DNA from: a virus
Lineage: Duplodnaviria; Caudoviricetes
DNA: 57,801 bases
Direction: 5' to 3' (one strand)
Virus record (IMG/VR): IMGVR_UViG_3300028146_000012
Span: 1 to 57,801 of that record
Each line of letters starts with the position of its first letter. The first letter of the stretch is position 1. A model generated the notes under the pieces. That model was not told where the DNA came from, did not search any database, and was given only the letters and a program-made list of their open reading frames with translations. Shown one piece after another: positions 1-57,801 of the stretch. Made by a program: the position numbers and the translations under genes.

Positions 1-201
1 TTGAGCATCTTTGAATTTCTTATCGGAAAATGCTCCTGTCTCATATATAATATGGCCATTTTCTAGCTTAATGAAAGTATCATTAACGCCTACGAGCGTG
101 CCCGCATAAATATAATTCATACAAAACACAGTAATTGTTTCGCCCATAAGAGCTACTAGTCCTTCTCCTGCTACTTCTTCTACCTTAACTAATTTTTTCA
201 T
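1..201 (-). CDS. Sm/LSm-fold-like small protein, truncated by the window edge
   Basis: Not in the ORF track. ATG at 201 after a GGAGG SD. Reads MKKLVKVEEVAGEGLVALMGETITVFCMNYIYAGTLVGVNDTFIKLENGHIIYETGAFSDKKFKDAQ; the L-x-G-x-x-I-x-V...Y-x-G-x-L-x-G pattern resembles the Sm1 motif. Confidence 0.55.
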   Translation of the reverse strand, partial: MKKLVKVEEVAGEGLVALMGETITVFCMNYIYAGTLVGVNDTFIKLENGHIIYETGAFSDKKFKDAQ

Positions 202-1213
202 CTGGCCTCCTATTTAAATTCAACTTTAAAGGCATCACTTCGTATTCGTCAAGTAAATACTTCTTTTGTGCGCTGTAGTGTCTCATAAGAAAACGGTGGC
301 TCCTATCCTTCAATATAATCACCTTGGCAGACTCTTTGTCTGGATAGTTTCTAACACTGCGGCCTACCTGCTGCATGAATTGACTTTTTGCTTTACCGCC
401 TCCAGCTATAATTACATATTCACATGGTTTTGTATCGATTCCCTCGCCAAGTATGCCAGTAGTGCCTATAAGTATCTTTATTTCTCCTGCATTGAAAGCT
501 CTTATATAGTCCCTGGATTCGTCGTCCTCGCCAGATACGAATGGAAAGCCAGTCATTTCCGCGAGTATCTTGCCGTGGATTACTTCTCTCACCAAGCACA
601 GCGCCGGCCTGTTTAGCCTGCCTAGCAGAGCGCCTATCATGAGATTCCTGATCTCATTATGGACTACTAGCTGGTCATAGACTTCGCGGTACGTAACTGC
701 GTCTGTATCTTGTTTAGGAATTTCTAGATAATAAGCCTCAATGGGGACTATATAATGATTTCTTATAGCAGCTCTGTAGCTAAGTTTATAGATGACCTGG
801 CCACATATCGCCTCAAATAATAAGGTCTCTTCTGCGTCGTTTCTAAAGGGAGTAGCGGTTAGCATAAACCTGTAATAGATGCCGTTCCAGTTATGCTTAT
901 TAAGCCTGTGGTACGTCTTGGCTGCGGCATGGTGTGCCTCATCAAGGATAAGGACAGAGAATTGCGCGGTGAGGCTGCTAAGGGCCCTAGAATCGATATT
1001 CTCAACTCGTACATTCTTCAATCCAGATAGTGTATATTGCATCTGGCGTTTGATCTCCAGAGTAGGAACTACCACTAGCGTAGGGAGATCCAAAGCCTCT
1101 ATAATAAGTCGCGCTACATGGCTTTTGCCTGTGCCCGTTGGCATTTCTATTATACCTCGATGATGCTTTAAGGCAGCGCTTACTGCTTTTAATTGATCAG
1201 GATAGGGCTTCAT
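185..1213 (-). CDS. Superfamily 2 DNA helicase, catalytic part (UvsW/Rad25-like)
   Basis: Q motif (PYPDQ), Walker A MPTGTGKS, DEAHH, motif III TAT, GEGIDT, QQVGRSVR. Confidence 0.92.
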   Translation of the reverse strand: MKPYPDQLKAVSAALKHHRGIIEMPTGTGKSHVARLIIEALDLPTLVVVPTLEIKRQMQYTLSGLKNVRVENIDSRALSSLTAQFSVLILDEAHHAAAKTYHRLNKHNWNGIYYRFMLTATPFRNDAEETLLFEAICGQVIYKLSYRAAIRNHYIVPIEAYYLEIPKQDTDAVTYREVYDQLVVHNEIRNLMIGALLGRLNRPALCLVREVIHGKILAEMTGFPFVSGEDDESRDYIRAFNAGEIKILIGTTGILGEGIDTKPCEYVIIAGGGKAKSQFMQQVGRSVRNYPDKESAKVIILKDRSHRFLMRHYSAQKKYLLDEYEVMPLKLNLNRRPDEKIS

Positions 1214-1424
1214 CGGGTATTCTGAATATAATGCGCTCTAGCCTAGAGCATTTAAACTCTTCGCTTTCCTTAAATATTTCAATCGGAAGACGCGTATCAT
1301 CTTTAGTTGCGGTGCCGGCTGAGTCATACACATAATTACAATAGGCTTTATTATCAACAATTCTATTAATTCTATATATGATAAGTCTGTCGCCTATCTT
1401 AAACCAGTACATTTTACCTATCAT
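1197..1424 (-). CDS. Small protein with C-terminal SRLERIIF tag, lying between the two helicase parts
   Basis: ATGA overlap with the upstream stop; FKIGD near the N-terminus; shared tag. Confidence 0.7.
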   Translation of the reverse strand: MIGKMYWFKIGDRLIIYRINRIVDNKAYCNYVYDSAGTATKDDTRLPIEIFKESEEFKCSRLERIIFRIPDEALS

Positions 1425-1681
1425 GGTTTTACTCGTAAGTCATTGATTTTATGTGATATTTTATTACTATCTAGCCAAAGAATTACTCTATTAAGCAATC
1501 CTGATGGGAAGCCGCCTTTCTTGTCTAAAAGGCTGCGCCTCTTCTGACCATACTTAGAGAAAAAGCTGCTCTTACCACCTACAATGTAGCTAAGCTCTGA
1601 TTTCAGTGCCTTTTCCTCGGCTGCATTAAGGCCTTGGATTTGGCTGTAGCTGTTATCGATAGTTACAGTAACGTTAGACAT
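1421..1681 (-). CDS. Probable N-terminal domain of the SF2 helicase, encoded as a separate ORF
   Basis: MSNVTVTIDNSYSQI...LSY...FPSGLLNRV...DLRVKP resembles the region preceding the Q motif in UvsW-like helicases. Start moved to the ATG at 1681, just downstream of a promoter. Confidence 0.65.
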   Translation of the reverse strand: MSNVTVTIDNSYSQIQGLNAAEEKALKSELSYIVGGKSSFFSKYGQKRRSLLDKKGGFPSGLLNRVILWLDSNKISHKINDLRVKP

Positions 1682-1686
1682 AACTA

Positions 1687-1715
1687 ACCATATCAAACTA
1701 TTTTCATTAAAACAA
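1687..1715 (-). promoter_or_regulatory. sigma70-type promoter with extended -10, probably leaderless
   Basis: TTGTTT-17-TATGGT with upstream TG; ATG 5 nt after the -10. Confidence 0.5.
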
Positions 1716-1834
1716 GAAATAACTCTTGACAAGCGAAAACCCATGCAGTACATCTAATGCATATGCGTTTGCATTTTTTTAATGTTTTTTGTCTCAAGTA
1801 CTGGATATGCTGCTGATAATGCTTAATGCAGTGC

Positions 1835-1863
1835 TTGATTTCTTAAAAAGCCTATGCTAAAAT
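1835..1863 (+). promoter_or_regulatory. sigma70-type promoter with extended -10, probably leaderless
   Basis: TTGATT-17-TAAAAT with TGn; ATG 1869 is 5 nt downstream, no SD. Confidence 0.65.
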
Positions 1864-1868
1864 GAACT

Positions 1869-2129
1869 ATGGAATTTAAAGTAGGACAACTATATCTCAC
1901 GCCAATGTCATCATCAATGTTCTATGAGAACTGTGTTGTAAGGATTACTGATGTGACAGACACTAGAATACAATATAAATATATTAGCAGCAAATATAGC
2001 AGCGTGCGCGGTATTAATTTAGATCATTCTCATTCAAAATCTATCGAGGTAGCAAAATGGCTTACCCTAATAGATACAAAACTAGAAAAAATTATTTATG
2101 GTGTTGACATTTCCTCGGAAGAAGAGTAA
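1869..2129 (+). CDS. Small protein (FKVG start) with TKLEKIIYGV tag
   Basis: ORF track; shared tag. Confidence 0.75.
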   Translation: MEFKVGQLYLTPMSSSMFYENCVVRITDVTDTRIQYKYISSKYSSVRGINLDHSHSKSIEVAKWLTLIDTKLEKIIYGVDISSEEE

Positions 2130-2132
2130 CCT
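2104..2132 (+). promoter_or_regulatory. sigma70-type promoter
   Basis: TTGACA-17-TAACCT. Confidence 0.5.
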
Positions 2133-2151
2133 AACTATATCTTCGTCGACC

Positions 2152-2181
2152 GCCCCGGGCGTCCCCATCCCGGGGCTTTTT
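2152..2181 (+). terminator. Rho-independent terminator-like hairpin
   Basis: GCCCCGGG / CCCGGGGC 8-bp stem followed by TTTTT. Confidence 0.7.
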
Positions 2182-2189
2182 GGAGGAAT

Positions 2190-2690
2190 ATGAAATTAGA
2201 TAGGACTATTCATATACGAGGAGAAATAACAGAAGATGCGTTCATCGCATTTCGCAAAAAAGTCCTTGCGCGCAGAAAAGAAAGTAAAAAGCCAGTCGAG
2301 GTGATACTTACGTCTGGTGGAGGAGATGCCTATGCCGCTCTTGCATTCCATGACTTCATTTCTCATCTGGATGTTGATATTCATATACATGCCACTGGGC
2401 TGGTCGCTAGTGCTGCTGTTCTTATCCTTGCTGCTGGCCATCGTCGCACTATGAGTGCTAATAGTTGGGTTATGTGTCATGAAGACCAGCCTACCTACGA
2501 AGCCGAGGCTCGAGTAACCCAGCTAGAAAGAGATGTAGCACATTCCAGGCGGCTTGAAAACCAATGGAATGATTTACTTGCTTTCAGCACCAACGCGAGT
2601 AAGACTAAATGGGAAGACATACATAAGATAGAGACTTATCTTAATGCTAGGGATTGCCAAGCACTAGGACTTATCGATGATATCATTTAA
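2190..2690 (+). CDS. clpP: ClpP-family serine protease
   Basis: I-x-GEI, SGGGD, VASAA (catalytic Ser), MCHE (His), ETYLNA...LGLIDDII; GGAGG SD. Confidence 0.88.
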   Translation: MKLDRTIHIRGEITEDAFIAFRKKVLARRKESKKPVEVILTSGGGDAYAALAFHDFISHLDVDIHIHATGLVASAAVLILAAGHRRTMSANSWVMCHEDQPTYEAEARVTQLERDVAHSRRLENQWNDLLAFSTNASKTKWEDIHKIETYLNARDCQALGLIDDII

Positions 2691-2892
2691 AATCGGCGAT
2701 ATAGCAGTGTGTAATTGCGGTAGATGCGATTACAATATCTTAAAAATTTATGCTATCATAGACCAAGAAGTAATTGCTGATGAATTATTGGGCTATAAAA
2801 GGCGCCGCGGATCTTTCGACATATCATTATTAGAGCCCGCAAACTTATCGAAATTAGAAAAAATTATTTATGGAGTCTACGATGCCGAGTAG
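2677..2892 (+). CDS. Small protein (FKIGD start) with SKLEKIIYGV tag
   Basis: ORF track; shared tag. Confidence 0.7.
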   Translation: MISFKIGDIAVCNCGRCDYNILKIYAIIDQEVIADELLGYKRRRGSFDISLLEPANLSKLEKIIYGVYDAE

Positions 2893-3307
2893 ACTAACAA
2901 TACTCACCGCAATACTAATAGCAGTATTGTTCTTTGCGCTAGGACAGTTCACGGCGCGCTCTAAAACGACTACAGCGGACAAAAAAGTCGATGAAGTAAA
3001 AAACGTTAGTACGAAACAAAATGAAACCATCACTGAAGTCAAAAAGCCAGATGGTACCGTAACAACAGTCACTACTATAAATACAACGCAAGACACTATC
3101 GACAAAGTAGACACTCGCGTCTTAATGAAGATCGCGCCAGTACAGCCTAAATACAACGTGTCACTACTCGCAGTTACGACTATCCACAACCCATTTGCAG
3201 CGCCGTCTTATGGGCTAAGTATATCAAAAGAGTTCATCGGACTGAGAGTCAGTACGTTCGGACTAACTAATGGTACGTTTGGCGTCGGAATTGGTGTTGA
3301 TTTTTAA
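2882..3307 (+). CDS. Membrane-anchored or exported protein with C-terminal beta strands ending in Phe
   Basis: N-terminal hydrophobic helix, Thr/Lys-rich linker, C-terminus TFGVGIGVDF; GGAG SD before ATG 2882. Confidence 0.6.
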   Translation: MPSRLTILTAILIAVLFFALGQFTARSKTTTADKKVDEVKNVSTKQNETITEVKKPDGTVTTVTTINTTQDTIDKVDTRVLMKIAPVQPKYNVSLLAVTTIHNPFAAPSYGLSISKEFIGLRVSTFGLTNGTFGVGIGVDF

Positions 3308-3549
3308 TGGCAAAATACGATAACTTCGTTATAGTGTTAGATGACCCTAGAGACGCGGACTACTTAGAAATAGGTATGTACATAGTTTGGATAGATCGCA
3401 GGGAAGGTGCGATAGGATTTTCAGATATCAGTAATAACCCTATGTCAGTTACATGGCATAAATTTATATGGAAGTGCAGAAAAACTCTGCGAAAGGCATT
3501 TAGATGGATTACAAAGCCCTGGAACAAAAAATCATTAACTCATACGTAG
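3307..3549 (+). CDS. Hypothetical protein
   Basis: Coupled ORF (TAATG). Confidence 0.55.
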   Translation: MAKYDNFVIVLDDPRDADYLEIGMYIVWIDRREGAIGFSDISNNPMSVTWHKFIWKCRKTLRKAFRWITKPWNKKSLTHT

Positions 3550-3893
3550 AAGGCGTTACAACACAACAAGCCGAGAATCTAGCCGGTGAGTTCCTTGAGG
3601 CTCAGATTAAGGCTTCTGAAGAGCTCAAACAGCTCGACCTAAATGCACGACTACTTAAATCTCTAGTAAAACAAACCAGAGCAGAAGTCTTCGTTAGAGA
3701 GGCTACTACGCCAGAGAAGAAGCCATCCGATACACTACTTACGGCGCTAGTTGACAAAGATTTGAAAGTATCTGCTGAACAAGGTGCATTTGATGAAGCC
3801 GAAGTAGATAGAGATGAACTTTACAGGATGTTTTCTATATTCCAGAATGCCCATCTACATTTCCGCGCTATAGCGAAAGGCAAGTTTGAGTGA
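3504..3893 (+). CDS. Helical protein, possibly a UvsY-like recombination mediator
   Basis: All-alpha/coiled-coil character, 129 aa, coupled directly to recA; function inferred from context. Confidence 0.45.
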   Translation: MDYKALEQKIINSYVEGVTTQQAENLAGEFLEAQIKASEELKQLDLNARLLKSLVKQTRAEVFVREATTPEKKPSDTLLTALVDKDLKVSAEQGAFDEAEVDRDELYRMFSIFQNAHLHFRAIAKGKFE

Positions 3894-4786
3894 AATTTGA
3901 TATAAACACTATTATAGCTGAAGTTCAAGAGCATTATAAAAAAGATAAAAAAGCGCAAGATATGGTCGTTAGCGGAAATGCTTTAAAAAAAGTATATACA
4001 GAGAGGGACGGTATACCGCTGCACGAAAGTAGTATTATAGCAAATATGTTAGAAATACCATGCGTGCCTTATAATAAAATAATACAGCTCGCTGGTGATT
4101 CTGATGTTGGTAAGTCGACGGAAGCAAGTCAGGTTATGGCATCAGCACAGAAATCAGATCATTTAGTTATATGTGAAGACACTGAAGATAAATTTGATTC
4201 CAATAGATACGACACAAGATTTGGCGGAGATTCTAAAAGTACAGTTTTAATAAAAACTAACGAAATTCTACAAGGCGGCGAAAAAATACGCAAAACTGTT
4301 ATAGCGACTAAAACTAAATATCCAGACACTAAAATTTTAATTGTTATAGATTCTGTAGGAGGCGGGCAGTCTAGAGCACATGCCGAATTAGAATTGGATA
4401 GCGAAAAGCATGCCCAGCCAGGCCAGGACGCTAAAGAAAATAGCCGATTAATGAAAATGTTAGTGGCGTTGATAAACAAGTATCCTGATTCAATAGCTAT
4501 ACTATTGGTAAATCAAGTGTATACAAAAATGGGATTCATGCAACACGGGGATCAAGAAAACGGAGGTAAAAAAGTATACTTCCATTCTTCTGCTATTATA
4601 AGACTTAAGCGAATAAAAGTATTAACAAAAGTAATTAAAGGCCGAAAGAAAAAGTATGGTATTATAACAAAAGCCGTGGTTACTAAAAATCATTTAAGTC
4701 AGACAGATATGTCAATACACGAACTAGATTTTGAAATAACAGCTAATGGAGTAGGAATAAGTGCTGAACAATCAGATTCTGACTAA
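3890..4786 (+). CDS. recA: RecA/UvsX-family recombinase
   Basis: Walker A AGDSDVGKST, DTEDKFD, Walker B ILIVIDSVG, LLVNQ, ENGGK, KNHL. Confidence 0.88.
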   Translation: MKFDINTIIAEVQEHYKKDKKAQDMVVSGNALKKVYTERDGIPLHESSIIANMLEIPCVPYNKIIQLAGDSDVGKSTEASQVMASAQKSDHLVICEDTEDKFDSNRYDTRFGGDSKSTVLIKTNEILQGGEKIRKTVIATKTKYPDTKILIVIDSVGGGQSRAHAELELDSEKHAQPGQDAKENSRLMKMLVALINKYPDSIAILLVNQVYTKMGFMQHGDQENGGKKVYFHSSAIIRLKRIKVLTKVIKGRKKKYGIITKAVVTKNHLSQTDMSIHELDFEITANGVGISAEQSDSD

Positions 4787-5306
4787 AAAATGCTGCCGAT
4801 GTAAGTTTATTAAAGCATTAGACTGCTTTAATTTTGCCGCTCGCGGTCTTTATAAGAAGCATACAATATGCAAAAAATGCAAGGCCTTGTATATGAGAGA
4901 CTATGCAAAAAGCGGTAAATTAAAAGTGAGTGTTGAAAAATATAAGGCCTCTGATAAAGGACAGAAAAAGATTAAAGACTATAGACGATCAGATAGGAAT
5001 AAAGAACTACAAAGGGAGTATTGTCAATCCCCGAAAGGGGCGCTGTGTAGAGTAAATAGATTAGCAAAGTATCGAGCGCATAAAACAAACGCATTGCCTT
5101 CTTGGGCAGATGAAAAAGAAATACGGCTAATATATAAAAACTGTCCTGCCGGACTCGAAGTAGATCATATTATACCGCTGCAAGGTGAGCTAATAAGCGG
5201 ATTGCACGTGCCATGGAATATGCAATATTTAACACGCAGCGAAAACGCCAGGAAATCTAATTCGTTTGATGGTACGTACGATAACAATGGATGGCGCAAT
5301 GAGTAA
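4761..5306 (+). CDS. Free-standing HNH homing endonuclease
   Basis: N-terminal CxxC...CxxC; EVDHIIPLQG...GLHVPWNMQYLTRSENARKSN. Confidence 0.88.
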   Translation: MLNNQILTKKCCRCKFIKALDCFNFAARGLYKKHTICKKCKALYMRDYAKSGKLKVSVEKYKASDKGQKKIKDYRRSDRNKELQREYCQSPKGALCRVNRLAKYRAHKTNALPSWADEKEIRLIYKNCPAGLEVDHIIPLQGELISGLHVPWNMQYLTRSENARKSNSFDGTYDNNGWRNE

Positions 5307-6339
5307 GCCAATCGCAGTCTTGATATCCGATATTCACTATAATCTCAATACGCTTTCACTAGCAGACGCGGCAATGCGGCAAGCAATCGCTAAATCAAAC
5401 AAGTTACAAATACCGCTAGTAGTAGCCGGAGATTTGCATGACTCAAAAGCTAATCTGCGCGCAGAATGCATAAATACAATGATTGAGACGTTTAAACTTT
5501 GTAAGCAAAGATGCTATGTAATGATCGGAAATCATGACAAAATAAATGAAAAAAGCGAGACTCACGCACTTAATTTCCTGGGTCCTGAAGCTACTAATGC
5601 GGCCAATAATCCACAGTATGAGAAAGTAGTACTGGTCAATAAAAGGTTTTATATACCAGGGCTTGCTACGTTGATTCCCTATCAGCATGATTTAAATGAA
5701 TTGCGAAGTCAATTAAAGACTGCGCTTACGGACGATACGATTATAATGCATCAAGGATTGGCAGGCACTGATTCAGGCGAATATATTCAAGATAAGACAG
5801 CTATAACACTGAATGATGTAGCGGGACTGCGTATAATTAGTGGACATTATCATGCAAGACAGACAATCGACCTCACTAGAGGCGGTAAGTGGGATTATAT
5901 TGGAAATCCGTACACATTGAATTTCGCAGAATCGAATGATCCAGAGAAAGGCTTCCAAATCTTGTACAATGACGGCAGCCTTGAATTCGTGCCGACTAAT
6001 CTCAGAAAACATATCGTATTAAACTGTCAAATAGGCTATTCAAGAGAAGGCGGCGCGGTATTGATTCCAGACGAAAGCATAGCGTTTAATGATAAAAATA
6101 TTCTATGGGTAAAAATGACTGGAACAAAGGAAGAACTTGCTGACTGGCCTAAAGAGCGCATAAGCAGAGTTATAATGCATAAAAACTTTAAACTCGATTT
6201 AATCCCTACAGACGAGGTATGTCAGCCTAAACCCGCACATAATCTAACACTGCCCCAGCAACTCGATGAAATCATTGATAAATTACAAGTAGCTACAGAT
6301 AGAAAGCAGAAGCTTAAAGAGTTGTGGAAGGAGCTATGA
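5299..6339 (+). CDS. sbcD: SbcD/Mre11/gp47-like nuclease
   Basis: SDIH, AGDLHD, GNHD, MHQ, SGHYH, YIGNP; adjacent to an SMC ATPase. Confidence 0.88.
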   Translation: MSKPIAVLISDIHYNLNTLSLADAAMRQAIAKSNKLQIPLVVAGDLHDSKANLRAECINTMIETFKLCKQRCYVMIGNHDKINEKSETHALNFLGPEATNAANNPQYEKVVLVNKRFYIPGLATLIPYQHDLNELRSQLKTALTDDTIIMHQGLAGTDSGEYIQDKTAITLNDVAGLRIISGHYHARQTIDLTRGGKWDYIGNPYTLNFAESNDPEKGFQILYNDGSLEFVPTNLRKHIVLNCQIGYSREGGAVLIPDESIAFNDKNILWVKMTGTKEELADWPKERISRVIMHKNFKLDLIPTDEVCQPKPAHNLTLPQQLDEIIDKLQVATDRKQKLKELWKEL

Positions 6340-7961
6340 AAATCCTAAGCGTGTATGCAGAGAATTTTGCTAGTTACGAAAAACTGGAATTCTCCTTTGA
6401 TGACAAAGGTTTAGTGCTCATACATGGCGCTACAGGCAGCGGCAAGAGCACACTTTGCGATGTAATCCCTTGGATTCTATTCGGTATTACAGCAAAGAAT
6501 GGTAAAGCAGATGATGTAATTAGCTGGAATGGCGGCAATACACATGGAATGCTTGTCGTACGGGCTGGCGATAAAGATATGTGTATAAAAAGGCATCGTG
6601 GCAATAATAACGATTTAGCTTACTGGATTCTAAATGATGACATAGATGCCAACATAGCTGTAAAAAGAGGAAAGGATATCAACGATACGCAGAAGTTTAT
6701 AAATCAATTCTTAGGCCTTGACGCTGATCTCTATCTAGCAGGAGCGTACTTCCACGAATTCAGTCAAACAGCACAGTTCTTTACCACAACAGCTAAGAAC
6801 CGCAGAGAGATTACAGAGCAGCTAGTAGACTTAAGTCTACCAACGAAACTCCAAGAAAAAATCAAAGATCAAACAAAGATAAACACCATTGAAATCAATA
6901 CCCTGAACAACAATTTATTTACATTAAACGCTAAACTAGAGTTACTACAGGAATCCGCTAAAGAAGCCAAAAACAGTAATGCAATCTGGGCGCATGAACA
7001 GAGTAATCGCATATCAACAATAGAAATGAAGCGAGATACATTTGAAATCACTAGATCCCATAAAGTAAAGGCTGTAGAAGCAGAATTAGACACAATTAAG
7101 TTCAATCCTCCTATTACTTATGATATAGAACTACAAAAACTCCAGAAATCTATTCCTCCTGAATCTGTGCCGTGCGAGACATGTGGCATGCCTAAAGCTA
7201 ATGCTGAAAGACAAGAAATACTTAATGAAATTGCTGAATTGAAGCTCCAGAAACAAAATAATTCTATGCAACTGAAATCCCATCATGACCTCACAGTTAA
7301 ACTAAACGAAATTAAAGACCAAGAAAACCCATATGAAAATCAGTTAATTGAAGTCAAACACCAAGTAAACCCCCATTCCGATATACTTACAAGACTAAGC
7401 AGAGACATAAGCAAAAACAATGCATTACTAGATAATGCGATTAAAACAGAAAAAGAATTAAAGGACTCCCAACTAAATCTAGAATTACTTAGCGATGCAG
7501 TAATGATGTTTCGATCAGAACTAGTTAGAACTACAGTGAAATACTTAGAAGCTACGACAGTATCGCATTTAAGAGACTTCTTTGAAGGGGAAATCACAGT
7601 AGAGCTCGATATTCAAGACCGCGATAAGCTAGATATATCAATACGGAAAAACGGAAATGAGTGCAGCTATACGCAGCTCAGTAAAGGTCAGCGTCAGATG
7701 CTGAAGTTGTGTTTTGGGGCGGCGGTTATGGAATGCATACAACGGCATCATGCCCTCGAATTCAATCAGTTGTTTTTCGATGAGGCACTAGACGGCTTAG
7801 ACGATACGAATAAACTTCGTGCAGTTAAAATGCTAGAGACTTTGGCGTCTCGCCGTGATACAGTATACCTTGTTGAGCATTCAGAAGGCGTTAAGGCGCA
7901 TATAGATCAGAAATACTTCGTGGAGCTCATAGACGGGAAAAGTATAGTATGCCTAGCTTAA
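6336..7961 (+). CDS. sbcC: SbcC/Rad50/gp46-like SMC ATPase
   Basis: ENFASY, GATGSGKST, coiled coil with CETC zinc hook, LSKGQ signature, FFDEALDGLD, LVEH. Confidence 0.92.
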   Translation: MKILSVYAENFASYEKLEFSFDDKGLVLIHGATGSGKSTLCDVIPWILFGITAKNGKADDVISWNGGNTHGMLVVRAGDKDMCIKRHRGNNNDLAYWILNDDIDANIAVKRGKDINDTQKFINQFLGLDADLYLAGAYFHEFSQTAQFFTTTAKNRREITEQLVDLSLPTKLQEKIKDQTKINTIEINTLNNNLFTLNAKLELLQESAKEAKNSNAIWAHEQSNRISTIEMKRDTFEITRSHKVKAVEAELDTIKFNPPITYDIELQKLQKSIPPESVPCETCGMPKANAERQEILNEIAELKLQKQNNSMQLKSHHDLTVKLNEIKDQENPYENQLIEVKHQVNPHSDILTRLSRDISKNNALLDNAIKTEKELKDSQLNLELLSDAVMMFRSELVRTTVKYLEATTVSHLRDFFEGEITVELDIQDRDKLDISIRKNGNECSYTQLSKGQRQMLKLCFGAAVMECIQRHHALEFNQLFFDEALDGLDDTNKLRAVKMLETLASRRDTVYLVEHSEGVKAHIDQKYFVELIDGKSIVCLA

Positions 7962-8218
7962 GTAAACTTTTTACGCGCAAGCAAATCGACGCTATGCGCG
8001 AAGAGTTAATCGCTAAGCACGGCGATAAATGCGCGATATGCGGCAAGCTATCATCAGAATTTAAGAAACGACTTAGCGTTGACCATAATCATCGCACTGG
8101 CCAAATACGCGGCCTCCTCTGCTTCAAATGTAATAAATTCCTTGTAGGACGCCACAGTCTTACTTCGGCTTGGCAAGTCTATGACTATCTATTGAAATTT
8201 GACCCTAAAGGCGGATAA
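7949..8218 (+). CDS. Endonuclease VII-like protein (possible Holliday junction resolvase)
   Basis: CAICG...LSVDHNHRTGQIRGLLCFKCN. Confidence 0.85.
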   Translation: MPSLSKLFTRKQIDAMREELIAKHGDKCAICGKLSSEFKKRLSVDHNHRTGQIRGLLCFKCNKFLVGRHSLTSAWQVYDYLLKFDPKGG

Positions 8219-8330
8219 GTGAATAAAAAGAAAAAACTTAAAAAATCAAAATGCAGACATAAATATGAGCGGTACGCTGATTATATGGGAACTTATTATA
8301 TCTGTAAAAAGTGCAATAAATGGGAAGACA

Positions 8331-9026
8331 ATGAAAAAAGTCTATAAAAAGATACTCGTACTACCAGACGCACATGCCCCTTGGGTTAACTGGCAAGCCT
8401 TAAAACAGGCCTACCGCTGGCGTCTCAAGCACAAGCCGGACCTAGTGGTCTGCCTTGGTGACATCACAGACCAAAAGATATGGTCTAATTGGCCGAAAGA
8501 CACTGACGACGTAAGCCCTAGTGACGAATTCATCCAAGCCGAGAAGTGTCTCAAAAAGCTACATAAATGGTTTCCTAAGATGACGATTATACGCGGTAAT
8601 CATGATACCAGGATACTTAGAAAGGCAGTAGAGGCCGGCGTACCATCTCAAATGTTTAGAGACGTAGACGAGGTATTCGCATTCAAGGGCTGGACCTGGA
8701 TAAAGCAAAACAAGAAGCTTGTAATAGATACTATACGCGGCCCTATATTATTCGTGCACGGCGATGAGCAAGGTGGCACCGTAGCGCAGAAGTCTAGAAT
8801 CCTAGGAATGTCAGTCATTCAGGGGCATACCCACAAAACCAGCATTACATACACAAGCACGCTTAAAGGCACTATATTCGGCGCTGAAATGGGGTGCATA
8901 ATGGACACGGAATCTAAGGCCGCTAAATACGCAGCCGCTAACCCTGTAGGCTCTAGTGTAGGATTTGGTGTGGTGAAATACGGCGTGCCTTATTTCATCG
9001 ACTACGTAGAAGGCATGAAAGTCTAA
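8331..9026 (+). CDS. Calcineurin-like metallophosphoesterase
   Basis: PDAHAP, LGDITD, GNHD, VHG, QGHTH, GC motifs. Confidence 0.85.
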   Translation: MKKVYKKILVLPDAHAPWVNWQALKQAYRWRLKHKPDLVVCLGDITDQKIWSNWPKDTDDVSPSDEFIQAEKCLKKLHKWFPKMTIIRGNHDTRILRKAVEAGVPSQMFRDVDEVFAFKGWTWIKQNKKLVIDTIRGPILFVHGDEQGGTVAQKSRILGMSVIQGHTHKTSITYTSTLKGTIFGAEMGCIMDTESKAAKYAAANPVGSSVGFGVVKYGVPYFIDYVEGMKV

Positions 9027-9039
9027 TTATGAGACGACT

Positions 9040-9068
9040 TTGACAGGCCGATTCTAGCCTGTTATACT
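9040..9068 (+). promoter_or_regulatory. sigma70-type promoter with extended -10, probably leaderless
   Basis: TTGACA-17-TATACT with TGn; ATG 9075 is 6 nt downstream. Confidence 0.75.
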
Positions 9069-9074
9069 AGGTTC

Positions 9075-9485
9075 ATGATATCTGCATTATTCGTTGCGCT
9101 ATCGCTGCAGTACGGCTTGCCTTCTGGGCTTCTTAGCTCTCTTTGCTATGTTGAGTCTAAGTATAAAGTCGAGGCAGTACACCACGATGATGGCGGAGAA
9201 GACAGTATAGGGATCTGTCAAATAAAATACAGCACAGCAAAAGCACTGGGCTTTAAAAGTACGCGCACAGCGTTATTCGATCCAAAGACTAATATTAAAT
9301 ATGCAGCAATATACTTAAAACATCAAATTTCTCGATATAATTCTATACAACGCGGAGTAATTGCGTATAATAGGGGAAATGCCAGGTCCATTAGAACATC
9401 CAAATATCAGCAAAAAGTTTTTAGGAGATGGGATGAATATAAATCCAGGCGATCATGTAGTCTGCATAGATGCAACAGGGACTAG
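9075..9485 (+). CDS. Lytic transglycosylase (SLT domain)
   Basis: VES (catalytic Glu), GICQI, LFDPKTNIKYAAIYL, AYNRG. Confidence 0.9.
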   Translation: MISALFVALSLQYGLPSGLLSSLCYVESKYKVEAVHHDDGGEDSIGICQIKYSTAKALGFKSTRTALFDPKTNIKYAAIYLKHQISRYNSIQRGVIAYNRGNARSIRTSKYQQKVFRRWDEYKSRRSCSLHRCNRD

Positions 9486-10065
9486 ACTTACAACTAATAC
9501 TATCTATAAAGTATGGGCAGTATTGAAAGACGGCAAATACATAGCACTAACTTTAGGCGGCGGAGTTTATTATCCAAGCGACATTTTCATACGCTGTCCT
9601 GTGATACCATTCAAAGGGCAGCCACCAGAAGAAATACCGCTCAGCGAAACTGCTATTACATCTTCTGCAGAACTAGTCATTACACCTGCAGAGCTAGTTA
9701 CACCTAAAATGACTCTACCGACAGACTCAAAGACTCGCAAAGAATACCCGATGATGATGGGATGTATTCGGTATTTTCCGGCAGCGCTTGCTGGAGTGTC
9801 TAATACAAGTAAACGAGGCAACGATAAGCATAACTTAGGGGAAGAGCTCCACCACGCCAGGGGAAAGTCCATGGATCACGGAGACTGTATTTTACGTCAC
9901 CTGATCGATGTTCAGGACTTACTAGCCGCTATGGACAGAGGCGAAAATAAAACACCAGCGCAGGTTTTAGAAGAAGTAAATCAAATGGCGTGGCGAGCAT
10001 TGGCTTATTCGCAGGAGCTACATGAGCGTTTCGGAGCGCCAATGGCGCCAGGAGCTAAAAAATGA
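9433..10065 (+). CDS. dATP/dGTP diphosphohydrolase-like (DUF5664-type) domain with an N-terminal extension
   Basis: RKEYP...FPAALAGV...GNDKH...DHGDCILRHL...AWRALA. Confidence 0.65.
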   Translation: MNINPGDHVVCIDATGTRLTTNTIYKVWAVLKDGKYIALTLGGGVYYPSDIFIRCPVIPFKGQPPEEIPLSETAITSSAELVITPAELVTPKMTLPTDSKTRKEYPMMMGCIRYFPAALAGVSNTSKRGNDKHNLGEELHHARGKSMDHGDCILRHLIDVQDLLAAMDRGENKTPAQVLEEVNQMAWRALAYSQELHERFGAPMAPGAKK

Positions 10066-10427
10066 AAATAATTAAAAAGCCGCCTAGACCATTTGACGTT
10101 GATAACACTTTGGTATTCCCGTTATCTGCTAATATGCCAGGACCTAAGGTAGAAATCTATGATGCTATTACGCAGAACTTCTTGACAATGACTGCAAATG
10201 AGTCCATGATAAGGCTTATGCAAGAAGAAAAACATCGTGGAGGGCATATCATAGTGTGGAGTAGAGGCGGACAAGAATGGGCTTCTAATGTGGTAGAAGC
10301 TTTGCATCTTACTAGAGTAGTTGACACAGTAATGGAGAAGCCGCTAGTATACTATGATGATTTAGACGTATCTGAATGGATGAAAGATAGAGTTTATATT
10401 CCGCCAACAGTAGGTTATAAGAAATGA
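10062..10427 (+). CDS. HAD-like phosphatase
   Basis: FDVDNTL, IVWSRGG, KP...YYDD. Confidence 0.7.
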   Translation: MKIIKKPPRPFDVDNTLVFPLSANMPGPKVEIYDAITQNFLTMTANESMIRLMQEEKHRGGHIIVWSRGGQEWASNVVEALHLTRVVDTVMEKPLVYYDDLDVSEWMKDRVYIPPTVGYKK

Positions 10428-10618
10428 GTGCATTTGATTTTGTCATGGGATTCTGCATGATAACATTAGTACTTTATTATGTGAGAGCAGAGAAATGACT
10501 AATAAACAAAGAAAAGAAGTAGCGTTTATACTGACTAAGATGATTAAAGCAATAATCGCATTAGATGCTAAAATTGATAATTTAGAAAGAGAAATTGAAC
10601 AAAAACAAAGGAGTAAAA

Positions 10619-11203
10619 ATGGCATTCGAAGAAGTAGTAAGTCTAGACGCAGCGGTGACTGTTAGTCTAGGAAAACTTAATAAGAAAACAGGTCGAAAAG
10701 ACCCGGCGACAGTCGAGGGGTATTATCTCGGAGCTCGTGAAGTCGATACTAAGCTCGGCAAGTCTTCGATTCACTTCTTTAAGTTCCAGCCTAGCAGCGA
10801 AAATAAAGAGTCGAATGAAAAGTTGGCTGCTGCATACCGATCACTAGGTATAGGACCTGGCGAAAATGTAGGTGTGTGGGGCACAGGAGACCTCAACAAA
10901 AAACTCAAGACTATTCGTGTCGGCACCATGACTAAAGCTGAGTTCGTTGGTATGACGCCCACGCCTAAGGGCGATATGCGTTCATTCAAAGTAGCTAAAG
11001 ACAAACTAAACACAATTGAGGTCGAGCTCAATGCATCTGCTCCAGTCGAATACGCAGAGGAAGAGCAAGACGATGAAGATGTCGACAATGTTGAGGCTAA
11101 TGATTCTTATCAAGATGACTATCAGCCGCAACAAGTCCAACTTTCGGCAGCAGAACGCGCCCAGAAAGTACAGGCGCTTTTGAATAAGAACAAGAAGAAG
11201 TAA
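10619..11203 (+). CDS. Probable single-stranded DNA-binding protein
   Basis: Beta-rich core (VEGYYLG, VGVWG) with an acidic C-terminal tail; directly upstream of the primase-helicase. Confidence 0.55.
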   Translation: MAFEEVVSLDAAVTVSLGKLNKKTGRKDPATVEGYYLGAREVDTKLGKSSIHFFKFQPSSENKESNEKLAAAYRSLGIGPGENVGVWGTGDLNKKLKTIRVGTMTKAEFVGMTPTPKGDMRSFKVAKDKLNTIEVELNASAPVEYAEEEQDDEDVDNVEANDSYQDDYQPQQVQLSAAERAQKVQALLNKNKKK

Positions 11204-11207
11204 TCCA

Positions 11208-13016
11208 GTGGCCGATATGATCTATCGGCTCATTGCGCCTTCATGGGCCGTAAATTTAAAGAAGACAATGGAAGGTCGGTTTAATTCTGCCGACCTAAAG
11301 TCTTTAAACGAGCAGGGATACAATGTTTACTACTTTCCTAACCCTCCTGATAGTTTTGATGGTTCTAAGCCAGTAGACGGCAGCCAGATCACTTCATTTC
11401 ATGAAGTCTTTGTCGATATGGATCTCAAGGACGGCACATACGAGTCTAAAGATGCATTCATAGATACAATATTAGCCGCTGAACTACCGCCTACGCGCAT
11501 AGTTGACTCTGGCCATGGCGTGCATGTTTATTGGAAGGTAACTAACCTTGACGTTATGAGCTATTTACGATTCCAGCGTAGATTGTGCCGACTATTCAAT
11601 ACAGATGAAGCCGTAAGCAAGATAGCACAGCTCATGCGTCTGCCAAATACCTGGAACACTAAGGCTAAAGAGTATACACCGTGTGTCTTAGTAGCAGAGA
11701 CCGATAATATATATACAGCAGAAGAATTCGATAAACTCTTGCCGTCGATAACAAAAGAAGATGAGAACTATTGTAAAGTCCATCACGACAAGACATACGG
11801 GCTAGCAGAACACATATCTGTGTCAGAGGAAATCCCCGCTAAGTTCGGCGAGCTAATACTGAACAATGCCGAAGTAAAAAGTCTTTGGATTGGGCCGACA
11901 AATGATAGAAGCAGCAACGATTTTAGATTAGGGCATCTCATGTTCGCTGCAGGTTTTACCGAAAGCGAAGCTATGGCAGTCTTAGCGCAATCAGCCAAAG
12001 CCCTGCAGCGCGCTCCTGTACACAGGATTAGCTATGCAAAGAATATCGTAGACAAGATATGGACGTTCGAAGCTGCGCCTGAAGCAGAGAAGATCTCAGC
12101 GCCTACCAGCGTGCGCGATATCCTTGTGAGACCTAAGACGGCTAACGGCGTGCGTATACCTACTTGGAAGTACATAGACGACACCGAAGCAGGTTTTCGA
12201 ACTGGCCAGGTATTAGGGCTTGTAGCAGGTTCAGGAGTTGGTAAGACTACAATGGCGCTAAACATATTCCTCGGCTTTGTAGAATCAAACCCAGACTTAG
12301 AGCATTTCTTCATACCGCTGGAGCAACCGGACAGAGAGATCGCGGAGCGTTGGGCAGCTATGTGCGGTGAAAAAAAGCACCTATATGATAAAGTCCACGT
12401 AATTAGCAATTACGACGATAGCGGAGCATTTAAAGACTTATCCTTAGAAGACATAAAACAGCAAATCCTCGCATTCAACACTACGGGTAAGAAAGTCGGC
12501 TGTGTAGTTATTGACCATATCGGCGTACTGTGCAATAATAATAAACTAGGCATCGAAGAAGGATTGAAAGGCATTTGCAAGGCAATGAAAGGATTTGCAA
12601 TGGAAACTAATACATTCTTGATTATGCAATCCCAGACATCTCGCGAAAAAGCAGGCATAGGCGATCTTGAGATAAATAAGGATGCCGCTTTCGGCACTAG
12701 CGCCTTTGAGAACTTCTGCGACTATCTAATAACCCTATGGCAGCCTTTGAAACGAGTATATACAAAAGGCGCGCCTACAATTCTTAGCTATAAATTCTGC
12801 AAGATCCGCCATAAGAAACAAGGCAAGGATTGTATTCAGGAAGACACACCATACTCAGTGTTCTTCGATCCTGAATCGCAGCTTATACGAGAACTCACCG
12901 AATCAGAAGAGAAGAGTTTGAGTTACTGGGTAGGACAGGCAACTGCTAAACGCAAACTAGACCGTAAAACAGACGTGGTGAATTATACATCAATTAAGTG
13001 GAATAATGACATTTGA
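11208..13016 (+). CDS. Primase (RepB/AEP-like) fused to a DnaB-like SF4 helicase
   Basis: FVDMD, DSGHGVHVYW, LMRLPNTWN; AGSGVGKTT, LEQ, VVIDHI, QSQTSRE. Confidence 0.88.
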   Translation: MADMIYRLIAPSWAVNLKKTMEGRFNSADLKSLNEQGYNVYYFPNPPDSFDGSKPVDGSQITSFHEVFVDMDLKDGTYESKDAFIDTILAAELPPTRIVDSGHGVHVYWKVTNLDVMSYLRFQRRLCRLFNTDEAVSKIAQLMRLPNTWNTKAKEYTPCVLVAETDNIYTAEEFDKLLPSITKEDENYCKVHHDKTYGLAEHISVSEEIPAKFGELILNNAEVKSLWIGPTNDRSSNDFRLGHLMFAAGFTESEAMAVLAQSAKALQRAPVHRISYAKNIVDKIWTFEAAPEAEKISAPTSVRDILVRPKTANGVRIPTWKYIDDTEAGFRTGQVLGLVAGSGVGKTTMALNIFLGFVESNPDLEHFFIPLEQPDREIAERWAAMCGEKKHLYDKVHVISNYDDSGAFKDLSLEDIKQQILAFNTTGKKVGCVVIDHIGVLCNNNKLGIEEGLKGICKAMKGFAMETNTFLIMQSQTSREKAGIGDLEINKDAAFGTSAFENFCDYLITLWQPLKRVYTKGAPTILSYKFCKIRHKKQGKDCIQEDTPYSVFFDPESQLIRELTESEEKSLSYWVGQATAKRKLDRKTDVVNYTSIKWNNDI

Positions 13017-13197
13017 AGAATATAAAAATAATTTAACTGGACTGCTAGTATGGTGCCCGGACGACTACTTAAAAATTTTGTATGAGAGACACGTATTAAA
13101 CATTTTCTTTGATGAATGCAAAAGAGTATTAAATGCTAAATGTGATTCGCGACTTACAGGGTTTGAGAAATATTATCAAATACCTAGAAAATTTTGA
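13006..13197 (+). CDS. Hypothetical protein
   Basis: ORF overlapping both neighbours. Confidence 0.4.
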   Translation: MTFEEYKNNLTGLLVWCPDDYLKILYERHVLNIFFDECKRVLNAKCDSRLTGFEKYYQIPRKF

Positions 13198-15199
13198 GTA
13201 TGTAGCTTTTGATATAGAGACTACAGGACTATCAAAGCACGATGAAATCATAGGCATTTCTATATGCGCCGAAGAAGATAAAGCGTTTTATGTAATTTTG
13301 GCAGAATGGGATAAAAACCTACAGAAGCTGATTTACAATGATCTCGTTAAATTCGAACTAGATCTGCTCTTGCATGCGCTTAAATCTAAGCATCTTATTG
13401 CGCATAACGGAATATTCGATTGCATGATGATAGAGGCCTGTGAAAAGATAAGACTAATAGAAAGTTTACATACGGATACTATGATAGCTGCTCATCTTTT
13501 AAACGAAAACCGCGGAGTAGGATTGAAAGACCTTGCTACTACGATGTATGGCGAAAGTGCCGCAGAAGAACAAAAGCTAATGAAAGAAAGTATCATAGCT
13601 AATGGCGGTAGTGTCACAAAAACCAAATACGAGTTATATAAAGCCAACTCTATGTTAATAGGCAAATACGGAGCTAAAGACGCACTATTGACCTATAAAC
13701 TCTTTACAGACCTAGTACCTGAACTATATGAGCAAGGTTTAGATAAATTCTTCTATGAAGACGAATCAATGCCTTTATTGCGTACAGCTACATATGATCT
13801 AAACACTACAGGCCTTATGGTAGACAACGCTAAGCTCATACAGCTAGAGAAGACCTTGAAAGCAGAGTGCGCAGAAGCAAAGGCCTTTATCTACCGCGAG
13901 ATACAACAATACATAAAGGATAAGCCTAAATTCAATGTAGAAGCACCACAGCAGCTATCATGGCTGCTATTCGGTCAACTAGGACTTGAATTCAATATCC
14001 TTACGAAAACAGGCAAGATAGTTTGTAAAGAAATGGGACTTAGACTTCCTTATACCAAAGTCGCTAAGCGAGACTTCATTGATATTTGCCTGCGCGACCA
14101 AGGCAAGCCGTATGCTCTAGGCGGCACGGTGAACGGTAAAGAGATAAAGCCTAAGCTAATAAAAGCACCATGGGCTTATATAGTCGCAGATAAAAATACT
14201 CTTAAGAAAGTCGCGCATCGGTTTAAATGGATAGAGTCGCTGTTAGAGTATAAGCGCAAAAAGAAACTCTTGAATACATATATAAAGGCTATAAAAACTA
14301 GAACTCAATACGGTATATTACAACCTAGCTTTTTACAAGCGGGCACGACTTCTGGGCGATACTCTAGCAAGATGCCCAATTTACAAAATTTGCCTAGAGA
14401 CGATAAGCGCATAAAAGACTGCTTCATTGCTAGGCCCGGCCATGTATTTGTATCAGCAGATTTCAGCCAACTAGAGCCCAGAGTGTTTAGTTATTACAGT
14501 CAAGAGCCGAAACTTATGAATGCGTTTAATGGCGAAAGCGATTTCTATAGTGTCGTAGGCATAGATATATTCGATAAACACGATGCGCTGCCAATCAAAG
14601 AAGGACGTTCAGATGCTTTTGGGGTTAAATACAAAAAACTTCGCGATATATCTAAGACCATTACCTTAGCTCGCGCATACGGTGCGACACCATTCCAACT
14701 AGCTCCTGCTACAGGTAAATCAATTGATGATACAGCAGAAGACCTTGCTAGACTAGATGAGAGATTTCCAGGTATTAAAAAGATGATGCTAGAAGCACAC
14801 GAACTAGCTAAGACCAAAGGCTATGTAGAGAGTCTGTTCGGACGTAGGCGTCATATCCCAGATGCCATGAAAATTCCTAAACTTTATGGCAATCAGGACC
14901 ACGCGGACCTCCCCTATGAGGCTCGAAGCCTATTAAACCTAGCCTGTAACCATAGAATCCAATCTACTGGTGCGTCTTTATGTAACAGAGCCATGATAGC
15001 ATTTTATAGTAATATCAAGGACTTAGGTCTAGATTGCAAGATCGTATCTCAAATCCATGACGAGATAGTAGTTGAATGTCAAGAAAAAGATGCAGAAAAT
15101 GTAAGTTTGCTCTTGCGCAATGCAATGGAGTGTACTAATATGATACATGGACTTGACTTAGAAGCAATTCCAAGGATTACTAAAACTCTTGCTAAATGA
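13133..15199 (+). CDS. polA: Family A DNA polymerase with 3'-5' exonuclease
   Basis: FDIETTG, HNGIFD, YGAKDA; TTSGRYSS..PNLQNLP, ADFSQLEPR (motif A), RDISKTITLARAYG (motif B), QIHDE (motif C). Confidence 0.96.
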   Translation: MLNVIRDLQGLRNIIKYLENFEYVAFDIETTGLSKHDEIIGISICAEEDKAFYVILAEWDKNLQKLIYNDLVKFELDLLLHALKSKHLIAHNGIFDCMMIEACEKIRLIESLHTDTMIAAHLLNENRGVGLKDLATTMYGESAAEEQKLMKESIIANGGSVTKTKYELYKANSMLIGKYGAKDALLTYKLFTDLVPELYEQGLDKFFYEDESMPLLRTATYDLNTTGLMVDNAKLIQLEKTLKAECAEAKAFIYREIQQYIKDKPKFNVEAPQQLSWLLFGQLGLEFNILTKTGKIVCKEMGLRLPYTKVAKRDFIDICLRDQGKPYALGGTVNGKEIKPKLIKAPWAYIVADKNTLKKVAHRFKWIESLLEYKRKKKLLNTYIKAIKTRTQYGILQPSFLQAGTTSGRYSSKMPNLQNLPRDDKRIKDCFIARPGHVFVSADFSQLEPRVFSYYSQEPKLMNAFNGESDFYSVVGIDIFDKHDALPIKEGRSDAFGVKYKKLRDISKTITLARAYGATPFQLAPATGKSIDDTAEDLARLDERFPGIKKMMLEAHELAKTKGYVESLFGRRRHIPDAMKIPKLYGNQDHADLPYEARSLLNLACNHRIQSTGASLCNRAMIAFYSNIKDLGLDCKIVSQIHDEIVVECQEKDAENVSLLLRNAMECTNMIHGLDLEAIPRITKTLAK

Positions 15200-15205
15200 G
15201 GTACA

Positions 15206-15586
15206 ATGACAAAACTAAAACTCTTATTGAAACAAATCTTGGCTTATCTGCCTAGCCGGCTTCCAGTAGGGCTTACAGAAATGCATAAGTTCATGGACGA
15301 CGTAATCGAGATCTCAGGAAAGTTCGCAGACACAGACTCAATGAAGTTCGCGATTTCATCTATGGTGTTGCGCCTAGACTCTACTACATCAAGGGTCAGC
15401 AAACAATACTTTGCAAGAGCATTAAGAAAGGCCGCAGCGAATCAAGTCGTAAGCGTGATTCTTAATGACATCAAAGAAGCGCAGGCAGCAGCGATTGCTG
15501 AAGCAAATAAATTAGATAAACAAGCCGAAGCCACGGCGACACCGCAGGATACCGCAAGTGGCCAAACCAACGCTCCGACAGCTTAA
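15206..15586 (+). CDS. Hypothetical protein
   Basis: ORF with GAGG SD. Confidence 0.65.
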   Translation: MTKLKLLLKQILAYLPSRLPVGLTEMHKFMDDVIEISGKFADTDSMKFAISSMVLRLDSTTSRVSKQYFARALRKAAANQVVSVILNDIKEAQAAAIAEANKLDKQAEATATPQDTASGQTNAPTA

Positions 15587-15983
15587 AGAGATCTGGTACA
15601 AAAAGCTTAAAGACAAAGGCTTTAAGGATATCGAGCAAGACGAGTACAACCTTAAGCGCTGGTCGAGTGAGTTCGTAAGGCATAATCACAATATAGATAA
15701 TAAAGAGATCAGTGTACGACCAAAAAACAGCCGGCAGAAAAAAGATGAATTCGAAGGCAAAAGAGATTACTACTATTACGCAGAACACTTCCTTAATGAC
15801 TATAAATTTAAATCAGAGCGAGATAGAATTATCTGGGAATACCATATCAATGGCATTAGCGCTCCTAACATATCTAAACTCCTAAAGAAAGTTAAAATCA
15901 ACATAAGCATCACCACGGTGCGTGTAATCACAAAGAAACTCCGAAAAACAATGAAAGAATTTTACTTCAATGACAAACAATGA
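15558..15983 (+). CDS. Possible transcription regulator with sigma region 4/LuxR-like HTH
   Basis: C-terminal RDRIIWEYHINGISAPNISKLLKK...ISITTVRVITKKLRK; sits at the replication/structural boundary. Confidence 0.5.
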   Translation: MAKPTLRQLKEIWYKKLKDKGFKDIEQDEYNLKRWSSEFVRHNHNIDNKEISVRPKNSRQKKDEFEGKRDYYYYAEHFLNDYKFKSERDRIIWEYHINGISAPNISKLLKKVKINISITTVRVITKKLRKTMKEFYFNDKQ

Positions 15984-16395
15984 GTTCTCAGAATTATATG
16001 ATATCAGGGATTACCAGCAAAGCGATAAGAATTTCGTTTTAGCGACCTTTTTACGCGGAGTGTATTATGGTAATAGCTGGTTTTCAGGGATTCGAAAAGA
16101 TATCTTCATGGATAACTATAAGAGAGTAGCTGAGTTTGCTATCGACTCTGGTAGAGTAGCGATAAAGGTCGCAAGCCTTAAAGAAGATCCTGATATAATC
16201 ATCGGCTATAGTATATTAAGCGCTGATTATCAAGCAATTTCATGGGTTTATATTAAAAAGGCGTGGCGACTCAAGGGAATTGCGAGAAGTCTCGTACCAA
16301 AGCATCCTAAATACGTAACACACTTATCGCAAATAGGTATGGATCTTATGAAAAAACTTCCTGGAACAGAATACAATCCTTTTTATGGCGGCTGA
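15970..16395 (+). CDS. GNAT-like acetyltransferase
   Basis: IRDY..D, IIGYSI, WVYIKKAWRLKGIARSL (motif A-like). Confidence 0.65.
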   Translation: MTNNEFSELYDIRDYQQSDKNFVLATFLRGVYYGNSWFSGIRKDIFMDNYKRVAEFAIDSGRVAIKVASLKEDPDIIIGYSILSADYQAISWVYIKKAWRLKGIARSLVPKHPKYVTHLSQIGMDLMKKLPGTEYNPFYGG

Positions 16396-16593
16396 ATGGG
16401 AATAGATCAATTAAGTTCAGGCGCGCTATATAATGCATCAAATTCAGGTTTAGGAGGCGCACAGAATTCAGGTATATCTGCGCAAAATGCAGCGGCGTGG
16501 CCACAAGATTCTAGGTTGTGGTCGGCTTTAATAGAGAAGCAATTAATGGATGATTTCATCAAACAATGTCAAGAAATAAAGGAGAAAAAATGA
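16396..16593 (+). CDS. Hypothetical protein
   Basis: ORF abutting neighbours. Confidence 0.45.
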   Translation: MGIDQLSSGALYNASNSGLGGAQNSGISAQNAAAWPQDSRLWSALIEKQLMDDFIKQCQEIKEKK

Positions 16594-16853
16594 TGTCTAA
16601 GTACTTTAAAACCAAAAAGGTAAAACTAGATGCGTCTGCGCCAGAGCCGAGAAAGCTAGAAGAGATTACTAAAGACCTTAACAATGAATGTTGGGCTTTA
16701 GGGCAATTAGAATACCAAGTATATGTGCTGCAGCAAGAAGCAGAACGCAAAAATAAGAAAATTCAAGAACTTAACTACGAAGGCGCGCGCCGCAAAGATC
16801 TCGATACAAAAGCTTCTGTGAAAGAGGAGACAACAGATGTCACGAAAAATTAA
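16590..16853 (+). CDS. Coiled-coil hypothetical protein
   Basis: AGGAG SD; heptad pattern. Confidence 0.6.
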   Translation: MMSKYFKTKKVKLDASAPEPRKLEEITKDLNNECWALGQLEYQVYVLQQEAERKNKKIQELNYEGARRKDLDTKASVKEETTDVTKN

Positions 16854-17061
16854 AGAGGCTACAATGCTAGCCCCTATTCACACGGTGAAATCTGGACATA
16901 TTAAGAAAGAGCTTAGCCTGAAAGATAGCCCTACTCATAAAGCCATGAAATCTATTTATTATAATGAAGAGCAGGGCACAGTAGAACTCGTCGTAAAGGC
17001 ATCTGGTGAAACTATACTAATTCCTTACACTAACTTCAGTCATCTCGTCCCTGGTGAGTAA
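16837..17061 (+). CDS. Hypothetical protein
   Basis: GAGGAG SD. Confidence 0.6.
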   Translation: MSRKIKEATMLAPIHTVKSGHIKKELSLKDSPTHKAMKSIYYNEEQGTVELVVKASGETILIPYTNFSHLVPGE

Positions 17062-17216
17062 TGCTTAGGTACAAACATGATTTCTATAATATGCCTAAAT
17101 CAGAAGCTAGGCGCATTATCAATGGTCTGTTAGAAGACTATTATGCCTCAGGACGCACCATAAGAGTATTTGCGCCTAAGAAGACCAGGAATGCCAGACG
17201 TAAAACTAAGATCTAA
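17061..17216 (+). CDS. Small basic hypothetical protein (51 aa)
   Basis: Below the track cutoff; TAATG coupling; MLRYKHDFYNMPKSEARRIINGLLEDYYASGRTIRVFAPKKTRNARRKTKI. Confidence 0.45.
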   Translation: MLRYKHDFYNMPKSEARRIINGLLEDYYASGRTIRVFAPKKTRNARRKTKI

Positions 17217-18642
17217 ATCCCCTAAAGCAGATTCGCCGCCCAAAACTGATAAGGGTCAATACTATAATCCTTATGATAAACTTAGGGTTACTAGTATGTT
17301 TCCGCAGCAAGATGCGTTTATTAGCGACAAGTCGAGGTACATAGCCGCACAATGTAGTCGCAGAGCTGGTAAGTCAAATGGATTGGCGCTGCGTTTCTTT
17401 CATACAATGAATAAATACCCAGGTAGTGCGTGTATTTATTTAGCGCTTACGCGAGATTCAGCTAAAGACATTATGTGGCCTGTGTTGCAAGAACTCAATG
17501 ATAAGCATGAGCTAGGCTGCATATTTACAGAGTCTAAACTCACAATGAGTCACCCTAATGGATCTAAGCTAACTCTATATGGTGCCGATATGCCCAACTT
17601 CATACGCCGTCTTAAAGGACAGAAATCACCTGGGATAGGATTAGACGAGGCACAGGACTTCGGTACTCACTTAGAAAGCCTATTAAATGACGTACTAACT
17701 CCGATGCTAGTAGACTATAAAGATTCGTGGTTAGCTGTTACAGGCACGCCGGGCCCAGTACCACAAGGCTATTACTTCGAAATCACAAACAATAAACGCT
17801 TCGGTTTTAGTACGCATTATTGGACTCTTCTTGATAATCCATATGTTCCGGATCCACAAACATTCATAGATGAGATGATTAAAAAGAATGAATGGGGGCC
17901 TGATCACCCAACCCTTCGCAGGGAATGGCGCAATGAATGGGTGCTAGACACAGAAAGCCTCTGGATCAGGTATAAAAAAGAAGTCAATGATTTCGATACT
18001 TTACCTGCGCATATAAATAAATGGAACTATATCTTTGGTATAGACGTGGGATTCAAGGACGCCGATGCCATAGCCGTGTTGGCGTGGTCCGAAGCCTGCA
18101 AAGAAACATATCTAGTAGAAGAAGTCATAACTGATAAGCAAGACATTACAGCTCTGGCAGAACAAATCAAAGAGCTAGAAAAGAGATACAAACCCGACAA
18201 GATGGTAATAGATGAAGGCGGACTAGGACTTAAAGCCGCAGAAGAAATAAGGAAACGCCATCTCATCCCAGTCCAGTCAGCAGATAAGAAGCTAAAAGCC
18301 GAAAACGTCGGTATATTAAACGACGAGCTGCGCCTTGGTCGCTTTAAAGCCAAATCGAACTCACGATTCGCACAAGATAGCTATATGATTCAAATCGATT
18401 GGCTTCATAGCCGCCCAGATAAGATCATAATAAAGAAAGAACCTCATAGTGATATTATAGATAGTGTGTTATATGCATTTCGTGAATCCTATGCATTTAC
18501 GCATCAACCAGAGCTTAAAAAACCTAAATATGGCACTAAAGAATATGCAGACGCAGAACACGACGCAATGTGGGAACGTGAATTAGAAGGCCATAAACAA
18601 GCCGAATCCTACCAGAAATGGCTTGAAGGAGAAGAAAACTAG
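17191..18642 (+). CDS. terL: Terminase large subunit
   Basis: FPQQ, CSRRAGKS (Walker A), LDEAQ, TGTP, DNPY, GIDVG..DA, HSDIIDSVLYA (RNase H-like nuclease). Confidence 0.93.
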   Translation: MPDVKLRSKSPKADSPPKTDKGQYYNPYDKLRVTSMFPQQDAFISDKSRYIAAQCSRRAGKSNGLALRFFHTMNKYPGSACIYLALTRDSAKDIMWPVLQELNDKHELGCIFTESKLTMSHPNGSKLTLYGADMPNFIRRLKGQKSPGIGLDEAQDFGTHLESLLNDVLTPMLVDYKDSWLAVTGTPGPVPQGYYFEITNNKRFGFSTHYWTLLDNPYVPDPQTFIDEMIKKNEWGPDHPTLRREWRNEWVLDTESLWIRYKKEVNDFDTLPAHINKWNYIFGIDVGFKDADAIAVLAWSEACKETYLVEEVITDKQDITALAEQIKELEKRYKPDKMVIDEGGLGLKAAEEIRKRHLIPVQSADKKLKAENVGILNDELRLGRFKAKSNSRFAQDSYMIQIDWLHSRPDKIIIKKEPHSDIIDSVLYAFRESYAFTHQPELKKPKYGTKEYADAEHDAMWERELEGHKQAESYQKWLEGEEN

Positions 18643-18646
18643 TACT

Positions 18647-18661
18647 TTATCGCATATATAG
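18647..18661 (+). promoter_or_regulatory. Putative late promoter/regulator motif, copy 1
   Basis: TTATCGCATATATAG; one of four copies before structural gene blocks. Confidence 0.6.
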
Positions 18662-18669
18662 TACCTGAG

Positions 18670-18933
18670 GTGCCCGTGCTTCCATTTCTCAAGAACAAGC
18701 AAAAAGAAGCCGCAGTTTCAACACCCATAACAATAAACAGAAAATCCGATAAACCTAAAGAAAATCAAGTATATGATATGGCTATACGCGCATGCGCAGA
18801 GCATATGATTACTGAAATACAAGCAAATGACGCAGACGGCGTGGCAGATGCAATGAGATCGGCATTTGAGATCTTAGAAACATTGCCGCATGAAGAAATC
18901 CCTCATAGTTATGAAAACCAAAAGGAAGACTAA
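18670..18933 (+). CDS. Hypothetical head-module protein
   Basis: ORF after the motif, coupled to the next gene. Confidence 0.6.
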   Translation: MPVLPFLKNKQKEAAVSTPITINRKSDKPKENQVYDMAIRACAEHMITEIQANDADGVADAMRSAFEILETLPHEEIPHSYENQKED

Positions 18934-19310
18934 TGTCCCAGCAAAATCAAACACTTACTGCTACTAATCTCGGCACTACGACATTGAATATCCAAAACAC
19001 TGATACATACACAATTGCAACAACGCTACAGTGTCCTAACATCGTGCCGTCAGCCACACAAGGCGCAGGCGGTGGCGCAGGTACTGGTACAGGCGGCGGC
19101 ACGCAGGTGGCATCTCAAGTAGTTATTACAGTGAAACAAAACGGCACTACTAAGGCGACATCATCTGCAGGCGCTAAAGGCCTTACAGTACCCGGTCTTG
19201 CATGCACTGCAGGCGATACTATTACAGTAATATTATCGTCTAGCCTAAGCCAAGACAAGCAGCCAAATGCAGTCCAAGCCACTATTGCTTTAAGCGAAGG
19301 ACCGGAATAA
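18933..19310 (+). CDS. Small beta-rich virion protein, paralogue of 53175-53495 and 53497-53862
   Basis: Shared C-x-[AS]-GD-x-I...SS...D...V...G C-terminal pattern. Confidence 0.65.
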   Translation: MSQQNQTLTATNLGTTTLNIQNTDTYTIATTLQCPNIVPSATQGAGGGAGTGTGGGTQVASQVVITVKQNGTTKATSSAGAKGLTVPGLACTAGDTITVILSSSLSQDKQPNAVQATIALSEGPE

Positions 19311-20779
19311 TGCCTTTAATACATAAAGCCTCAAAAAAGGCGTTTCAAAAAAACGTAGAGACAGAAATGAAAGCGCATCCAGGTAAAGAAAACCGCGCTC
19401 AGAACTTGGCTATTAGTTATAGCGTACAGCGTCAAGCCAAGAAAAAAAAGAAAGCCTCAGGCGGTACCGTTGAATCAGGTAGCCGTGACATGAATATGGC
19501 CTACGGCGGCAGCGCAGATGAAGGACCATCCGAAAAAGCCAATCAAATGGGCGTTAATAAAATAGTACCTAATTATGACAGAGAACATAACGAAGTAAAA
19601 CACGGGCAGTCTGAAGCAAGATATGGCAATAAAAGAGACAAACATCGACAAACATTAGAAGAACTCCGCTCGATGCCCAAGCCAAAACTAGCAGAAGGCG
19701 GTGAGATCTCAGCAAAAACTGAGAAACGTCCTATGCCAGATAACCGTTATAACGATAGTAAGAACATCTCAGATAATTCAGGCGATAAGCCATTGAAAGA
19801 ATCAGGCTGGACCGATACTCCTACAGAACGCCAAGCCAAGGCAAACGATATCCGAGGCCGCACACAGAAGGTTAAACACCCTAAGATGGTGAAATCAGAC
19901 ATCCTTCAAGTTCGCCTACGCGATGAAGAAGACGACCTACAAGACTTAACCGCTCCATCTAGTCCAGCAGACGAGCCCGCGACATGGCACGATGAAGAAG
20001 ACGCCAAGAAGCGCGGCGAAGGCCCTGAGAAACAAACCGCACACTCTACAGGCAAGCAAGTCATGGCTAAAGGCGGCAAGGTCGAGTCTTCTGACTATGA
20101 CCATTCCGACCCTAATGCCGACACAGACAGCTTTAAAGATGATACGCCATCAGAAGATGAAGGCGAGGAAATGGCTCGTCACCACGAAGAAGAATACCAG
20201 CGCCAGACGTCTGGTAATCCCGATATGGCTAAGCCGCATAATGACTATCAAACCGACCCATATGACGGCATAGACGACTCAGAACATCCAGAAGATTATG
20301 TAACCGAAGCAGCATCTGCTTACGCAGACGGCGGTGAGGTAGACGACGGACAGCCTGAACCAGAAGAAGACGAAGAACATCATGACTCTATAGCAGCCGC
20401 TATTATGGCGAATCGCGACAGAATGAAGAACGAGATCGACTCAGGCAGCCAAGACATGAATCTTGCAGTGAAATACGCCGAAGGCGGCGAAATCACTAAG
20501 GAAAGAGGCGACATCCTATCAGAAGGCGCTACAGACTCAGATGACTCAAGCCAAGTCGATCTCCGCAGAAATGCAGAAGAAGACCAAAACCACGAAGATC
20601 AGCTAAGCTTTAAAGCCCTAGAAAAGGAAAACTACAGTGAATCCGATGGGTTAGATGATCTTGACTACAATAGCGACAGCAAAGGCGATACAGAAGAAGA
20701 CGAGACCTCAGACGAACACGATATGGTAGACAGCATACGCAAAAAGATGCGCCCTAAGTGGAAGCTTTCTGAGACGTAA
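19310..20779 (+). CDS. Acidic, probably disordered protein with repeated A-x-GG motifs (internal head protein candidate)
   Basis: MPLIH..SKKAF..N start; ASGG, MAYGG, LAEGG, MAKGG, YADGG, YAEGG. Confidence 0.65.
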   Translation: MPLIHKASKKAFQKNVETEMKAHPGKENRAQNLAISYSVQRQAKKKKKASGGTVESGSRDMNMAYGGSADEGPSEKANQMGVNKIVPNYDREHNEVKHGQSEARYGNKRDKHRQTLEELRSMPKPKLAEGGEISAKTEKRPMPDNRYNDSKNISDNSGDKPLKESGWTDTPTERQAKANDIRGRTQKVKHPKMVKSDILQVRLRDEEDDLQDLTAPSSPADEPATWHDEEDAKKRGEGPEKQTAHSTGKQVMAKGGKVESSDYDHSDPNADTDSFKDDTPSEDEGEEMARHHEEEYQRQTSGNPDMAKPHNDYQTDPYDGIDDSEHPEDYVTEAASAYADGGEVDDGQPEPEEDEEHHDSIAAAIMANRDRMKNEIDSGSQDMNLAVKYAEGGEITKERGDILSEGATDSDDSSQVDLRRNAEEDQNHEDQLSFKALEKENYSESDGLDDLDYNSDSKGDTEEDETSDEHDMVDSIRKKMRPKWKLSET

Positions 20780-20873
20780 TTGGACACCGATAGTTTTTAT
20801 TTGCTCCTAGCATTCATTTGTTTCGCAATTGGATTCCTAGGACTTCTAAGCAGCCTGAAAATAGAGCCAGAAG

Positions 20874-21131
20874 ATGATAGTAAAAGACCTAAAGACCCTA
20901 GATAAGCTCATAAAGATGTGCAAAAAGCAAGGACTGACTGGTATCAGGGTAGGCAACATAGAGTTTAACCTCGAGCCTATCAAACCGTCTAGAGTAGAGC
21001 CTATAGCACCAGAAGCAGCCATCCGCGTACCTAAGTTCAATGGCAGCCTAGAGCCAGACAAAATCGACACAGATGAGCTCACAGAAGAGCAACTCCTTAA
21101 CTGGAGCGTTAAAGAAGAGCCTGGAACTTAA
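20874..21131 (+). CDS. Hypothetical protein upstream of the portal
   Basis: ORF track. Confidence 0.6.
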   Translation: MIVKDLKTLDKLIKMCKKQGLTGIRVGNIEFNLEPIKPSRVEPIAPEAAIRVPKFNGSLEPDKIDTDELTEEQLLNWSVKEEPGT

Positions 21132-21274
21132 TGAAAAGCGTTAATAACTCTTTCCGCGACCCTTATCCTTGTAAAGCATCTTGCTGCGGCGGCTCATTTA
21201 ACACTTTTTTGAACTATCTGCATGAATGGTATCAATACTGGGGCTTTTATTTAACACACGGTAATGGCGACTAA
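21131..21274 (+). CDS. Small hypothetical protein (47 aa)
   Basis: TAATG coupling at both ends; MKSVNNSFRDPYPCKASCCGGSFNTFLNYLHEWYQYWGFYLTHGNGD. Confidence 0.4.
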   Translation: MKSVNNSFRDPYPCKASCCGGSFNTFLNYLHEWYQYWGFYLTHGNGD

Positions 21275-23181
21275 TGAAAGTCACGAATAAGCCTGCGAAT
21301 AAGTCGCAAATAACCTTTAAAACCCGCCCAGATTTAGATAGCATGACGTTAACCGCATGGTGGGATGAGAAAAACCCAGACAAAGCAGCTATGTATCTGC
21401 TTACATCTGCGGCTTATTTAAAAGAATCTCAGAATTACAGGTATAAGCAAGCTGCTATCTATGCGAGATTATATGGGAATCAGAGTTTATATGCTTTTGC
21501 TGGGTCCAATATCAATAAAATGGACCAAACGAAAGGGCTTCCGCAAGAAAGGCCGACATTCAATCTCATTCAAAGTGTCACTGACACGCTGGTGTCTCGC
21601 CTTTCACAGAGTCGCCCTAGTCCTGTATTCCTCACAGATAATGGGAACTATAAGCAACGGACCTTATCGAAAAAACTCAATAACTTCACCCAAGGTGAGT
21701 TTTATCAAACTGATGCTTATGAAAAAGCCACTACCGCCCTCAGAGACGCCTTAGTCCAAGGCACGGGTGTATTGCATACATATGAGACACCAGACCATAA
21801 AGTAGGCCTTGAGCGTGTTCTCTTAACTGAACTCCTTATAGACCCGAATGAAGCAATGTACGGCGAGCCTAGGCAGCTCTACCGCTTAAAACTCGTGGAT
21901 AGGGAGGTACTTAAAGCTAACTTCCCGAAATTTAAGGCGAAATTAGACATAGCTGCCAAAGGCTATCCAGACAACTCAACTGAGACCTCAAAGACCGTAT
22001 CTGACCTTATCATGGTAGTAGAAGGCTGGCACCTCCGATCAGGTGAGAACATGAGAGACGGCAGACACACATTGGCATGTAGCTCAGGCTTTTTGCTAGA
22101 CGAGGAGTACACCAAGGACCGCTTCCCGTTCTCTTTTATTCACTACAGCCCCCGCCTCCTAGGCTTTTGGAGCCAAGGAATTGCAGAACAGCTAATGGGC
22201 ACGCAGATGGATCTGAACTCAATCTTGTTCACTATATCAAAAGCAATTAAACTCGTAGGAGTGCCCCGTGTATTCCAAGAAGAAGGCTCAAAGATATCTA
22301 CGGCTGCACATAACAATGAAATCGGTGTCATTGTTAAATACCGAGGTACGAAGCCGGAATACGAAGTCGCGCCATGCAATGCACCAGAACTTTACGCCGA
22401 GCGCGATAAATTAATCGCATATGGGTACCAACAATGCGGTGTCTCGGCACTCCAAGCGTCTAGTCAAAAGCCTCAAGGCCTTGACTCTGGTGAAGCTATC
22501 CGTACGTACGATGACATATCTACAGATCGCTTTGCTACTCTTTCTCGCCGCTACGATAATTTATTCATTGACCTTGCTTATCAAATAGTTGATCTTGCTA
22601 AGGATATCGCAACTGAGCAAGGCTCCTATCAAACAGTTTATCCCAATAAAGACGGTACTCGCGAGATCGACCTGCCTCATGCCGAACTCGTAGATGATCC
22701 ATTTATCATCCAGTGTTTTACGCAGTCCAGTTTGCCTAAAGACCCTGCAGGCCGCCTAGCTAAGATAACAGAAATGGTTCAGGCGGGAATGATTACAGTC
22801 CAGGAAGGTCGCAGACTCCTTGACTACCCAGACCTTGAGCAAATCGAGAAGCTAGCAAACGCAGCAGAAGAGCGCATATTCCAGGTATTAGACGATATAA
22901 TCGATACTGGTAAGTACACTCCGCCCGATCCATTCATGAATCTCGACCTAGCAACTCAACTTACTACGCAATACATAAACCTCTATAGCCAAGCAAAGCT
23001 AGAGGAATCTAAGTGTCAGAAACTACGTGACTTTTTTACGCAAGTCCAGACGCTTAAGCAAGCCGCAATGCCGCCGCCGATGCCAGCACAGGCAGGCGCA
23101 GCGCCGCAGGCAAGCCCTCAAGCTCCGCCACAATCACCATTGATACCGAACAGCCCCAACCCTCAAGGCCCAACTCAATAG
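21274..23181 (+). CDS. Portal protein (podovirus/P22-like)
   Basis: 635 aa between terminase and scaffold; FNLIQSVTDTLVSRL..RP, DALVQGTG, FWSQGIAEQL..Q, SGEAIR, Pro/Gln-rich tail. Confidence 0.85.
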   Translation: MKVTNKPANKSQITFKTRPDLDSMTLTAWWDEKNPDKAAMYLLTSAAYLKESQNYRYKQAAIYARLYGNQSLYAFAGSNINKMDQTKGLPQERPTFNLIQSVTDTLVSRLSQSRPSPVFLTDNGNYKQRTLSKKLNNFTQGEFYQTDAYEKATTALRDALVQGTGVLHTYETPDHKVGLERVLLTELLIDPNEAMYGEPRQLYRLKLVDREVLKANFPKFKAKLDIAAKGYPDNSTETSKTVSDLIMVVEGWHLRSGENMRDGRHTLACSSGFLLDEEYTKDRFPFSFIHYSPRLLGFWSQGIAEQLMGTQMDLNSILFTISKAIKLVGVPRVFQEEGSKISTAAHNNEIGVIVKYRGTKPEYEVAPCNAPELYAERDKLIAYGYQQCGVSALQASSQKPQGLDSGEAIRTYDDISTDRFATLSRRYDNLFIDLAYQIVDLAKDIATEQGSYQTVYPNKDGTREIDLPHAELVDDPFIIQCFTQSSLPKDPAGRLAKITEMVQAGMITVQEGRRLLDYPDLEQIEKLANAAEERIFQVLDDIIDTGKYTPPDPFMNLDLATQLTTQYINLYSQAKLEESKCQKLRDFFTQVQTLKQAAMPPPMPAQAGAAPQASPQAPPQSPLIPNSPNPQGPTQ

Positions 23182-23194
23182 CTAAGGAACTGAA

Positions 23195-23476
23195 ATGATT
23201 AGTTATATCAAGTATTTGTATGCAGAGTTTCGTAAATTCTTACTGGTGCATTCTTATAGGCATTTTAAAGAAAGAGAAAATTGGATGAAGCTAGCACACA
23301 ACGCAACTAAAGATGACGGATGCTGTGTTACTACAATACCTATGTCTCATCTAGAAAAAATAGATGAAGATAATGGGACTTTTTATGGGCAGATTAAAAA
23401 ATCTGAAGACTATAAAATCGCTTTAGCTTCTGGCCGCGCATACATAACTGTAAGAATTCTTCCTCACGCAAACTAA
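23195..23476 (+). CDS. AT-rich hypothetical gene inserted between portal and scaffold
   Basis: AAGGA SD; lower GC than its flanks. Confidence 0.55.
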   Translation: MISYIKYLYAEFRKFLLVHSYRHFKERENWMKLAHNATKDDGCCVTTIPMSHLEKIDEDNGTFYGQIKKSEDYKIALASGRAYITVRILPHAN

Positions 23477-23486
23477 GGAGTCATAA

Positions 23487-24533
23487 ATGAAGATAATCCC
23501 ATCAGGCAGCACGCCGCCTATTATTCAACAAACTACAGCCAATACAGCCGCAGCATCAGAAGCAAAGGCAAGGGCAGTCGCAGTATTGCAAGGTAAAGCA
23601 CCTGCCCAAGGTCAAGCCCAGGAAACGCCTGTAGCTAACCCTAATGCTATCTCAGCAGAGGAATTATCGGCTATAACGAAACCTGCAGCAGACCCCACTA
23701 CTACCCCACAGGCCGAAGCCGCTGCGCCCGCCACAGAGGCGCCTAAAGCCCCAGAACAGCCAGACAAGGCGAGCCAGGAATGGGCTAAACTCGCCCGCCA
23801 AGAGCGCCAACTCCGCCAAAAGGCTAAAGAACAGGACCAAAAGTTCCGCCAGCGCGAAGAAGCTATCAAGGCTAGAGAAGCCGAAGCAAGCTCAAAAGCC
23901 GATTTATACCAAAAAGGATATGTCAGTTATGACAAGCTCAAAAACGATCCGCTAGGTGTACTTGGCGAGGCAGGAGTTAGCTACGATGAGATCGCAAATC
24001 AGATAATCAACCCATCTAAGATCGATCCCCGCCTTCAAGCCCATATCGATAAACTCCAAGCTAAGATTGAAAGCCTCGAGAAAGCCACTATGGAAGGCAA
24101 CGAACGCGTCACGAAACAGCAACAAGACAGCTATAACGCAGCAGTGAAGCAAATCGAAATGGACGTGCGTAACTTAGTGAAATCAGACCCGAATTTCGAA
24201 ACAGTAGCAAAGACTAACTCTACTAAAGATGTAGTAGAGCTAATCACCAAGACTTATGAAAAAGACGGCATTCTGCTAACCGTAGAAGAAGCCGCTAACG
24301 AGGTAGAGAACTACCTTATCGATGAAGCAATGAAATTAACTCGTATTGAAAAGATTAAGCGCAGACTCCAGCCTACGGCCAATAGTACTGAAGTCAAGAA
24401 GACAGCGCAAACCGCAGACACAAAAGGGAATGCTCAATCCCAAATGAAAACCTTGACTAACGCCGTATCTAGTACTCGGAAGCTGAGTGCAAGAGAGCGC
24501 GCTTTGTTAGCATTTCGAGGTGAGCTTAAATAG
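23487..24533 (+). CDS. Capsid scaffolding protein
   Basis: Ala/Pro-rich N-terminus, charged coiled coil, basic C-terminal helix; directly upstream of the capsid gene. Confidence 0.72.
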   Translation: MKIIPSGSTPPIIQQTTANTAAASEAKARAVAVLQGKAPAQGQAQETPVANPNAISAEELSAITKPAADPTTTPQAEAAAPATEAPKAPEQPDKASQEWAKLARQERQLRQKAKEQDQKFRQREEAIKAREAEASSKADLYQKGYVSYDKLKNDPLGVLGEAGVSYDEIANQIINPSKIDPRLQAHIDKLQAKIESLEKATMEGNERVTKQQQDSYNAAVKQIEMDVRNLVKSDPNFETVAKTNSTKDVVELITKTYEKDGILLTVEEAANEVENYLIDEAMKLTRIEKIKRRLQPTANSTEVKKTAQTADTKGNAQSQMKTLTNAVSSTRKLSARERALLAFRGELK

Positions 24534-24535
24534 GA

Positions 24536-24558
24536 TGAATAGGGATTGGCCTTATTCA
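24536..24558 (+). other. Intergenic hairpin upstream of the capsid RBS
   Basis: TGAATAGGG / CCTTATTCA 9-bp stem with one G.U; no U tract. Confidence 0.45.
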
Positions 24559-24583
24559 CCAAAACTTAATTAAAGGAAATACA

Positions 24584-27298
24584 ATGGCAGCAGTATATGC
24601 TAATAGTAGCAATCAAATCGCTGCGCTAAAAGAATTGTATACCGACGATAAAGAGTACATGAAGGATCTTGTCTATAAAAATTTGTAGACGTTAAACTGA
24701 GCAAAATCGGTGGAGCCTAAAGCCTTGACAGCTAAGGTAATACCGAGGTAAGATAGTAGGTAAAGAACACTATCCACCGTAACGCGTAGAATGAGAAACT
24801 AATGAACTGCATAGTATGCGAGAAAAAACTGAGAAAAGATAATACTATAGGCACTTGTCGTGCTCATAGAGGTTTATCGCCAGTACGTCGCGCATATGAG
24901 AAATCTTGGCAACAAGATCACTCCGAACAGTATGTAGAAGCTAAAAAGCAATGGGGTAAAAGGAATCCTAAGTATTTTGTAGATTATCGAAATAAAGACA
25001 TTTCTAAGAAAATAGCGCATAATTTGCGCGTTAGAATTAGACATGCCATTAATCGCGGATCTGCAATTAAAAACTTAGGTTGTACTGTACCTGAGCTTTT
25101 GGCGCATTTAGAAGCTAAGTTTGCTAAAGGAATGACTTGGCAAAACTATGGTAAATGGCACGTTGACCACATACTGCCATTATCTAGTTTTGATTTGACA
25201 AATCCTGAGCAGCTTAAGCGGGCTTGCCATTATAGCAATTTACAGCCGCTATGGGGCGCGGATAATATCCGTAAACATGCGAAATTAGACTATCATTCCA
25301 AGAGTGCTTAGCACACAAATGTGTGATGATGTACGCTGAGCTTACAGGAAACTGTAAGAAGTAGAGGATAAAAAGCCTTTACGATAACAGACTGAAAGAA
25401 AATCCCTTCCTAGCTCTTGTTCCCAAAGACGAAAGCCCTGATGGCTTCGCGGGTTAAAATACTTGCCCGCGTCTAGAGGCGCAATTGAAGTATATTCCAG
25501 TGCCTCTGGAATACGGTGAAGGTTGCCGTATTTAAATCGACCAAAAACGGTGAATGCTGAAATGCAAATACCGTGCTAAGCTGAAAAACTAAAGAATTTC
25601 AGCCAGTGTAGAGCGTAGACCTTGACAACTGCCAAAAACAAGGGCAGAATAAAATAGGTCCAAGAGTGGTTGACAATCAAAAGGATTGAAAATGTACGCC
25701 GAACTTGAGCAAAAAGTTTGTAAGCAGTGCGGAAAACCTAAGCCCTTAAGTGAGTTTAGATTTCGCACAAGGAAAGGACGTAGCAAAGGCACATATGAAA
25801 GTTATTGTAAGAAATGTGAATACGATAACAATAAAATATGGGCCGCTGCTAATAAAGAGAAACGCAAAGATTCAGAATTTGAGAGAAATCTTAAGCGCAA
25901 GTTTAATATGACTCGAAAAGACTATGACGCGATTCTTTTAGCGCAAGGAAATAAATGTGCTATATGTCCGAAGCCTAGATCACTAAGCGGTAAAGCATTG
26001 GCAGTAGATCATTGTCATACTACGTTAGCGATACGAGGACTCCTTTGTAATGAATGTAATACAGCTATTGGTCTTTTCACTGAGAGCATAGAAATATTAC
26101 AATCTGCAATTGCTTATCTCACTAAGTTCAAGAAGTTAGGATAAAAAGCCTAACGATAACAGAGTCTATCTAGACTCACTTGAACCCCATGGGTCGTTCG
26201 CATACATTCTCGAATGCGCAAAACCAACAGACAGCGACTAGTCTCGTATCGTACTTCGTGTACGTAATCCAAGACTACCAGCTTGTCACTATCACTAACC
26301 TCCTAATGGAACAGACTAAGACAAATGCAGGCGCATTCGTTGATGCTGCAAAACTCCAAATGGATGGTGGTTTTAGAAACATTACGAACAACATCGCATT
26401 TGAATTGTTCAACGATGGTACGGCAACTCGTGGTGCCTCGACTTCGGCTTCTACGCAGTCTGGCACAACCGTAGGCGGCACAGTATTGCCTCTTACGAAT
26501 GCACAGAACATCGTACAGTTCGAAGTAGGCCAGCTCCTAGTCGCTTCTAGCACTCCCGGCGGCGCTCCGTCTACAGATACAGTCCTAGTGACTGCAGTAG
26601 ACCGCGCTAACGGTATCGTAACAGGCACAGCTTCGGCTGGTAGCTTGAGCGGTAACTGGGCTATCGGCACAGGCAGTGCATACTTGACCGTATCTGGAGA
26701 CCTTCCGGCAGCCGGCGCGTCGAATACAGGCAGTTTCTTGGCTCTTTCGGGCCTTGCAGCTTGGATTCCGACGACTACGCCGAGCACATCGGATAGTTTC
26801 TGGGGTGTAAATCGTAGTGCAGACCCGACTCGTCTTGCAGGCTTGCGTTATAACGCGACTAGCCAGACGATTGAGGAAGGTATTACGAATGCACTGGCAT
26901 TCACTAACCGTGAAGGCGGCAAACCAGACCTTTGCATCATGGACTTTGCTTCATATGCAGCGCTGGTTAACGCTCTTGGCGCGAAAGTCCAGTACGTCCA
27001 GGTAAACCACGATGAAGTAGAAGTAGCTTTCGAAGGTATTACGTTTCAATCTGCGTATGGCAGAGTTACAATCCTTGCCGACAGATCTTGTCCACCCACT
27101 ACAGCATACCTATTAACCATGGCGACTTGGAAGTTGCGCAGCCTTGGAAAGGTTCCGCATATACTCACCTACGGTATGGAAGGTTTGGAAGGCTTGAGGG
27201 TCGGCAACGCTGACGCGCTCGAGATCAGGATCGGCTACTATGGTAACCTCATTTGTTCCGCTCCCGGATTTAATTGTGTCGTGCAGCTTTCAAGCTAG
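24584..27298 (+). CDS. Major capsid protein, spliced: join(24584..24676,25395..25454,25488..25517,26183..27298), 432 aa
   Basis: AAGGA SD. Exons join in frame as MAAVYANSSNQIAALKELYTDDKEYMKDLVY|KENPFLALVPKDESPDGFAG|KYIPVPLEYG|NPMGRSHTFSNAQ... Every junction has exon-U.G in P1 and a terminal intron G. The gene follows the scaffold and precedes a terminator. Confidence 0.88.
24677..25394 (+). ncRNA. Group I intron 1 in the capsid gene (718 nt)
   Basis: P1 GTCTAT|...GTAGAC with U.G; P3 CTGAGCA/TGCTTAG; P4 TCGGT/ACCGA; P7 GCGTA/TACGC; P9 CTTACAG-GAAA-CTGTAAG; ends in G. Confidence 0.9.
24802..25311 (+). CDS. Intron-encoded HNH homing endonuclease
   Basis: WHVDHILPLSSFDL...HYSNLQPLWGADNIRK; located between the P7 5' strand and the P3 3' strand, closed by GAATGA/TCATTC. 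Confidence 0.88.
   Translation: MNCIVCEKKLRKDNTIGTCRAHRGLSPVRRAYEKSWQQDHSEQYVEAKKQWGKRNPKYFVDYRNKDISKKIAHNLRVRIRHAINRGSAIKNLGCTVPELLAHLEAKFAKGMTWQNYGKWHVDHILPLSSFDLTNPEQLKRACHYSNLQPLWGADNIRKHAKLDYHSKSA
25455..25487 (+). ncRNA. 33-nt core-less group I-type mini-intron
   Basis: TAAAATACTTGCCCGCGTCTAGAGGCGCAATTG; P1 CGCGGGT|/GCCCGCG with U.G, P10 ATACTT/AAGTAT, terminal G, in-frame TAA. Confidence 0.75.
25518..26182 (+). ncRNA. Group I intron 3 in the capsid gene (665 nt)
   Basis: P1 AATACGGT|...GCCGTATT with U.G; P10 GGTT/AACC; P3 TCGACCA/TGGTTGA; P4 ACGGT/ACCGT; P7 GCGTA/TACGC; P8 CAATC/GATTG; 3' module shared with intron 1; ends in G. Confidence 0.9.
25692..26144 (+). CDS. Intron-encoded endonuclease VII-family homing endonuclease
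   Basis: CKQC...CKKC, then QGNKCAIC...LAVDHCHTT..IRGLLCNECN; the start ATG overlaps the P7 3' strand. Confidence 0.85.
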   Translation: MYAELEQKVCKQCGKPKPLSEFRFRTRKGRSKGTYESYCKKCEYDNNKIWAAANKEKRKDSEFERNLKRKFNMTRKDYDAILLAQGNKCAICPKPRSLSGKALAVDHCHTTLAIRGLLCNECNTAIGLFTESIEILQSAIAYLTKFKKLG

Positions 27299-27327
27299 CG
27301 ATATCATTAATATAATCTAGACAGCCT

Positions 27328-27355
27328 AAGGCCAAGGACAACCTTGGCCTTTTTT
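27328..27355 (+). terminator. Rho-independent terminator after the capsid gene
   Basis: AAGGCCAAGG-ACAA-CCTTGGCCTT followed by T run. Confidence 0.88.
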
Positions 27356-27371
27356 ATTTAAAAGTAATACC

Positions 27372-27400
27372 TTGTAATTCTAATTAAAACGTGATACCTT
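27372..27400 (+). promoter_or_regulatory. sigma70-type promoter with extended -10, probably leaderless
   Basis: TTGTAA-17-TACCTT with TGn; ATG 27407 is 6 nt downstream. Confidence 0.5.
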
Positions 27401-27406
27401 TAAATC

Positions 27407-28669
27407 ATGAGAACTACATGGACTCTCCAAAAAATAACAGAAGCTGCTAGTAAATGTAAGAATAGGCGTGAACTTCAGACTAAGTTCATAGGAGCATATA
27501 AAGCTGCTGCTAGACTGGACATATTACATGAACTTTATCCTGACTATGCACAAATTCAATGGACGGATGAAATGCTTAAAGCAGAAGCATCTAAGTATAA
27601 AAGTAGAGGTGCCTTTGCAGCTAACTCATCAAGTGCTTATGTAATAGCCAGGAAACGCGGTTTACTTGACATTATATGTCCACCCAAAATAAGTAGAACA
27701 CACACTAGGGAAAGCCTTACAAAATTAGGAAAACAATATAAGACTAGAACAGAATTCGCCAGAAAAGACCCAGGTGCATATAGTTCAGCACAGCGCGCTG
27801 GTCTGTTGAATGAAGTATGTCCGCCCAACATAGGCGGTACATCACAAGGTGAAGCGGAACTATTAGAATTCCTCAGATCCTTAATATCTGATTTCATAAA
27901 AAAGAAATTTAGCAATGATTATGAGTTGGATTGCTATTCAGATAGCCTTAAGCTAGGTATTGAATATAATGGGCTATATTGGCACAGCGATGCCAATCCT
28001 AAAATGTTTCCTTCTTACCACGTTAAGAAAACAAAGTACTTCGAACAGCAGGGCATACGAGTTATTCATATATGGGAACACGAATGGACAGCACGCAAAA
28101 CCCAAGTAAAAAACTATCTTCAATCTGCCTGTAGAGTAAATACAGTTCGCTTGGGCGCTAGGAAATGTGAATTTAAAGAAATACCAGCACAGCAAGCCAG
28201 AGAATTCATACAAAATGCCCACATACAAGGCAAGCCTAATCATGTAGCCTTGGCAATCGGCTGTTTCTATAAAGAGCAACTAATAGCAGCTGCCAGTTTC
28301 GGGAGACATCACAGAGACAGCACAGCAAACTACGTTCTTAATAGATTCTGCTGTTTGCCGGGGTATACAGTATCTGGCTGTCTTGCAAAGATGTCTAAGC
28401 TTGCTGCCAATAAACTAGGGCCTTTGATATCGTGGGCAGATTACTGCAAAAGTCAGGCTGGTGGTTATATAGCGGCTGGATGGATAAAAGTCAGGACTTT
28501 AAAACCAGATTATTTCTATACAGACAAACGCGGCGGCGTGATAAGTAAGCAAGCCAGAAAGAAATCTCATGTTGATACGCCTCAAAGTATGACAGAATCA
28601 GAGCACGCTAAGCTAGATGGCTTGCATAGAATCTGGGATTGTGGCAAAATAGTACTAATATTTAAATAA
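27407..28669 (+). CDS. Hef-like/Vsr-type putative homing endonuclease with three N-terminal repeats
   Basis: Three repeats of [WH]T......A.K...R..F......AY..A...G.L; ELDCY...IEYNGLYWHS; VIHIWEHEW; RIWDCGK. Confidence 0.75.
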   Translation: MRTTWTLQKITEAASKCKNRRELQTKFIGAYKAAARLDILHELYPDYAQIQWTDEMLKAEASKYKSRGAFAANSSSAYVIARKRGLLDIICPPKISRTHTRESLTKLGKQYKTRTEFARKDPGAYSSAQRAGLLNEVCPPNIGGTSQGEAELLEFLRSLISDFIKKKFSNDYELDCYSDSLKLGIEYNGLYWHSDANPKMFPSYHVKKTKYFEQQGIRVIHIWEHEWTARKTQVKNYLQSACRVNTVRLGARKCEFKEIPAQQAREFIQNAHIQGKPNHVALAIGCFYKEQLIAAASFGRHHRDSTANYVLNRFCCLPGYTVSGCLAKMSKLAANKLGPLISWADYCKSQAGGYIAAGWIKVRTLKPDYFYTDKRGGVISKQARKKSHVDTPQSMTESEHAKLDGLHRIWDCGKIVLIFK

Positions 28670-28686
28670 ATATAAAGGAGAATAGC

Positions 28687-28938
28687 ATGGGCTGGTGGAA
28701 AATAGATAACGTACAAAACGGCGGAATTGATTGGAATTTTAACAGCGGAAGCAATACTATAAATGCTGTGCCTGGGAAGCATTCTCCTGATCATTGGTAT
28801 AATGGAGACGGACCGGCAGATGAGATGGAGTCCTGCATAGAGCGCATAACGAAGCTGTATAAGAAAGCATGGAAGCGCAAGCCGACTAAAGAAGAACTAC
28901 AAGCAGTTTTTAATTTCGTTGTTAATTCTGAGGAGTAG
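28687..28938 (+). CDS. Hypothetical protein
   Basis: AAGGAG SD. Confidence 0.65.
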   Translation: MGWWKIDNVQNGGIDWNFNSGSNTINAVPGKHSPDHWYNGDGPADEMESCIERITKLYKKAWKRKPTKEELQAVFNFVVNSEE

Positions 28939-28940
28939 CT

Positions 28941-29204
28941 ATGAAAAAGGCGAAAAAACTCAACTTCCACGGTGCGACCCAATGGGCATCTCTCGGTAAA
29001 TACTACGGATTTCCGGACTGTTGCATAGATGAATTCGTGAGCTTCGCGGTTACAGGATATCCTAATCGCAGTAAAAAACGTAAGTTCCATGGTACAGGCT
29101 ATGTGCCTTGTAAGCACTGCGATAAACATCTATCAGAGCAAGCATTAGCCGATATAATTAATCTTAGACGCACATGCACAGACGATTTCCCAAATAGAGA
29201 TTAG
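28941..29204 (+). CDS. Cys-containing hypothetical protein
   Basis: GAGGAG SD; GKYYGFPDCCIDEF...GYVPCKHC. Confidence 0.65.
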   Translation: MKKAKKLNFHGATQWASLGKYYGFPDCCIDEFVSFAVTGYPNRSKKRKFHGTGYVPCKHCDKHLSEQALADIINLRRTCTDDFPNRD

Positions 29205-29206
29205 CC

Positions 29207-29602
29207 TTGACTCTACCCGAACAAGTCCATAAACTCAAGATAGGAGGATACATGCAATCACCAGATGCTTATTTAGTGGCGGAAATAAACGAATTAAAAA
29301 ACAAACTGCTGATAGCAGTCGAAGCTCTCGAATTTTATCGAGACAAACACAATTTCAGTCTTTATGACGCCGTGGACATGACTGACAATTGGATCGGTGA
29401 GTTGACTCCATGCAAGATTAGTCCAATAGGCGCAGTTGCCAAAAAAGCTTTAGATAAAATCAAATCTAATAAGACGGAAGCGCTAACTTTAGCCATAATC
29501 AATGACGCCAATAGCTGTGCAACCTGTGGACGAAAGTTTACCCCGGAAAATATAAATTGTGGCGGAGACTGCCTGGAGTGTATGCTGGAGTTTGAAACAT
29601 GA
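29207..29602 (+). CDS. Hypothetical protein with a C-terminal Cys cluster
   Basis: EALEFY motif; CATC...CGGDCLEC. Confidence 0.55.
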   Translation: MTLPEQVHKLKIGGYMQSPDAYLVAEINELKNKLLIAVEALEFYRDKHNFSLYDAVDMTDNWIGELTPCKISPIGAVAKKALDKIKSNKTEALTLAIINDANSCATCGRKFTPENINCGGDCLECMLEFET

Positions 29603-29877
29603 ATAACGATAACTACAGATTTGCAGTCATATGGAAATCTAAAGGCGGCGTCAGCATAAAAGAATTTGTGGATAAAGCCAACGCAGCCGACAGCGCAGCC
29701 CACGCAATCAACAGCGCAGCCTACGCAGCCCACAGCGCAGCCTACGCAGCCCGCAGTGCAGCCCACGCAGCTCGTCGCGCGACCTACGACGATAAAATAA
29801 AGCAATACTATGATGTTTTATGCGAGATGCTAAAGAACTTGTCTCGACTTGAGAAAATTATTTTTAATATTCTCTAA
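29599..29877 (+). CDS. Ala-repeat protein with SRLEKIIFNI tag
   Basis: GGAG SD; repeats and C-terminus homologous to the genes at 34671 and 35618. Confidence 0.7.
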   Translation: MNNDNYRFAVIWKSKGGVSIKEFVDKANAADSAAHAINSAAYAAHSAAYAARSAAHAARRATYDDKIKQYYDVLCEMLKNLSRLEKIIFNIL

Positions 29878-29901
29878 AGTTTGACTGAGATTTGCCGATA
29901 A
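29875..29901 (+). promoter_or_regulatory. FliA/sigma28 promoter (exact consensus) interleaved with a sigma70-like promoter
   Basis: TAAAGTTT-N11-GCCGATAA; overlapping TTGACT-17-TATTAT at 29881-29909. Confidence 0.7.
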
Positions 29902-29918
29902 GCTATTATAGAGGGAAT

Positions 29919-30140
29919 ATGAAAACTAAGAGTTTTTGGATATTCACAATAGGCATTAACGGTAATGATTATGACGGCGAAAACGGTTATATTTATTTTG
30001 ACATATACAGAATAGGGCATATAGGACTTTGGCTTGTTTCTAAAGAACGCCTGATATATTATGGGGTGCCTAGACTCACAATAGACTTTTATTTCCACAG
30101 ATTTTTGATTAACTGGTATAACAAAAGGAGAGCAAAATGA
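29919..30140 (+). CDS. Aromatic-rich hypothetical protein
   Basis: GAGGG SD; coupled to the ATPase gene. Confidence 0.5.
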   Translation: MKTKSFWIFTIGINGNDYDGENGYIYFDIYRIGHIGLWLVSKERLIYYGVPRLTIDFYFHRFLINWYNKRRAK

Positions 30141-31252
30141 ATATCAAGGACTTTAAAGAGAGTTTGGATTATATGTTCAAAGCAGAACTCACGCCCTTCG
30201 TATGGGGTCATGCCGGAATTGGCAAGACCGAGAGCATTAGGCAGGTCGCTAAAGACTTTGGCTATCACTTCTTTGCGCTCTATCTCGGTACAATGTCAGA
30301 TCTTGGTGATATCCTAGGTCTGCAGGAATTCGTTAAGAATAGCGACGGAACGAAGTCTACGGCGTTTGCTATCCCGCAGTGGCTTAAGCAAGCCATCCAG
30401 TATTGTGAAGATCATCCTGAGTCAGGCGCAATCATATTCCTCGATGAATTTAATCGCGCCCGCCGAGATATTATGAATGGAATGTTCTCGCTGGCATTAG
30501 ATAAGACATTTCACACACTTAAGCTTCCAAAGAACTGCCATATAGTTGCAGCAGGTAATCCGCCTACAGATGAGTACTTCACTACAGACGTAGATGAGAC
30601 TGCACTTATGGCTCGTTTCGTACATATCAAGCTTGAGCCATCAATACAGGAATGGGTAGAATATGCCAAAAGCAGCGAAATCGATGCAAATCTAATCGGC
30701 TTTATTCAAGATCAGCCGAGTCTTCTTGAAGAAAAACGAACTGAATTCCCGCTGCCGATTAAAGTCGACCGCAGGGCGTATTCTAGATTAAACAAGCTCT
30801 TTAAACTCAATACCCCCCAGCATCTCATGGAATCGTTGATGCCCGGCATTATTGGTTTGGAGCGCACGGTAGCGTATAAGCAATACTTAAAAGAAATCGA
30901 TAAACCACTGACAGGCGAGCAAGTCCTGAAGCACGAGCGACCCGATCTCATCGAAAAATGGAGTAATCCCGATAACGTAGCAGCTAGTTTCTTGAACATT
31001 ACATGCGATAACCTTGTAGAATTGCTCACTAAACGCAACACCACTAAGTATTTATTGACATCAGCAGAAAAGAGTAACTTCATGTGGTTCCTTAATACTG
31101 TGCCAAAAGATATTAGCTACCGCGTATTCCATGCATTGGTGACCACACAGAATGCATTATTCAAGAACTTCCATACAGATGAGCTATATGCAAAGCAAAT
31201 AGCAGAACTTGCGCTGTCTGCGAAAGGTACTTTAGATAAAGAGGCTAAATAA
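30137..31252 (+). CDS. MoxR-like AAA+ ATPase
   Basis: WGHAGIGKT, IIFLDEFNRA, AAGNP, DETALMARF. Confidence 0.9.
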   Translation: MNIKDFKESLDYMFKAELTPFVWGHAGIGKTESIRQVAKDFGYHFFALYLGTMSDLGDILGLQEFVKNSDGTKSTAFAIPQWLKQAIQYCEDHPESGAIIFLDEFNRARRDIMNGMFSLALDKTFHTLKLPKNCHIVAAGNPPTDEYFTTDVDETALMARFVHIKLEPSIQEWVEYAKSSEIDANLIGFIQDQPSLLEEKRTEFPLPIKVDRRAYSRLNKLFKLNTPQHLMESLMPGIIGLERTVAYKQYLKEIDKPLTGEQVLKHERPDLIEKWSNPDNVAASFLNITCDNLVELLTKRNTTKYLLTSAEKSNFMWFLNTVPKDISYRVFHALVTTQNALFKNFHTDELYAKQIAELALSAKGTLDKEAK

Positions 31253-31479
31253 ATGAAAGTCGGAAGTATATTGTATAACACAAGAACTAATAAATACTAC
31301 ATCGTTTCGCATATATATATAAGCGAAAACCCCAACACTACTTTAAAGTTATAGAATTAAGTAGTAACGAACCTAGCGATCCATGGAAGGAGCGAGAGGT
31401 GGGCGCGTGTGTGGGCAACGTGTGGGAAAAAACAGGAGAAGCTACTCTTCTAGAAAGGATAATATATGGAATTGATTGA
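31253..31479 (+). pseudogene. Frameshifted tag-family gene; shift lies in an (AT)5 tract at 31311-31320
   Basis: MKVGSILY... stops after 33 aa; deleting one AT gives a 74-aa ORF ending ATLLERIIYGID. Confidence 0.7.
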
Positions 31480-31597
31480 TATTATATACACTATAAGACA
31501 TTGGTTTGCACCTTATTATCTCGCAAGCAAGAATACTGAGGGCTGGTCAAAAGAATATAAGAGATTCGTTGCAGAAAAGAGGCGGAAATGGAACTAA
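31466..31597 (+). CDS. Small hypothetical protein (43 aa)
   Basis: AAGGA SD; MELIDIIYTIRHWFAPYYLASKNTEGWSKEYKRFVAEKRRKWN. Confidence 0.4.
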   Translation: MELIDIIYTIRHWFAPYYLASKNTEGWSKEYKRFVAEKRRKWN

Positions 31598-32748
31598 AAA
31601 ACAAGGATGCGATAAGCCAAGCGATTATTAATTTATTCAATTCTGAGCGGTTCTATGCGGAACTCATATGTCAAATGCGTAGGGTTGTGTCGAGCCACAT
31701 ACCTAGGGCCGGCGTTTGTATTCGCGATCAAATCGAACTCCATATCAATCCAGAGTTCTTTGAAAATCTGCCAATAAAAAAGAGAGTCGCTGTGCTGAAG
31801 CATGAATGCGAGCATATCTTGCGGGACCACATAGGCCGCGCAAAAGAGCTTGCTCCTGAGATCTATGACGGCAAAAATAAGGCTTTAGAAGACAATATAT
31901 TGAGCAGCATGAAGCATAAAACATTGAATGTTTCAATGGATCTCGCGATCAATGGGATTATGCAAGATCTTCCAGAAGACGGAGTTTTCCCTAAGCAATT
32001 CGATCTTGAGAGCGGCCAGACAATGGAATGGTATCTCGCTAAGCTTAAAGACGATCCTAAAGCCAAAGAACTCATGGAATTCGATGGACATGAATTATGG
32101 AGTGAGTCGGAAGGCGACAAAGAGATTATTAAAGAGAAGATTAGACAAGCCGCTAATAAAGCTGCCAGGATTGCGCGAAGCGCAGGTAAGATGACCGCAG
32201 ACCAAGAACTCCTAGTATCTGAATTAAACAAAGCAACGGTGAATTGGCGCCAGCAATTGAAACGATTCGCGGCACGCACCATAGAGACCGCAATAGATAC
32301 AAGTAAAAAGAAAAGGAATCGTCGGTATGGTATTATGTTTCCTGGCACAGTAAAGACTGAAACCCTCCACATAGGCGTTGCTATAGATACCTCGGGCAGC
32401 GTATCGGACGAATCATTGAAGCAGTTCATGAGTGAAATTGGTAACATAGCAAAGTATGCCAAGGTTACAGTAATCGAAGCAGATACCGAGATTAAGAATA
32501 GCTATATATATGATCCTAAAAAGAAATACAAGGTTGCAGGTCGCGGCGGCACTGCTTATAAGCCTGCATTTGACTTCTTTAATGATAAAAAGAATACAGT
32601 AGATTCTGTTATTTACTTCGGCGACGGAGATTGTTACGATACAGAGAGATTAGTTAAGCCTAAATATCCTGTATTATGGGCTTTAGTAGGAAATCAGCCG
32701 CCTCCAACGACGTTTGGTAATGTCATTAGAATAGAGGTAAAAGAATAA
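31588..32748 (+). CDS. Metallopeptidase-VWA protein (DUF2201-like), partner of the AAA+ ATPase
   Basis: HECEH (HExxH), DLAIN, IDTSGS (MIDAS), GRGGT, YFGDG. Confidence 0.88.
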   Translation: MELKNKDAISQAIINLFNSERFYAELICQMRRVVSSHIPRAGVCIRDQIELHINPEFFENLPIKKRVAVLKHECEHILRDHIGRAKELAPEIYDGKNKALEDNILSSMKHKTLNVSMDLAINGIMQDLPEDGVFPKQFDLESGQTMEWYLAKLKDDPKAKELMEFDGHELWSESEGDKEIIKEKIRQAANKAARIARSAGKMTADQELLVSELNKATVNWRQQLKRFAARTIETAIDTSKKKRNRRYGIMFPGTVKTETLHIGVAIDTSGSVSDESLKQFMSEIGNIAKYAKVTVIEADTEIKNSYIYDPKKKYKVAGRGGTAYKPAFDFFNDKKNTVDSVIYFGDGDCYDTERLVKPKYPVLWALVGNQPPPTTFGNVIRIEVKE

Positions 32749-33311
32749 TGATTGTAGGACAAAGATTTGGTAATTTAGTAGTCATAGAAAAGTTAACTTC
32801 ATTAGAAACTTATAGATCTTGGGTTATGTGCCTGTGTGATTGTGGCAACAAGCATAAAGTTATAATCAGTAATTTGAAAGGAGGCAGCGTAAAATCTTGC
32901 GGCTGTTTTCGCAAAGAAAAAACAGATAAAATGGCTAAAGGCAACAAATGGAAACAAATTCCTAAAGGCGAATCAGGTTTTAAAGCTATTTATAGAACTT
33001 ATATCAGAAATGCTAAAAATAGAAACCTTGACTTTGAGCTAGCTCCTGATGAATTTAAGGTTTTGATAACTAAAAACTGTCATTATTGCAATAGACCTCC
33101 ATCCAACACTTCTCGTAAAGATCACAATGAATGGTCTGTTTTCATGTACAACGGATTAGACAGAGTAGACCAAACTAAAGGATATACTAAAGATAATGTT
33201 CTGCCTTGCTGCAAAAGAGATAACTATATACGCAATACATTTCTAACAGTGGAAGAAACAGAAGTTGCAGTAAAAGCGATAGAAGAATTTAGAGCTAAAA
33301 AATGCGACTAG
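32748..33311 (+). CDS. HNH-type homing endonuclease
   Basis: GQRFGNLVV...CLCDCG...SCGC; CHYC...NGLDRVDQTKGYTKDNVLPCC..DN. Confidence 0.85.
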   Translation: MIVGQRFGNLVVIEKLTSLETYRSWVMCLCDCGNKHKVIISNLKGGSVKSCGCFRKEKTDKMAKGNKWKQIPKGESGFKAIYRTYIRNAKNRNLDFELAPDEFKVLITKNCHYCNRPPSNTSRKDHNEWSVFMYNGLDRVDQTKGYTKDNVLPCCKRDNYIRNTFLTVEETEVAVKAIEEFRAKKCD

Positions 33312-33922
33312 TAATCCTTATCTTACTGATATCGAGTATCTCCTCTGCGCAACTCCGAGTCGCAGTTATAGACTCAGGAACAGACATGGAATTAGTTGAT
33401 GCGCCATTCTGCGAGATTCCTTTACCAGACGCCAGTAACATAAAGCACGGGACTTCAATAGTAGATTTAATTGCAAAAAATGCAGGAGATGCTGATTATT
33501 GTATTTATTCATTTCGTATTGCTGAGCCTAGATTTAATCTCAAGAAATATTTAAATACATTGAAATATTTAACTAAAATACATGTCGATGTTTTAAATCT
33601 AAGTATAGAAGGAACGATATACAGTAAAACCGAGGCAATCCTCATAAAACAACTATTAAATCAAGGAGTTACGATTATTGCTGCTGCAGGAAATGATGGA
33701 ATTAAACTCACTAAACATAACTGCAAAATCTATCCTGCATGTATTGACCCTAGAATAGTCGTAGTAGGAAGCTATAATAAATTCAGTAATACAGGAGACA
33801 GGATTGACATTAAAACTAATAGAGATCATGGATGCGTAGGCGGGATTTGTCTTACGGGCACAAGTCAAGCCACTGCGGTAGAAACAGGTAGATTCATAGA
33901 GTTCTTGGATAAACATGAATAA
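33302..33922 (+). CDS. Compact secreted subtilisin-like (S8) protease
   Basis: Signal peptide; VAVIDSG, KHGT, AAAGND, GTSQAT. Confidence 0.88.
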   Translation: MRLVILILLISSISSAQLRVAVIDSGTDMELVDAPFCEIPLPDASNIKHGTSIVDLIAKNAGDADYCIYSFRIAEPRFNLKKYLNTLKYLTKIHVDVLNLSIEGTIYSKTEAILIKQLLNQGVTIIAAAGNDGIKLTKHNCKIYPACIDPRIVVVGSYNKFSNTGDRIDIKTNRDHGCVGGICLTGTSQATAVETGRFIEFLDKHE

Positions 33923-34157
33923 ATTCAAAGTTGGCGATATTTTAAAAGTAGTTGTGGAGGGCACATACGACGCACTCGCATATAATCAAATTCATGTAGT
34001 ACTTAAAACGCAAGGTATGAATTGCTTTACTCAAATACAACATAAAAGTTTACACAGCAATGATTTAGGCTGGGTAGAGGGATGGTTTGAGAAAATTGGA
34101 GAAGTTGACACGGAATTAGAAAGAATCATTTATGGTATTAAGGAAAATGAAAAGTAA
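33915..34157 (+). CDS. Small protein (FKVGD start) with TELERIIYGI tag
   Basis: ORF track; shared tag. Confidence 0.72.
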   Translation: MNKFKVGDILKVVVEGTYDALAYNQIHVVLKTQGMNCFTQIQHKSLHSNDLGWVEGWFEKIGEVDTELERIIYGIKENEK

Positions 34158-34383
34158 TTACTATTTTTCTGTCGATTAAAGTCTGACCTATATAAACTCC
34201 GCTACCGATATAGTACTTCACAGTGTCTGGAACAGGCTTTTGAATGTCTTTCAAGATCTTATCGATGCCTTCATTAGCTCCCGTGTATTTAAGGTAAGCG
34301 TCCATTGATTTCTGTGTCGATGCGCCTTTACTCGCAGCTCCTGCACAGACTAATAGCATAAATAATGCGACATTAGTCTCCAA
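34138..34383 (-). CDS. Small exported or membrane hypothetical protein
   Basis: Hydrophobic N-terminus; coupled to the upstream minus-strand ORF. Confidence 0.5.
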   Translation of the reverse strand: METNVALFMLLVCAGAASKGASTQKSMDAYLKYTGANEGIDKILKDIQKPVPDTVKYYIGSGVYIGQTLIDRKIVITFHFP

Positions 34384-34585
34384 TAATCACCATATTCGGA
34401 TAATCCAGACTATTAACAGGTCTATCGGAATCATCAAAAACAATGAGAATATCCGGCATTCCGCGACCAAAATATTCAATCTTGATGATCTCGCCAGTTC
34501 TATGGCTATCCCTATCGTAAACATGAATACCAGGATAGAGGTGATTAGGATCGACAGAATTAAGTCTCTTATTGTTCTCATACAT
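34373..34585 (-). CDS. Hypothetical protein (SH3-like beta pattern)
   Basis: Has its own promoter 6 nt upstream. Confidence 0.55.
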   Translation of the reverse strand: MYENNKRLNSVDPNHLYPGIHVYDRDSHRTGEIIKIEYFGRGMPDILIVFDDSDRPVNSLDYPNMVIIGD

Positions 34586-34591
34586 CTCATT

Positions 34592-34620
34592 ATAATACCA
34601 TATTTGAAAATAAATGTAAA
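34592..34620 (-). promoter_or_regulatory. sigma70-type promoter with extended -10, probably leaderless
   Basis: TTTACA-17-TATTAT with TGn; ATG 6 nt downstream. Confidence 0.65.
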
Positions 34621-34626
34621 TAATGC

Positions 34627-34653
34627 TAAAGTATTTCTAAGAATGCCCGATAT
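34627..34653 (+). promoter_or_regulatory. FliA/sigma28-like promoter
   Basis: TAAAGTAT-N11-CCCGATAT, intergenic, followed by GGAGG SD and ATG 34671. Confidence 0.55.
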
Positions 34654-34670
34654 AAATGCAGGAGGCATTA

Positions 34671-35261
34671 ATGGCTAAAAAAATAGACTATTACAAAAAA
34701 ATAGAAGAATTGATATATAAAACGCCAAAGCCTATATATGTTGCTTTTGCAATTCATTGTGCAAGAGATGTCCTAGTCACCATCAAAGACGAGAAACTCT
34801 ATAGCGACTGCTATAACGCCCTTGCTGTCGTAGAAGCCTTCAACCAAGGCCTAACCACACAAGTCGAAGTCGAAGCAGCCTACGCAGCCATCAACGCAGC
34901 CTACAGCGCAGCCTCCAGCGCAGCCTCCAGCGCAGCCAACAGCGCAGCCTACAGCGCAGCCATCAACGCAGCCTACGCAGCCATCAACGCAGCCTACAGC
35001 GCAGCCTCCAGCGCAGCCAACAGCGCAGCCTACAGCGCAGCCTCCAGCACAGCCAACGCAGCCTACAGCGCAGCCTACAGCGCAGCCTCCAGCGCAGCCA
35101 ACAGCGCAGCCCACGCAGCCAACAGCGCAGCCTATGCAGCTTGCGTAGCCTCCAACGCAGCCAACGATGATAAGATAAAGCAATACTATGGTGTTTTATG
35201 CGGAATGCTAAGGAATTTAACGAAACTCGAACGAATTATATTTAATGTGGAGGAATTATGA
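34671..35261 (+). CDS. Ala-repeat protein (Imm5-like N-terminus), long paralogue, with TKLERIIFNV tag
   Basis: FAIHCARDVL; many AAYS/AANS/AASS units. Confidence 0.75.
   Translation: MAKKIDYYKKIEELIYKTPKPIYVAFAIHCARDVLVTIKDEKLYSDCYNALAVVEAFNQGLTTQVEVEAAYAAINAAYSAASSAASSAANSAAYSAAINAAYAAINAAYSAASSAANSAAYSAASSTANAAYSAAYSAASSAANSAAHAANSAAYAACVASNAANDDKIKQYYGVLCGMLRNLTKLERIIFNVEEL
34874..35166 (+). repeat. Degenerate 9/12-nt tandem repeat (NNC-[AGC]-GCAGCC)n; also at ~29677-29771 and ~35821-35989
   Basis: Directly visible, e.g. tacagcgcagcc tccagcgcagcc aacagcgcagcc. Confidence 0.9.
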
Positions 35262-35455
35262 AAGCAAAAGCAATAAAATTATATCCAGATGAGAATGGAG
35301 TGTACAGAATGCAACACTTCTATCGCGATAACGTACAAGCAATGTTCGACCATATGCATAACATGATTAATACGTATGGCAAAGAGCAAGTCGCATATAT
35401 TATCCGCGATTTAATTGCGGCGGGGGTATTCAATGACGACAATCAAGAAAATTGA
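35258..35455 (+). CDS. Hypothetical protein
   Basis: GGAGG SD, ATGA coupling. Confidence 0.6.
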   Translation: MKAKAIKLYPDENGVYRMQHFYRDNVQAMFDHMHNMINTYGKEQVAYIIRDLIAAGVFNDDNQEN

Positions 35456-35618
35456 AACTTCTAGGTATGTGATATTACTGGAAGAAACCGAAGATAATAG
35501 ATATGTAGTTCGCTATAAGCGGTCAACTATGGAGAACTACTCATATCTTAGCTTCCAAGACTTTAAGTTTGCAAGCCAAGTCTTCGATAACTCATTGATT
35601 GACTTAGAGGGGCATTAA
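35433..35618 (+). CDS. Hypothetical protein
   Basis: MTTIKKIETSRY...; coupled to the next gene. Confidence 0.55.
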   Translation: MTTIKKIETSRYVILLEETEDNRYVVRYKRSTMENYSYLSFQDFKFASQVFDNSLIDLEGH

Positions 35619-36085
35619 TGGCTAAAACTATAAACTATTACAAAAAAATAGAAGAGTTGATATCTAAAACTCCAAGGCCTATATACATTGCTTTTGCAAT
35701 CCATTGTGCAAGAGATGTCCTAACCAACATCAAAGATGAGAAGATCTATAGCGAATGCTATAATGCATTAGCTATTACAGAAGCCTTCAACCAAGGCCTA
35801 GCCACACAAGCCGAAGTCGAAGCCGCTTACAGCGCAGCCTACAGCGCAGCCAACGCAGCCCACGCAGCCAACGCAGCCTACAGCGCAGCCTACAGCGCAG
35901 CCAACGCAGCCCGCAGCGCAGCCTACAGCGCATACTACGCAGCCCACAGCGCAGCCCACGCAGCCAACGCAGCCTACAGTACAGCTTACGATGATAAGAT
36001 AAAGCAATACTATGGTGTTTTATGCGGAATGCTAAGGAATTTAACGAAACTCGAACGAATCATCTTTAATGTGGAGGGATTATGA
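35618..36085 (+). CDS. Ala-repeat protein, short paralogue, with TKLERIIFNV tag
   Basis: Highly similar to 34671-35261 with fewer repeats. Confidence 0.75.
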   Translation: MAKTINYYKKIEELISKTPRPIYIAFAIHCARDVLTNIKDEKIYSECYNALAITEAFNQGLATQAEVEAAYSAAYSAANAAHAANAAYSAAYSAANAARSAAYSAYYAAHSAAHAANAAYSTAYDDKIKQYYGVLCGMLRNLTKLERIIFNVEGL

Positions 36086-36165
36086 AGATTACCTACGATC
36101 AAAAAGTCTACTTTATTGCAATAATTGCATGTTTTATTGCTGTAGGGTTGATGTGGCTGAAGTAA
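36082..36165 (+). CDS. 27-aa single-TM peptide
   Basis: GGAGG SD, ATGA coupling; MKITYDQKVYFIAIIACFIAVGLMWLK. Confidence 0.5.
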   Translation: MKITYDQKVYFIAIIACFIAVGLMWLK

Positions 36166-36368
36166 AAGTAGGCCAATTATATAGATTTGGTCCTAGATAC
36201 TATGTAATAGTAGAAACAAAGCCTCATATAAGATTTCGCTATTTAGATGAAGATTTTGTTCGCCCTTTAGATGGAGGAAGCGCCTACATTGAATTAATAC
36301 TTAGAGATACCCTTATTTCAGATAATCCTACCTTATTAGAAAAAATCATATACAGCATACCTATCTAG
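36153..36368 (+). CDS. Small protein (KVGQLY start) with TLLEKIIYSI tag
   Basis: GTG start chosen by similarity to 1869-2129; shared tag. Confidence 0.65.
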   Translation: MAEVKVGQLYRFGPRYYVIVETKPHIRFRYLDEDFVRPLDGGSAYIELILRDTLISDNPTLLEKIIYSIPI

Positions 36369-36372
36369 CATA

Positions 36373-36387
36373 TTATCGCATAGATAG
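36373..36387 (+). promoter_or_regulatory. Putative late promoter motif, copy 2
   Basis: TTATCGCATAGATAG, located where structural genes resume after the island. Confidence 0.6.
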
Positions 36388-36493
36388 GACTTGAGATTAC
36401 CTCTAGCCCTTCCCTAGATGCCAGCCACAGCTATAGGTGAGATCGCGGCTATTAGCCTCTACGATCATAGCGTGGCTAAAAAGAGGTATTTTC

Positions 36494-37231
36494 ATGGCAA
36501 ATCGTAATTGGTCCAATGGCGGTCGTCTTTGGATTCCCCACACTTCTCCAGTACTTATAGACTGTAACTTCGTAGTAGACTCTACGAACGGCAACGGCCT
36601 AGGCATCAGAAGCCTTAAAGGTCCGATGGTGCAGAACGTATTTATGCATACTACGTCGACCCCCGGTGCAGGCAACTCTAACCCATCAAGCCCTAACGTA
36701 GTTGTGACGAATCCAAATCCAGCATCCGGTACGATTATAGTGCAGTTCCAGGATAACTATAACCGGAGCTTTTCAGGCTGTAATGCAATCGTAAGCCCTA
36801 TCGGTAGCTCTACAAAGGTTGATAACTCAGCACTTACAATTGGCGTAGCTTATACGATTATCGTGCCTGGCAACTCAACGCTTGCTCAAATGCAATCTAT
36901 TGGACTTCCAATCGGTTTGTCTAACACAGTAGGCACTACATTCATAGCCACTGCAGTAGGTATCTCTGGTGAAGCCAATACATCGACTACACGAGTAGCT
37001 CCAGCAGCAGACGCAGGCTCTGGTATATTCTCTATTGAGACGGTGGGTGATCCAAATCAGTCTTTGTCTCCGAATCCTTCAGCAAATCAAGGTTTTGGCG
37101 GACAGATCATCCTTCAATGCCGTAAAGATAGCTCAAGCGATGCACCAACAGTAGCTGCGCCAGCAGATGGCAGTGTAATCAGCCTGTGTTTTTACTTATC
37201 GAATTCTTCGGTACAGGTTGCAGGGGAATAA
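36494..37231 (+). CDS. Virion structural protein (decoration or tail-associated)
   Basis: GAGGT SD; Ser/Thr/Gly-rich beta composition; position. Confidence 0.6.
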   Translation: MANRNWSNGGRLWIPHTSPVLIDCNFVVDSTNGNGLGIRSLKGPMVQNVFMHTTSTPGAGNSNPSSPNVVVTNPNPASGTIIVQFQDNYNRSFSGCNAIVSPIGSSTKVDNSALTIGVAYTIIVPGNSTLAQMQSIGLPIGLSNTVGTTFIATAVGISGEANTSTTRVAPAADAGSGIFSIETVGDPNQSLSPNPSANQGFGGQIILQCRKDSSSDAPTVAAPADGSVISLCFYLSNSSVQVAGE

Positions 37232-37254
37232 GCTCCTAAAATCAAGGAGTTAGT

Positions 37255-37710
37255 ATGGCTAGACCAGCCAAAACAATCTGCGAAAAGCACAATATGTCGC
37301 GCGTATTTTATCCAAGAATACGCGATGGTATATTGGGTCGTGAGTCTTATTGCAAACAATGTGATAAAGAACGTCGACCTAAATATAAACACAAACAATC
37401 ACAATACCGCCAAAAATGGCGCAATGAATCTGGCGGTAAAGAAACAGAAAAAAACGCATTTTTACTTCGAACATACGGCATTACTTTAAACGAATTCAAT
37501 ATTATGCGTCGAGATCAAAATTATAAATGCGCTATTTGTACGCGGCATGAATCTGAATTTAAAACAGGACTTCATGTAGATCATATACACGGCACTAAAA
37601 TAGTTCGAGGTTTACTGTGTGGAGATTGCAATAAAGCGTGCGGCTTATTGCAAGAAAATCCAGAAATAGCATTAAAAGCAGCTAGTTACATAGTTATGAA
37701 GGGCAATTAA
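37255..37710 (+). CDS. Free-standing endonuclease VII-family homing endonuclease
   Basis: SYCKQC, YGITL, QNYKCAIC...LHVDHIH...VRGLLCGDCN. Confidence 0.85.
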   Translation: MARPAKTICEKHNMSRVFYPRIRDGILGRESYCKQCDKERRPKYKHKQSQYRQKWRNESGGKETEKNAFLLRTYGITLNEFNIMRRDQNYKCAICTRHESEFKTGLHVDHIHGTKIVRGLLCGDCNKACGLLQENPEIALKAASYIVMKGN

Positions 37711-37711
37711 T

Positions 37712-38782
37712 ATGGCTGGAGCGCCAGGAATCCCACAAGGATTTATAGCCCAAACTGCCAACATGGTAAATCTCATTTCGTGGGATTTATCTGCTGGTGC
37801 GACTAGCTACCTCGTACAGCGCAGCCTTGATAATGTAACATATACGCCATTAGTGACTATATCAGGCAGTCCTCTAGCTACAAGCTACCTAGACACAGCA
37901 GTGACATCAGGCATCCAATACTGGTATATTGTGGCCGCGTCGAGCACAGGGGGGACGAGTTCTTATACCAATCCGCAAACAGTTACTCCAGCGCCAACAG
38001 GTGAATGGAGTTTAGGCGCATTGCGGCAAGCAGCACAGCAACGCGCAGACAGAGTGAATAGCCAATTCGTTACTACGCAGGAATGGAATAGTTACATAAA
38101 ACAGGCTATGTTTGAGCTATATGACTTACTCGTGACGTGCTATGAGGACTACTTCCTAGCAACACCCCTACAGTTCACAGCCGATGGGGTTACATTCCAA
38201 TATCCACTGCCTAATGGAGTTAACTCGTATTTCAATGGTATTACACTTCAACCAGGTTATATCGCACCGCCATTCTATAAAATCATGGGAGTAGATCTTG
38301 CGCTTAATAATGCTAATAATAGCTATGTTACTATTAATAAATTTAATTTTATTGATCGTAACAGGTTTGTTTACCCCAACACTGCTTCCACTATCTATGG
38401 TGTGTTTAATCTTCAATATAGGGTACTTGGCAACGTCCTGGAGTTTATACCTACACCATCGGGCGGACAAGGCATCCGAGTCTGGTATATCCCAAGAATG
38501 ACTGAGCTTTTAACCGACACTGATACCACGGACTTCGGTATTTCAGGCTGGCAAGAATATGTCATCGTACGTGCAGCTAAATACGCTTTAGACAAGGAAG
38601 AATCAGACACTACGATATTGACTCAAGAGATTGCATTCCTTAAACAGCGTATAGAAGAGACCGCCAGTAATAGAGATGCAGGACAGCCTGATAGGATTTC
38701 TGATACCCGCTCAGGCAACGGCGGTAATTGGGGCAGCGGCGGCTATGGTAGTGGTTTTAATGGCGGCACGGCGGGTTTTTGA
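37712..38782 (+). CDS. Head-tail adaptor/tail tubular A-like protein with an N-terminal FN3-like domain
   Basis: ISW..SAGATSYLVQRS...YLDT...YWYIVAA; QQRAD...EWNSYI..A..ELYDLL; GWQEYVIV.AA. Confidence 0.6.
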   Translation: MAGAPGIPQGFIAQTANMVNLISWDLSAGATSYLVQRSLDNVTYTPLVTISGSPLATSYLDTAVTSGIQYWYIVAASSTGGTSSYTNPQTVTPAPTGEWSLGALRQAAQQRADRVNSQFVTTQEWNSYIKQAMFELYDLLVTCYEDYFLATPLQFTADGVTFQYPLPNGVNSYFNGITLQPGYIAPPFYKIMGVDLALNNANNSYVTINKFNFIDRNRFVYPNTASTIYGVFNLQYRVLGNVLEFIPTPSGGQGIRVWYIPRMTELLTDTDTTDFGISGWQEYVIVRAAKYALDKEESDTTILTQEIAFLKQRIEETASNRDAGQPDRISDTRSGNGGNWGSGGYGSGFNGGTAGF

Positions 38783-38791
38783 TGGTGTCAA

Positions 38792-39088
38792 ATGGCTGAA
38801 CTAGCACAAAAACTTACCCTTCCGCAAATGCAAACGAAGTGGGCTTCGCAACTCAACCCTTTGTTATCAAAAGAGATTACTAAAGGGCAGCTCCTCCAGG
38901 ATATTGTGTTAATCAACGGTAAGACCGTAGTGAATCATAAGCTAGGCCGTCCGCTAATAGGGTATTGGGTAGTATTGAAGAATGCAGCAGCGGAGATATA
39001 CGACAGCCAGGATACGAATCAGATGCCTCAGTTAACCCTAGTACTTAACTCTAACGCAGCGGTCACTGTATCGCTATGGGTTTTCTGA
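38792..39088 (+). CDS. Small tail-module protein
   Basis: VNHKLGRP..GY motif; ends VSLWVF. Confidence 0.55.
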   Translation: MAELAQKLTLPQMQTKWASQLNPLLSKEITKGQLLQDIVLINGKTVVNHKLGRPLIGYWVVLKNAAAEIYDSQDTNQMPQLTLVLNSNAAVTVSLWVF

Positions 39089-39507
39089 TGAAAAACTGTA
39101 CTCACAGAGATTGCGTGCAAATAAATCCTCAGCCGTTTAGCAATTTTAACAAACATCCTCAAATGAATGATGGATATGGCTCTAATTGCAAAATGTGTCA
39201 GCGGCGTTTAAATAAAGCATCCACTAAAAAATGGAAGAAAAATAATCCGGGAAAAGCAGCTAGTTATCAAATGAAACGATATGCAGCTAAGTTGCAAAGA
39301 ACTCCTAAGTGGTTGACTGAAGAACAACTAAAAGAAATACAGCAGTTTTATATGAATGCAGAATATCTAACTAATTATACAAAAATAAAATTTGAAGTAG
39401 ATCATATAATTCCGCTTCAAGGTGAAAATATTAGCGGCTTACATGTGCCATCTAATCTTCAATTAATAACAGCAGAAGAAAACGTACGAAAACATAATAA
39501 GTGGTAA
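39088..39507 (+). CDS. Free-standing HNH endonuclease, same family as 4761-5306
   Basis: TPKWL...EVDHIIPLQGENISGLHVPSNLQLITAEENVRKHN. Confidence 0.88.
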   Translation: MKNCTHRDCVQINPQPFSNFNKHPQMNDGYGSNCKMCQRRLNKASTKKWKKNNPGKAASYQMKRYAAKLQRTPKWLTEEQLKEIQQFYMNAEYLTNYTKIKFEVDHIIPLQGENISGLHVPSNLQLITAEENVRKHNKW

Positions 39508-39512
39508 TGCTA

Positions 39513-41090
39513 ATGGCAAATACAATCAGTCCTAATATGAGTCTTGTCGTACCAGCAGTAGGCAATGAAGCCGGCCCGACCTATGCCTTCGATGTAAACA
39601 CAAGCCTAACGCTTATAGATCAGCACGACCATAGCCCCGGTAAAGGCGTTAGGATTACTCCAGCCGGTATAAATATAAACGCGACATTGAATTTCAACAA
39701 CAACACAGCTGCGAATCTCGCAAGCCTATCGATGATACCACAGGGATCGCCTACATCGAATGTCGATTCTATTTCAACCTCAGCGGTATCTGGTATTGCA
39801 GAACTATGGTATACGGATAGTAACGGAACGCAAACCCAGATTACGAGTAACGGCACAGTAAATGCAACAGTAGCAAGCGTTTCAGGCCTTACATACAATA
39901 TCATAGCGGCCAGTACTTGGGCATTCAACCAAGCCCAAAGCAGCCTGCCTACAACGCCTGCTAACCTCTCTATTGGCAGCTTAATCCTACAGCCAAATGT
40001 AGCAAGCACGACTGTCAGCACGGAGCTTGTGCCGCCTAGTTCTGGGAATTACACGATTGGCCTGCCTGTGCCACAGACGGAAGGCTATACAGGCGTGCCG
40101 AATTTCGTCACTATGGATCAGTCTGGACAGCAGACTAATACATACTTCCTAGACAACACAACGTTGAATGCATCTGGTAATGCAGTACAAGTCAAGCCTG
40201 GCGGCATAACCACTACTCAGATCAGCTCTTCAGCCGGCATTCTTAAGACCCAGCTCGCCGCATCGGCTTTCGAGTGGGATAGCCAAGCCATTACGACTTC
40301 CGGCACGTTCACAGTACCCACGGGCGTGAACTTCTTGCTCGTTGAAGGTTGTGGTGGTGGTGGCGGCGGAGGAGGAGGCGGCGGAGCGAATAACTTTGCT
40401 GGCGGCGGCGGAGCCGGTGGCGCAGGAGCAACACCTCAGATCATACCGCTTACTGTAACTCCAGGCGCTAGCCTTACAGTTACTATAGGCGCGGGCGGAG
40501 CTGGAGGCGGCGGTGCAGGCGGCAGTACAGGAACTCTAGGTACGAAAGGCTCGGACGGTACGGAGTCTTCAATAGCTAACGGCGCAACTATCATAGCTCT
40601 TTTCGGAGCAGGTGCGGGCGGACTCGGCGGCACAGGCGGTAACGCCAACAACCCTAATAATGCCTCGCCTAATACTTCATGGAGTGCAACTACTTATGCA
40701 GGATACGCAGCAAGCGCAACACTCGGCGGAGGCGGAGGGGTTGGCGAGACAGCAGGCGGCGGGAATAACGGCGGCGACGCTGGTGTAAACCTCTTTACTG
40801 CACTACATGCCACGAAAGGCTCGGCAGGGACTGTAGCTGGAGGCACGGCATCCGGCGGAGGCGGCGGCGGAGGCGGCAGCGGTTACGCAGCAGGCGGTAA
40901 CGGCGGTAACGGCGGATCTTCTTCTGGAGCTAACGGATCAAATGGTACGGCTGCAGTATCAACGCATTATGGCGCAGGCGGTGGCGCAGGCGGCGGCGGC
41001 GGCAAAAACGGCGGCTCGAACTTCTCAGGCGGTAATGGCGCGGCAGGTGCGGGCGGCCAAATCATTATTTACTGGCAAACGAATAGCTAA
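39513..41090 (+). CDS. Tail fibre-like protein with a glycine-rich C-terminal domain
   Basis: IDQHDHSPGKGV.I anchor region; SGTFTVPTGV...GCGGGGGG; final GAGGQIIIYW. Confidence 0.7.
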   Translation: MANTISPNMSLVVPAVGNEAGPTYAFDVNTSLTLIDQHDHSPGKGVRITPAGININATLNFNNNTAANLASLSMIPQGSPTSNVDSISTSAVSGIAELWYTDSNGTQTQITSNGTVNATVASVSGLTYNIIAASTWAFNQAQSSLPTTPANLSIGSLILQPNVASTTVSTELVPPSSGNYTIGLPVPQTEGYTGVPNFVTMDQSGQQTNTYFLDNTTLNASGNAVQVKPGGITTTQISSSAGILKTQLAASAFEWDSQAITTSGTFTVPTGVNFLLVEGCGGGGGGGGGGGANNFAGGGGAGGAGATPQIIPLTVTPGASLTVTIGAGGAGGGGAGGSTGTLGTKGSDGTESSIANGATIIALFGAGAGGLGGTGGNANNPNNASPNTSWSATTYAGYAASATLGGGGGVGETAGGGNNGGDAGVNLFTALHATKGSAGTVAGGTASGGGGGGGGSGYAAGGNGGNGGSSSGANGSNGTAAVSTHYGAGGGAGGGGGKNGGSNFSGGNGAAGAGGQIIIYWQTNS

Positions 41091-44000
41091 TGGCTCTAAC
41101 TAAGCAGCCTTTCTCATTGAATTTCATGAAAGGAATGGACACAAAAACAGATCCATTCCAAATCCCTATGGATTCGTTTACGCTTTTAACGAATTCTGTA
41201 TTTACAACTCTTGGTAGACTCACGAAACGTAATGGCTTCCAAAGTATTACAAGTCTACCAAACGCGCTACAAACAAATCTCACGACTCTTAATGATAATC
41301 TAATCGCAACAGGCACAGATCTCTATGCTTTCAATGCTGACGCCAATCAATGGCTTAATAAAGGCATAGTTCAACCTGTTCAGCTCTCTACGAATACGAT
41401 TACTAGGACATCTACATCACAGTCTAGCTCAGATGCCGCCGTAGCGTCCAATAATCTAGTATGTACGGTCTATAATGATAGCAATGGAAGCGCATACTAT
41501 CAGATCTCAGATTCAGTTACAGGCCAACAGATAATCCCTAGAGTGAAATTAGAAGCAACAGCAGTTAATCCCAGAGCGTTTGTACTAGGGAATTACTTCA
41601 TAGTAGTTTACATGGCAACAGTCGGTACACCAAGCCTTAGGTATGTCGCAATACCATTAGTGAATGTCCAGGCGCCTAGAGCCGCCGCTACGTTTAGTTC
41701 CTCAGTATCAGCGATAACTGATGGATATGACGGAATAGTAATAAATAATTCCTTATTTATATCATGGTCGTCGTCTTCATCGTCGATCCGTACTGGGTTT
41801 ATAACATCTGCATTAATCGTGTCTTCATCTGTATCTAATACGACTTCTGGTGTTACATCGCTTGTAAGCCTAGCAAATGACTTAACAAACAGCAGACTTT
41901 ACGTAACGTATTACTCTAACGGCACTATAGATAGTATTAGTTATAATTATGCCCTTGCGCAGCAGATGACCACAACCACGGACGTAACCGCTGCTAATAT
42001 CGCCACCCTTACCAGTGTATTTTTGAGTGGAATCCTCTATGTATTCTATGAAACAACGAATCTAGTAACGCAATTAAACAGCACAGATCAGAACTTTATA
42101 TCTGGAGTGCAAGTAACGCCTCCAATAGGCGCCGGAACAGGCACTCCAGGATCTCCATATGTAATTCTTAGGTCTCTAGGATTGGCATCTAAAGCATTCA
42201 TTCAATATCAATACATAATCAACAACGAGCCAAACATTGTTGTTACGTCGAATGTACTTCCAGGGCTGCCCGCCAACCAATACACTGTTATTAGCTCAAC
42301 GATTTACATGCTAACGGCATATGGTGAGCCTGCAACGCCTGCTCCTCCATCCGTACCTACAACGCCGCCTACATCTAATGAGCCTACTTACTTTTTAATT
42401 GACAGTACAGGTCAGATATATATGCGGCTAGCCTTCGCTAATGGCGGCGGCTACGAGACTACACAAGTCTTATCAAATGTATCGTTTTTAAATGGTTCTT
42501 GGTATGTCTCATATCTCTATAAGGACTTACTCACTACAGTGAATAAAGGTACTGCGACTGGCCTTCCATCTGCTGCTATATACACACAGACAGGCGTAAA
42601 TCTCGCGACTTTCAGTATTAATGCAACCCAACAATACTCAAGCGAAATCGCAGGCAGCCTGCATCTCACAGGCGGAATGCTTTGGCAATACGACGGCGTA
42701 GCGCCTATAGAGCATAACTTCCATGTATGGCCTGAAGATCAAGCAGGCGCATGGTCCACTACTGGCGGTAGTATACACGCTCAACCAGACGGCGCTACTA
42801 ATACGAATGCCTATTGGTATGAATTTACATATGAATGGACAGATGCGACTGGTAATCTCCATCGATCTGCACCTAGCATTCCAGTCCCTATAACGACGAC
42901 AGGTTCTGGTACGACCGGCAGTATTACTTTTCATGTACCTACGCTTCGGCTGACATCGAAACAACCAAACCCAATAGAGGTTGCAGCAGGCGCGCCCGTA
43001 ACTAATCCTATCCGTATTGTTGGATATCGTTGGAGTGTAGCGCAGCAAGTATATTACCAATTCACTAGCATTCAAAATCCTGTGTTGAATGACCCAACTA
43101 TGGACTACGTAACTATAGTCGATACATCTGCAGATGCTTCTATATTAGGGAATGCAATCCTGTATACAACTGGCGGCGTTGTAGAAGATATCGCAGCCCC
43201 AGCATCTGTTGCATCTACGTTATTCAATAACAGGCTTTGGCTTGTTGATGCAGAAGATAGAAACTTGCTGTGGTATTCAAAACAAGTAATCGAAGCCGTA
43301 CCAGTAGAAATGTCAGACTTATTGACTATTTACGTTGCTCCTACATCTGGCGCACAAGGGTCGACAGGCGAGATTACGGCTTTAGCTCCAATGGATGATA
43401 AACTCGTGATCTTTAAGCGAGATGCAATCTATTACATTAATGGTATTGGTCCTGACAATACAGGAGCAAACAGCCAATACTCAGACCCGATATTCATTAC
43501 GTCTGCAGTAGGCTGTAATAATCCTAATTCCATAGTATTGATGCAAAACGGATTGATGTTCCAATCAGATAAAGGCATTTGGCTATTAGGTCGAGATCTC
43601 TCTACGAACTACATTGGTGCGCCAGTAGAGGCTTATAACAATCTGACTGTTATGTCTGCGCAAAGTATTCCAGCTACAAACCAAGTCCGATTCATAATGA
43701 ATGAAAATATTACATTGATGTACGACTATTACGTAAATCAATGGGGAAAGCACACTAATATTTCAGCTATATCGGGTACTCTCTATCAGAACTTCCAAAC
43801 GTATTTAAATGAGTTCGGCTCGGTATTTCAAGAAACACCAGGTGTGTTCGTAGATGGCGCAGAGCCTGTGCTTATGAGTCTCACTACGGCATGGATAAAC
43901 ATGGCGGGGCTCCAAGGCTATGAACGGTTCTATTTTGGCTATCTCCTAGGTACATACTTCACGCCGTTTACATTGGACGTACAGCTTGCCTATGACTACA

Positions 44001-44329
44001 ACCCAAGTCCGATCCAGAACATCACAGTGCGTCCTGATAACTATTCTCTGCCGTGGGGCGGCGAGGCACAGTGGGGATCTGGAGCGAGTTGGGGTTCTGG
44101 TACTAGTCCTAGCTCTGGGAGCGGCGGCACAGCCAACGTATTCGAGGCACGATTCTTCCCTCAATTCCAGAAATGCGAGTCATTCCAAGTAACTATAAAC
44201 GAAGTCTATGATCCAACGATAGGCGCAGCAGCAGGACAAGGCTTATCACTTTCAGGTTTGAATTTAATCGTTGGTATGAAAAAAGGCTACAGAACACAAC
44301 GTGCTTCAAGAAGTTTTGGCAGAAATTAA
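41090..44329 (+). CDS. Tail nozzle/tubular B-like (stabilisation) protein
   Basis: 1079 aa, beta-rich; GMDTKTDP, LTKRNG, NRLW, LWYSK, LVIFK, VGC..P.SI, FQSDKGIWLL. Confidence 0.7.
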   Translation: MALTKQPFSLNFMKGMDTKTDPFQIPMDSFTLLTNSVFTTLGRLTKRNGFQSITSLPNALQTNLTTLNDNLIATGTDLYAFNADANQWLNKGIVQPVQLSTNTITRTSTSQSSSDAAVASNNLVCTVYNDSNGSAYYQISDSVTGQQIIPRVKLEATAVNPRAFVLGNYFIVVYMATVGTPSLRYVAIPLVNVQAPRAAATFSSSVSAITDGYDGIVINNSLFISWSSSSSSIRTGFITSALIVSSSVSNTTSGVTSLVSLANDLTNSRLYVTYYSNGTIDSISYNYALAQQMTTTTDVTAANIATLTSVFLSGILYVFYETTNLVTQLNSTDQNFISGVQVTPPIGAGTGTPGSPYVILRSLGLASKAFIQYQYIINNEPNIVVTSNVLPGLPANQYTVISSTIYMLTAYGEPATPAPPSVPTTPPTSNEPTYFLIDSTGQIYMRLAFANGGGYETTQVLSNVSFLNGSWYVSYLYKDLLTTVNKGTATGLPSAAIYTQTGVNLATFSINATQQYSSEIAGSLHLTGGMLWQYDGVAPIEHNFHVWPEDQAGAWSTTGGSIHAQPDGATNTNAYWYEFTYEWTDATGNLHRSAPSIPVPITTTGSGTTGSITFHVPTLRLTSKQPNPIEVAAGAPVTNPIRIVGYRWSVAQQVYYQFTSIQNPVLNDPTMDYVTIVDTSADASILGNAILYTTGGVVEDIAAPASVASTLFNNRLWLVDAEDRNLLWYSKQVIEAVPVEMSDLLTIYVAPTSGAQGSTGEITALAPMDDKLVIFKRDAIYYINGIGPDNTGANSQYSDPIFITSAVGCNNPNSIVLMQNGLMFQSDKGIWLLGRDLSTNYIGAPVEAYNNLTVMSAQSIPATNQVRFIMNENITLMYDYYVNQWGKHTNISAISGTLYQNFQTYLNEFGSVFQETPGVFVDGAEPVLMSLTTAWINMAGLQGYERFYFGYLLGTYFTPFTLDVQLAYDYNPSPIQNITVRPDNYSLPWGGEAQWGSGASWGSGTSPSSGSGGTANVFEARFFPQFQKCESFQVTINEVYDPTIGAAAGQGLSLSGLNLIVGMKKGYRTQRASRSFGRN

Positions 44330-44726
44330 AGTCTACCCATTTAAAGTGTCTAAACACTTAGAATTACTGCAAGAAATGCTGCATTCACAGCAATATGATT
44401 CGCCTATACTAGGTTCTTCAATACCTAAAATAGGATATATCGCAATGCTAGGCGATCAGCCATTAGCAGCAGGCTTTCTAAGAAGAGTTGAGTGTGATGT
44501 CGTAGCGCAGATAGACGGACTTACAAGCAATAAGGCATTCGGCAGTATACTTAGACATAAAGCCATTGATATGGTTGTAGATCAGATAATCCTTGAAGCT
44601 AAATCAATGAAAATCCAAGGCATTATAGCATTTACTAAAGAGATTAGTGTAATTAATCGTGCAAAACAACGGAATTTCTCGGTTTTATCTGAAATCGTTA
44701 TTTCTTGTACTTTATCGCATATATAG
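44301..44726 (+). CDS. Possible GNAT-fold protein between nozzle and ejection genes
   Basis: Position; LAAGFLRR, RHKAID pattern. Confidence 0.45.
   Translation: MLQEVLAEIKVYPFKVSKHLELLQEMLHSQQYDSPILGSSIPKIGYIAMLGDQPLAAGFLRRVECDVVAQIDGLTSNKAFGSILRHKAIDMVVDQIILEAKSMKIQGIIAFTKEISVINRAKQRNFSVLSEIVISCTLSHI
44712..44726 (+). promoter_or_regulatory. Putative late promoter motif, copy 3
   Basis: TTATCGCATATATAG; the 20-mer GTACTTTATCGCATATATAG is identical to 18642-18661. Confidence 0.6.
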
Positions 44727-44756
44727 GCTCGAAGATTTAGCCGAACGGAGTGACTT

Positions 44757-46166
44757 TTGGGTTTTGTAGGTGGTCTTCTCGGTACAGCAGGCGGTGCATT
44801 TGGCACAGGCGCAAACGTAACTAATCCTCAAGCTCAGATTCAGCCTACCACGGCAGCACAAGCCAATACAGCATATACAGGCACTCAAGACGCCCTTACA
44901 CAGCAACAAAACCTTTTAAACGCAATCCAAGCCCAAAACGGATTACAGAATCAAAGTCAGATCTACGGCCAACTCCAAAATATAGCATCTGGTCAAGGTC
45001 CTAATCCCGCCCAATCCATGCTTAACCAAGCAACCGGCCAAAACGTTGCTAATCAGGCTGCATTAATGGCCGGCCAACGCGGTTCAGGAGCCAATGCCGG
45101 TCTTATGGCGCGCCAAGCAGCACAGCAAGGCGCTGCAACTCAGCAGCAAGCCGTAGGTCAAGGTGCGACAATGCAAGCCCAACAGGCTTTAGGTGCTATT
45201 GGGCAGGCCGGACAGCTCGCAAATCAACAAGCCGCAAATCAGATAGGCGCTACCAGCGCAGTTACTGGCGCGCAAATGGGCGAGCAAAATCAATTACTCA
45301 ATGCAATCCAAGGCCAGAATTCTACGAATGCACAGCTCAGCGGAGCGCAGGCCGGTCTCGCTAATACCCAAATGCAAGGCCAACAAAACCTTTTAGGTAA
45401 TATTACAGGCGGGATAGGATCTGCATTAGGATTAGCAGAAGGCGGCAGAGTAATGGCAGCTAATGGCCTTTACGCCGATACTTCTACTGATAACTTCGAT
45501 ACTGCAACGCAGCCAACAGCACAAGCCGCTCCAATAGCAGCGCCCGCAGCTCCTTCTGCACCAACGATATCATCTGCCGCTACCCCAGCATCTACTGTTG
45601 GCAAGCATTTCTTTTCTCAAAACCAAAGCGCTAAGACTCCGCTAACCGGCATGTCTCTTGCAGGCAATGCAATAGGACAAGGCATTGGTAAAGGGCTGAA
45701 ATCTTTATTTGGGAATTCTAATACACCAGGTGCAGATGCTGCTTTCAAAGCTTTTGATAATGATAATTCCGTCCATTCCCAAGATCTCGTTACGCCAGGT
45801 ACAACGAGTACTCCCGCAACGTATACAAACGCTCCAGGCGGTGGCGCGCTAGACGTTACAGATCAAACCAAGATGGCGCACGGCGGTAAAGTAAAGGCGC
45901 TAGTTAGCCCCGGCGAAATCCGTATACATGCAAAAGACGTAAAGAAAGTAGCCGAAGGCAAGAAATCACCGCTTAAAGGCGAGAAAATACCTGGTAAACC
46001 CAAAGTCGGCGGCGCTAAGAACTCTTATGCAAATGATACGGTGCCTAAGACTTTGAATGAAGGCGATATTATCCTTCCGCGTAGTGTTACACAAGCAAAG
46101 CACCCACATTGGGCCGCCCATAAATTCGTTCAAGATATAATGATGCAAAAACATCGGAAGAAATAA
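44757..46166 (+). CDS. Internal virion/ejection protein 1
   Basis: TTG start after GGAG; Gln/Ala/Gly-rich; LAEGG, MAHGG. Confidence 0.65.
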   Translation: MGFVGGLLGTAGGAFGTGANVTNPQAQIQPTTAAQANTAYTGTQDALTQQQNLLNAIQAQNGLQNQSQIYGQLQNIASGQGPNPAQSMLNQATGQNVANQAALMAGQRGSGANAGLMARQAAQQGAATQQQAVGQGATMQAQQALGAIGQAGQLANQQAANQIGATSAVTGAQMGEQNQLLNAIQGQNSTNAQLSGAQAGLANTQMQGQQNLLGNITGGIGSALGLAEGGRVMAANGLYADTSTDNFDTATQPTAQAAPIAAPAAPSAPTISSAATPASTVGKHFFSQNQSAKTPLTGMSLAGNAIGQGIGKGLKSLFGNSNTPGADAAFKAFDNDNSVHSQDLVTPGTTSTPATYTNAPGGGALDVTDQTKMAHGGKVKALVSPGEIRIHAKDVKKVAEGKKSPLKGEKIPGKPKVGGAKNSYANDTVPKTLNEGDIILPRSVTQAKHPHWAAHKFVQDIMMQKHRKK

Positions 46167-48538
46167 TGGCTAATATTAAGCTAGATTTCTCTAAAATGCG
46201 CCATGTAAAATCTGATAAAGACACTACTACGCTTAAGCATAAAACAGATGGGCATGAAATAACCCTTGTGCATAAAGCCTTAAGCCCAGACAATCAGCAA
46301 CGCTTAATGGCATTGGCTGGTATAGCAAAGTCAGCCGCAACACCACAAGAAGCCGACCAAATGGCGCATAAAATGGCAACAGGCGGTACGGCTCCTACAC
46401 AGCATATCTCAGAAGTAGAAAGCAAAGGCGTAGACGCGGCTTCTGCTCTTCAGAATCAACGGATTACGGATAGTTCATCTGCTCCTGTAGATCCCAACGA
46501 AGACGCAAAGTATCAAGCAATGATGCAGCACCTTGCTCAACCTTCTCCTACCCCAGGACCAGCGCCTCAAGCAAAAGGCGGTGAGATAAAGAAGACGGAA
46601 AATACGCTTGATTACTCTAAAATTAAGAAAAAGCCATATGGCGGCGATACACAGTCCACAATAGATTATTCAGGCTTTAAAGAAGACCAACGTAAAAAAG
46701 ATCTTGATGATAAATACAAGAAATACGCCGAAGGCGGCAGCACTGAGACATGCATGGCATGCGGCGGAAGTATGCGTAAAGCCTATGCAACTTCAGATCA
46801 GCCGGTATCTCAAGATGACAGCGCACCCGAAGTCCCTACGAATCTAGATCCAAAGTCTGCTGGAGTGCCTACTTCAGTGCCAAACTACCGAGATCCACAG
46901 CAAGCCGCTAAAGAACCATTTAAAGACGAGAATTCAGAAACTGCTAGGACTAAAGAAGTCTATAATCGCATGGTTAGCAACGTCGTGCCTAAAGGTATGA
47001 CGGCTCCTATATCTCTTGCACAATTCCATGGTGATCAGCCGCCTGCACAGTTCAACGGGCAGACTTATATGAATGCCCAAAAAGAAGTCCAGAACGAACA
47101 AGCCATGAACGCTGCTGCTGTATCTGGCCAACAACAAAATATCATTAAAGAAAATCAAGCCCGTATAGCAGCAGGTCTTGCTCCTTTACCAATTCCTGAC
47201 ATCCCAAATGGACCTCAAGTTCCTGGTACGCCCGAGAATCCGCCTCAGCCAAACGCTATTAATCCATCTGGACAGCCCGTAGACACGGCAGACGACGCCA
47301 CGCAGAACATGCTTGCATTGTCGAATAAAGGCTTTCAGAATCAAATGGCGGGTATTAAAGGCACTGCGCAAGCCCAAGAAGCCCAAGCTGCCGCTAACTC
47401 TCAGATCTACGATACGCAAGCCAAAGCAGAACAGAACATCCTTAATAACTACCAAGACGCCTATCACAGTATTGATGGTGAAATGGATGCAATCCGCAAT
47501 GATATCGCTAACAACCATATCTCACCCGAGCAGTACTGGACGGGCGATAAAGACGGCAACGGTAGCCACAGTAAGATAGCAACAGGCATCGGCATGATCC
47601 TTGCAGGGTTTAACCCAACAAACCGTCCTAATGCCGCTATTGACTTCCTGAAATTCAACATGGAGCAGAATCTCAAAGCCCAAGTCCAGGAAATGTCTAA
47701 GAAGCAAAACGTACTTACATCGCTACAGAATAAATTCCATAATATGCGCGATACAATGGACTTTGCTAGGCTTACTAATGCTCAAATGGCAATAGCTCAA
47801 CTTGGCAAGGCAGCGGCAAACGCAACAGGCGGACCTAATGGTTTGGCTGCTAATGCTGCGAAACAAGCCCAAGGTGTACTCCAAGTCCAATATGCTCCAT
47901 TACAGCAGCGTATAGCGATGTCCCAGACTATGATGCACATGGCCGCACAGCCGACAGGCGATCCAGACATGGAAGTCGCACAGGCTACTAAAATGGCTAG
48001 GTATGCAACTGCTTTGGGCGATACCCAAATGGCAAAACAATGGCAAGATGCAACAGTCCCGGGCGTAGGTGTTACTAGGAACCTCGCCCCTGTGCCAGAC
48101 GCCGTTAAAACACAGATTGCAACACATAAAACCGTAAGCGATATAATGAATCAAGCCCTTGAGATAGCTAAACAACCTATCCCTACCAATCCTACTGAGT
48201 ATGCAAAGTATGAAGCCCGAGCATCTACTCTCCAAGGGCAGCTCATTGGTATGGTAAAACAAGCCCAACACGATGGTGTTTATAAGCCATCAGAAGCTGA
48301 ATTCTTAACGAGTCAAATAGGTGGAAGCCCTGGCTCAGTATTCCGTAGTCTCAGCGCAATTCCTAAGATCCAAGAACTCCAAGAAGTCAAGCAAAATGAG
48401 TATAACAATCTTCTTCAGACATATAATCTGCCGACTCGTCAATTACCGAGGGCCAATACAGCGCCAGAACAAACCAAAACGGTTAACGGCGTGACTTATA
48501 AGCGTGGACCTAATGGCGAAGCCATTCGAGTACCTTAA
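46166..48538 (+). CDS. Internal virion/ejection protein 2
   Basis: 790 aa, helical; MATGG, QAKGG, YAEGG, MACGG. Confidence 0.62.
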   Translation: MANIKLDFSKMRHVKSDKDTTTLKHKTDGHEITLVHKALSPDNQQRLMALAGIAKSAATPQEADQMAHKMATGGTAPTQHISEVESKGVDAASALQNQRITDSSSAPVDPNEDAKYQAMMQHLAQPSPTPGPAPQAKGGEIKKTENTLDYSKIKKKPYGGDTQSTIDYSGFKEDQRKKDLDDKYKKYAEGGSTETCMACGGSMRKAYATSDQPVSQDDSAPEVPTNLDPKSAGVPTSVPNYRDPQQAAKEPFKDENSETARTKEVYNRMVSNVVPKGMTAPISLAQFHGDQPPAQFNGQTYMNAQKEVQNEQAMNAAAVSGQQQNIIKENQARIAAGLAPLPIPDIPNGPQVPGTPENPPQPNAINPSGQPVDTADDATQNMLALSNKGFQNQMAGIKGTAQAQEAQAAANSQIYDTQAKAEQNILNNYQDAYHSIDGEMDAIRNDIANNHISPEQYWTGDKDGNGSHSKIATGIGMILAGFNPTNRPNAAIDFLKFNMEQNLKAQVQEMSKKQNVLTSLQNKFHNMRDTMDFARLTNAQMAIAQLGKAAANATGGPNGLAANAAKQAQGVLQVQYAPLQQRIAMSQTMMHMAAQPTGDPDMEVAQATKMARYATALGDTQMAKQWQDATVPGVGVTRNLAPVPDAVKTQIATHKTVSDIMNQALEIAKQPIPTNPTEYAKYEARASTLQGQLIGMVKQAQHDGVYKPSEAEFLTSQIGGSPGSVFRSLSAIPKIQELQEVKQNEYNNLLQTYNLPTRQLPRANTAPEQTKTVNGVTYKRGPNGEAIRVP

Positions 48539-51270
48539 TGGATTTCGATAGCTTGCAGGCAGACCCTGCTCCAGTTGCGTCACCACAACAGCCTACTAAT
48601 CAACCACAGAGCTTTGATTCTCTTAAAGATGACTCTGAAACATACGGGACACCAGGGCAGCAACTCCAAACAGGCGCAGAAAGCATTGCTAAGGGACTGT
48701 TAGGTCCTGTCGCTCCGTGGTATGAAACCCATCTCATGGGCGTTCCAGCGAAAGAAATCCTAGCCAGACAGAAAGCCAATCCAGTAACTGCTGGAGTAGG
48801 CGAGGCAGCAGGCTTAGGCGCAGGCATGCTTACAGGGACAGGCGAGGCCGCTGTAATGACTAAGGCGGGTGAGCTAGGTCTAGAAGGCCTTGGACTCACT
48901 ACGAAAGCCGGCGAAGCCGCAGGCATTGCACATAAAATTGGCTCATCTACAGTACAACAAGCTATAGAGATGGGCGTATTAGCTGGTTCCGATGAAACAT
49001 CTAAACTAATCCTCCAAGATCCTAATACATCGGCAGAATCTGCAGTCGCTAATATCGGTATTGGCACACTTTTAGGCGGAGCATTTGGTGCTACTGGAGC
49101 TATGGTAAGTCCTTTATGGAAGGCAACGTTAGGGCCTAAGCTTGAAGAGCTCATGAATGCTGTTACTAACCAAGTAAACGGCAAGTCCATGATAGCCTTG
49201 TCAGAAGGCATTGGGAAGGATCTCGAGACATTAGGTGTTGCGCCTACTGCACTACAACGTGCAGATCTGGCAGATACGCCTTTCGTGAATCGTAATGTCG
49301 CTAATTTAATTCGAGCTGAGAACTCCGATATGCTCGCCGAGCGTGAAGCTTTAAAACAATCCGTTGCTGAATCCGTAGTAAAGCCGTTAGGCTCTACAAT
49401 GGAAGACATGCGTGTATATGATAACGATGAAGCCGGCAGACAAATCGCAAACGCAGTGAATGATCGCATAAAAACTACGTTTCAGCCTTTATGGCGGGAT
49501 ATGGATGAGCGAGACAGGATTGCATCGATGCTGACTACATCAGATGATTCTAAACTCGCATTAATGGACAGATTACGTGAACGTGGCGTAACGGACTTCG
49601 CTCCGATGTCGCCGCATGCCGACCTGTTCTATGATGCAGGCGAGCGCCAACTCTCATTTAAAACAATTGCTGACTTCGATAAATATGACTCTGAACTTCG
49701 TAGTAATCTCAATAAAGCCCAACGTGCCGGCGATTTCGAGCAAGCCAAGGCATTTTCTACTATTCGCAACACCCTTAAAGACTATAAAAACCAAGTAATA
49801 CAGGCATCTGCTGCAGGCGCAGAACAGTCAGGACTGAAAGGCGCCACAGAAGCCGGTGAGAATCTTATCGCTCAGCGTAATGCATTGAATAAACAGTATG
49901 CAATGGCTGAAGGCGTACGTGAAGAGCTCGGTGATCATTTTAATATCTCTTCAAGGAATTCCAGAGATTTCATGAAACAACTCGATGAGAATATGACACC
50001 TGAACAAGTCCTTAAGAAATTCTCTATTAAGAACAATATGAATGGTGCGAAGTTCCTGCAAGACAACTTCCCCGAAGCCTTTCAGGAAGTCATTAAAAAT
50101 GAACGCCGTGCAGTACTGAAGCCTGCTATTAACTCAGGGGATGAGGATGCTCCTATAAATGTAAAGAAACTAGGATCGATTATAGAGAAAGCCAAAGCTG
50201 GTAAAGACAACTATTTAAAGACTATTCTACCGCAAGACTTCCTTGATAAAGCAGAAGCAGGCGGCAGAGTATTACAACAAATGACTAGCCCTAAAGATAG
50301 CGGCACTCCTGCAGGCATGTGGGGCATAGTGAAGCATCTCGGCGGATCTGCATTAGGAGCGGCAGGACTGCTTATGGGGCATAGCCCGCTTGCATACGTA
50401 GTAGCTGGTGAGGCGGCGGCGCGTCTCGGCAAAGAAGGCCCAGAAGCCGCTAGACTTGCATTCCTTCGATACATAGGATCTACAGAGCCTATCAGCGCGC
50501 CTGGCTTTAAAGCCATGGCTAGCTTCATTAGTGGAGTCCAGAAAAACCAAGATGTACTAGCTACTGCAGTAAAGAATACACTCAAACCAGGTGCGATGGT
50601 AATAGCAGCAAATGCTCTTCCTGGCAGCAAAGACAGAGATAGACTTGAAAAAGCTTTAAATAAAGTCCAGAACTCACCAGATCAGTTCACTCAAGGCCAG
50701 AATACAGAGCTCGGCCATTATATGCAACAGCATCAGCAAGCCATGTCGGCAACGCAGACACGGATTGCACAGTATTTACAAACACTTAAACCTAAGACTA
50801 ACCAGCCTGGCGTTCTAGATCGTGAAGTCCCTGCAAGTTCAGCAGATAAAACTAGATATGCTAGAGCTCAAGACATCGCTATTAATCCGAACATAGTACT
50901 TGCAAAAGTCAAGAATGGAACATTACAGACATCTGATATCCAAGACTTAAATTCGATGTATCCAGGCCTTTATAATCAAATGATGCAAAAACTCACGAAT
51001 GAGATGGGCAGCGTATCTGCCGATAAAGGCGCACTTCCATATAAGACCAGAATGAGTCTGAGCTTATTCCTAGGCAGTCCATTAGACAGTACAATGCAGC
51101 CTATGTCGATTCAAGCCGCACAGGCCTCACTCCAGCCCCAACAGCCGCCAGAGCCTCAAGGCAAGTCTAGAAAGGTGACTAAAGAAGCCGGCAAAGGCCT
51201 TCAGAAAGGCGCTGCTAAATATCAAACACCTGATCAAGCCGCCGAGGCTGATAGGACTTCCCGTGACTGA
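48538..51270 (+). CDS. Internal virion/ejection protein 3
   Basis: 910 aa, helical, with Gly/Ala hydrophobic segments. Confidence 0.62.
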   Translation: MDFDSLQADPAPVASPQQPTNQPQSFDSLKDDSETYGTPGQQLQTGAESIAKGLLGPVAPWYETHLMGVPAKEILARQKANPVTAGVGEAAGLGAGMLTGTGEAAVMTKAGELGLEGLGLTTKAGEAAGIAHKIGSSTVQQAIEMGVLAGSDETSKLILQDPNTSAESAVANIGIGTLLGGAFGATGAMVSPLWKATLGPKLEELMNAVTNQVNGKSMIALSEGIGKDLETLGVAPTALQRADLADTPFVNRNVANLIRAENSDMLAEREALKQSVAESVVKPLGSTMEDMRVYDNDEAGRQIANAVNDRIKTTFQPLWRDMDERDRIASMLTTSDDSKLALMDRLRERGVTDFAPMSPHADLFYDAGERQLSFKTIADFDKYDSELRSNLNKAQRAGDFEQAKAFSTIRNTLKDYKNQVIQASAAGAEQSGLKGATEAGENLIAQRNALNKQYAMAEGVREELGDHFNISSRNSRDFMKQLDENMTPEQVLKKFSIKNNMNGAKFLQDNFPEAFQEVIKNERRAVLKPAINSGDEDAPINVKKLGSIIEKAKAGKDNYLKTILPQDFLDKAEAGGRVLQQMTSPKDSGTPAGMWGIVKHLGGSALGAAGLLMGHSPLAYVVAGEAAARLGKEGPEAARLAFLRYIGSTEPISAPGFKAMASFISGVQKNQDVLATAVKNTLKPGAMVIAANALPGSKDRDRLEKALNKVQNSPDQFTQGQNTELGHYMQQHQQAMSATQTRIAQYLQTLKPKTNQPGVLDREVPASSADKTRYARAQDIAINPNIVLAKVKNGTLQTSDIQDLNSMYPGLYNQMMQKLTNEMGSVSADKGALPYKTRMSLSLFLGSPLDSTMQPMSIQAAQASLQPQQPPEPQGKSRKVTKEAGKGLQKGAAKYQTPDQAAEADRTSRD

Positions 51271-51285
51271 TTATCGCAATTATAG
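51271..51285 (+). promoter_or_regulatory. Putative late promoter motif, copy 4
   Basis: TTATCGCAATTATAG, followed by AAGGAG SD. Confidence 0.58.
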
Positions 51286-51300
51286 AACCCAAGGAGCTTT

Positions 51301-51675
51301 ATGTCCCGCCCTATTATAAGACCCAACCAAGTAATAACTAACGGTGATATGAGTCAAGCAACTATCATATCAAAACCAAACATCATAGATAATATCTCAT
51401 TGATTTCATACGATATTTCATGGTCTGGTACTTCACCTGTAGGCGTAATGTCCGTGCAAGTGTCTAATACCTACTCGCTGAATGTAGACGGCACTGTGAA
51501 TAATGCAGGGAACTGGACTACGCTGACGTTAAGTGCTGCTACGAATGTGTCTGGCAATACAGGCAATGGCGGCATAGATGTCGATGTAACGGGATTTTAT
51601 GCAATCCGCCTTGTATACACCAAGACATCGGGTACTGGTACAATGAATGCAGTCGTAAATGCAAAGGTGACGTAA
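51301..51675 (+). CDS. Small beta-sandwich virion protein
   Basis: W.GT.PVG...VQVSN...W...IRLVYT. Confidence 0.6.
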   Translation: MSRPIIRPNQVITNGDMSQATIISKPNIIDNISLISYDISWSGTSPVGVMSVQVSNTYSLNVDGTVNNAGNWTTLTLSAATNVSGNTGNGGIDVDVTGFYAIRLVYTKTSGTGTMNAVVNAKVT

Positions 51676-53162
51676 TGGCTGACAATTTCTACGCAAAATA
51701 TTCAGGTGTAGGCGGCGGTGGCGGCGGAGTTACTAGTCTTAACTCATTGACTGGGGCACTAACTCTTATAGGTGCTGGCGGTATTACTATTACTCCGTCT
51801 GGCAGCAACATCACGATTACAGGCGCAGGATCTGCTTTCGCTAATCAAAGTCTGTCGAATCTTACTAGTCCCACAGCTATTAATCAGAACTTACTGTCTG
51901 CGGCAAACGGAACATTGAACTTAGGCTCTTCTTCTAATATGTGGTTGAATGCTGGTATATACCATTTATTGTATGATACAGGCGGGGGCAGCGGCGTTGC
52001 AATTGATATCGGCGGACAGCATATCAATGATACTTCTGGAAGTATATCTGTAGATTGGCAAAATCGGATGCTAAAAGACCCTTCTGGGGGTTCTGCGCTT
52101 AATTGGAATCTACGACAGCTCCTGAATAGTGGAGTTGCTTTAATCGATTGGAGTCTATCAGGCGGCCAGCCTCTTCTATTAGGTACAATTAACGAAACAA
52201 GCACTACTAATAGTTCAGGTGTTACGATATCTACTGGCACTACTGTAGACGGTAATAGCGGCAGTATATCTATATCTCCCGGTTCTGTTTCAGGCACAGG
52301 AACGGCCGGAAGCGTTACAATAACAGATGGAACTGGAAGATCAGAAGTATTTATAGATCCTAGTGCAGGTGTTTTGTTGTTTGATAATGCAGGAGGACAG
52401 GCTGCTTCTTTTTCAACTACATCTAGAATCTTACAAGATAATTCCCAAATAGCATCTCTGGATTTCAATAGCCGTTCTCTTATGTGGACGGACGGCACAA
52501 CTAAGATCTTGGACTGGTCTGGACTCGGAACTAGTCCTTCTGGCGTGTCTTTTTCTGTGTGGCTTGCTGGTCCTACTGGCATGTCTGGGGCATCTACTCC
52601 TTTAGCGCTTGAGACATCTAATGCTACTACAAGCGGCAGCGGCCTTATCAATATACAAACAGGAACCGTTGCAGGTCCGTCGTCTCTTGGTCCTACTGGC
52701 AGCGTAAACATCAGAACGGGCGCTAATACTGATCCTAGCGGCGGAACGGCATCAGGCGATGTAAATATAACGACAGGAGCCGTTGCTGGATCAGGATCCA
52801 GTGGAAGCGTAAATCTGACCCCAGGCACTAATTCTGGGACAGGCGGAGGCGGAGCTGTAGGCATCACTGCTGGCGGAGCAACCGATGCCGGCGCATCTGC
52901 AGGTGCCGTGAATATAAATGGCGGCAATAACTCAGGAAATTCAGCTAATTCAGGCAACGTAGTTATCTTTGATGGTAATGGAGTTGCTGGTATTGCAGCA
53001 CAGGCAAGCACAGGCGGCGTAATCGTAAGCGGTAACTTCATGAAACTTCCTTTAGCTGCGTCTGATCCTACCGCGCCTCAAGGCGCTGTATATTTCAATA
53101 CAGTATTTAATAAAATCAAGGTATTTAACGGCACGACTTGGGAAACAGTAACTAGTGCATAA
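51675..53162 (+). CDS. Tail fibre/receptor-binding protein
   Basis: GVTSLNSLTGA; repeated DW..R.L and SG.(I/V).I.TG units; C-terminal GAVYFNT...VFNGTTW. Confidence 0.72.
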   Translation: MADNFYAKYSGVGGGGGGVTSLNSLTGALTLIGAGGITITPSGSNITITGAGSAFANQSLSNLTSPTAINQNLLSAANGTLNLGSSSNMWLNAGIYHLLYDTGGGSGVAIDIGGQHINDTSGSISVDWQNRMLKDPSGGSALNWNLRQLLNSGVALIDWSLSGGQPLLLGTINETSTTNSSGVTISTGTTVDGNSGSISISPGSVSGTGTAGSVTITDGTGRSEVFIDPSAGVLLFDNAGGQAASFSTTSRILQDNSQIASLDFNSRSLMWTDGTTKILDWSGLGTSPSGVSFSVWLAGPTGMSGASTPLALETSNATTSGSGLINIQTGTVAGPSSLGPTGSVNIRTGANTDPSGGTASGDVNITTGAVAGSGSSGSVNLTPGTNSGTGGGGAVGITAGGATDAGASAGAVNINGGNNSGNSANSGNVVIFDGNGVAGIAAQASTGGVIVSGNFMKLPLAASDPTAPQGAVYFNTVFNKIKVFNGTTWETVTSA

Positions 53163-53174
53163 AGTTGAGGATTA

Positions 53175-53495
53175 ATGAATACACAAACTTCAAGCGTAAT
53201 AAACGGATTAACTACGGACTCATGCAAAATACCGGCAGCCGGTAATTACTCAATTACTACTAGGACGACGATGGGCCCTGGCTCCGGTATTGTAGTCACG
53301 ATCACTCAGTCAGGCAGCGCAAGTCAGACATATACATCTGCTACAACATCATCGCAGTCGCCTGATACTCAGGTAACAGGTAAGTTTAACTGCGCAGCAG
53401 GCGATACGATTACAGTAGCAGTCACGTCCAGCGCTACAGCAGATCAGCCGCCGAGTCTCGTTAAAACTGAAATAAACTTAAGGCAAGGAGCCTAG
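53175..53495 (+). CDS. Small beta-rich virion protein (paralogue family)
   Basis: CAAGDTITVAVTSSATADQ. Confidence 0.62.
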   Translation: MNTQTSSVINGLTTDSCKIPAAGNYSITTRTTMGPGSGIVVTITQSGSASQTYTSATTSSQSPDTQVTGKFNCAAGDTITVAVTSSATADQPPSLVKTEINLRQGA

Positions 53496-53496
53496 T

Positions 53497-53862
53497 ATGT
53501 CGACTATCGTAATACCGAATTTCAATACTCAAAAGACTATGGCAGGCCTAAACACCTATACGTACACCATCGTAAACACTGCGCTACATACATGTCGCAT
53601 GATGGTATCGCATCATCAAGCATCGAATCTCACGGCATCTATAACACAGTCCGGCAGCGTTAGTGCCACGCTTGCAACTGTAACAGTTCAGCCTGTTGCT
53701 TTGCCTAACAGCACAGGCCAATCCAGCGTAATTCTAACCGTAGTTGCGAACTGTGTATCTGGTGATGTAATCTCATTTGTATTGACTTCATCTAATGCAA
53801 ACGATCAGCAGCTAAACAATGTTAAAACTGATATGATCGTAACGCAGGGGCTTACGCCTTAA
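53497..53862 (+). CDS. Small beta-rich virion protein (paralogue family)
   Basis: CVSGDVISFVLTSSNANDQ. Confidence 0.62.
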   Translation: MSTIVIPNFNTQKTMAGLNTYTYTIVNTALHTCRMMVSHHQASNLTASITQSGSVSATLATVTVQPVALPNSTGQSSVILTVVANCVSGDVISFVLTSSNANDQQLNNVKTDMIVTQGLTP

Positions 53863-53865
53863 TTT

Positions 53866-54081
53866 ATGGATGATCAGGCTAGAACTGATATAGCTGTCAT
53901 TAAAACTGATATATCAACTATCAAAGTTGATTTACAGGCTCACATGCTCCGTACCAAGCTTTTAGAAGAACAAGTCGAGCCGATGCGAAATATCATGATA
54001 TCAATGCATAGTTTTTATCGGCTTCTTAAGGTAATCGCAGTATTGGCTGCTATAGCTGAGGGTTTCCGGTTGATACGATGA
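53866..54081 (+). CDS. Coiled coil plus C-terminal hydrophobic helix (lysis-module-like)
   Basis: Composition; position after tail genes. Confidence 0.45.
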   Translation: MDDQARTDIAVIKTDISTIKVDLQAHMLRTKLLEEQVEPMRNIMISMHSFYRLLKVIAVLAAIAEGFRLIR

Positions 54082-54269
54082 AGCATATCCGCGAAATGTT
54101 TGGTGAAACAGGAGATATCTCTATGATGAGAGTCCTGTGCTTCATGAGTATGTGTACAGCAATCATACTTGCATTCATTGGTAAAGATGCGGAAGTACTG
54201 GTGTTTGTAGGTGCGGCATTCGGCGGCAAAGTCGGCCAGAAAATCATTGAAGTAACCGGCGAGAAATGA
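54078..54269 (+). CDS. Holin-like protein with two TM segments
   Basis: SMMRV, two hydrophobic stretches, charged tail. Confidence 0.55.
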   Translation: MKHIREMFGETGDISMMRVLCFMSMCTAIILAFIGKDAEVLVFVGAAFGGKVGQKIIEVTGEK

Positions 54270-54281
54270 AACGAGTTCACA

Positions 54282-54917
54282 ATGAAATTAATTCTTATAG
54301 CTAGTATTTTATTTTTTTTTAATGCGGCTTATGCTAAAGATAAAACAACAAATATTTTTTTAACGGAACGCAATACCGTTTCTTTGAGCACAGAAATGAA
54401 TCTGTCATCTATAGATACGCTCATTAACGCAATGGTTATGAAAAGAATTAGTTTACCGGCTGAAAGTATGCTTTATCTGCTCATAGTATCTATTGGCGGA
54501 GAAGTACGCACTATAGATCCGGTACTTAAAATGGCCTCGGAGCTTCCCAACATAGCAGTAATATGTAAATACTGCGCCAGTGCTGCGGGCTCGCTGTTTG
54601 TGCGATTTCCTGGGCCTAAATACGTAATTAAAAAATCTGTTGCTATGTTTCATCATGATGCGCTAGTTAGATTTACAGCAGATATGGTGGATAATGTAAA
54701 AATGCTGCAAACATTCAAGCAAGAATCTAAGGAATTCGATCAGCAAATAGCAGATGCCATGGGCATGGAACTAAAAGATTATGAAGTGAAAATCAAAGAA
54801 AAAGACTGGGATATTTCAGGATTTGATATCATAAAAATAGATAGGTATGTAACTTCTGCTAATATAACATGCGACGCGGATGCGCTAGCCATGTATCCCG
54901 ACACGTGCTCTCAGTAA
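54282..54917 (+). CDS. Exported ClpP-like protease
   Basis: Signal peptide (AYA|); SIGGEV, CASAA, MFHH. Confidence 0.65.
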   Translation: MKLILIASILFFFNAAYAKDKTTNIFLTERNTVSLSTEMNLSSIDTLINAMVMKRISLPAESMLYLLIVSIGGEVRTIDPVLKMASELPNIAVICKYCASAAGSLFVRFPGPKYVIKKSVAMFHHDALVRFTADMVDNVKMLQTFKQESKEFDQQIADAMGMELKDYEVKIKEKDWDISGFDIIKIDRYVTSANITCDADALAMYPDTCSQ

Positions 54918-55378
54918 GTAATAGGTTTATTCTCTACCAAAGCCTTTACATATTCAGTTTCATTCGCTTCTAAATTCATCCCTTCTTCAAGATTAAATAC
55001 TGCCGGGTACATAATGCTAAGCGGCTGCCCTGTATATGGATTAACTTCCGGTATATGTCCTAAATTTAAGACACAATGGCCTAATTCATGAAATACAAGC
55101 TGCTCTTTAAGGATATCGACGTTCTCAATGCTAGCCCAGTACACAGGATCTATCCTTATCTCGGCTTGATAGTCATCTTTTATGCATTCACCAACAAAGT
55201 TATCTGCCTCAATTAAAGTAGTAAAGCCTGCAGTAATGAAATTCGGATCGCGACCAGTCTCGGCTTTAAACCTATCGAAGTAAACCTGGATTTTAGGGTC
55301 TACGCCGCCGAACATCGCTATGTTTGAATAGAATGCACATCTAACTAATAATAGAGATAAAGCAATGATTAGTCGCAT
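54911..55378 (-). CDS. Exported/lipoprotein zinc metallopeptidase (metzincin-like)
   Basis: Hydrophobic leader ending in Cys; HELGHCVLNLGH and SIMYP Met-turn. Confidence 0.8.
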   Translation of the reverse strand: MRLIIALSLLLVRCAFYSNIAMFGGVDPKIQVYFDRFKAETGRDPNFITAGFTTLIEADNFVGECIKDDYQAEIRIDPVYWASIENVDILKEQLVFHELGHCVLNLGHIPEVNPYTGQPLSIMYPAVFNLEEGMNLEANETEYVKALVENKPITY

Positions 55379-55408
55379 TCAGCCTTGGTTGTGGGTGAGT
55401 TAGTTTTA

Positions 55409-55648
55409 TCAGCCTATAATGTCCATCAAGCTTTGGTGCTCCTCGTGAGTTCTAGTCACACTAATTGAGCAGGTGTACCGATTTTGTCCACAACTACACA
55501 TGGGCGCTTCAAGCCCAGCGTAGTCTTTGTTTACGAAAGGGATTGTTGCGGCCATTTCCTTGCCACATGAGTCGCAGGCCTTCGTTATCATAGAAAGCTC
55601 TGGGTACTGCTTTATCCAATCTTGTGCGGATACTTGTGGATACAACAT
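55409..55648 (-). CDS. Zn-ribbon hypothetical protein
   Basis: CDSCG...CSCG; AAGGCGAG upstream. Confidence 0.55.
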   Translation of the reverse strand: MLYPQVSAQDWIKQYPELSMITKACDSCGKEMAATIPFVNKDYAGLEAPMCSCGQNRYTCSISVTRTHEEHQSLMDIIG

Positions 55649-55832
55649 GCTCGCCTTTTTAACAGTTTGATTTTTTCATTTTTTAGAGTCAGTTGTTGTG
55701 TCAGCATAAACAATCATAGCCAACCCAAAAATACATAACCTTGGCTTTTCATATACCTCTTATTGCTTTTTAAGCAGTAATTTTCATAGATAAAAATACA
55801 GTCGCACTCGACATCGTACCAGACTTCTTCTC

Positions 55833-56195
55833 TCATTCTTTAGCACCAGCTTCGGGAGCAGGAACACTAAGCTCATTTGCTCGTTTAAAAAACTTCTCGG
55901 CTTCTTTAGTGTCGCGCCAACCAAATGGGAGTTTGCTATAGCAGCTATGATTATAGCCCGAACCAGGCAAATGGCCCGCCGAACTGTGGTCCCAGTAGGC
56001 TGCTTCAACGGTTGGCAACAGTTTGGCGGCCACGTCTTTTAGTTCATCGATCATCTTATTCTGGGCTAGGAGGCGATCTGCGCATTCTTTCCAAATAATT
56101 ATGCATGAAATTAGTTCATATCTATCGCGACTAAAAAGGTCTTTTGAATCGAGACCTAATGACAAAAGCTTATCTTCAATTGCCTCTCTAGTCAC
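55833..56195 (-). CDS. Hypothetical protein
   Basis: Coupled within the minus-strand operon. Confidence 0.55.
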   Translation of the reverse strand: MTREAIEDKLLSLGLDSKDLFSRDRYELISCIIIWKECADRLLAQNKMIDELKDVAAKLLPTVEAAYWDHSSAGHLPGSGYNHSCYSKLPFGWRDTKEAEKFFKRANELSVPAPEAGAKE

Positions 56196-56419
56196 TTCTC
56201 ACCACCTGCTTTGAGGGCAGTATGCCTAGCCTCTGCAACTTTTTTACGGTCATAGTCATCTGTCGCTTTTCTTTCATATGTTAGACAAAAAATAAAGTCG
56301 CACTTCACGCATATGTAATCGGACCCGGCATAATAGTCTCCTGGGCCGTCCTCATTCATAACAGTTTTTTGCCAACATGATGGGCAGAAGTATTCGGTTG
56401 TCGAATATGTGTCACTCAT
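56192..56419 (-). CDS. Zn-ribbon hypothetical protein
   Basis: MSDTYS start after AGGA; CPSC...CVKC. Confidence 0.55.
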   Translation of the reverse strand: MSDTYSTTEYFCPSCWQKTVMNEDGPGDYYAGSDYICVKCDFIFCLTYERKATDDYDRKKVAEARHTALKAGGEK

Positions 56420-56795
56420 CCTGTGCTCCAGCTTGTTGAGCAGTTGGTCTCGTCGTCTGGCCATTGGCCGACGGCTGATTTTCTGATTTTATGCTGTAAT
56501 ACATAAATGGAAATTGCTGATGCTCTTTGCCGGGGTTTTTGATTTTACCAGTAAGAACATCGGCACAATCCCAGTAATGGCCAGGCCCGCAATCTTTCGG
56601 ATAGGCAAGCCCAGCGCCACAGCCATTGCATCTTGCGGCGGCAGAATAGACCAGCTCATCCGGCGTAAAAACTGGGTTTTCTTTAATGCGTTTATCAAAA
56701 GCGGCGCGCTGTTCATCGTGATACGCATTGATGGTGTTTTGCGCCGATTCTTTTGCCTTTACGGCCTCGTCGTACTCTGCTTTTGAAATTGTCAT
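56412..56795 (-). CDS. Cys-containing hypothetical protein
   Basis: AGGAG SD; RCNGCGAGLAYP...WDC. Confidence 0.65.
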   Translation of the reverse strand: MTISKAEYDEAVKAKESAQNTINAYHDEQRAAFDKRIKENPVFTPDELVYSAAARCNGCGAGLAYPKDCGPGHYWDCADVLTGKIKNPGKEHQQFPFMYYSIKSENQPSANGQTTRPTAQQAGAQDE

Positions 56796-56812
56796 TTCAC
56801 TACTCCTGCGTC

Positions 56813-57058
56813 TTAGGCTTGTGTGACGCTTTTAAAAAGTCTCGCAAAACTTGTTTGATAACCGGCCCGCCGCCAAGCCTTGTATTGAGCGACCGATTCA
56901 AACCGTTGAACTTCATATTGCACGACACGCAACTCGCGGTACCATTGCCCGGTGCATTGATGTGTCCAGGCATAAAGACCTAAATATTTTCGTCGACAAA
57001 AAAGATCGTGCCGCCATTCTAACCATGTTTTGCCGTAAGCCTTGTTTTTTCTACTCAT
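56813..57058 (-). CDS. Hypothetical protein
   Basis: ORF abutting the upstream gene. Confidence 0.45.
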   Translation of the reverse strand: MSRKNKAYGKTWLEWRHDLFCRRKYLGLYAWTHQCTGQWYRELRVVQYEVQRFESVAQYKAWRRAGYQTSFARLFKSVTQA

Positions 57059-57059
57059 T

Positions 57060-57461
57060 TCATATTGCCTCGAAGTCAGTTATTGTAAGTATAAAGCTAT
57101 CTACATCTTTTTTCAAGTCCATAAAAGCCTCGAATGTCTTTTTAGAATGCATTATCATGTCACCATTCCGCTCACTCCCCAACAATATACAACCATCGCT
57201 ATCGTGGTTATAGTTTCCTATATGTATGAGTATACCAGTAACGATGCTACCTTTGAAATCAGGTACATTCTGTAGCTCAAAAGTCGCATACGGTAATCGA
57301 TTAGGCGCGTGGCGAACGCAGGTATAAGTACCTGCAGCGACTTTCGGCATGCAGTTATAGCTATGCTCAAGCGTAACTGCGATTTGCTTATTGTTTTCAT
57401 CATATAGCATACCGAATATGCCGTCTAATGTCCATTTATTGCGCTTAAGTGTGCAGTTCAT
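57060..57461 (-). CDS. DUF5675-like protein (candidate peptidoglycan enzyme/endolysin)
   Basis: L.R.....GIFG.L, TLE, AGTY, ILIHIGN...DSDGCILLG. Confidence 0.7.
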   Translation of the reverse strand: MNCTLKRNKWTLDGIFGMLYDENNKQIAVTLEHSYNCMPKVAAGTYTCVRHAPNRLPYATFELQNVPDFKGSIVTGILIHIGNYNHDSDGCILLGSERNGDMIMHSKKTFEAFMDLKKDVDSFILTITDFEAI

Positions 57462-57780
57462 TAAAACTCCTATTGTTTTTCTTGTCTATGAGGGCGCATT
57501 CTTGCTGACCCCACATAGACGGAGGCATTCCAATGATTTCTGCCCATTTAGGCAGTTCTGATATACTGAATTTAAACACAAACTCATCGCCCTCAGTTAC
57601 ATGGCCGGGTCTCTTAATGCGCTGAAATCTACAGACACGCGCTACGCAAGTACTTGAATTGTATGAGAAAATCTGACCATAGGCTCCAAATATAGACGAT
57701 TCCTGTGTGATCTTATGGGTAAGAGCTTCTATAGCACCTATTTTATCGCCTTTTATTAACCATTCATGGGAGTGTTTCAT
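57445..57780 (-). CDS. Hypothetical protein
   Basis: ATG at 57780 overlaps the stop of an upstream Ser-repeat frame. Confidence 0.5.
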   Translation of the reverse strand: MKHSHEWLIKGDKIGAIEALTHKITQESSIFGAYGQIFSYNSSTCVARVCRFQRIKRPGHVTEGDEFVFKFSISELPKWAEIIGMPPSMWGQQECALIDKKNNRSFNELHT

Positions 57781-57801
57781 ACCGACCACGACCCCGACCC
57801 C

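Follow-up and report, generated by a model that had tools for sequence, protein, structure and literature searches.

Group I introns are described as natural cis-splicing ribozymes (PMC6155759). Fungal SSU rDNA contains small, degenerate group I introns of the PaSSU type, which measure 56–81 nt. One of 67 nt is reported (Harris and Rogers 2011, PMC3160393) to have P1, P7 and P10 together with a pairing between the intron and its 3′ exon and to splice in vitro only when long stretches of exon are present, self-splicing with the aid of the surrounding exon RNA being reported for introns of 63–75 nt. Spliceozymes (Amini and Muller 2015, PMC4509937) are engineered variants of the Tetrahymena ribozyme which remove an internal 100-nt segment of a pre-mRNA in trans. 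We have analysed a stretch of 57,801 nt from a virus of the Caudoviricetes (the window), in which an SU10-type capsid gene is interrupted by two full group I introns and, between these, by an insert of 33 nt. To our knowledge, group I cores that remove a core-less intron are known only among engineered ribozymes, and in the literature we found no natural case in which such a core acts on the P1 of another intron. On the basis of sequence comparison and fold modelling we consider it probable (about 0.6) that the 33 nt are a helper-dependent, non-autonomous group I mini-intron, excised by the downstream intron (intron 3).

Exon–intron map of the capsid gene and anatomy of the insert

The interrupted gene lies on the plus strand, as do all the features described below. 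Capsid exon 1 (MAAVY...DLVY, 24585–24676) corresponds to residues 1–31 of the intronless homologue P0002 and has U as its last nucleotide; it is followed by intron 1, a full group I intron of 718 nt (24677–25394) whose boundaries, P1/P10 and core were mapped by hand. Exon 2 (KENPFLALVPKDESPDGFAG, 25395–25454) precedes the insert, and exon 3 (KYIPVPLEYG, 30 nt, 25488–25517), which follows it, holds the P10 partner and the tether partner of the insert as well as the 5′ strand of intron 3 P1 (25510/11–25517). Intron 3, the proposed helper, is a full group I intron of 665 nt (25518–26182), its core located by manual comparison with ORF-less relatives, and exon 4 (NPMGRSHTF... to the stop, 26183–27298) carries the SU10_MCP domain; exon 4 had no tblastn match among 50,697 phage records.

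A first-pass annotation of this DNA had placed the insert between two full group I introns, and the hand mapping bears this out: in each of them group I boundaries, P1/P10, the U·G pair, the terminal guanosine (ωG), P3, P7 and P8 occur in canonical order, and each contains an endonuclease ORF. In intron 1 the ORF is endonuclease VII/HNH-like (24802–25311), P7 is formed by GCGTA (24784–24788) and TACGC (25332–25336), J7/9 is AG and the 3′ end is CU-G. Its 3′ core (25319–25403) has 78–93% identity by blastn to elements of Staphylococcus and Clostridium phages, one of which sits in a split terminase gene, and 60–80 nt of this core are the sole blastn match to phage records. Intron 3 has the P10 strand GGTT (25521–25524), the guide GCCGTATT (25525–25532), P3 (25537–25542 with 25668–25673), P8 (25674–25688), P7 (GCGTA, 25613–25617, with TACGC, 25695–25699), a J7/9 that reads AA, an endonuclease VII ORF (25692–26144) and the 3′ end UU-G. 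The J8/7-P7′ motif (TACGC or TAGTC, then N-G-R) is found in 17 of 18 helper introns, P3 and P8 vary among full introns through compensatory changes, and the ORF-less relatives share a fold of 56 pairs, 25 of them compensatory. A search of the window with Rfam, mini-intron included, gave no match at gathering score; over 24400–26500 RF00028 gave none under that threshold and none with E values allowed up to 10, where two chance matches (a snoRNA family and a miRNA family) were all that appeared, and no Rfam match was obtained with the ORF-less introns of L044, L081, L082 and L083.

The insert (25455–25487) has the letters TAAAATACTTGCCCGCGTCTAGAGGCGCAATTG and stands in frame between ...GATGGCTTCGCGGGT and AAGTATATTCCA..., opening with an in-frame TAA (25455–25457). 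That it is an insertion was verified against the homologues, since all 8 that span the site read without a gap ...DGFAGKYIPVPLE.., with FAG and KYIPVP contiguous (12 were examined of 120 listed, and the remaining 4 begin downstream). The substrate-side elements that had been claimed are all present. The strand GCCCGCG (25465–25471) pairs with CGCGGGT at the end of exon 2 (25448–25454) in a P1 of 7 bp, where U25454 and G25465 form a U·G wobble at the splice junction; ATACTT (25459–25464) forms with AAGTAT (25488–25493) a P10 of 6 bp; and the tail AATTG ends with the terminal guanosine, G25487. The segment between P1 and tail (TCTAGAGGCGC, 25472–25482) had been assigned to a small hairpin, GCGUC-UAGA-GGCGC, an assignment that we abandon: the segment forms no hairpin in L081, L082, L083, L085 and L183, and instead pairs with GTGCCTCTGGA in exon 3 (25500–25510), a pairing (the tether) that is kept by compensatory changes. 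Loop, P10, P1, tether and tail thus consume all 33 nt, leaving no room for the catalytic core P3–P8, as had been noted, and because of this the insert can form no P7 or guanosine-binding site. The surrounding 97 nt (25440–25536) fold with −39.1 kcal/mol, compared with −24.6±3.4 kcal/mol for shuffled sequences, and none of 200 shuffles was as good.

Conserved, covarying mini-introns alongside full group I introns

Inserts of like build, 30–59 nt long, occur in relatives at five or more sites of the capsid gene (after reference nt 66, 91, 102, 138 and 153). Boundaries that follow a U and end with a G, and that restore the frame of the homologues, can be assigned to every one of them, and the common order of elements is a loop with an in-frame UAA, the P10 strand, the P1 strand, the tether and the tail. 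For site E, that of the window, seven distinct copies are available: across 13 pairs 97.8% of the P1 and P10 cells are paired, three pairs show compensatory change, and the covariation score was reached by none of 500 shuffles, slid controls being 30–49% paired. The U·G pair is invariant in all seven copies and is present at other mini-intron sites too. The first pass had also proposed a search for full-length or other minimal introns in related phages, which yielded both, namely full introns with similar 5′ ends at this very site in three relatives (L043, L037 and L062), and mini-introns at this and other sites.

Of 17 loci that bear introns, 15 contain mini-introns, and of 63 uninterrupted ones none does, these 80 loci being related phages, in which the counts are not independent events and about nine distinct combinations of mini-intron and helper are represented. 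Beyond the 80 loci, a downstream full intron accompanies the mini-intron in every contig of judgeable length. Judged from sequence, the confinement of mini-introns to genes with a full intron favours the earlier interpretation of the insert as non-autonomous. The census is a lower bound because the scans cover only the matches listed: the metagenome pattern scan returned at least 118 stretches, mostly chance matches, and 4 of those listed passed the capsid filters, while for site A the viral scan returned at least 120, again mostly chance matches, of which 3 of those listed passed. A pattern scan of genome contigs returned MAG bins only, with no cultured host or phage among the matches.

The tether brings the insert next to intron 3. 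In the window its helix ends exactly where intron 3 P1 starts, and the P1 helices of the mini-intron (7 bp) and of the helper (8–9 bp) adjoin the same tether end with the same polarity. Among 19 mini-introns, the best helix of the segment that follows the guide ends 7–8 nt upstream of the helper 5′ splice site in 15, within a search space of 264–353 nt per mini-intron and with shuffle p values of 0.0005–0.018 for those 15. The same positional rule holds for helpers 23 or 74 nt away, and the site-E mini-introns have two tether registers, which track a helper at 25 or 30 nt. Six tether positions, read from anchored tables, are altered on both strands with pairing retained, and none is broken; moreover, the minimum free energy fold is a tandem of mini-intron P1, tether and helper P1 in 13 of 13 cases (z −2.5 to −5.6). 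A clean tether beside the helper is absent in 4 of the 19. In L050 the tether aims at an intron-free position and the sole full intron is 112 nt off, the tethers of L043 and L085 require a bulge, and that of L038 has only 4+4 bp. The 52-nt mini-intron of L040 and L042 has an exon pairing 18 nt before the next mini-intron, not beside the P1 of a full intron.

A further match, of the P9.0 type, had been pointed out between the end of the insert and intron 3. For the window it stands, as UU-G fits the J7/9 of intron 3 (AA) and not that of intron 1 (AG). As a general rule it does not, given that the two nucleotides preceding the last G fit the helper J7/9 in 11 of 19 mini-introns and fail in 8, and we retain it as partial support. 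UU is the commonest ending, and the matches of L085 (AG with CU-G) and L050 (AC with GU-G) are informative because their endings differ from it.

Proposed excision by intron 3 and competing explanations

The first-pass annotation had suggested that the insert is excised by a neighbouring ribozyme, most likely intron 3, and both the tether adjoining intron 3 P1 and the fit of UU-G to AA lend plausibility to this model. Of a group I intron the insert has kept only the parts that act as substrate, with a P1 guide to exon 2, a P10 to exon 3 and a terminal G, to which the 11-nt tether to exon 3 is the new addition, so that three helices (mini-intron P1, tether and helper P1) abut on the pre-mRNA. 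This anatomy, its conservation, its covariation and its co-occurrence with full introns are shown by the comparisons; the chemistry that follows, the sequence of its steps and the mode, cis or trans, in which the helper acts are our inference. The mini-intron P1 would dock in the catalytic core of intron 3, displacing the P1 of intron 3 itself, and the guanosine bound in P7 would cut after U25454; G25487 would then take the same site and exons 2 and 3 would be ligated while P10 holds both, after which intron 3 would self-splice in the usual way. More broadly, phage capsid genes may contain a naturally occurring division of labour in group I splicing, in which full introns provide the core and core-less clients of 30–59 nt provide only a P1/P10 guide and a tether that sets their splice site next to the helper P1, a generalization for which we see the chances as evenly balanced.

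Removal of the insert by group I chemistry with no specific need for intron 3, either as self-splicing aided by exon RNA or by any core (intron 1, or excised intron RNA) acting in trans, appears unlikely to us. The 67-nt fungal intron is reported to splice in vitro given long exon context (PMC3160393), and L050 retains its mini-intron with no adjacent helper; the tether might then serve otherwise, for instance in stabilising the helper P1. However, no P7 or guanosine site is possible in 33 nt that are fully used, the tether adjoins the downstream helper P1 in those 15 of 19 mini-introns, and intron-free genes carry none. Less likely again is a split capsid gene, in which translation would stop at the TAA and restart, in frame, at the UUG with which the insert closes, with the upstream GAGG as ribosome binding site, yielding a 51-residue peptide and a 382-residue protein. 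An in-frame start codon (AUG, GUG or UUG) makes up the last three nucleotides of 13 of 20 mini-introns, in the window and in L081 and L082 AG-rich stretches lie 4–8 nt upstream, and gene callers do give 382-aa proteins (P0008, which begins MKYIPVPL, and four more of equal length), but in the remaining 7 of 20 there is no in-frame start (the site-B mini-introns split a codon, L044 has AAG, L183 UAG, L085 CUG and the 52-nt mini-intron of L040 and L042 AAG). Such a scheme would also require the capsid to stay viable when divided at any one of at least five places in its N-terminal arm, and leaves unexplained why P1, P10 and tether show compensatory changes, the U·G pair and the occurrence of mini-introns only alongside full introns.

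Programmed translational bypass of the type of T4 gene 60 or yeast mitochondrial byps, with take-off at the GGU before the UAA and landing past the 33 nt, is harder still to credit. In its favour, a stop comes immediately after the last sense codon, a hairpin lies close by and the shortness of the gap resembles that of known cases; yet in gene 60 and byps the take-off and landing codons must match, and at every site examined the take-off codon is unmatched before resumption (site E has GGU for take-off and UUG or CUG before resumption, site A has GAU and AUG or GUG, and site D has CCU and UUG), so that we have rejected a bypass of the gene 60 type. Moreover, the sole GGC in the insert of the window gives the wrong frame, and bypass cannot account for a tether that tracks the 5′ splice site of the next intron. 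Readthrough or recoding of the TAA was likewise rejected, as homologues have no 11-aa insertion and the lengths of other mini-introns (30, 32, 37, 38, 40, 47, 52 and 59 nt) are, 30 apart, not divisible by 3 and shift the frame; these many lengths that are not multiples of 3 and the unmatched codons argue against readthrough and bypass. Least credible of all to us is a non-functional scar or hitch-hiker, such as a deletion remnant of a site-E intron within homing co-conversion tracts, the capsid alleles being dead or the assemblies chimaeric. All the data are metagenome assemblies, and the full introns at the same site in three relatives, with their similar 5′ ends, would suit such an origin. 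Against it, the same insert type recurs across many independent assemblies, with some contigs of 36–59 kb, its three helices are preserved by compensatory changes, and outside the insert the capsid gene is open and 85–99% identical to intact homologues.

Implications and comparison with known systems

If excision by intron 3 is correct, the same group I core can act in vivo on more than one P1, and a single ribozyme serves several introns, which would be a group I parallel to the passage from introns that splice themselves to a splicing machine used in common. It would also offer a testable model of how introns lose their core and come to depend on shared machinery. Clients would also lock a selfish helper intron into an essential gene, making it unlosable because loss of the helper kills the capsid, and they may keep competing introns from homing to a site that is already taken. 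Truncated capsid gene calls would find an explanation too, the proteins that start with MKYIPVP and the calls of 369–382 aa being artefacts of unrecognised introns. As a very small module of guide plus tether, the mini-intron may be of use for RNA engineering.

In respect to phage self-splicing group I introns with homing-endonuclease ORFs, the mini-intron is alike in the U·G-paired U at the 5′ splice site, in a guide that forms both P1 and P10, in the final G, in the in-frame stop just inside and in its location in an essential phage gene. It differs in that it is devoid of the P3–P9 core and of a guanosine-binding P7, in its size (33 nt, compared with roughly 190–870 nt for the full introns among the loci studied here) and in the extra helix to the downstream exon, adjoining the P1 of another intron. 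The coding gap of T4 gene 60 and the mitochondrial byps resemble it as short non-coding inserts in essential genes, with a stop first and a link to homing endonucleases, but the matching take-off and landing codons required there are absent in the phage mini-introns. The PaSSU-type introns share with it P1, P10 and an intron–exon pairing, and surrounding RNA is needed in both cases, for the mini-intron as a prediction. In the fungal introns a putative P7 persists; they reportedly self-splice and reside in rRNA with no full intron nearby, whereas the phage mini-introns are about half their size, allow no P7 to be drawn and lie upstream of a full intron. Finally, in spliceozymes a group I core removes a core-less intron, which is what we propose for the phage; those ribozymes are man-made and carry the guides themselves, whereas the phage arrangement would be natural, in cis and with the guide on the substrate intron.

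Organization of the interrupted capsid gene

The major capsid gene of the window is of the SU10 type (Pfam PF17236) and its coding sequence is split into four pieces, as mapped by alignment to the intronless related locus L001 (encoding protein P0002; 91% identity to window exon 4), with boundaries set so that each upstream exon ends in U and each insertion in G. The order is exon 1 (24585-24676), intron 1 (24677-25394, 718 nt), exon 2 (25395-25454), a 33-nt insert (25455-25487), exon 3 (25488-25517), intron 3 (25518-26182, 665 nt) and exon 4 (26183-27298). Just 3' of the gene, an ORF of 420 aa (27407-28669, + strand) has its hits among homing-endonuclease and HNH PHROGs at E 4e-75, with weak Pfam matches to Mom and REase_MTES, and is predicted to encode a free-standing homing endonuclease adjoining the intron-laden capsid gene.

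Both long insertions flanking the insert are complete group I introns, in agreement with the first-pass annotation. Rfam RF00028 gave no match at the gathering score, none at E up to 10 in the insert region and none in ORF-less intron relatives, and the cores of introns 1 and 3 were therefore mapped by hand. An alignment (A4) of five ORF-less introns of about 200 nt from relatives' capsid genes (L044:4195-4397; L081:5684-5889, 6886-7089 and 7328-7529; L084:4435-4635, minus strand) folds into a consensus of 56 pairs, with compensatory change at 25, in the order P1, P3, P4-P6, P7 5' strand, P3', P8, J8/7, P7 3' strand and P9. Two conserved stretches of these introns look like classical R and S elements. 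The capsid gene of L081 holds four full introns of the ORF-less type and one short insert. The window introns are homologous to a second, IA-like type, in which an insertion separates P7 from P3'. In intron 3 we have placed P3 (25537-25542 with 25668-25673), P7 (25613-25617 with 25695-25699) and P8 (25674-25688), J8/7 being the start point of an endonuclease VII ORF, and in intron 1 P7 (24784-24788 with 25332-25336). The intron 1 3' core is matched by elements in 54 phage records (78-93% identity over 60-80 nt), one of these elements, from a Staphylococcus aureus phage, lying between two terminase fragments with a small ORF alongside. A 249-nt intron of the window's type in L082 (13720-13968) retains the first and last endonuclease-ORF codons in a short frame (MYAEL...) and looks like an ORF-deletion derivative.

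A family of short inserts with covarying guide pairings

The 33-nt insert is in frame and its first codon is TAA. A search with exon 4 returned 2674 relatives at E <= 0.001 (8000 candidates scored), and 12 homologues from the 120 listed were compared: all 8 that span the insert site read DGFAGKYIPVPLE gap-free, and the remaining 4 start downstream of it. Because all spanning homologues are gap-free, the 33 nt must have been inserted. As an observation the insert is real, and it is conserved. The window sequence and the homologue alignment bear out the coordinates, the terminal G and the guide pairings with the 5' exon (P1) and 3' exon (P10) proposed in the first-pass annotation, together with the contiguity it had expected of homologous capsids.

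The capsid's 80 best viral-contig loci include 17 interrupted genes, and 15 of these carry one or two core-less inserts of 30-59 nt each (hereafter minis). These lie after reference nt 66, 84, 91, 102 and 138, the window's own lying after nt 153 (site E). None was found in the 63 uninterrupted loci, which include L060, cut by a contig end, and L013, whose otherwise unbroken capsid gene (4001-5296, 86% identical) has one in-frame stop codon. Related phages, whose survey had been suggested, carry both classes of element at the window's exact site: full-length introns in L043, L037 and L062, and minis, recovered by pattern scan, in L081, L082 (identical in L084, L092 and L197), L083, L085, L087 (cut by the contig end) and L183, giving at least 7 distinct site-E sequences of 31-45 nt including the window. 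A site-A scan added L271 among the matches listed. The minis share the order exon U, loop, P10 strand, P1 strand, further segment, short tail and final G, with an in-frame UAA in the loop of nearly every one.

Over the 7 site-E copies, 97.8% of P1 and P10 cells are paired, the single mismatched cell being in L183, compared to 30-49% in slid controls; 3 pairs have changed on both sides, and the covariation score was reached by 0 of 500 shuffles. The exon/guide P1 strands are CGCGGGU/GCCCGCG in the window, UGCCGGU/GCCGGCA in L083 and CGCAGGU/GCCUGCG in L085, where P10 has also passed from AAGUAU/AUACUU to AAGUAC/GUACUU. Covariation is also seen in the site-B P1, which has a bulged U.

In L040 two minis (308-359 and 414-451; same in L042) stand in tandem ahead of a single full intron, and the 52-nt first one has an internal 7-bp hairpin. 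Public gene calls of this capsid family are cut short at introns or minis: P0001 has 369 aa, and P0008, P0010, P0062, P0109 and P0115 have 382 aa, the last four being grouped by this length with P0008, whose sequence starts MKYIPVPL, a false start on the NUG closing a site-E insert. In the genome collection, capsid relatives were confined to L205, L206, L207 and L208, which lie in MAG bins assigned to Candidatus Saccharibacteria (two), Acidobacteriaceae (one) and Alphaproteobacteria (one), and no cultured host was found; the Acidobacteriaceae relative lies on a 360-kb contig, possibly a prophage.

Pairing of the minis with the downstream exon

The hairpin drawn after the guide in the first-pass annotation is absent in relatives; the segment there pairs instead with the downstream exon, and this tether, missing from that drawing, is a new finding here. 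The window's tether joins 25472-25482 to 25500-25510 by 11 bp, 2 of which are G.U, and P1 of intron 3 (25510/11-25517 with 25525-25532) begins exactly at the helix end. Within a search space of 264-353 nt, made up of the exon, 120 nt on its upstream side and 120 nt from the helper (the neighbouring full intron proposed to excise the mini), the best ungapped tether helix ends 7-8 nt upstream of the next full intron's 5' splice site in 15 of 19 minis (shuffle p 0.0005-0.018 for those 15), irrespective of helper distance (23, 27, 30, 40, 59, 62 or 74 nt). Same-site minis with differently placed helpers have different tethers: two registers occur at site E, one for helpers 25 nt off and one for helpers 30 nt off, and tethers differ likewise at site A (helpers at nt 89 and 106) and site B (nt 153 and 165). 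Six tether positions have changed on both sides with pairing retained and none is broken. In predicted MFE folds of the window and 12 relatives, mini P1, tether and helper P1 abut in all, with linkers of 0-3 nt and z-scores of -2.5 to -5.6.

As to exceptions, a bulge is required in L043 and L085, L038 has 4+4 bp only, and in L040/L042 the 52-nt mini has its exon pairing 18 nt ahead of the second mini, not beside a full intron or a P1. The tether of the site-A mini of L050 (4067-4104) fits exon +9 to +15, but L050 has no intron there, its sole full intron lying 112 nt downstream; the helper of L029 and L271 starts 7 nt past this target.

Tethers in all cases point at the downstream intron; for the window's mini this is intron 3. 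Of 18 helper introns inspected, 17 have a J8/7-P7' motif, and in full introns J7/9 corresponds to the intron end, AA with UU-G, AG with CU-G (window intron 1, L043) and AC with GU-G (L050, L033). The earlier P9.0 argument stands for full introns but extends to 11 of 19 minis only, the 8 that do not fit being found mainly at sites A and B. Two of the matches are informative: in L085 a CU-G mini goes with an AG helper and in L050 a GU-G mini with an AC helper. The UU-G end of the window's mini matches intron 3 (AA), not intron 1 (AG), as had been noted.

Proposed excision, alternatives and known systems

The insert is best read, from sequence comparison, as a new non-autonomous group I intron variant structurally tied to its neighbouring complete intron. 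In the modelled fold both P1 helices would exit the same tether end with the same polarity and cleavage sites distal. The mini P1 could then swing into the intron 3 core, displacing the P1 of intron 3; guanosine would cleave after U25454, and G25487 would take its place in P7. With P10 formed, presumably joining the loop of the first hairpin to that of the tether helix, the attack on the 3' splice site would come from exon 2, and intron 3 would self-splice last.

Readthrough of the TAA is excluded as a general solution, since extra residues are absent from homologous capsids and the frame would be shifted by many of the minis, and gene-60-type bypass across the insert lacks matching codons, take-off and landing being unmatched at every site. 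A split gene, in which translation resumes from the terminal UUG, could apply to 13 of 20 minis, not to the other 7, and leaves the three covarying helices without explanation. A dead allele does not fit either with selection maintaining the helices or with the way such inserts recur in many assemblies, on long contigs. The mini may splice independently of a helper, although it is too small for a guanosine site.

Full-text literature searches turned up no natural phage group I intron that depends on a helper or lacks a core. The nearest items are the mixed introns of the Faustovirus capsid gene, which are large and unrelated (PMC6247863), engineered spliceozymes (PMC4509937), and fungal rDNA introns of 63-75 nt, which have P1, P7 and P10 and an intron-3'-exon pairing (PMC3160393).
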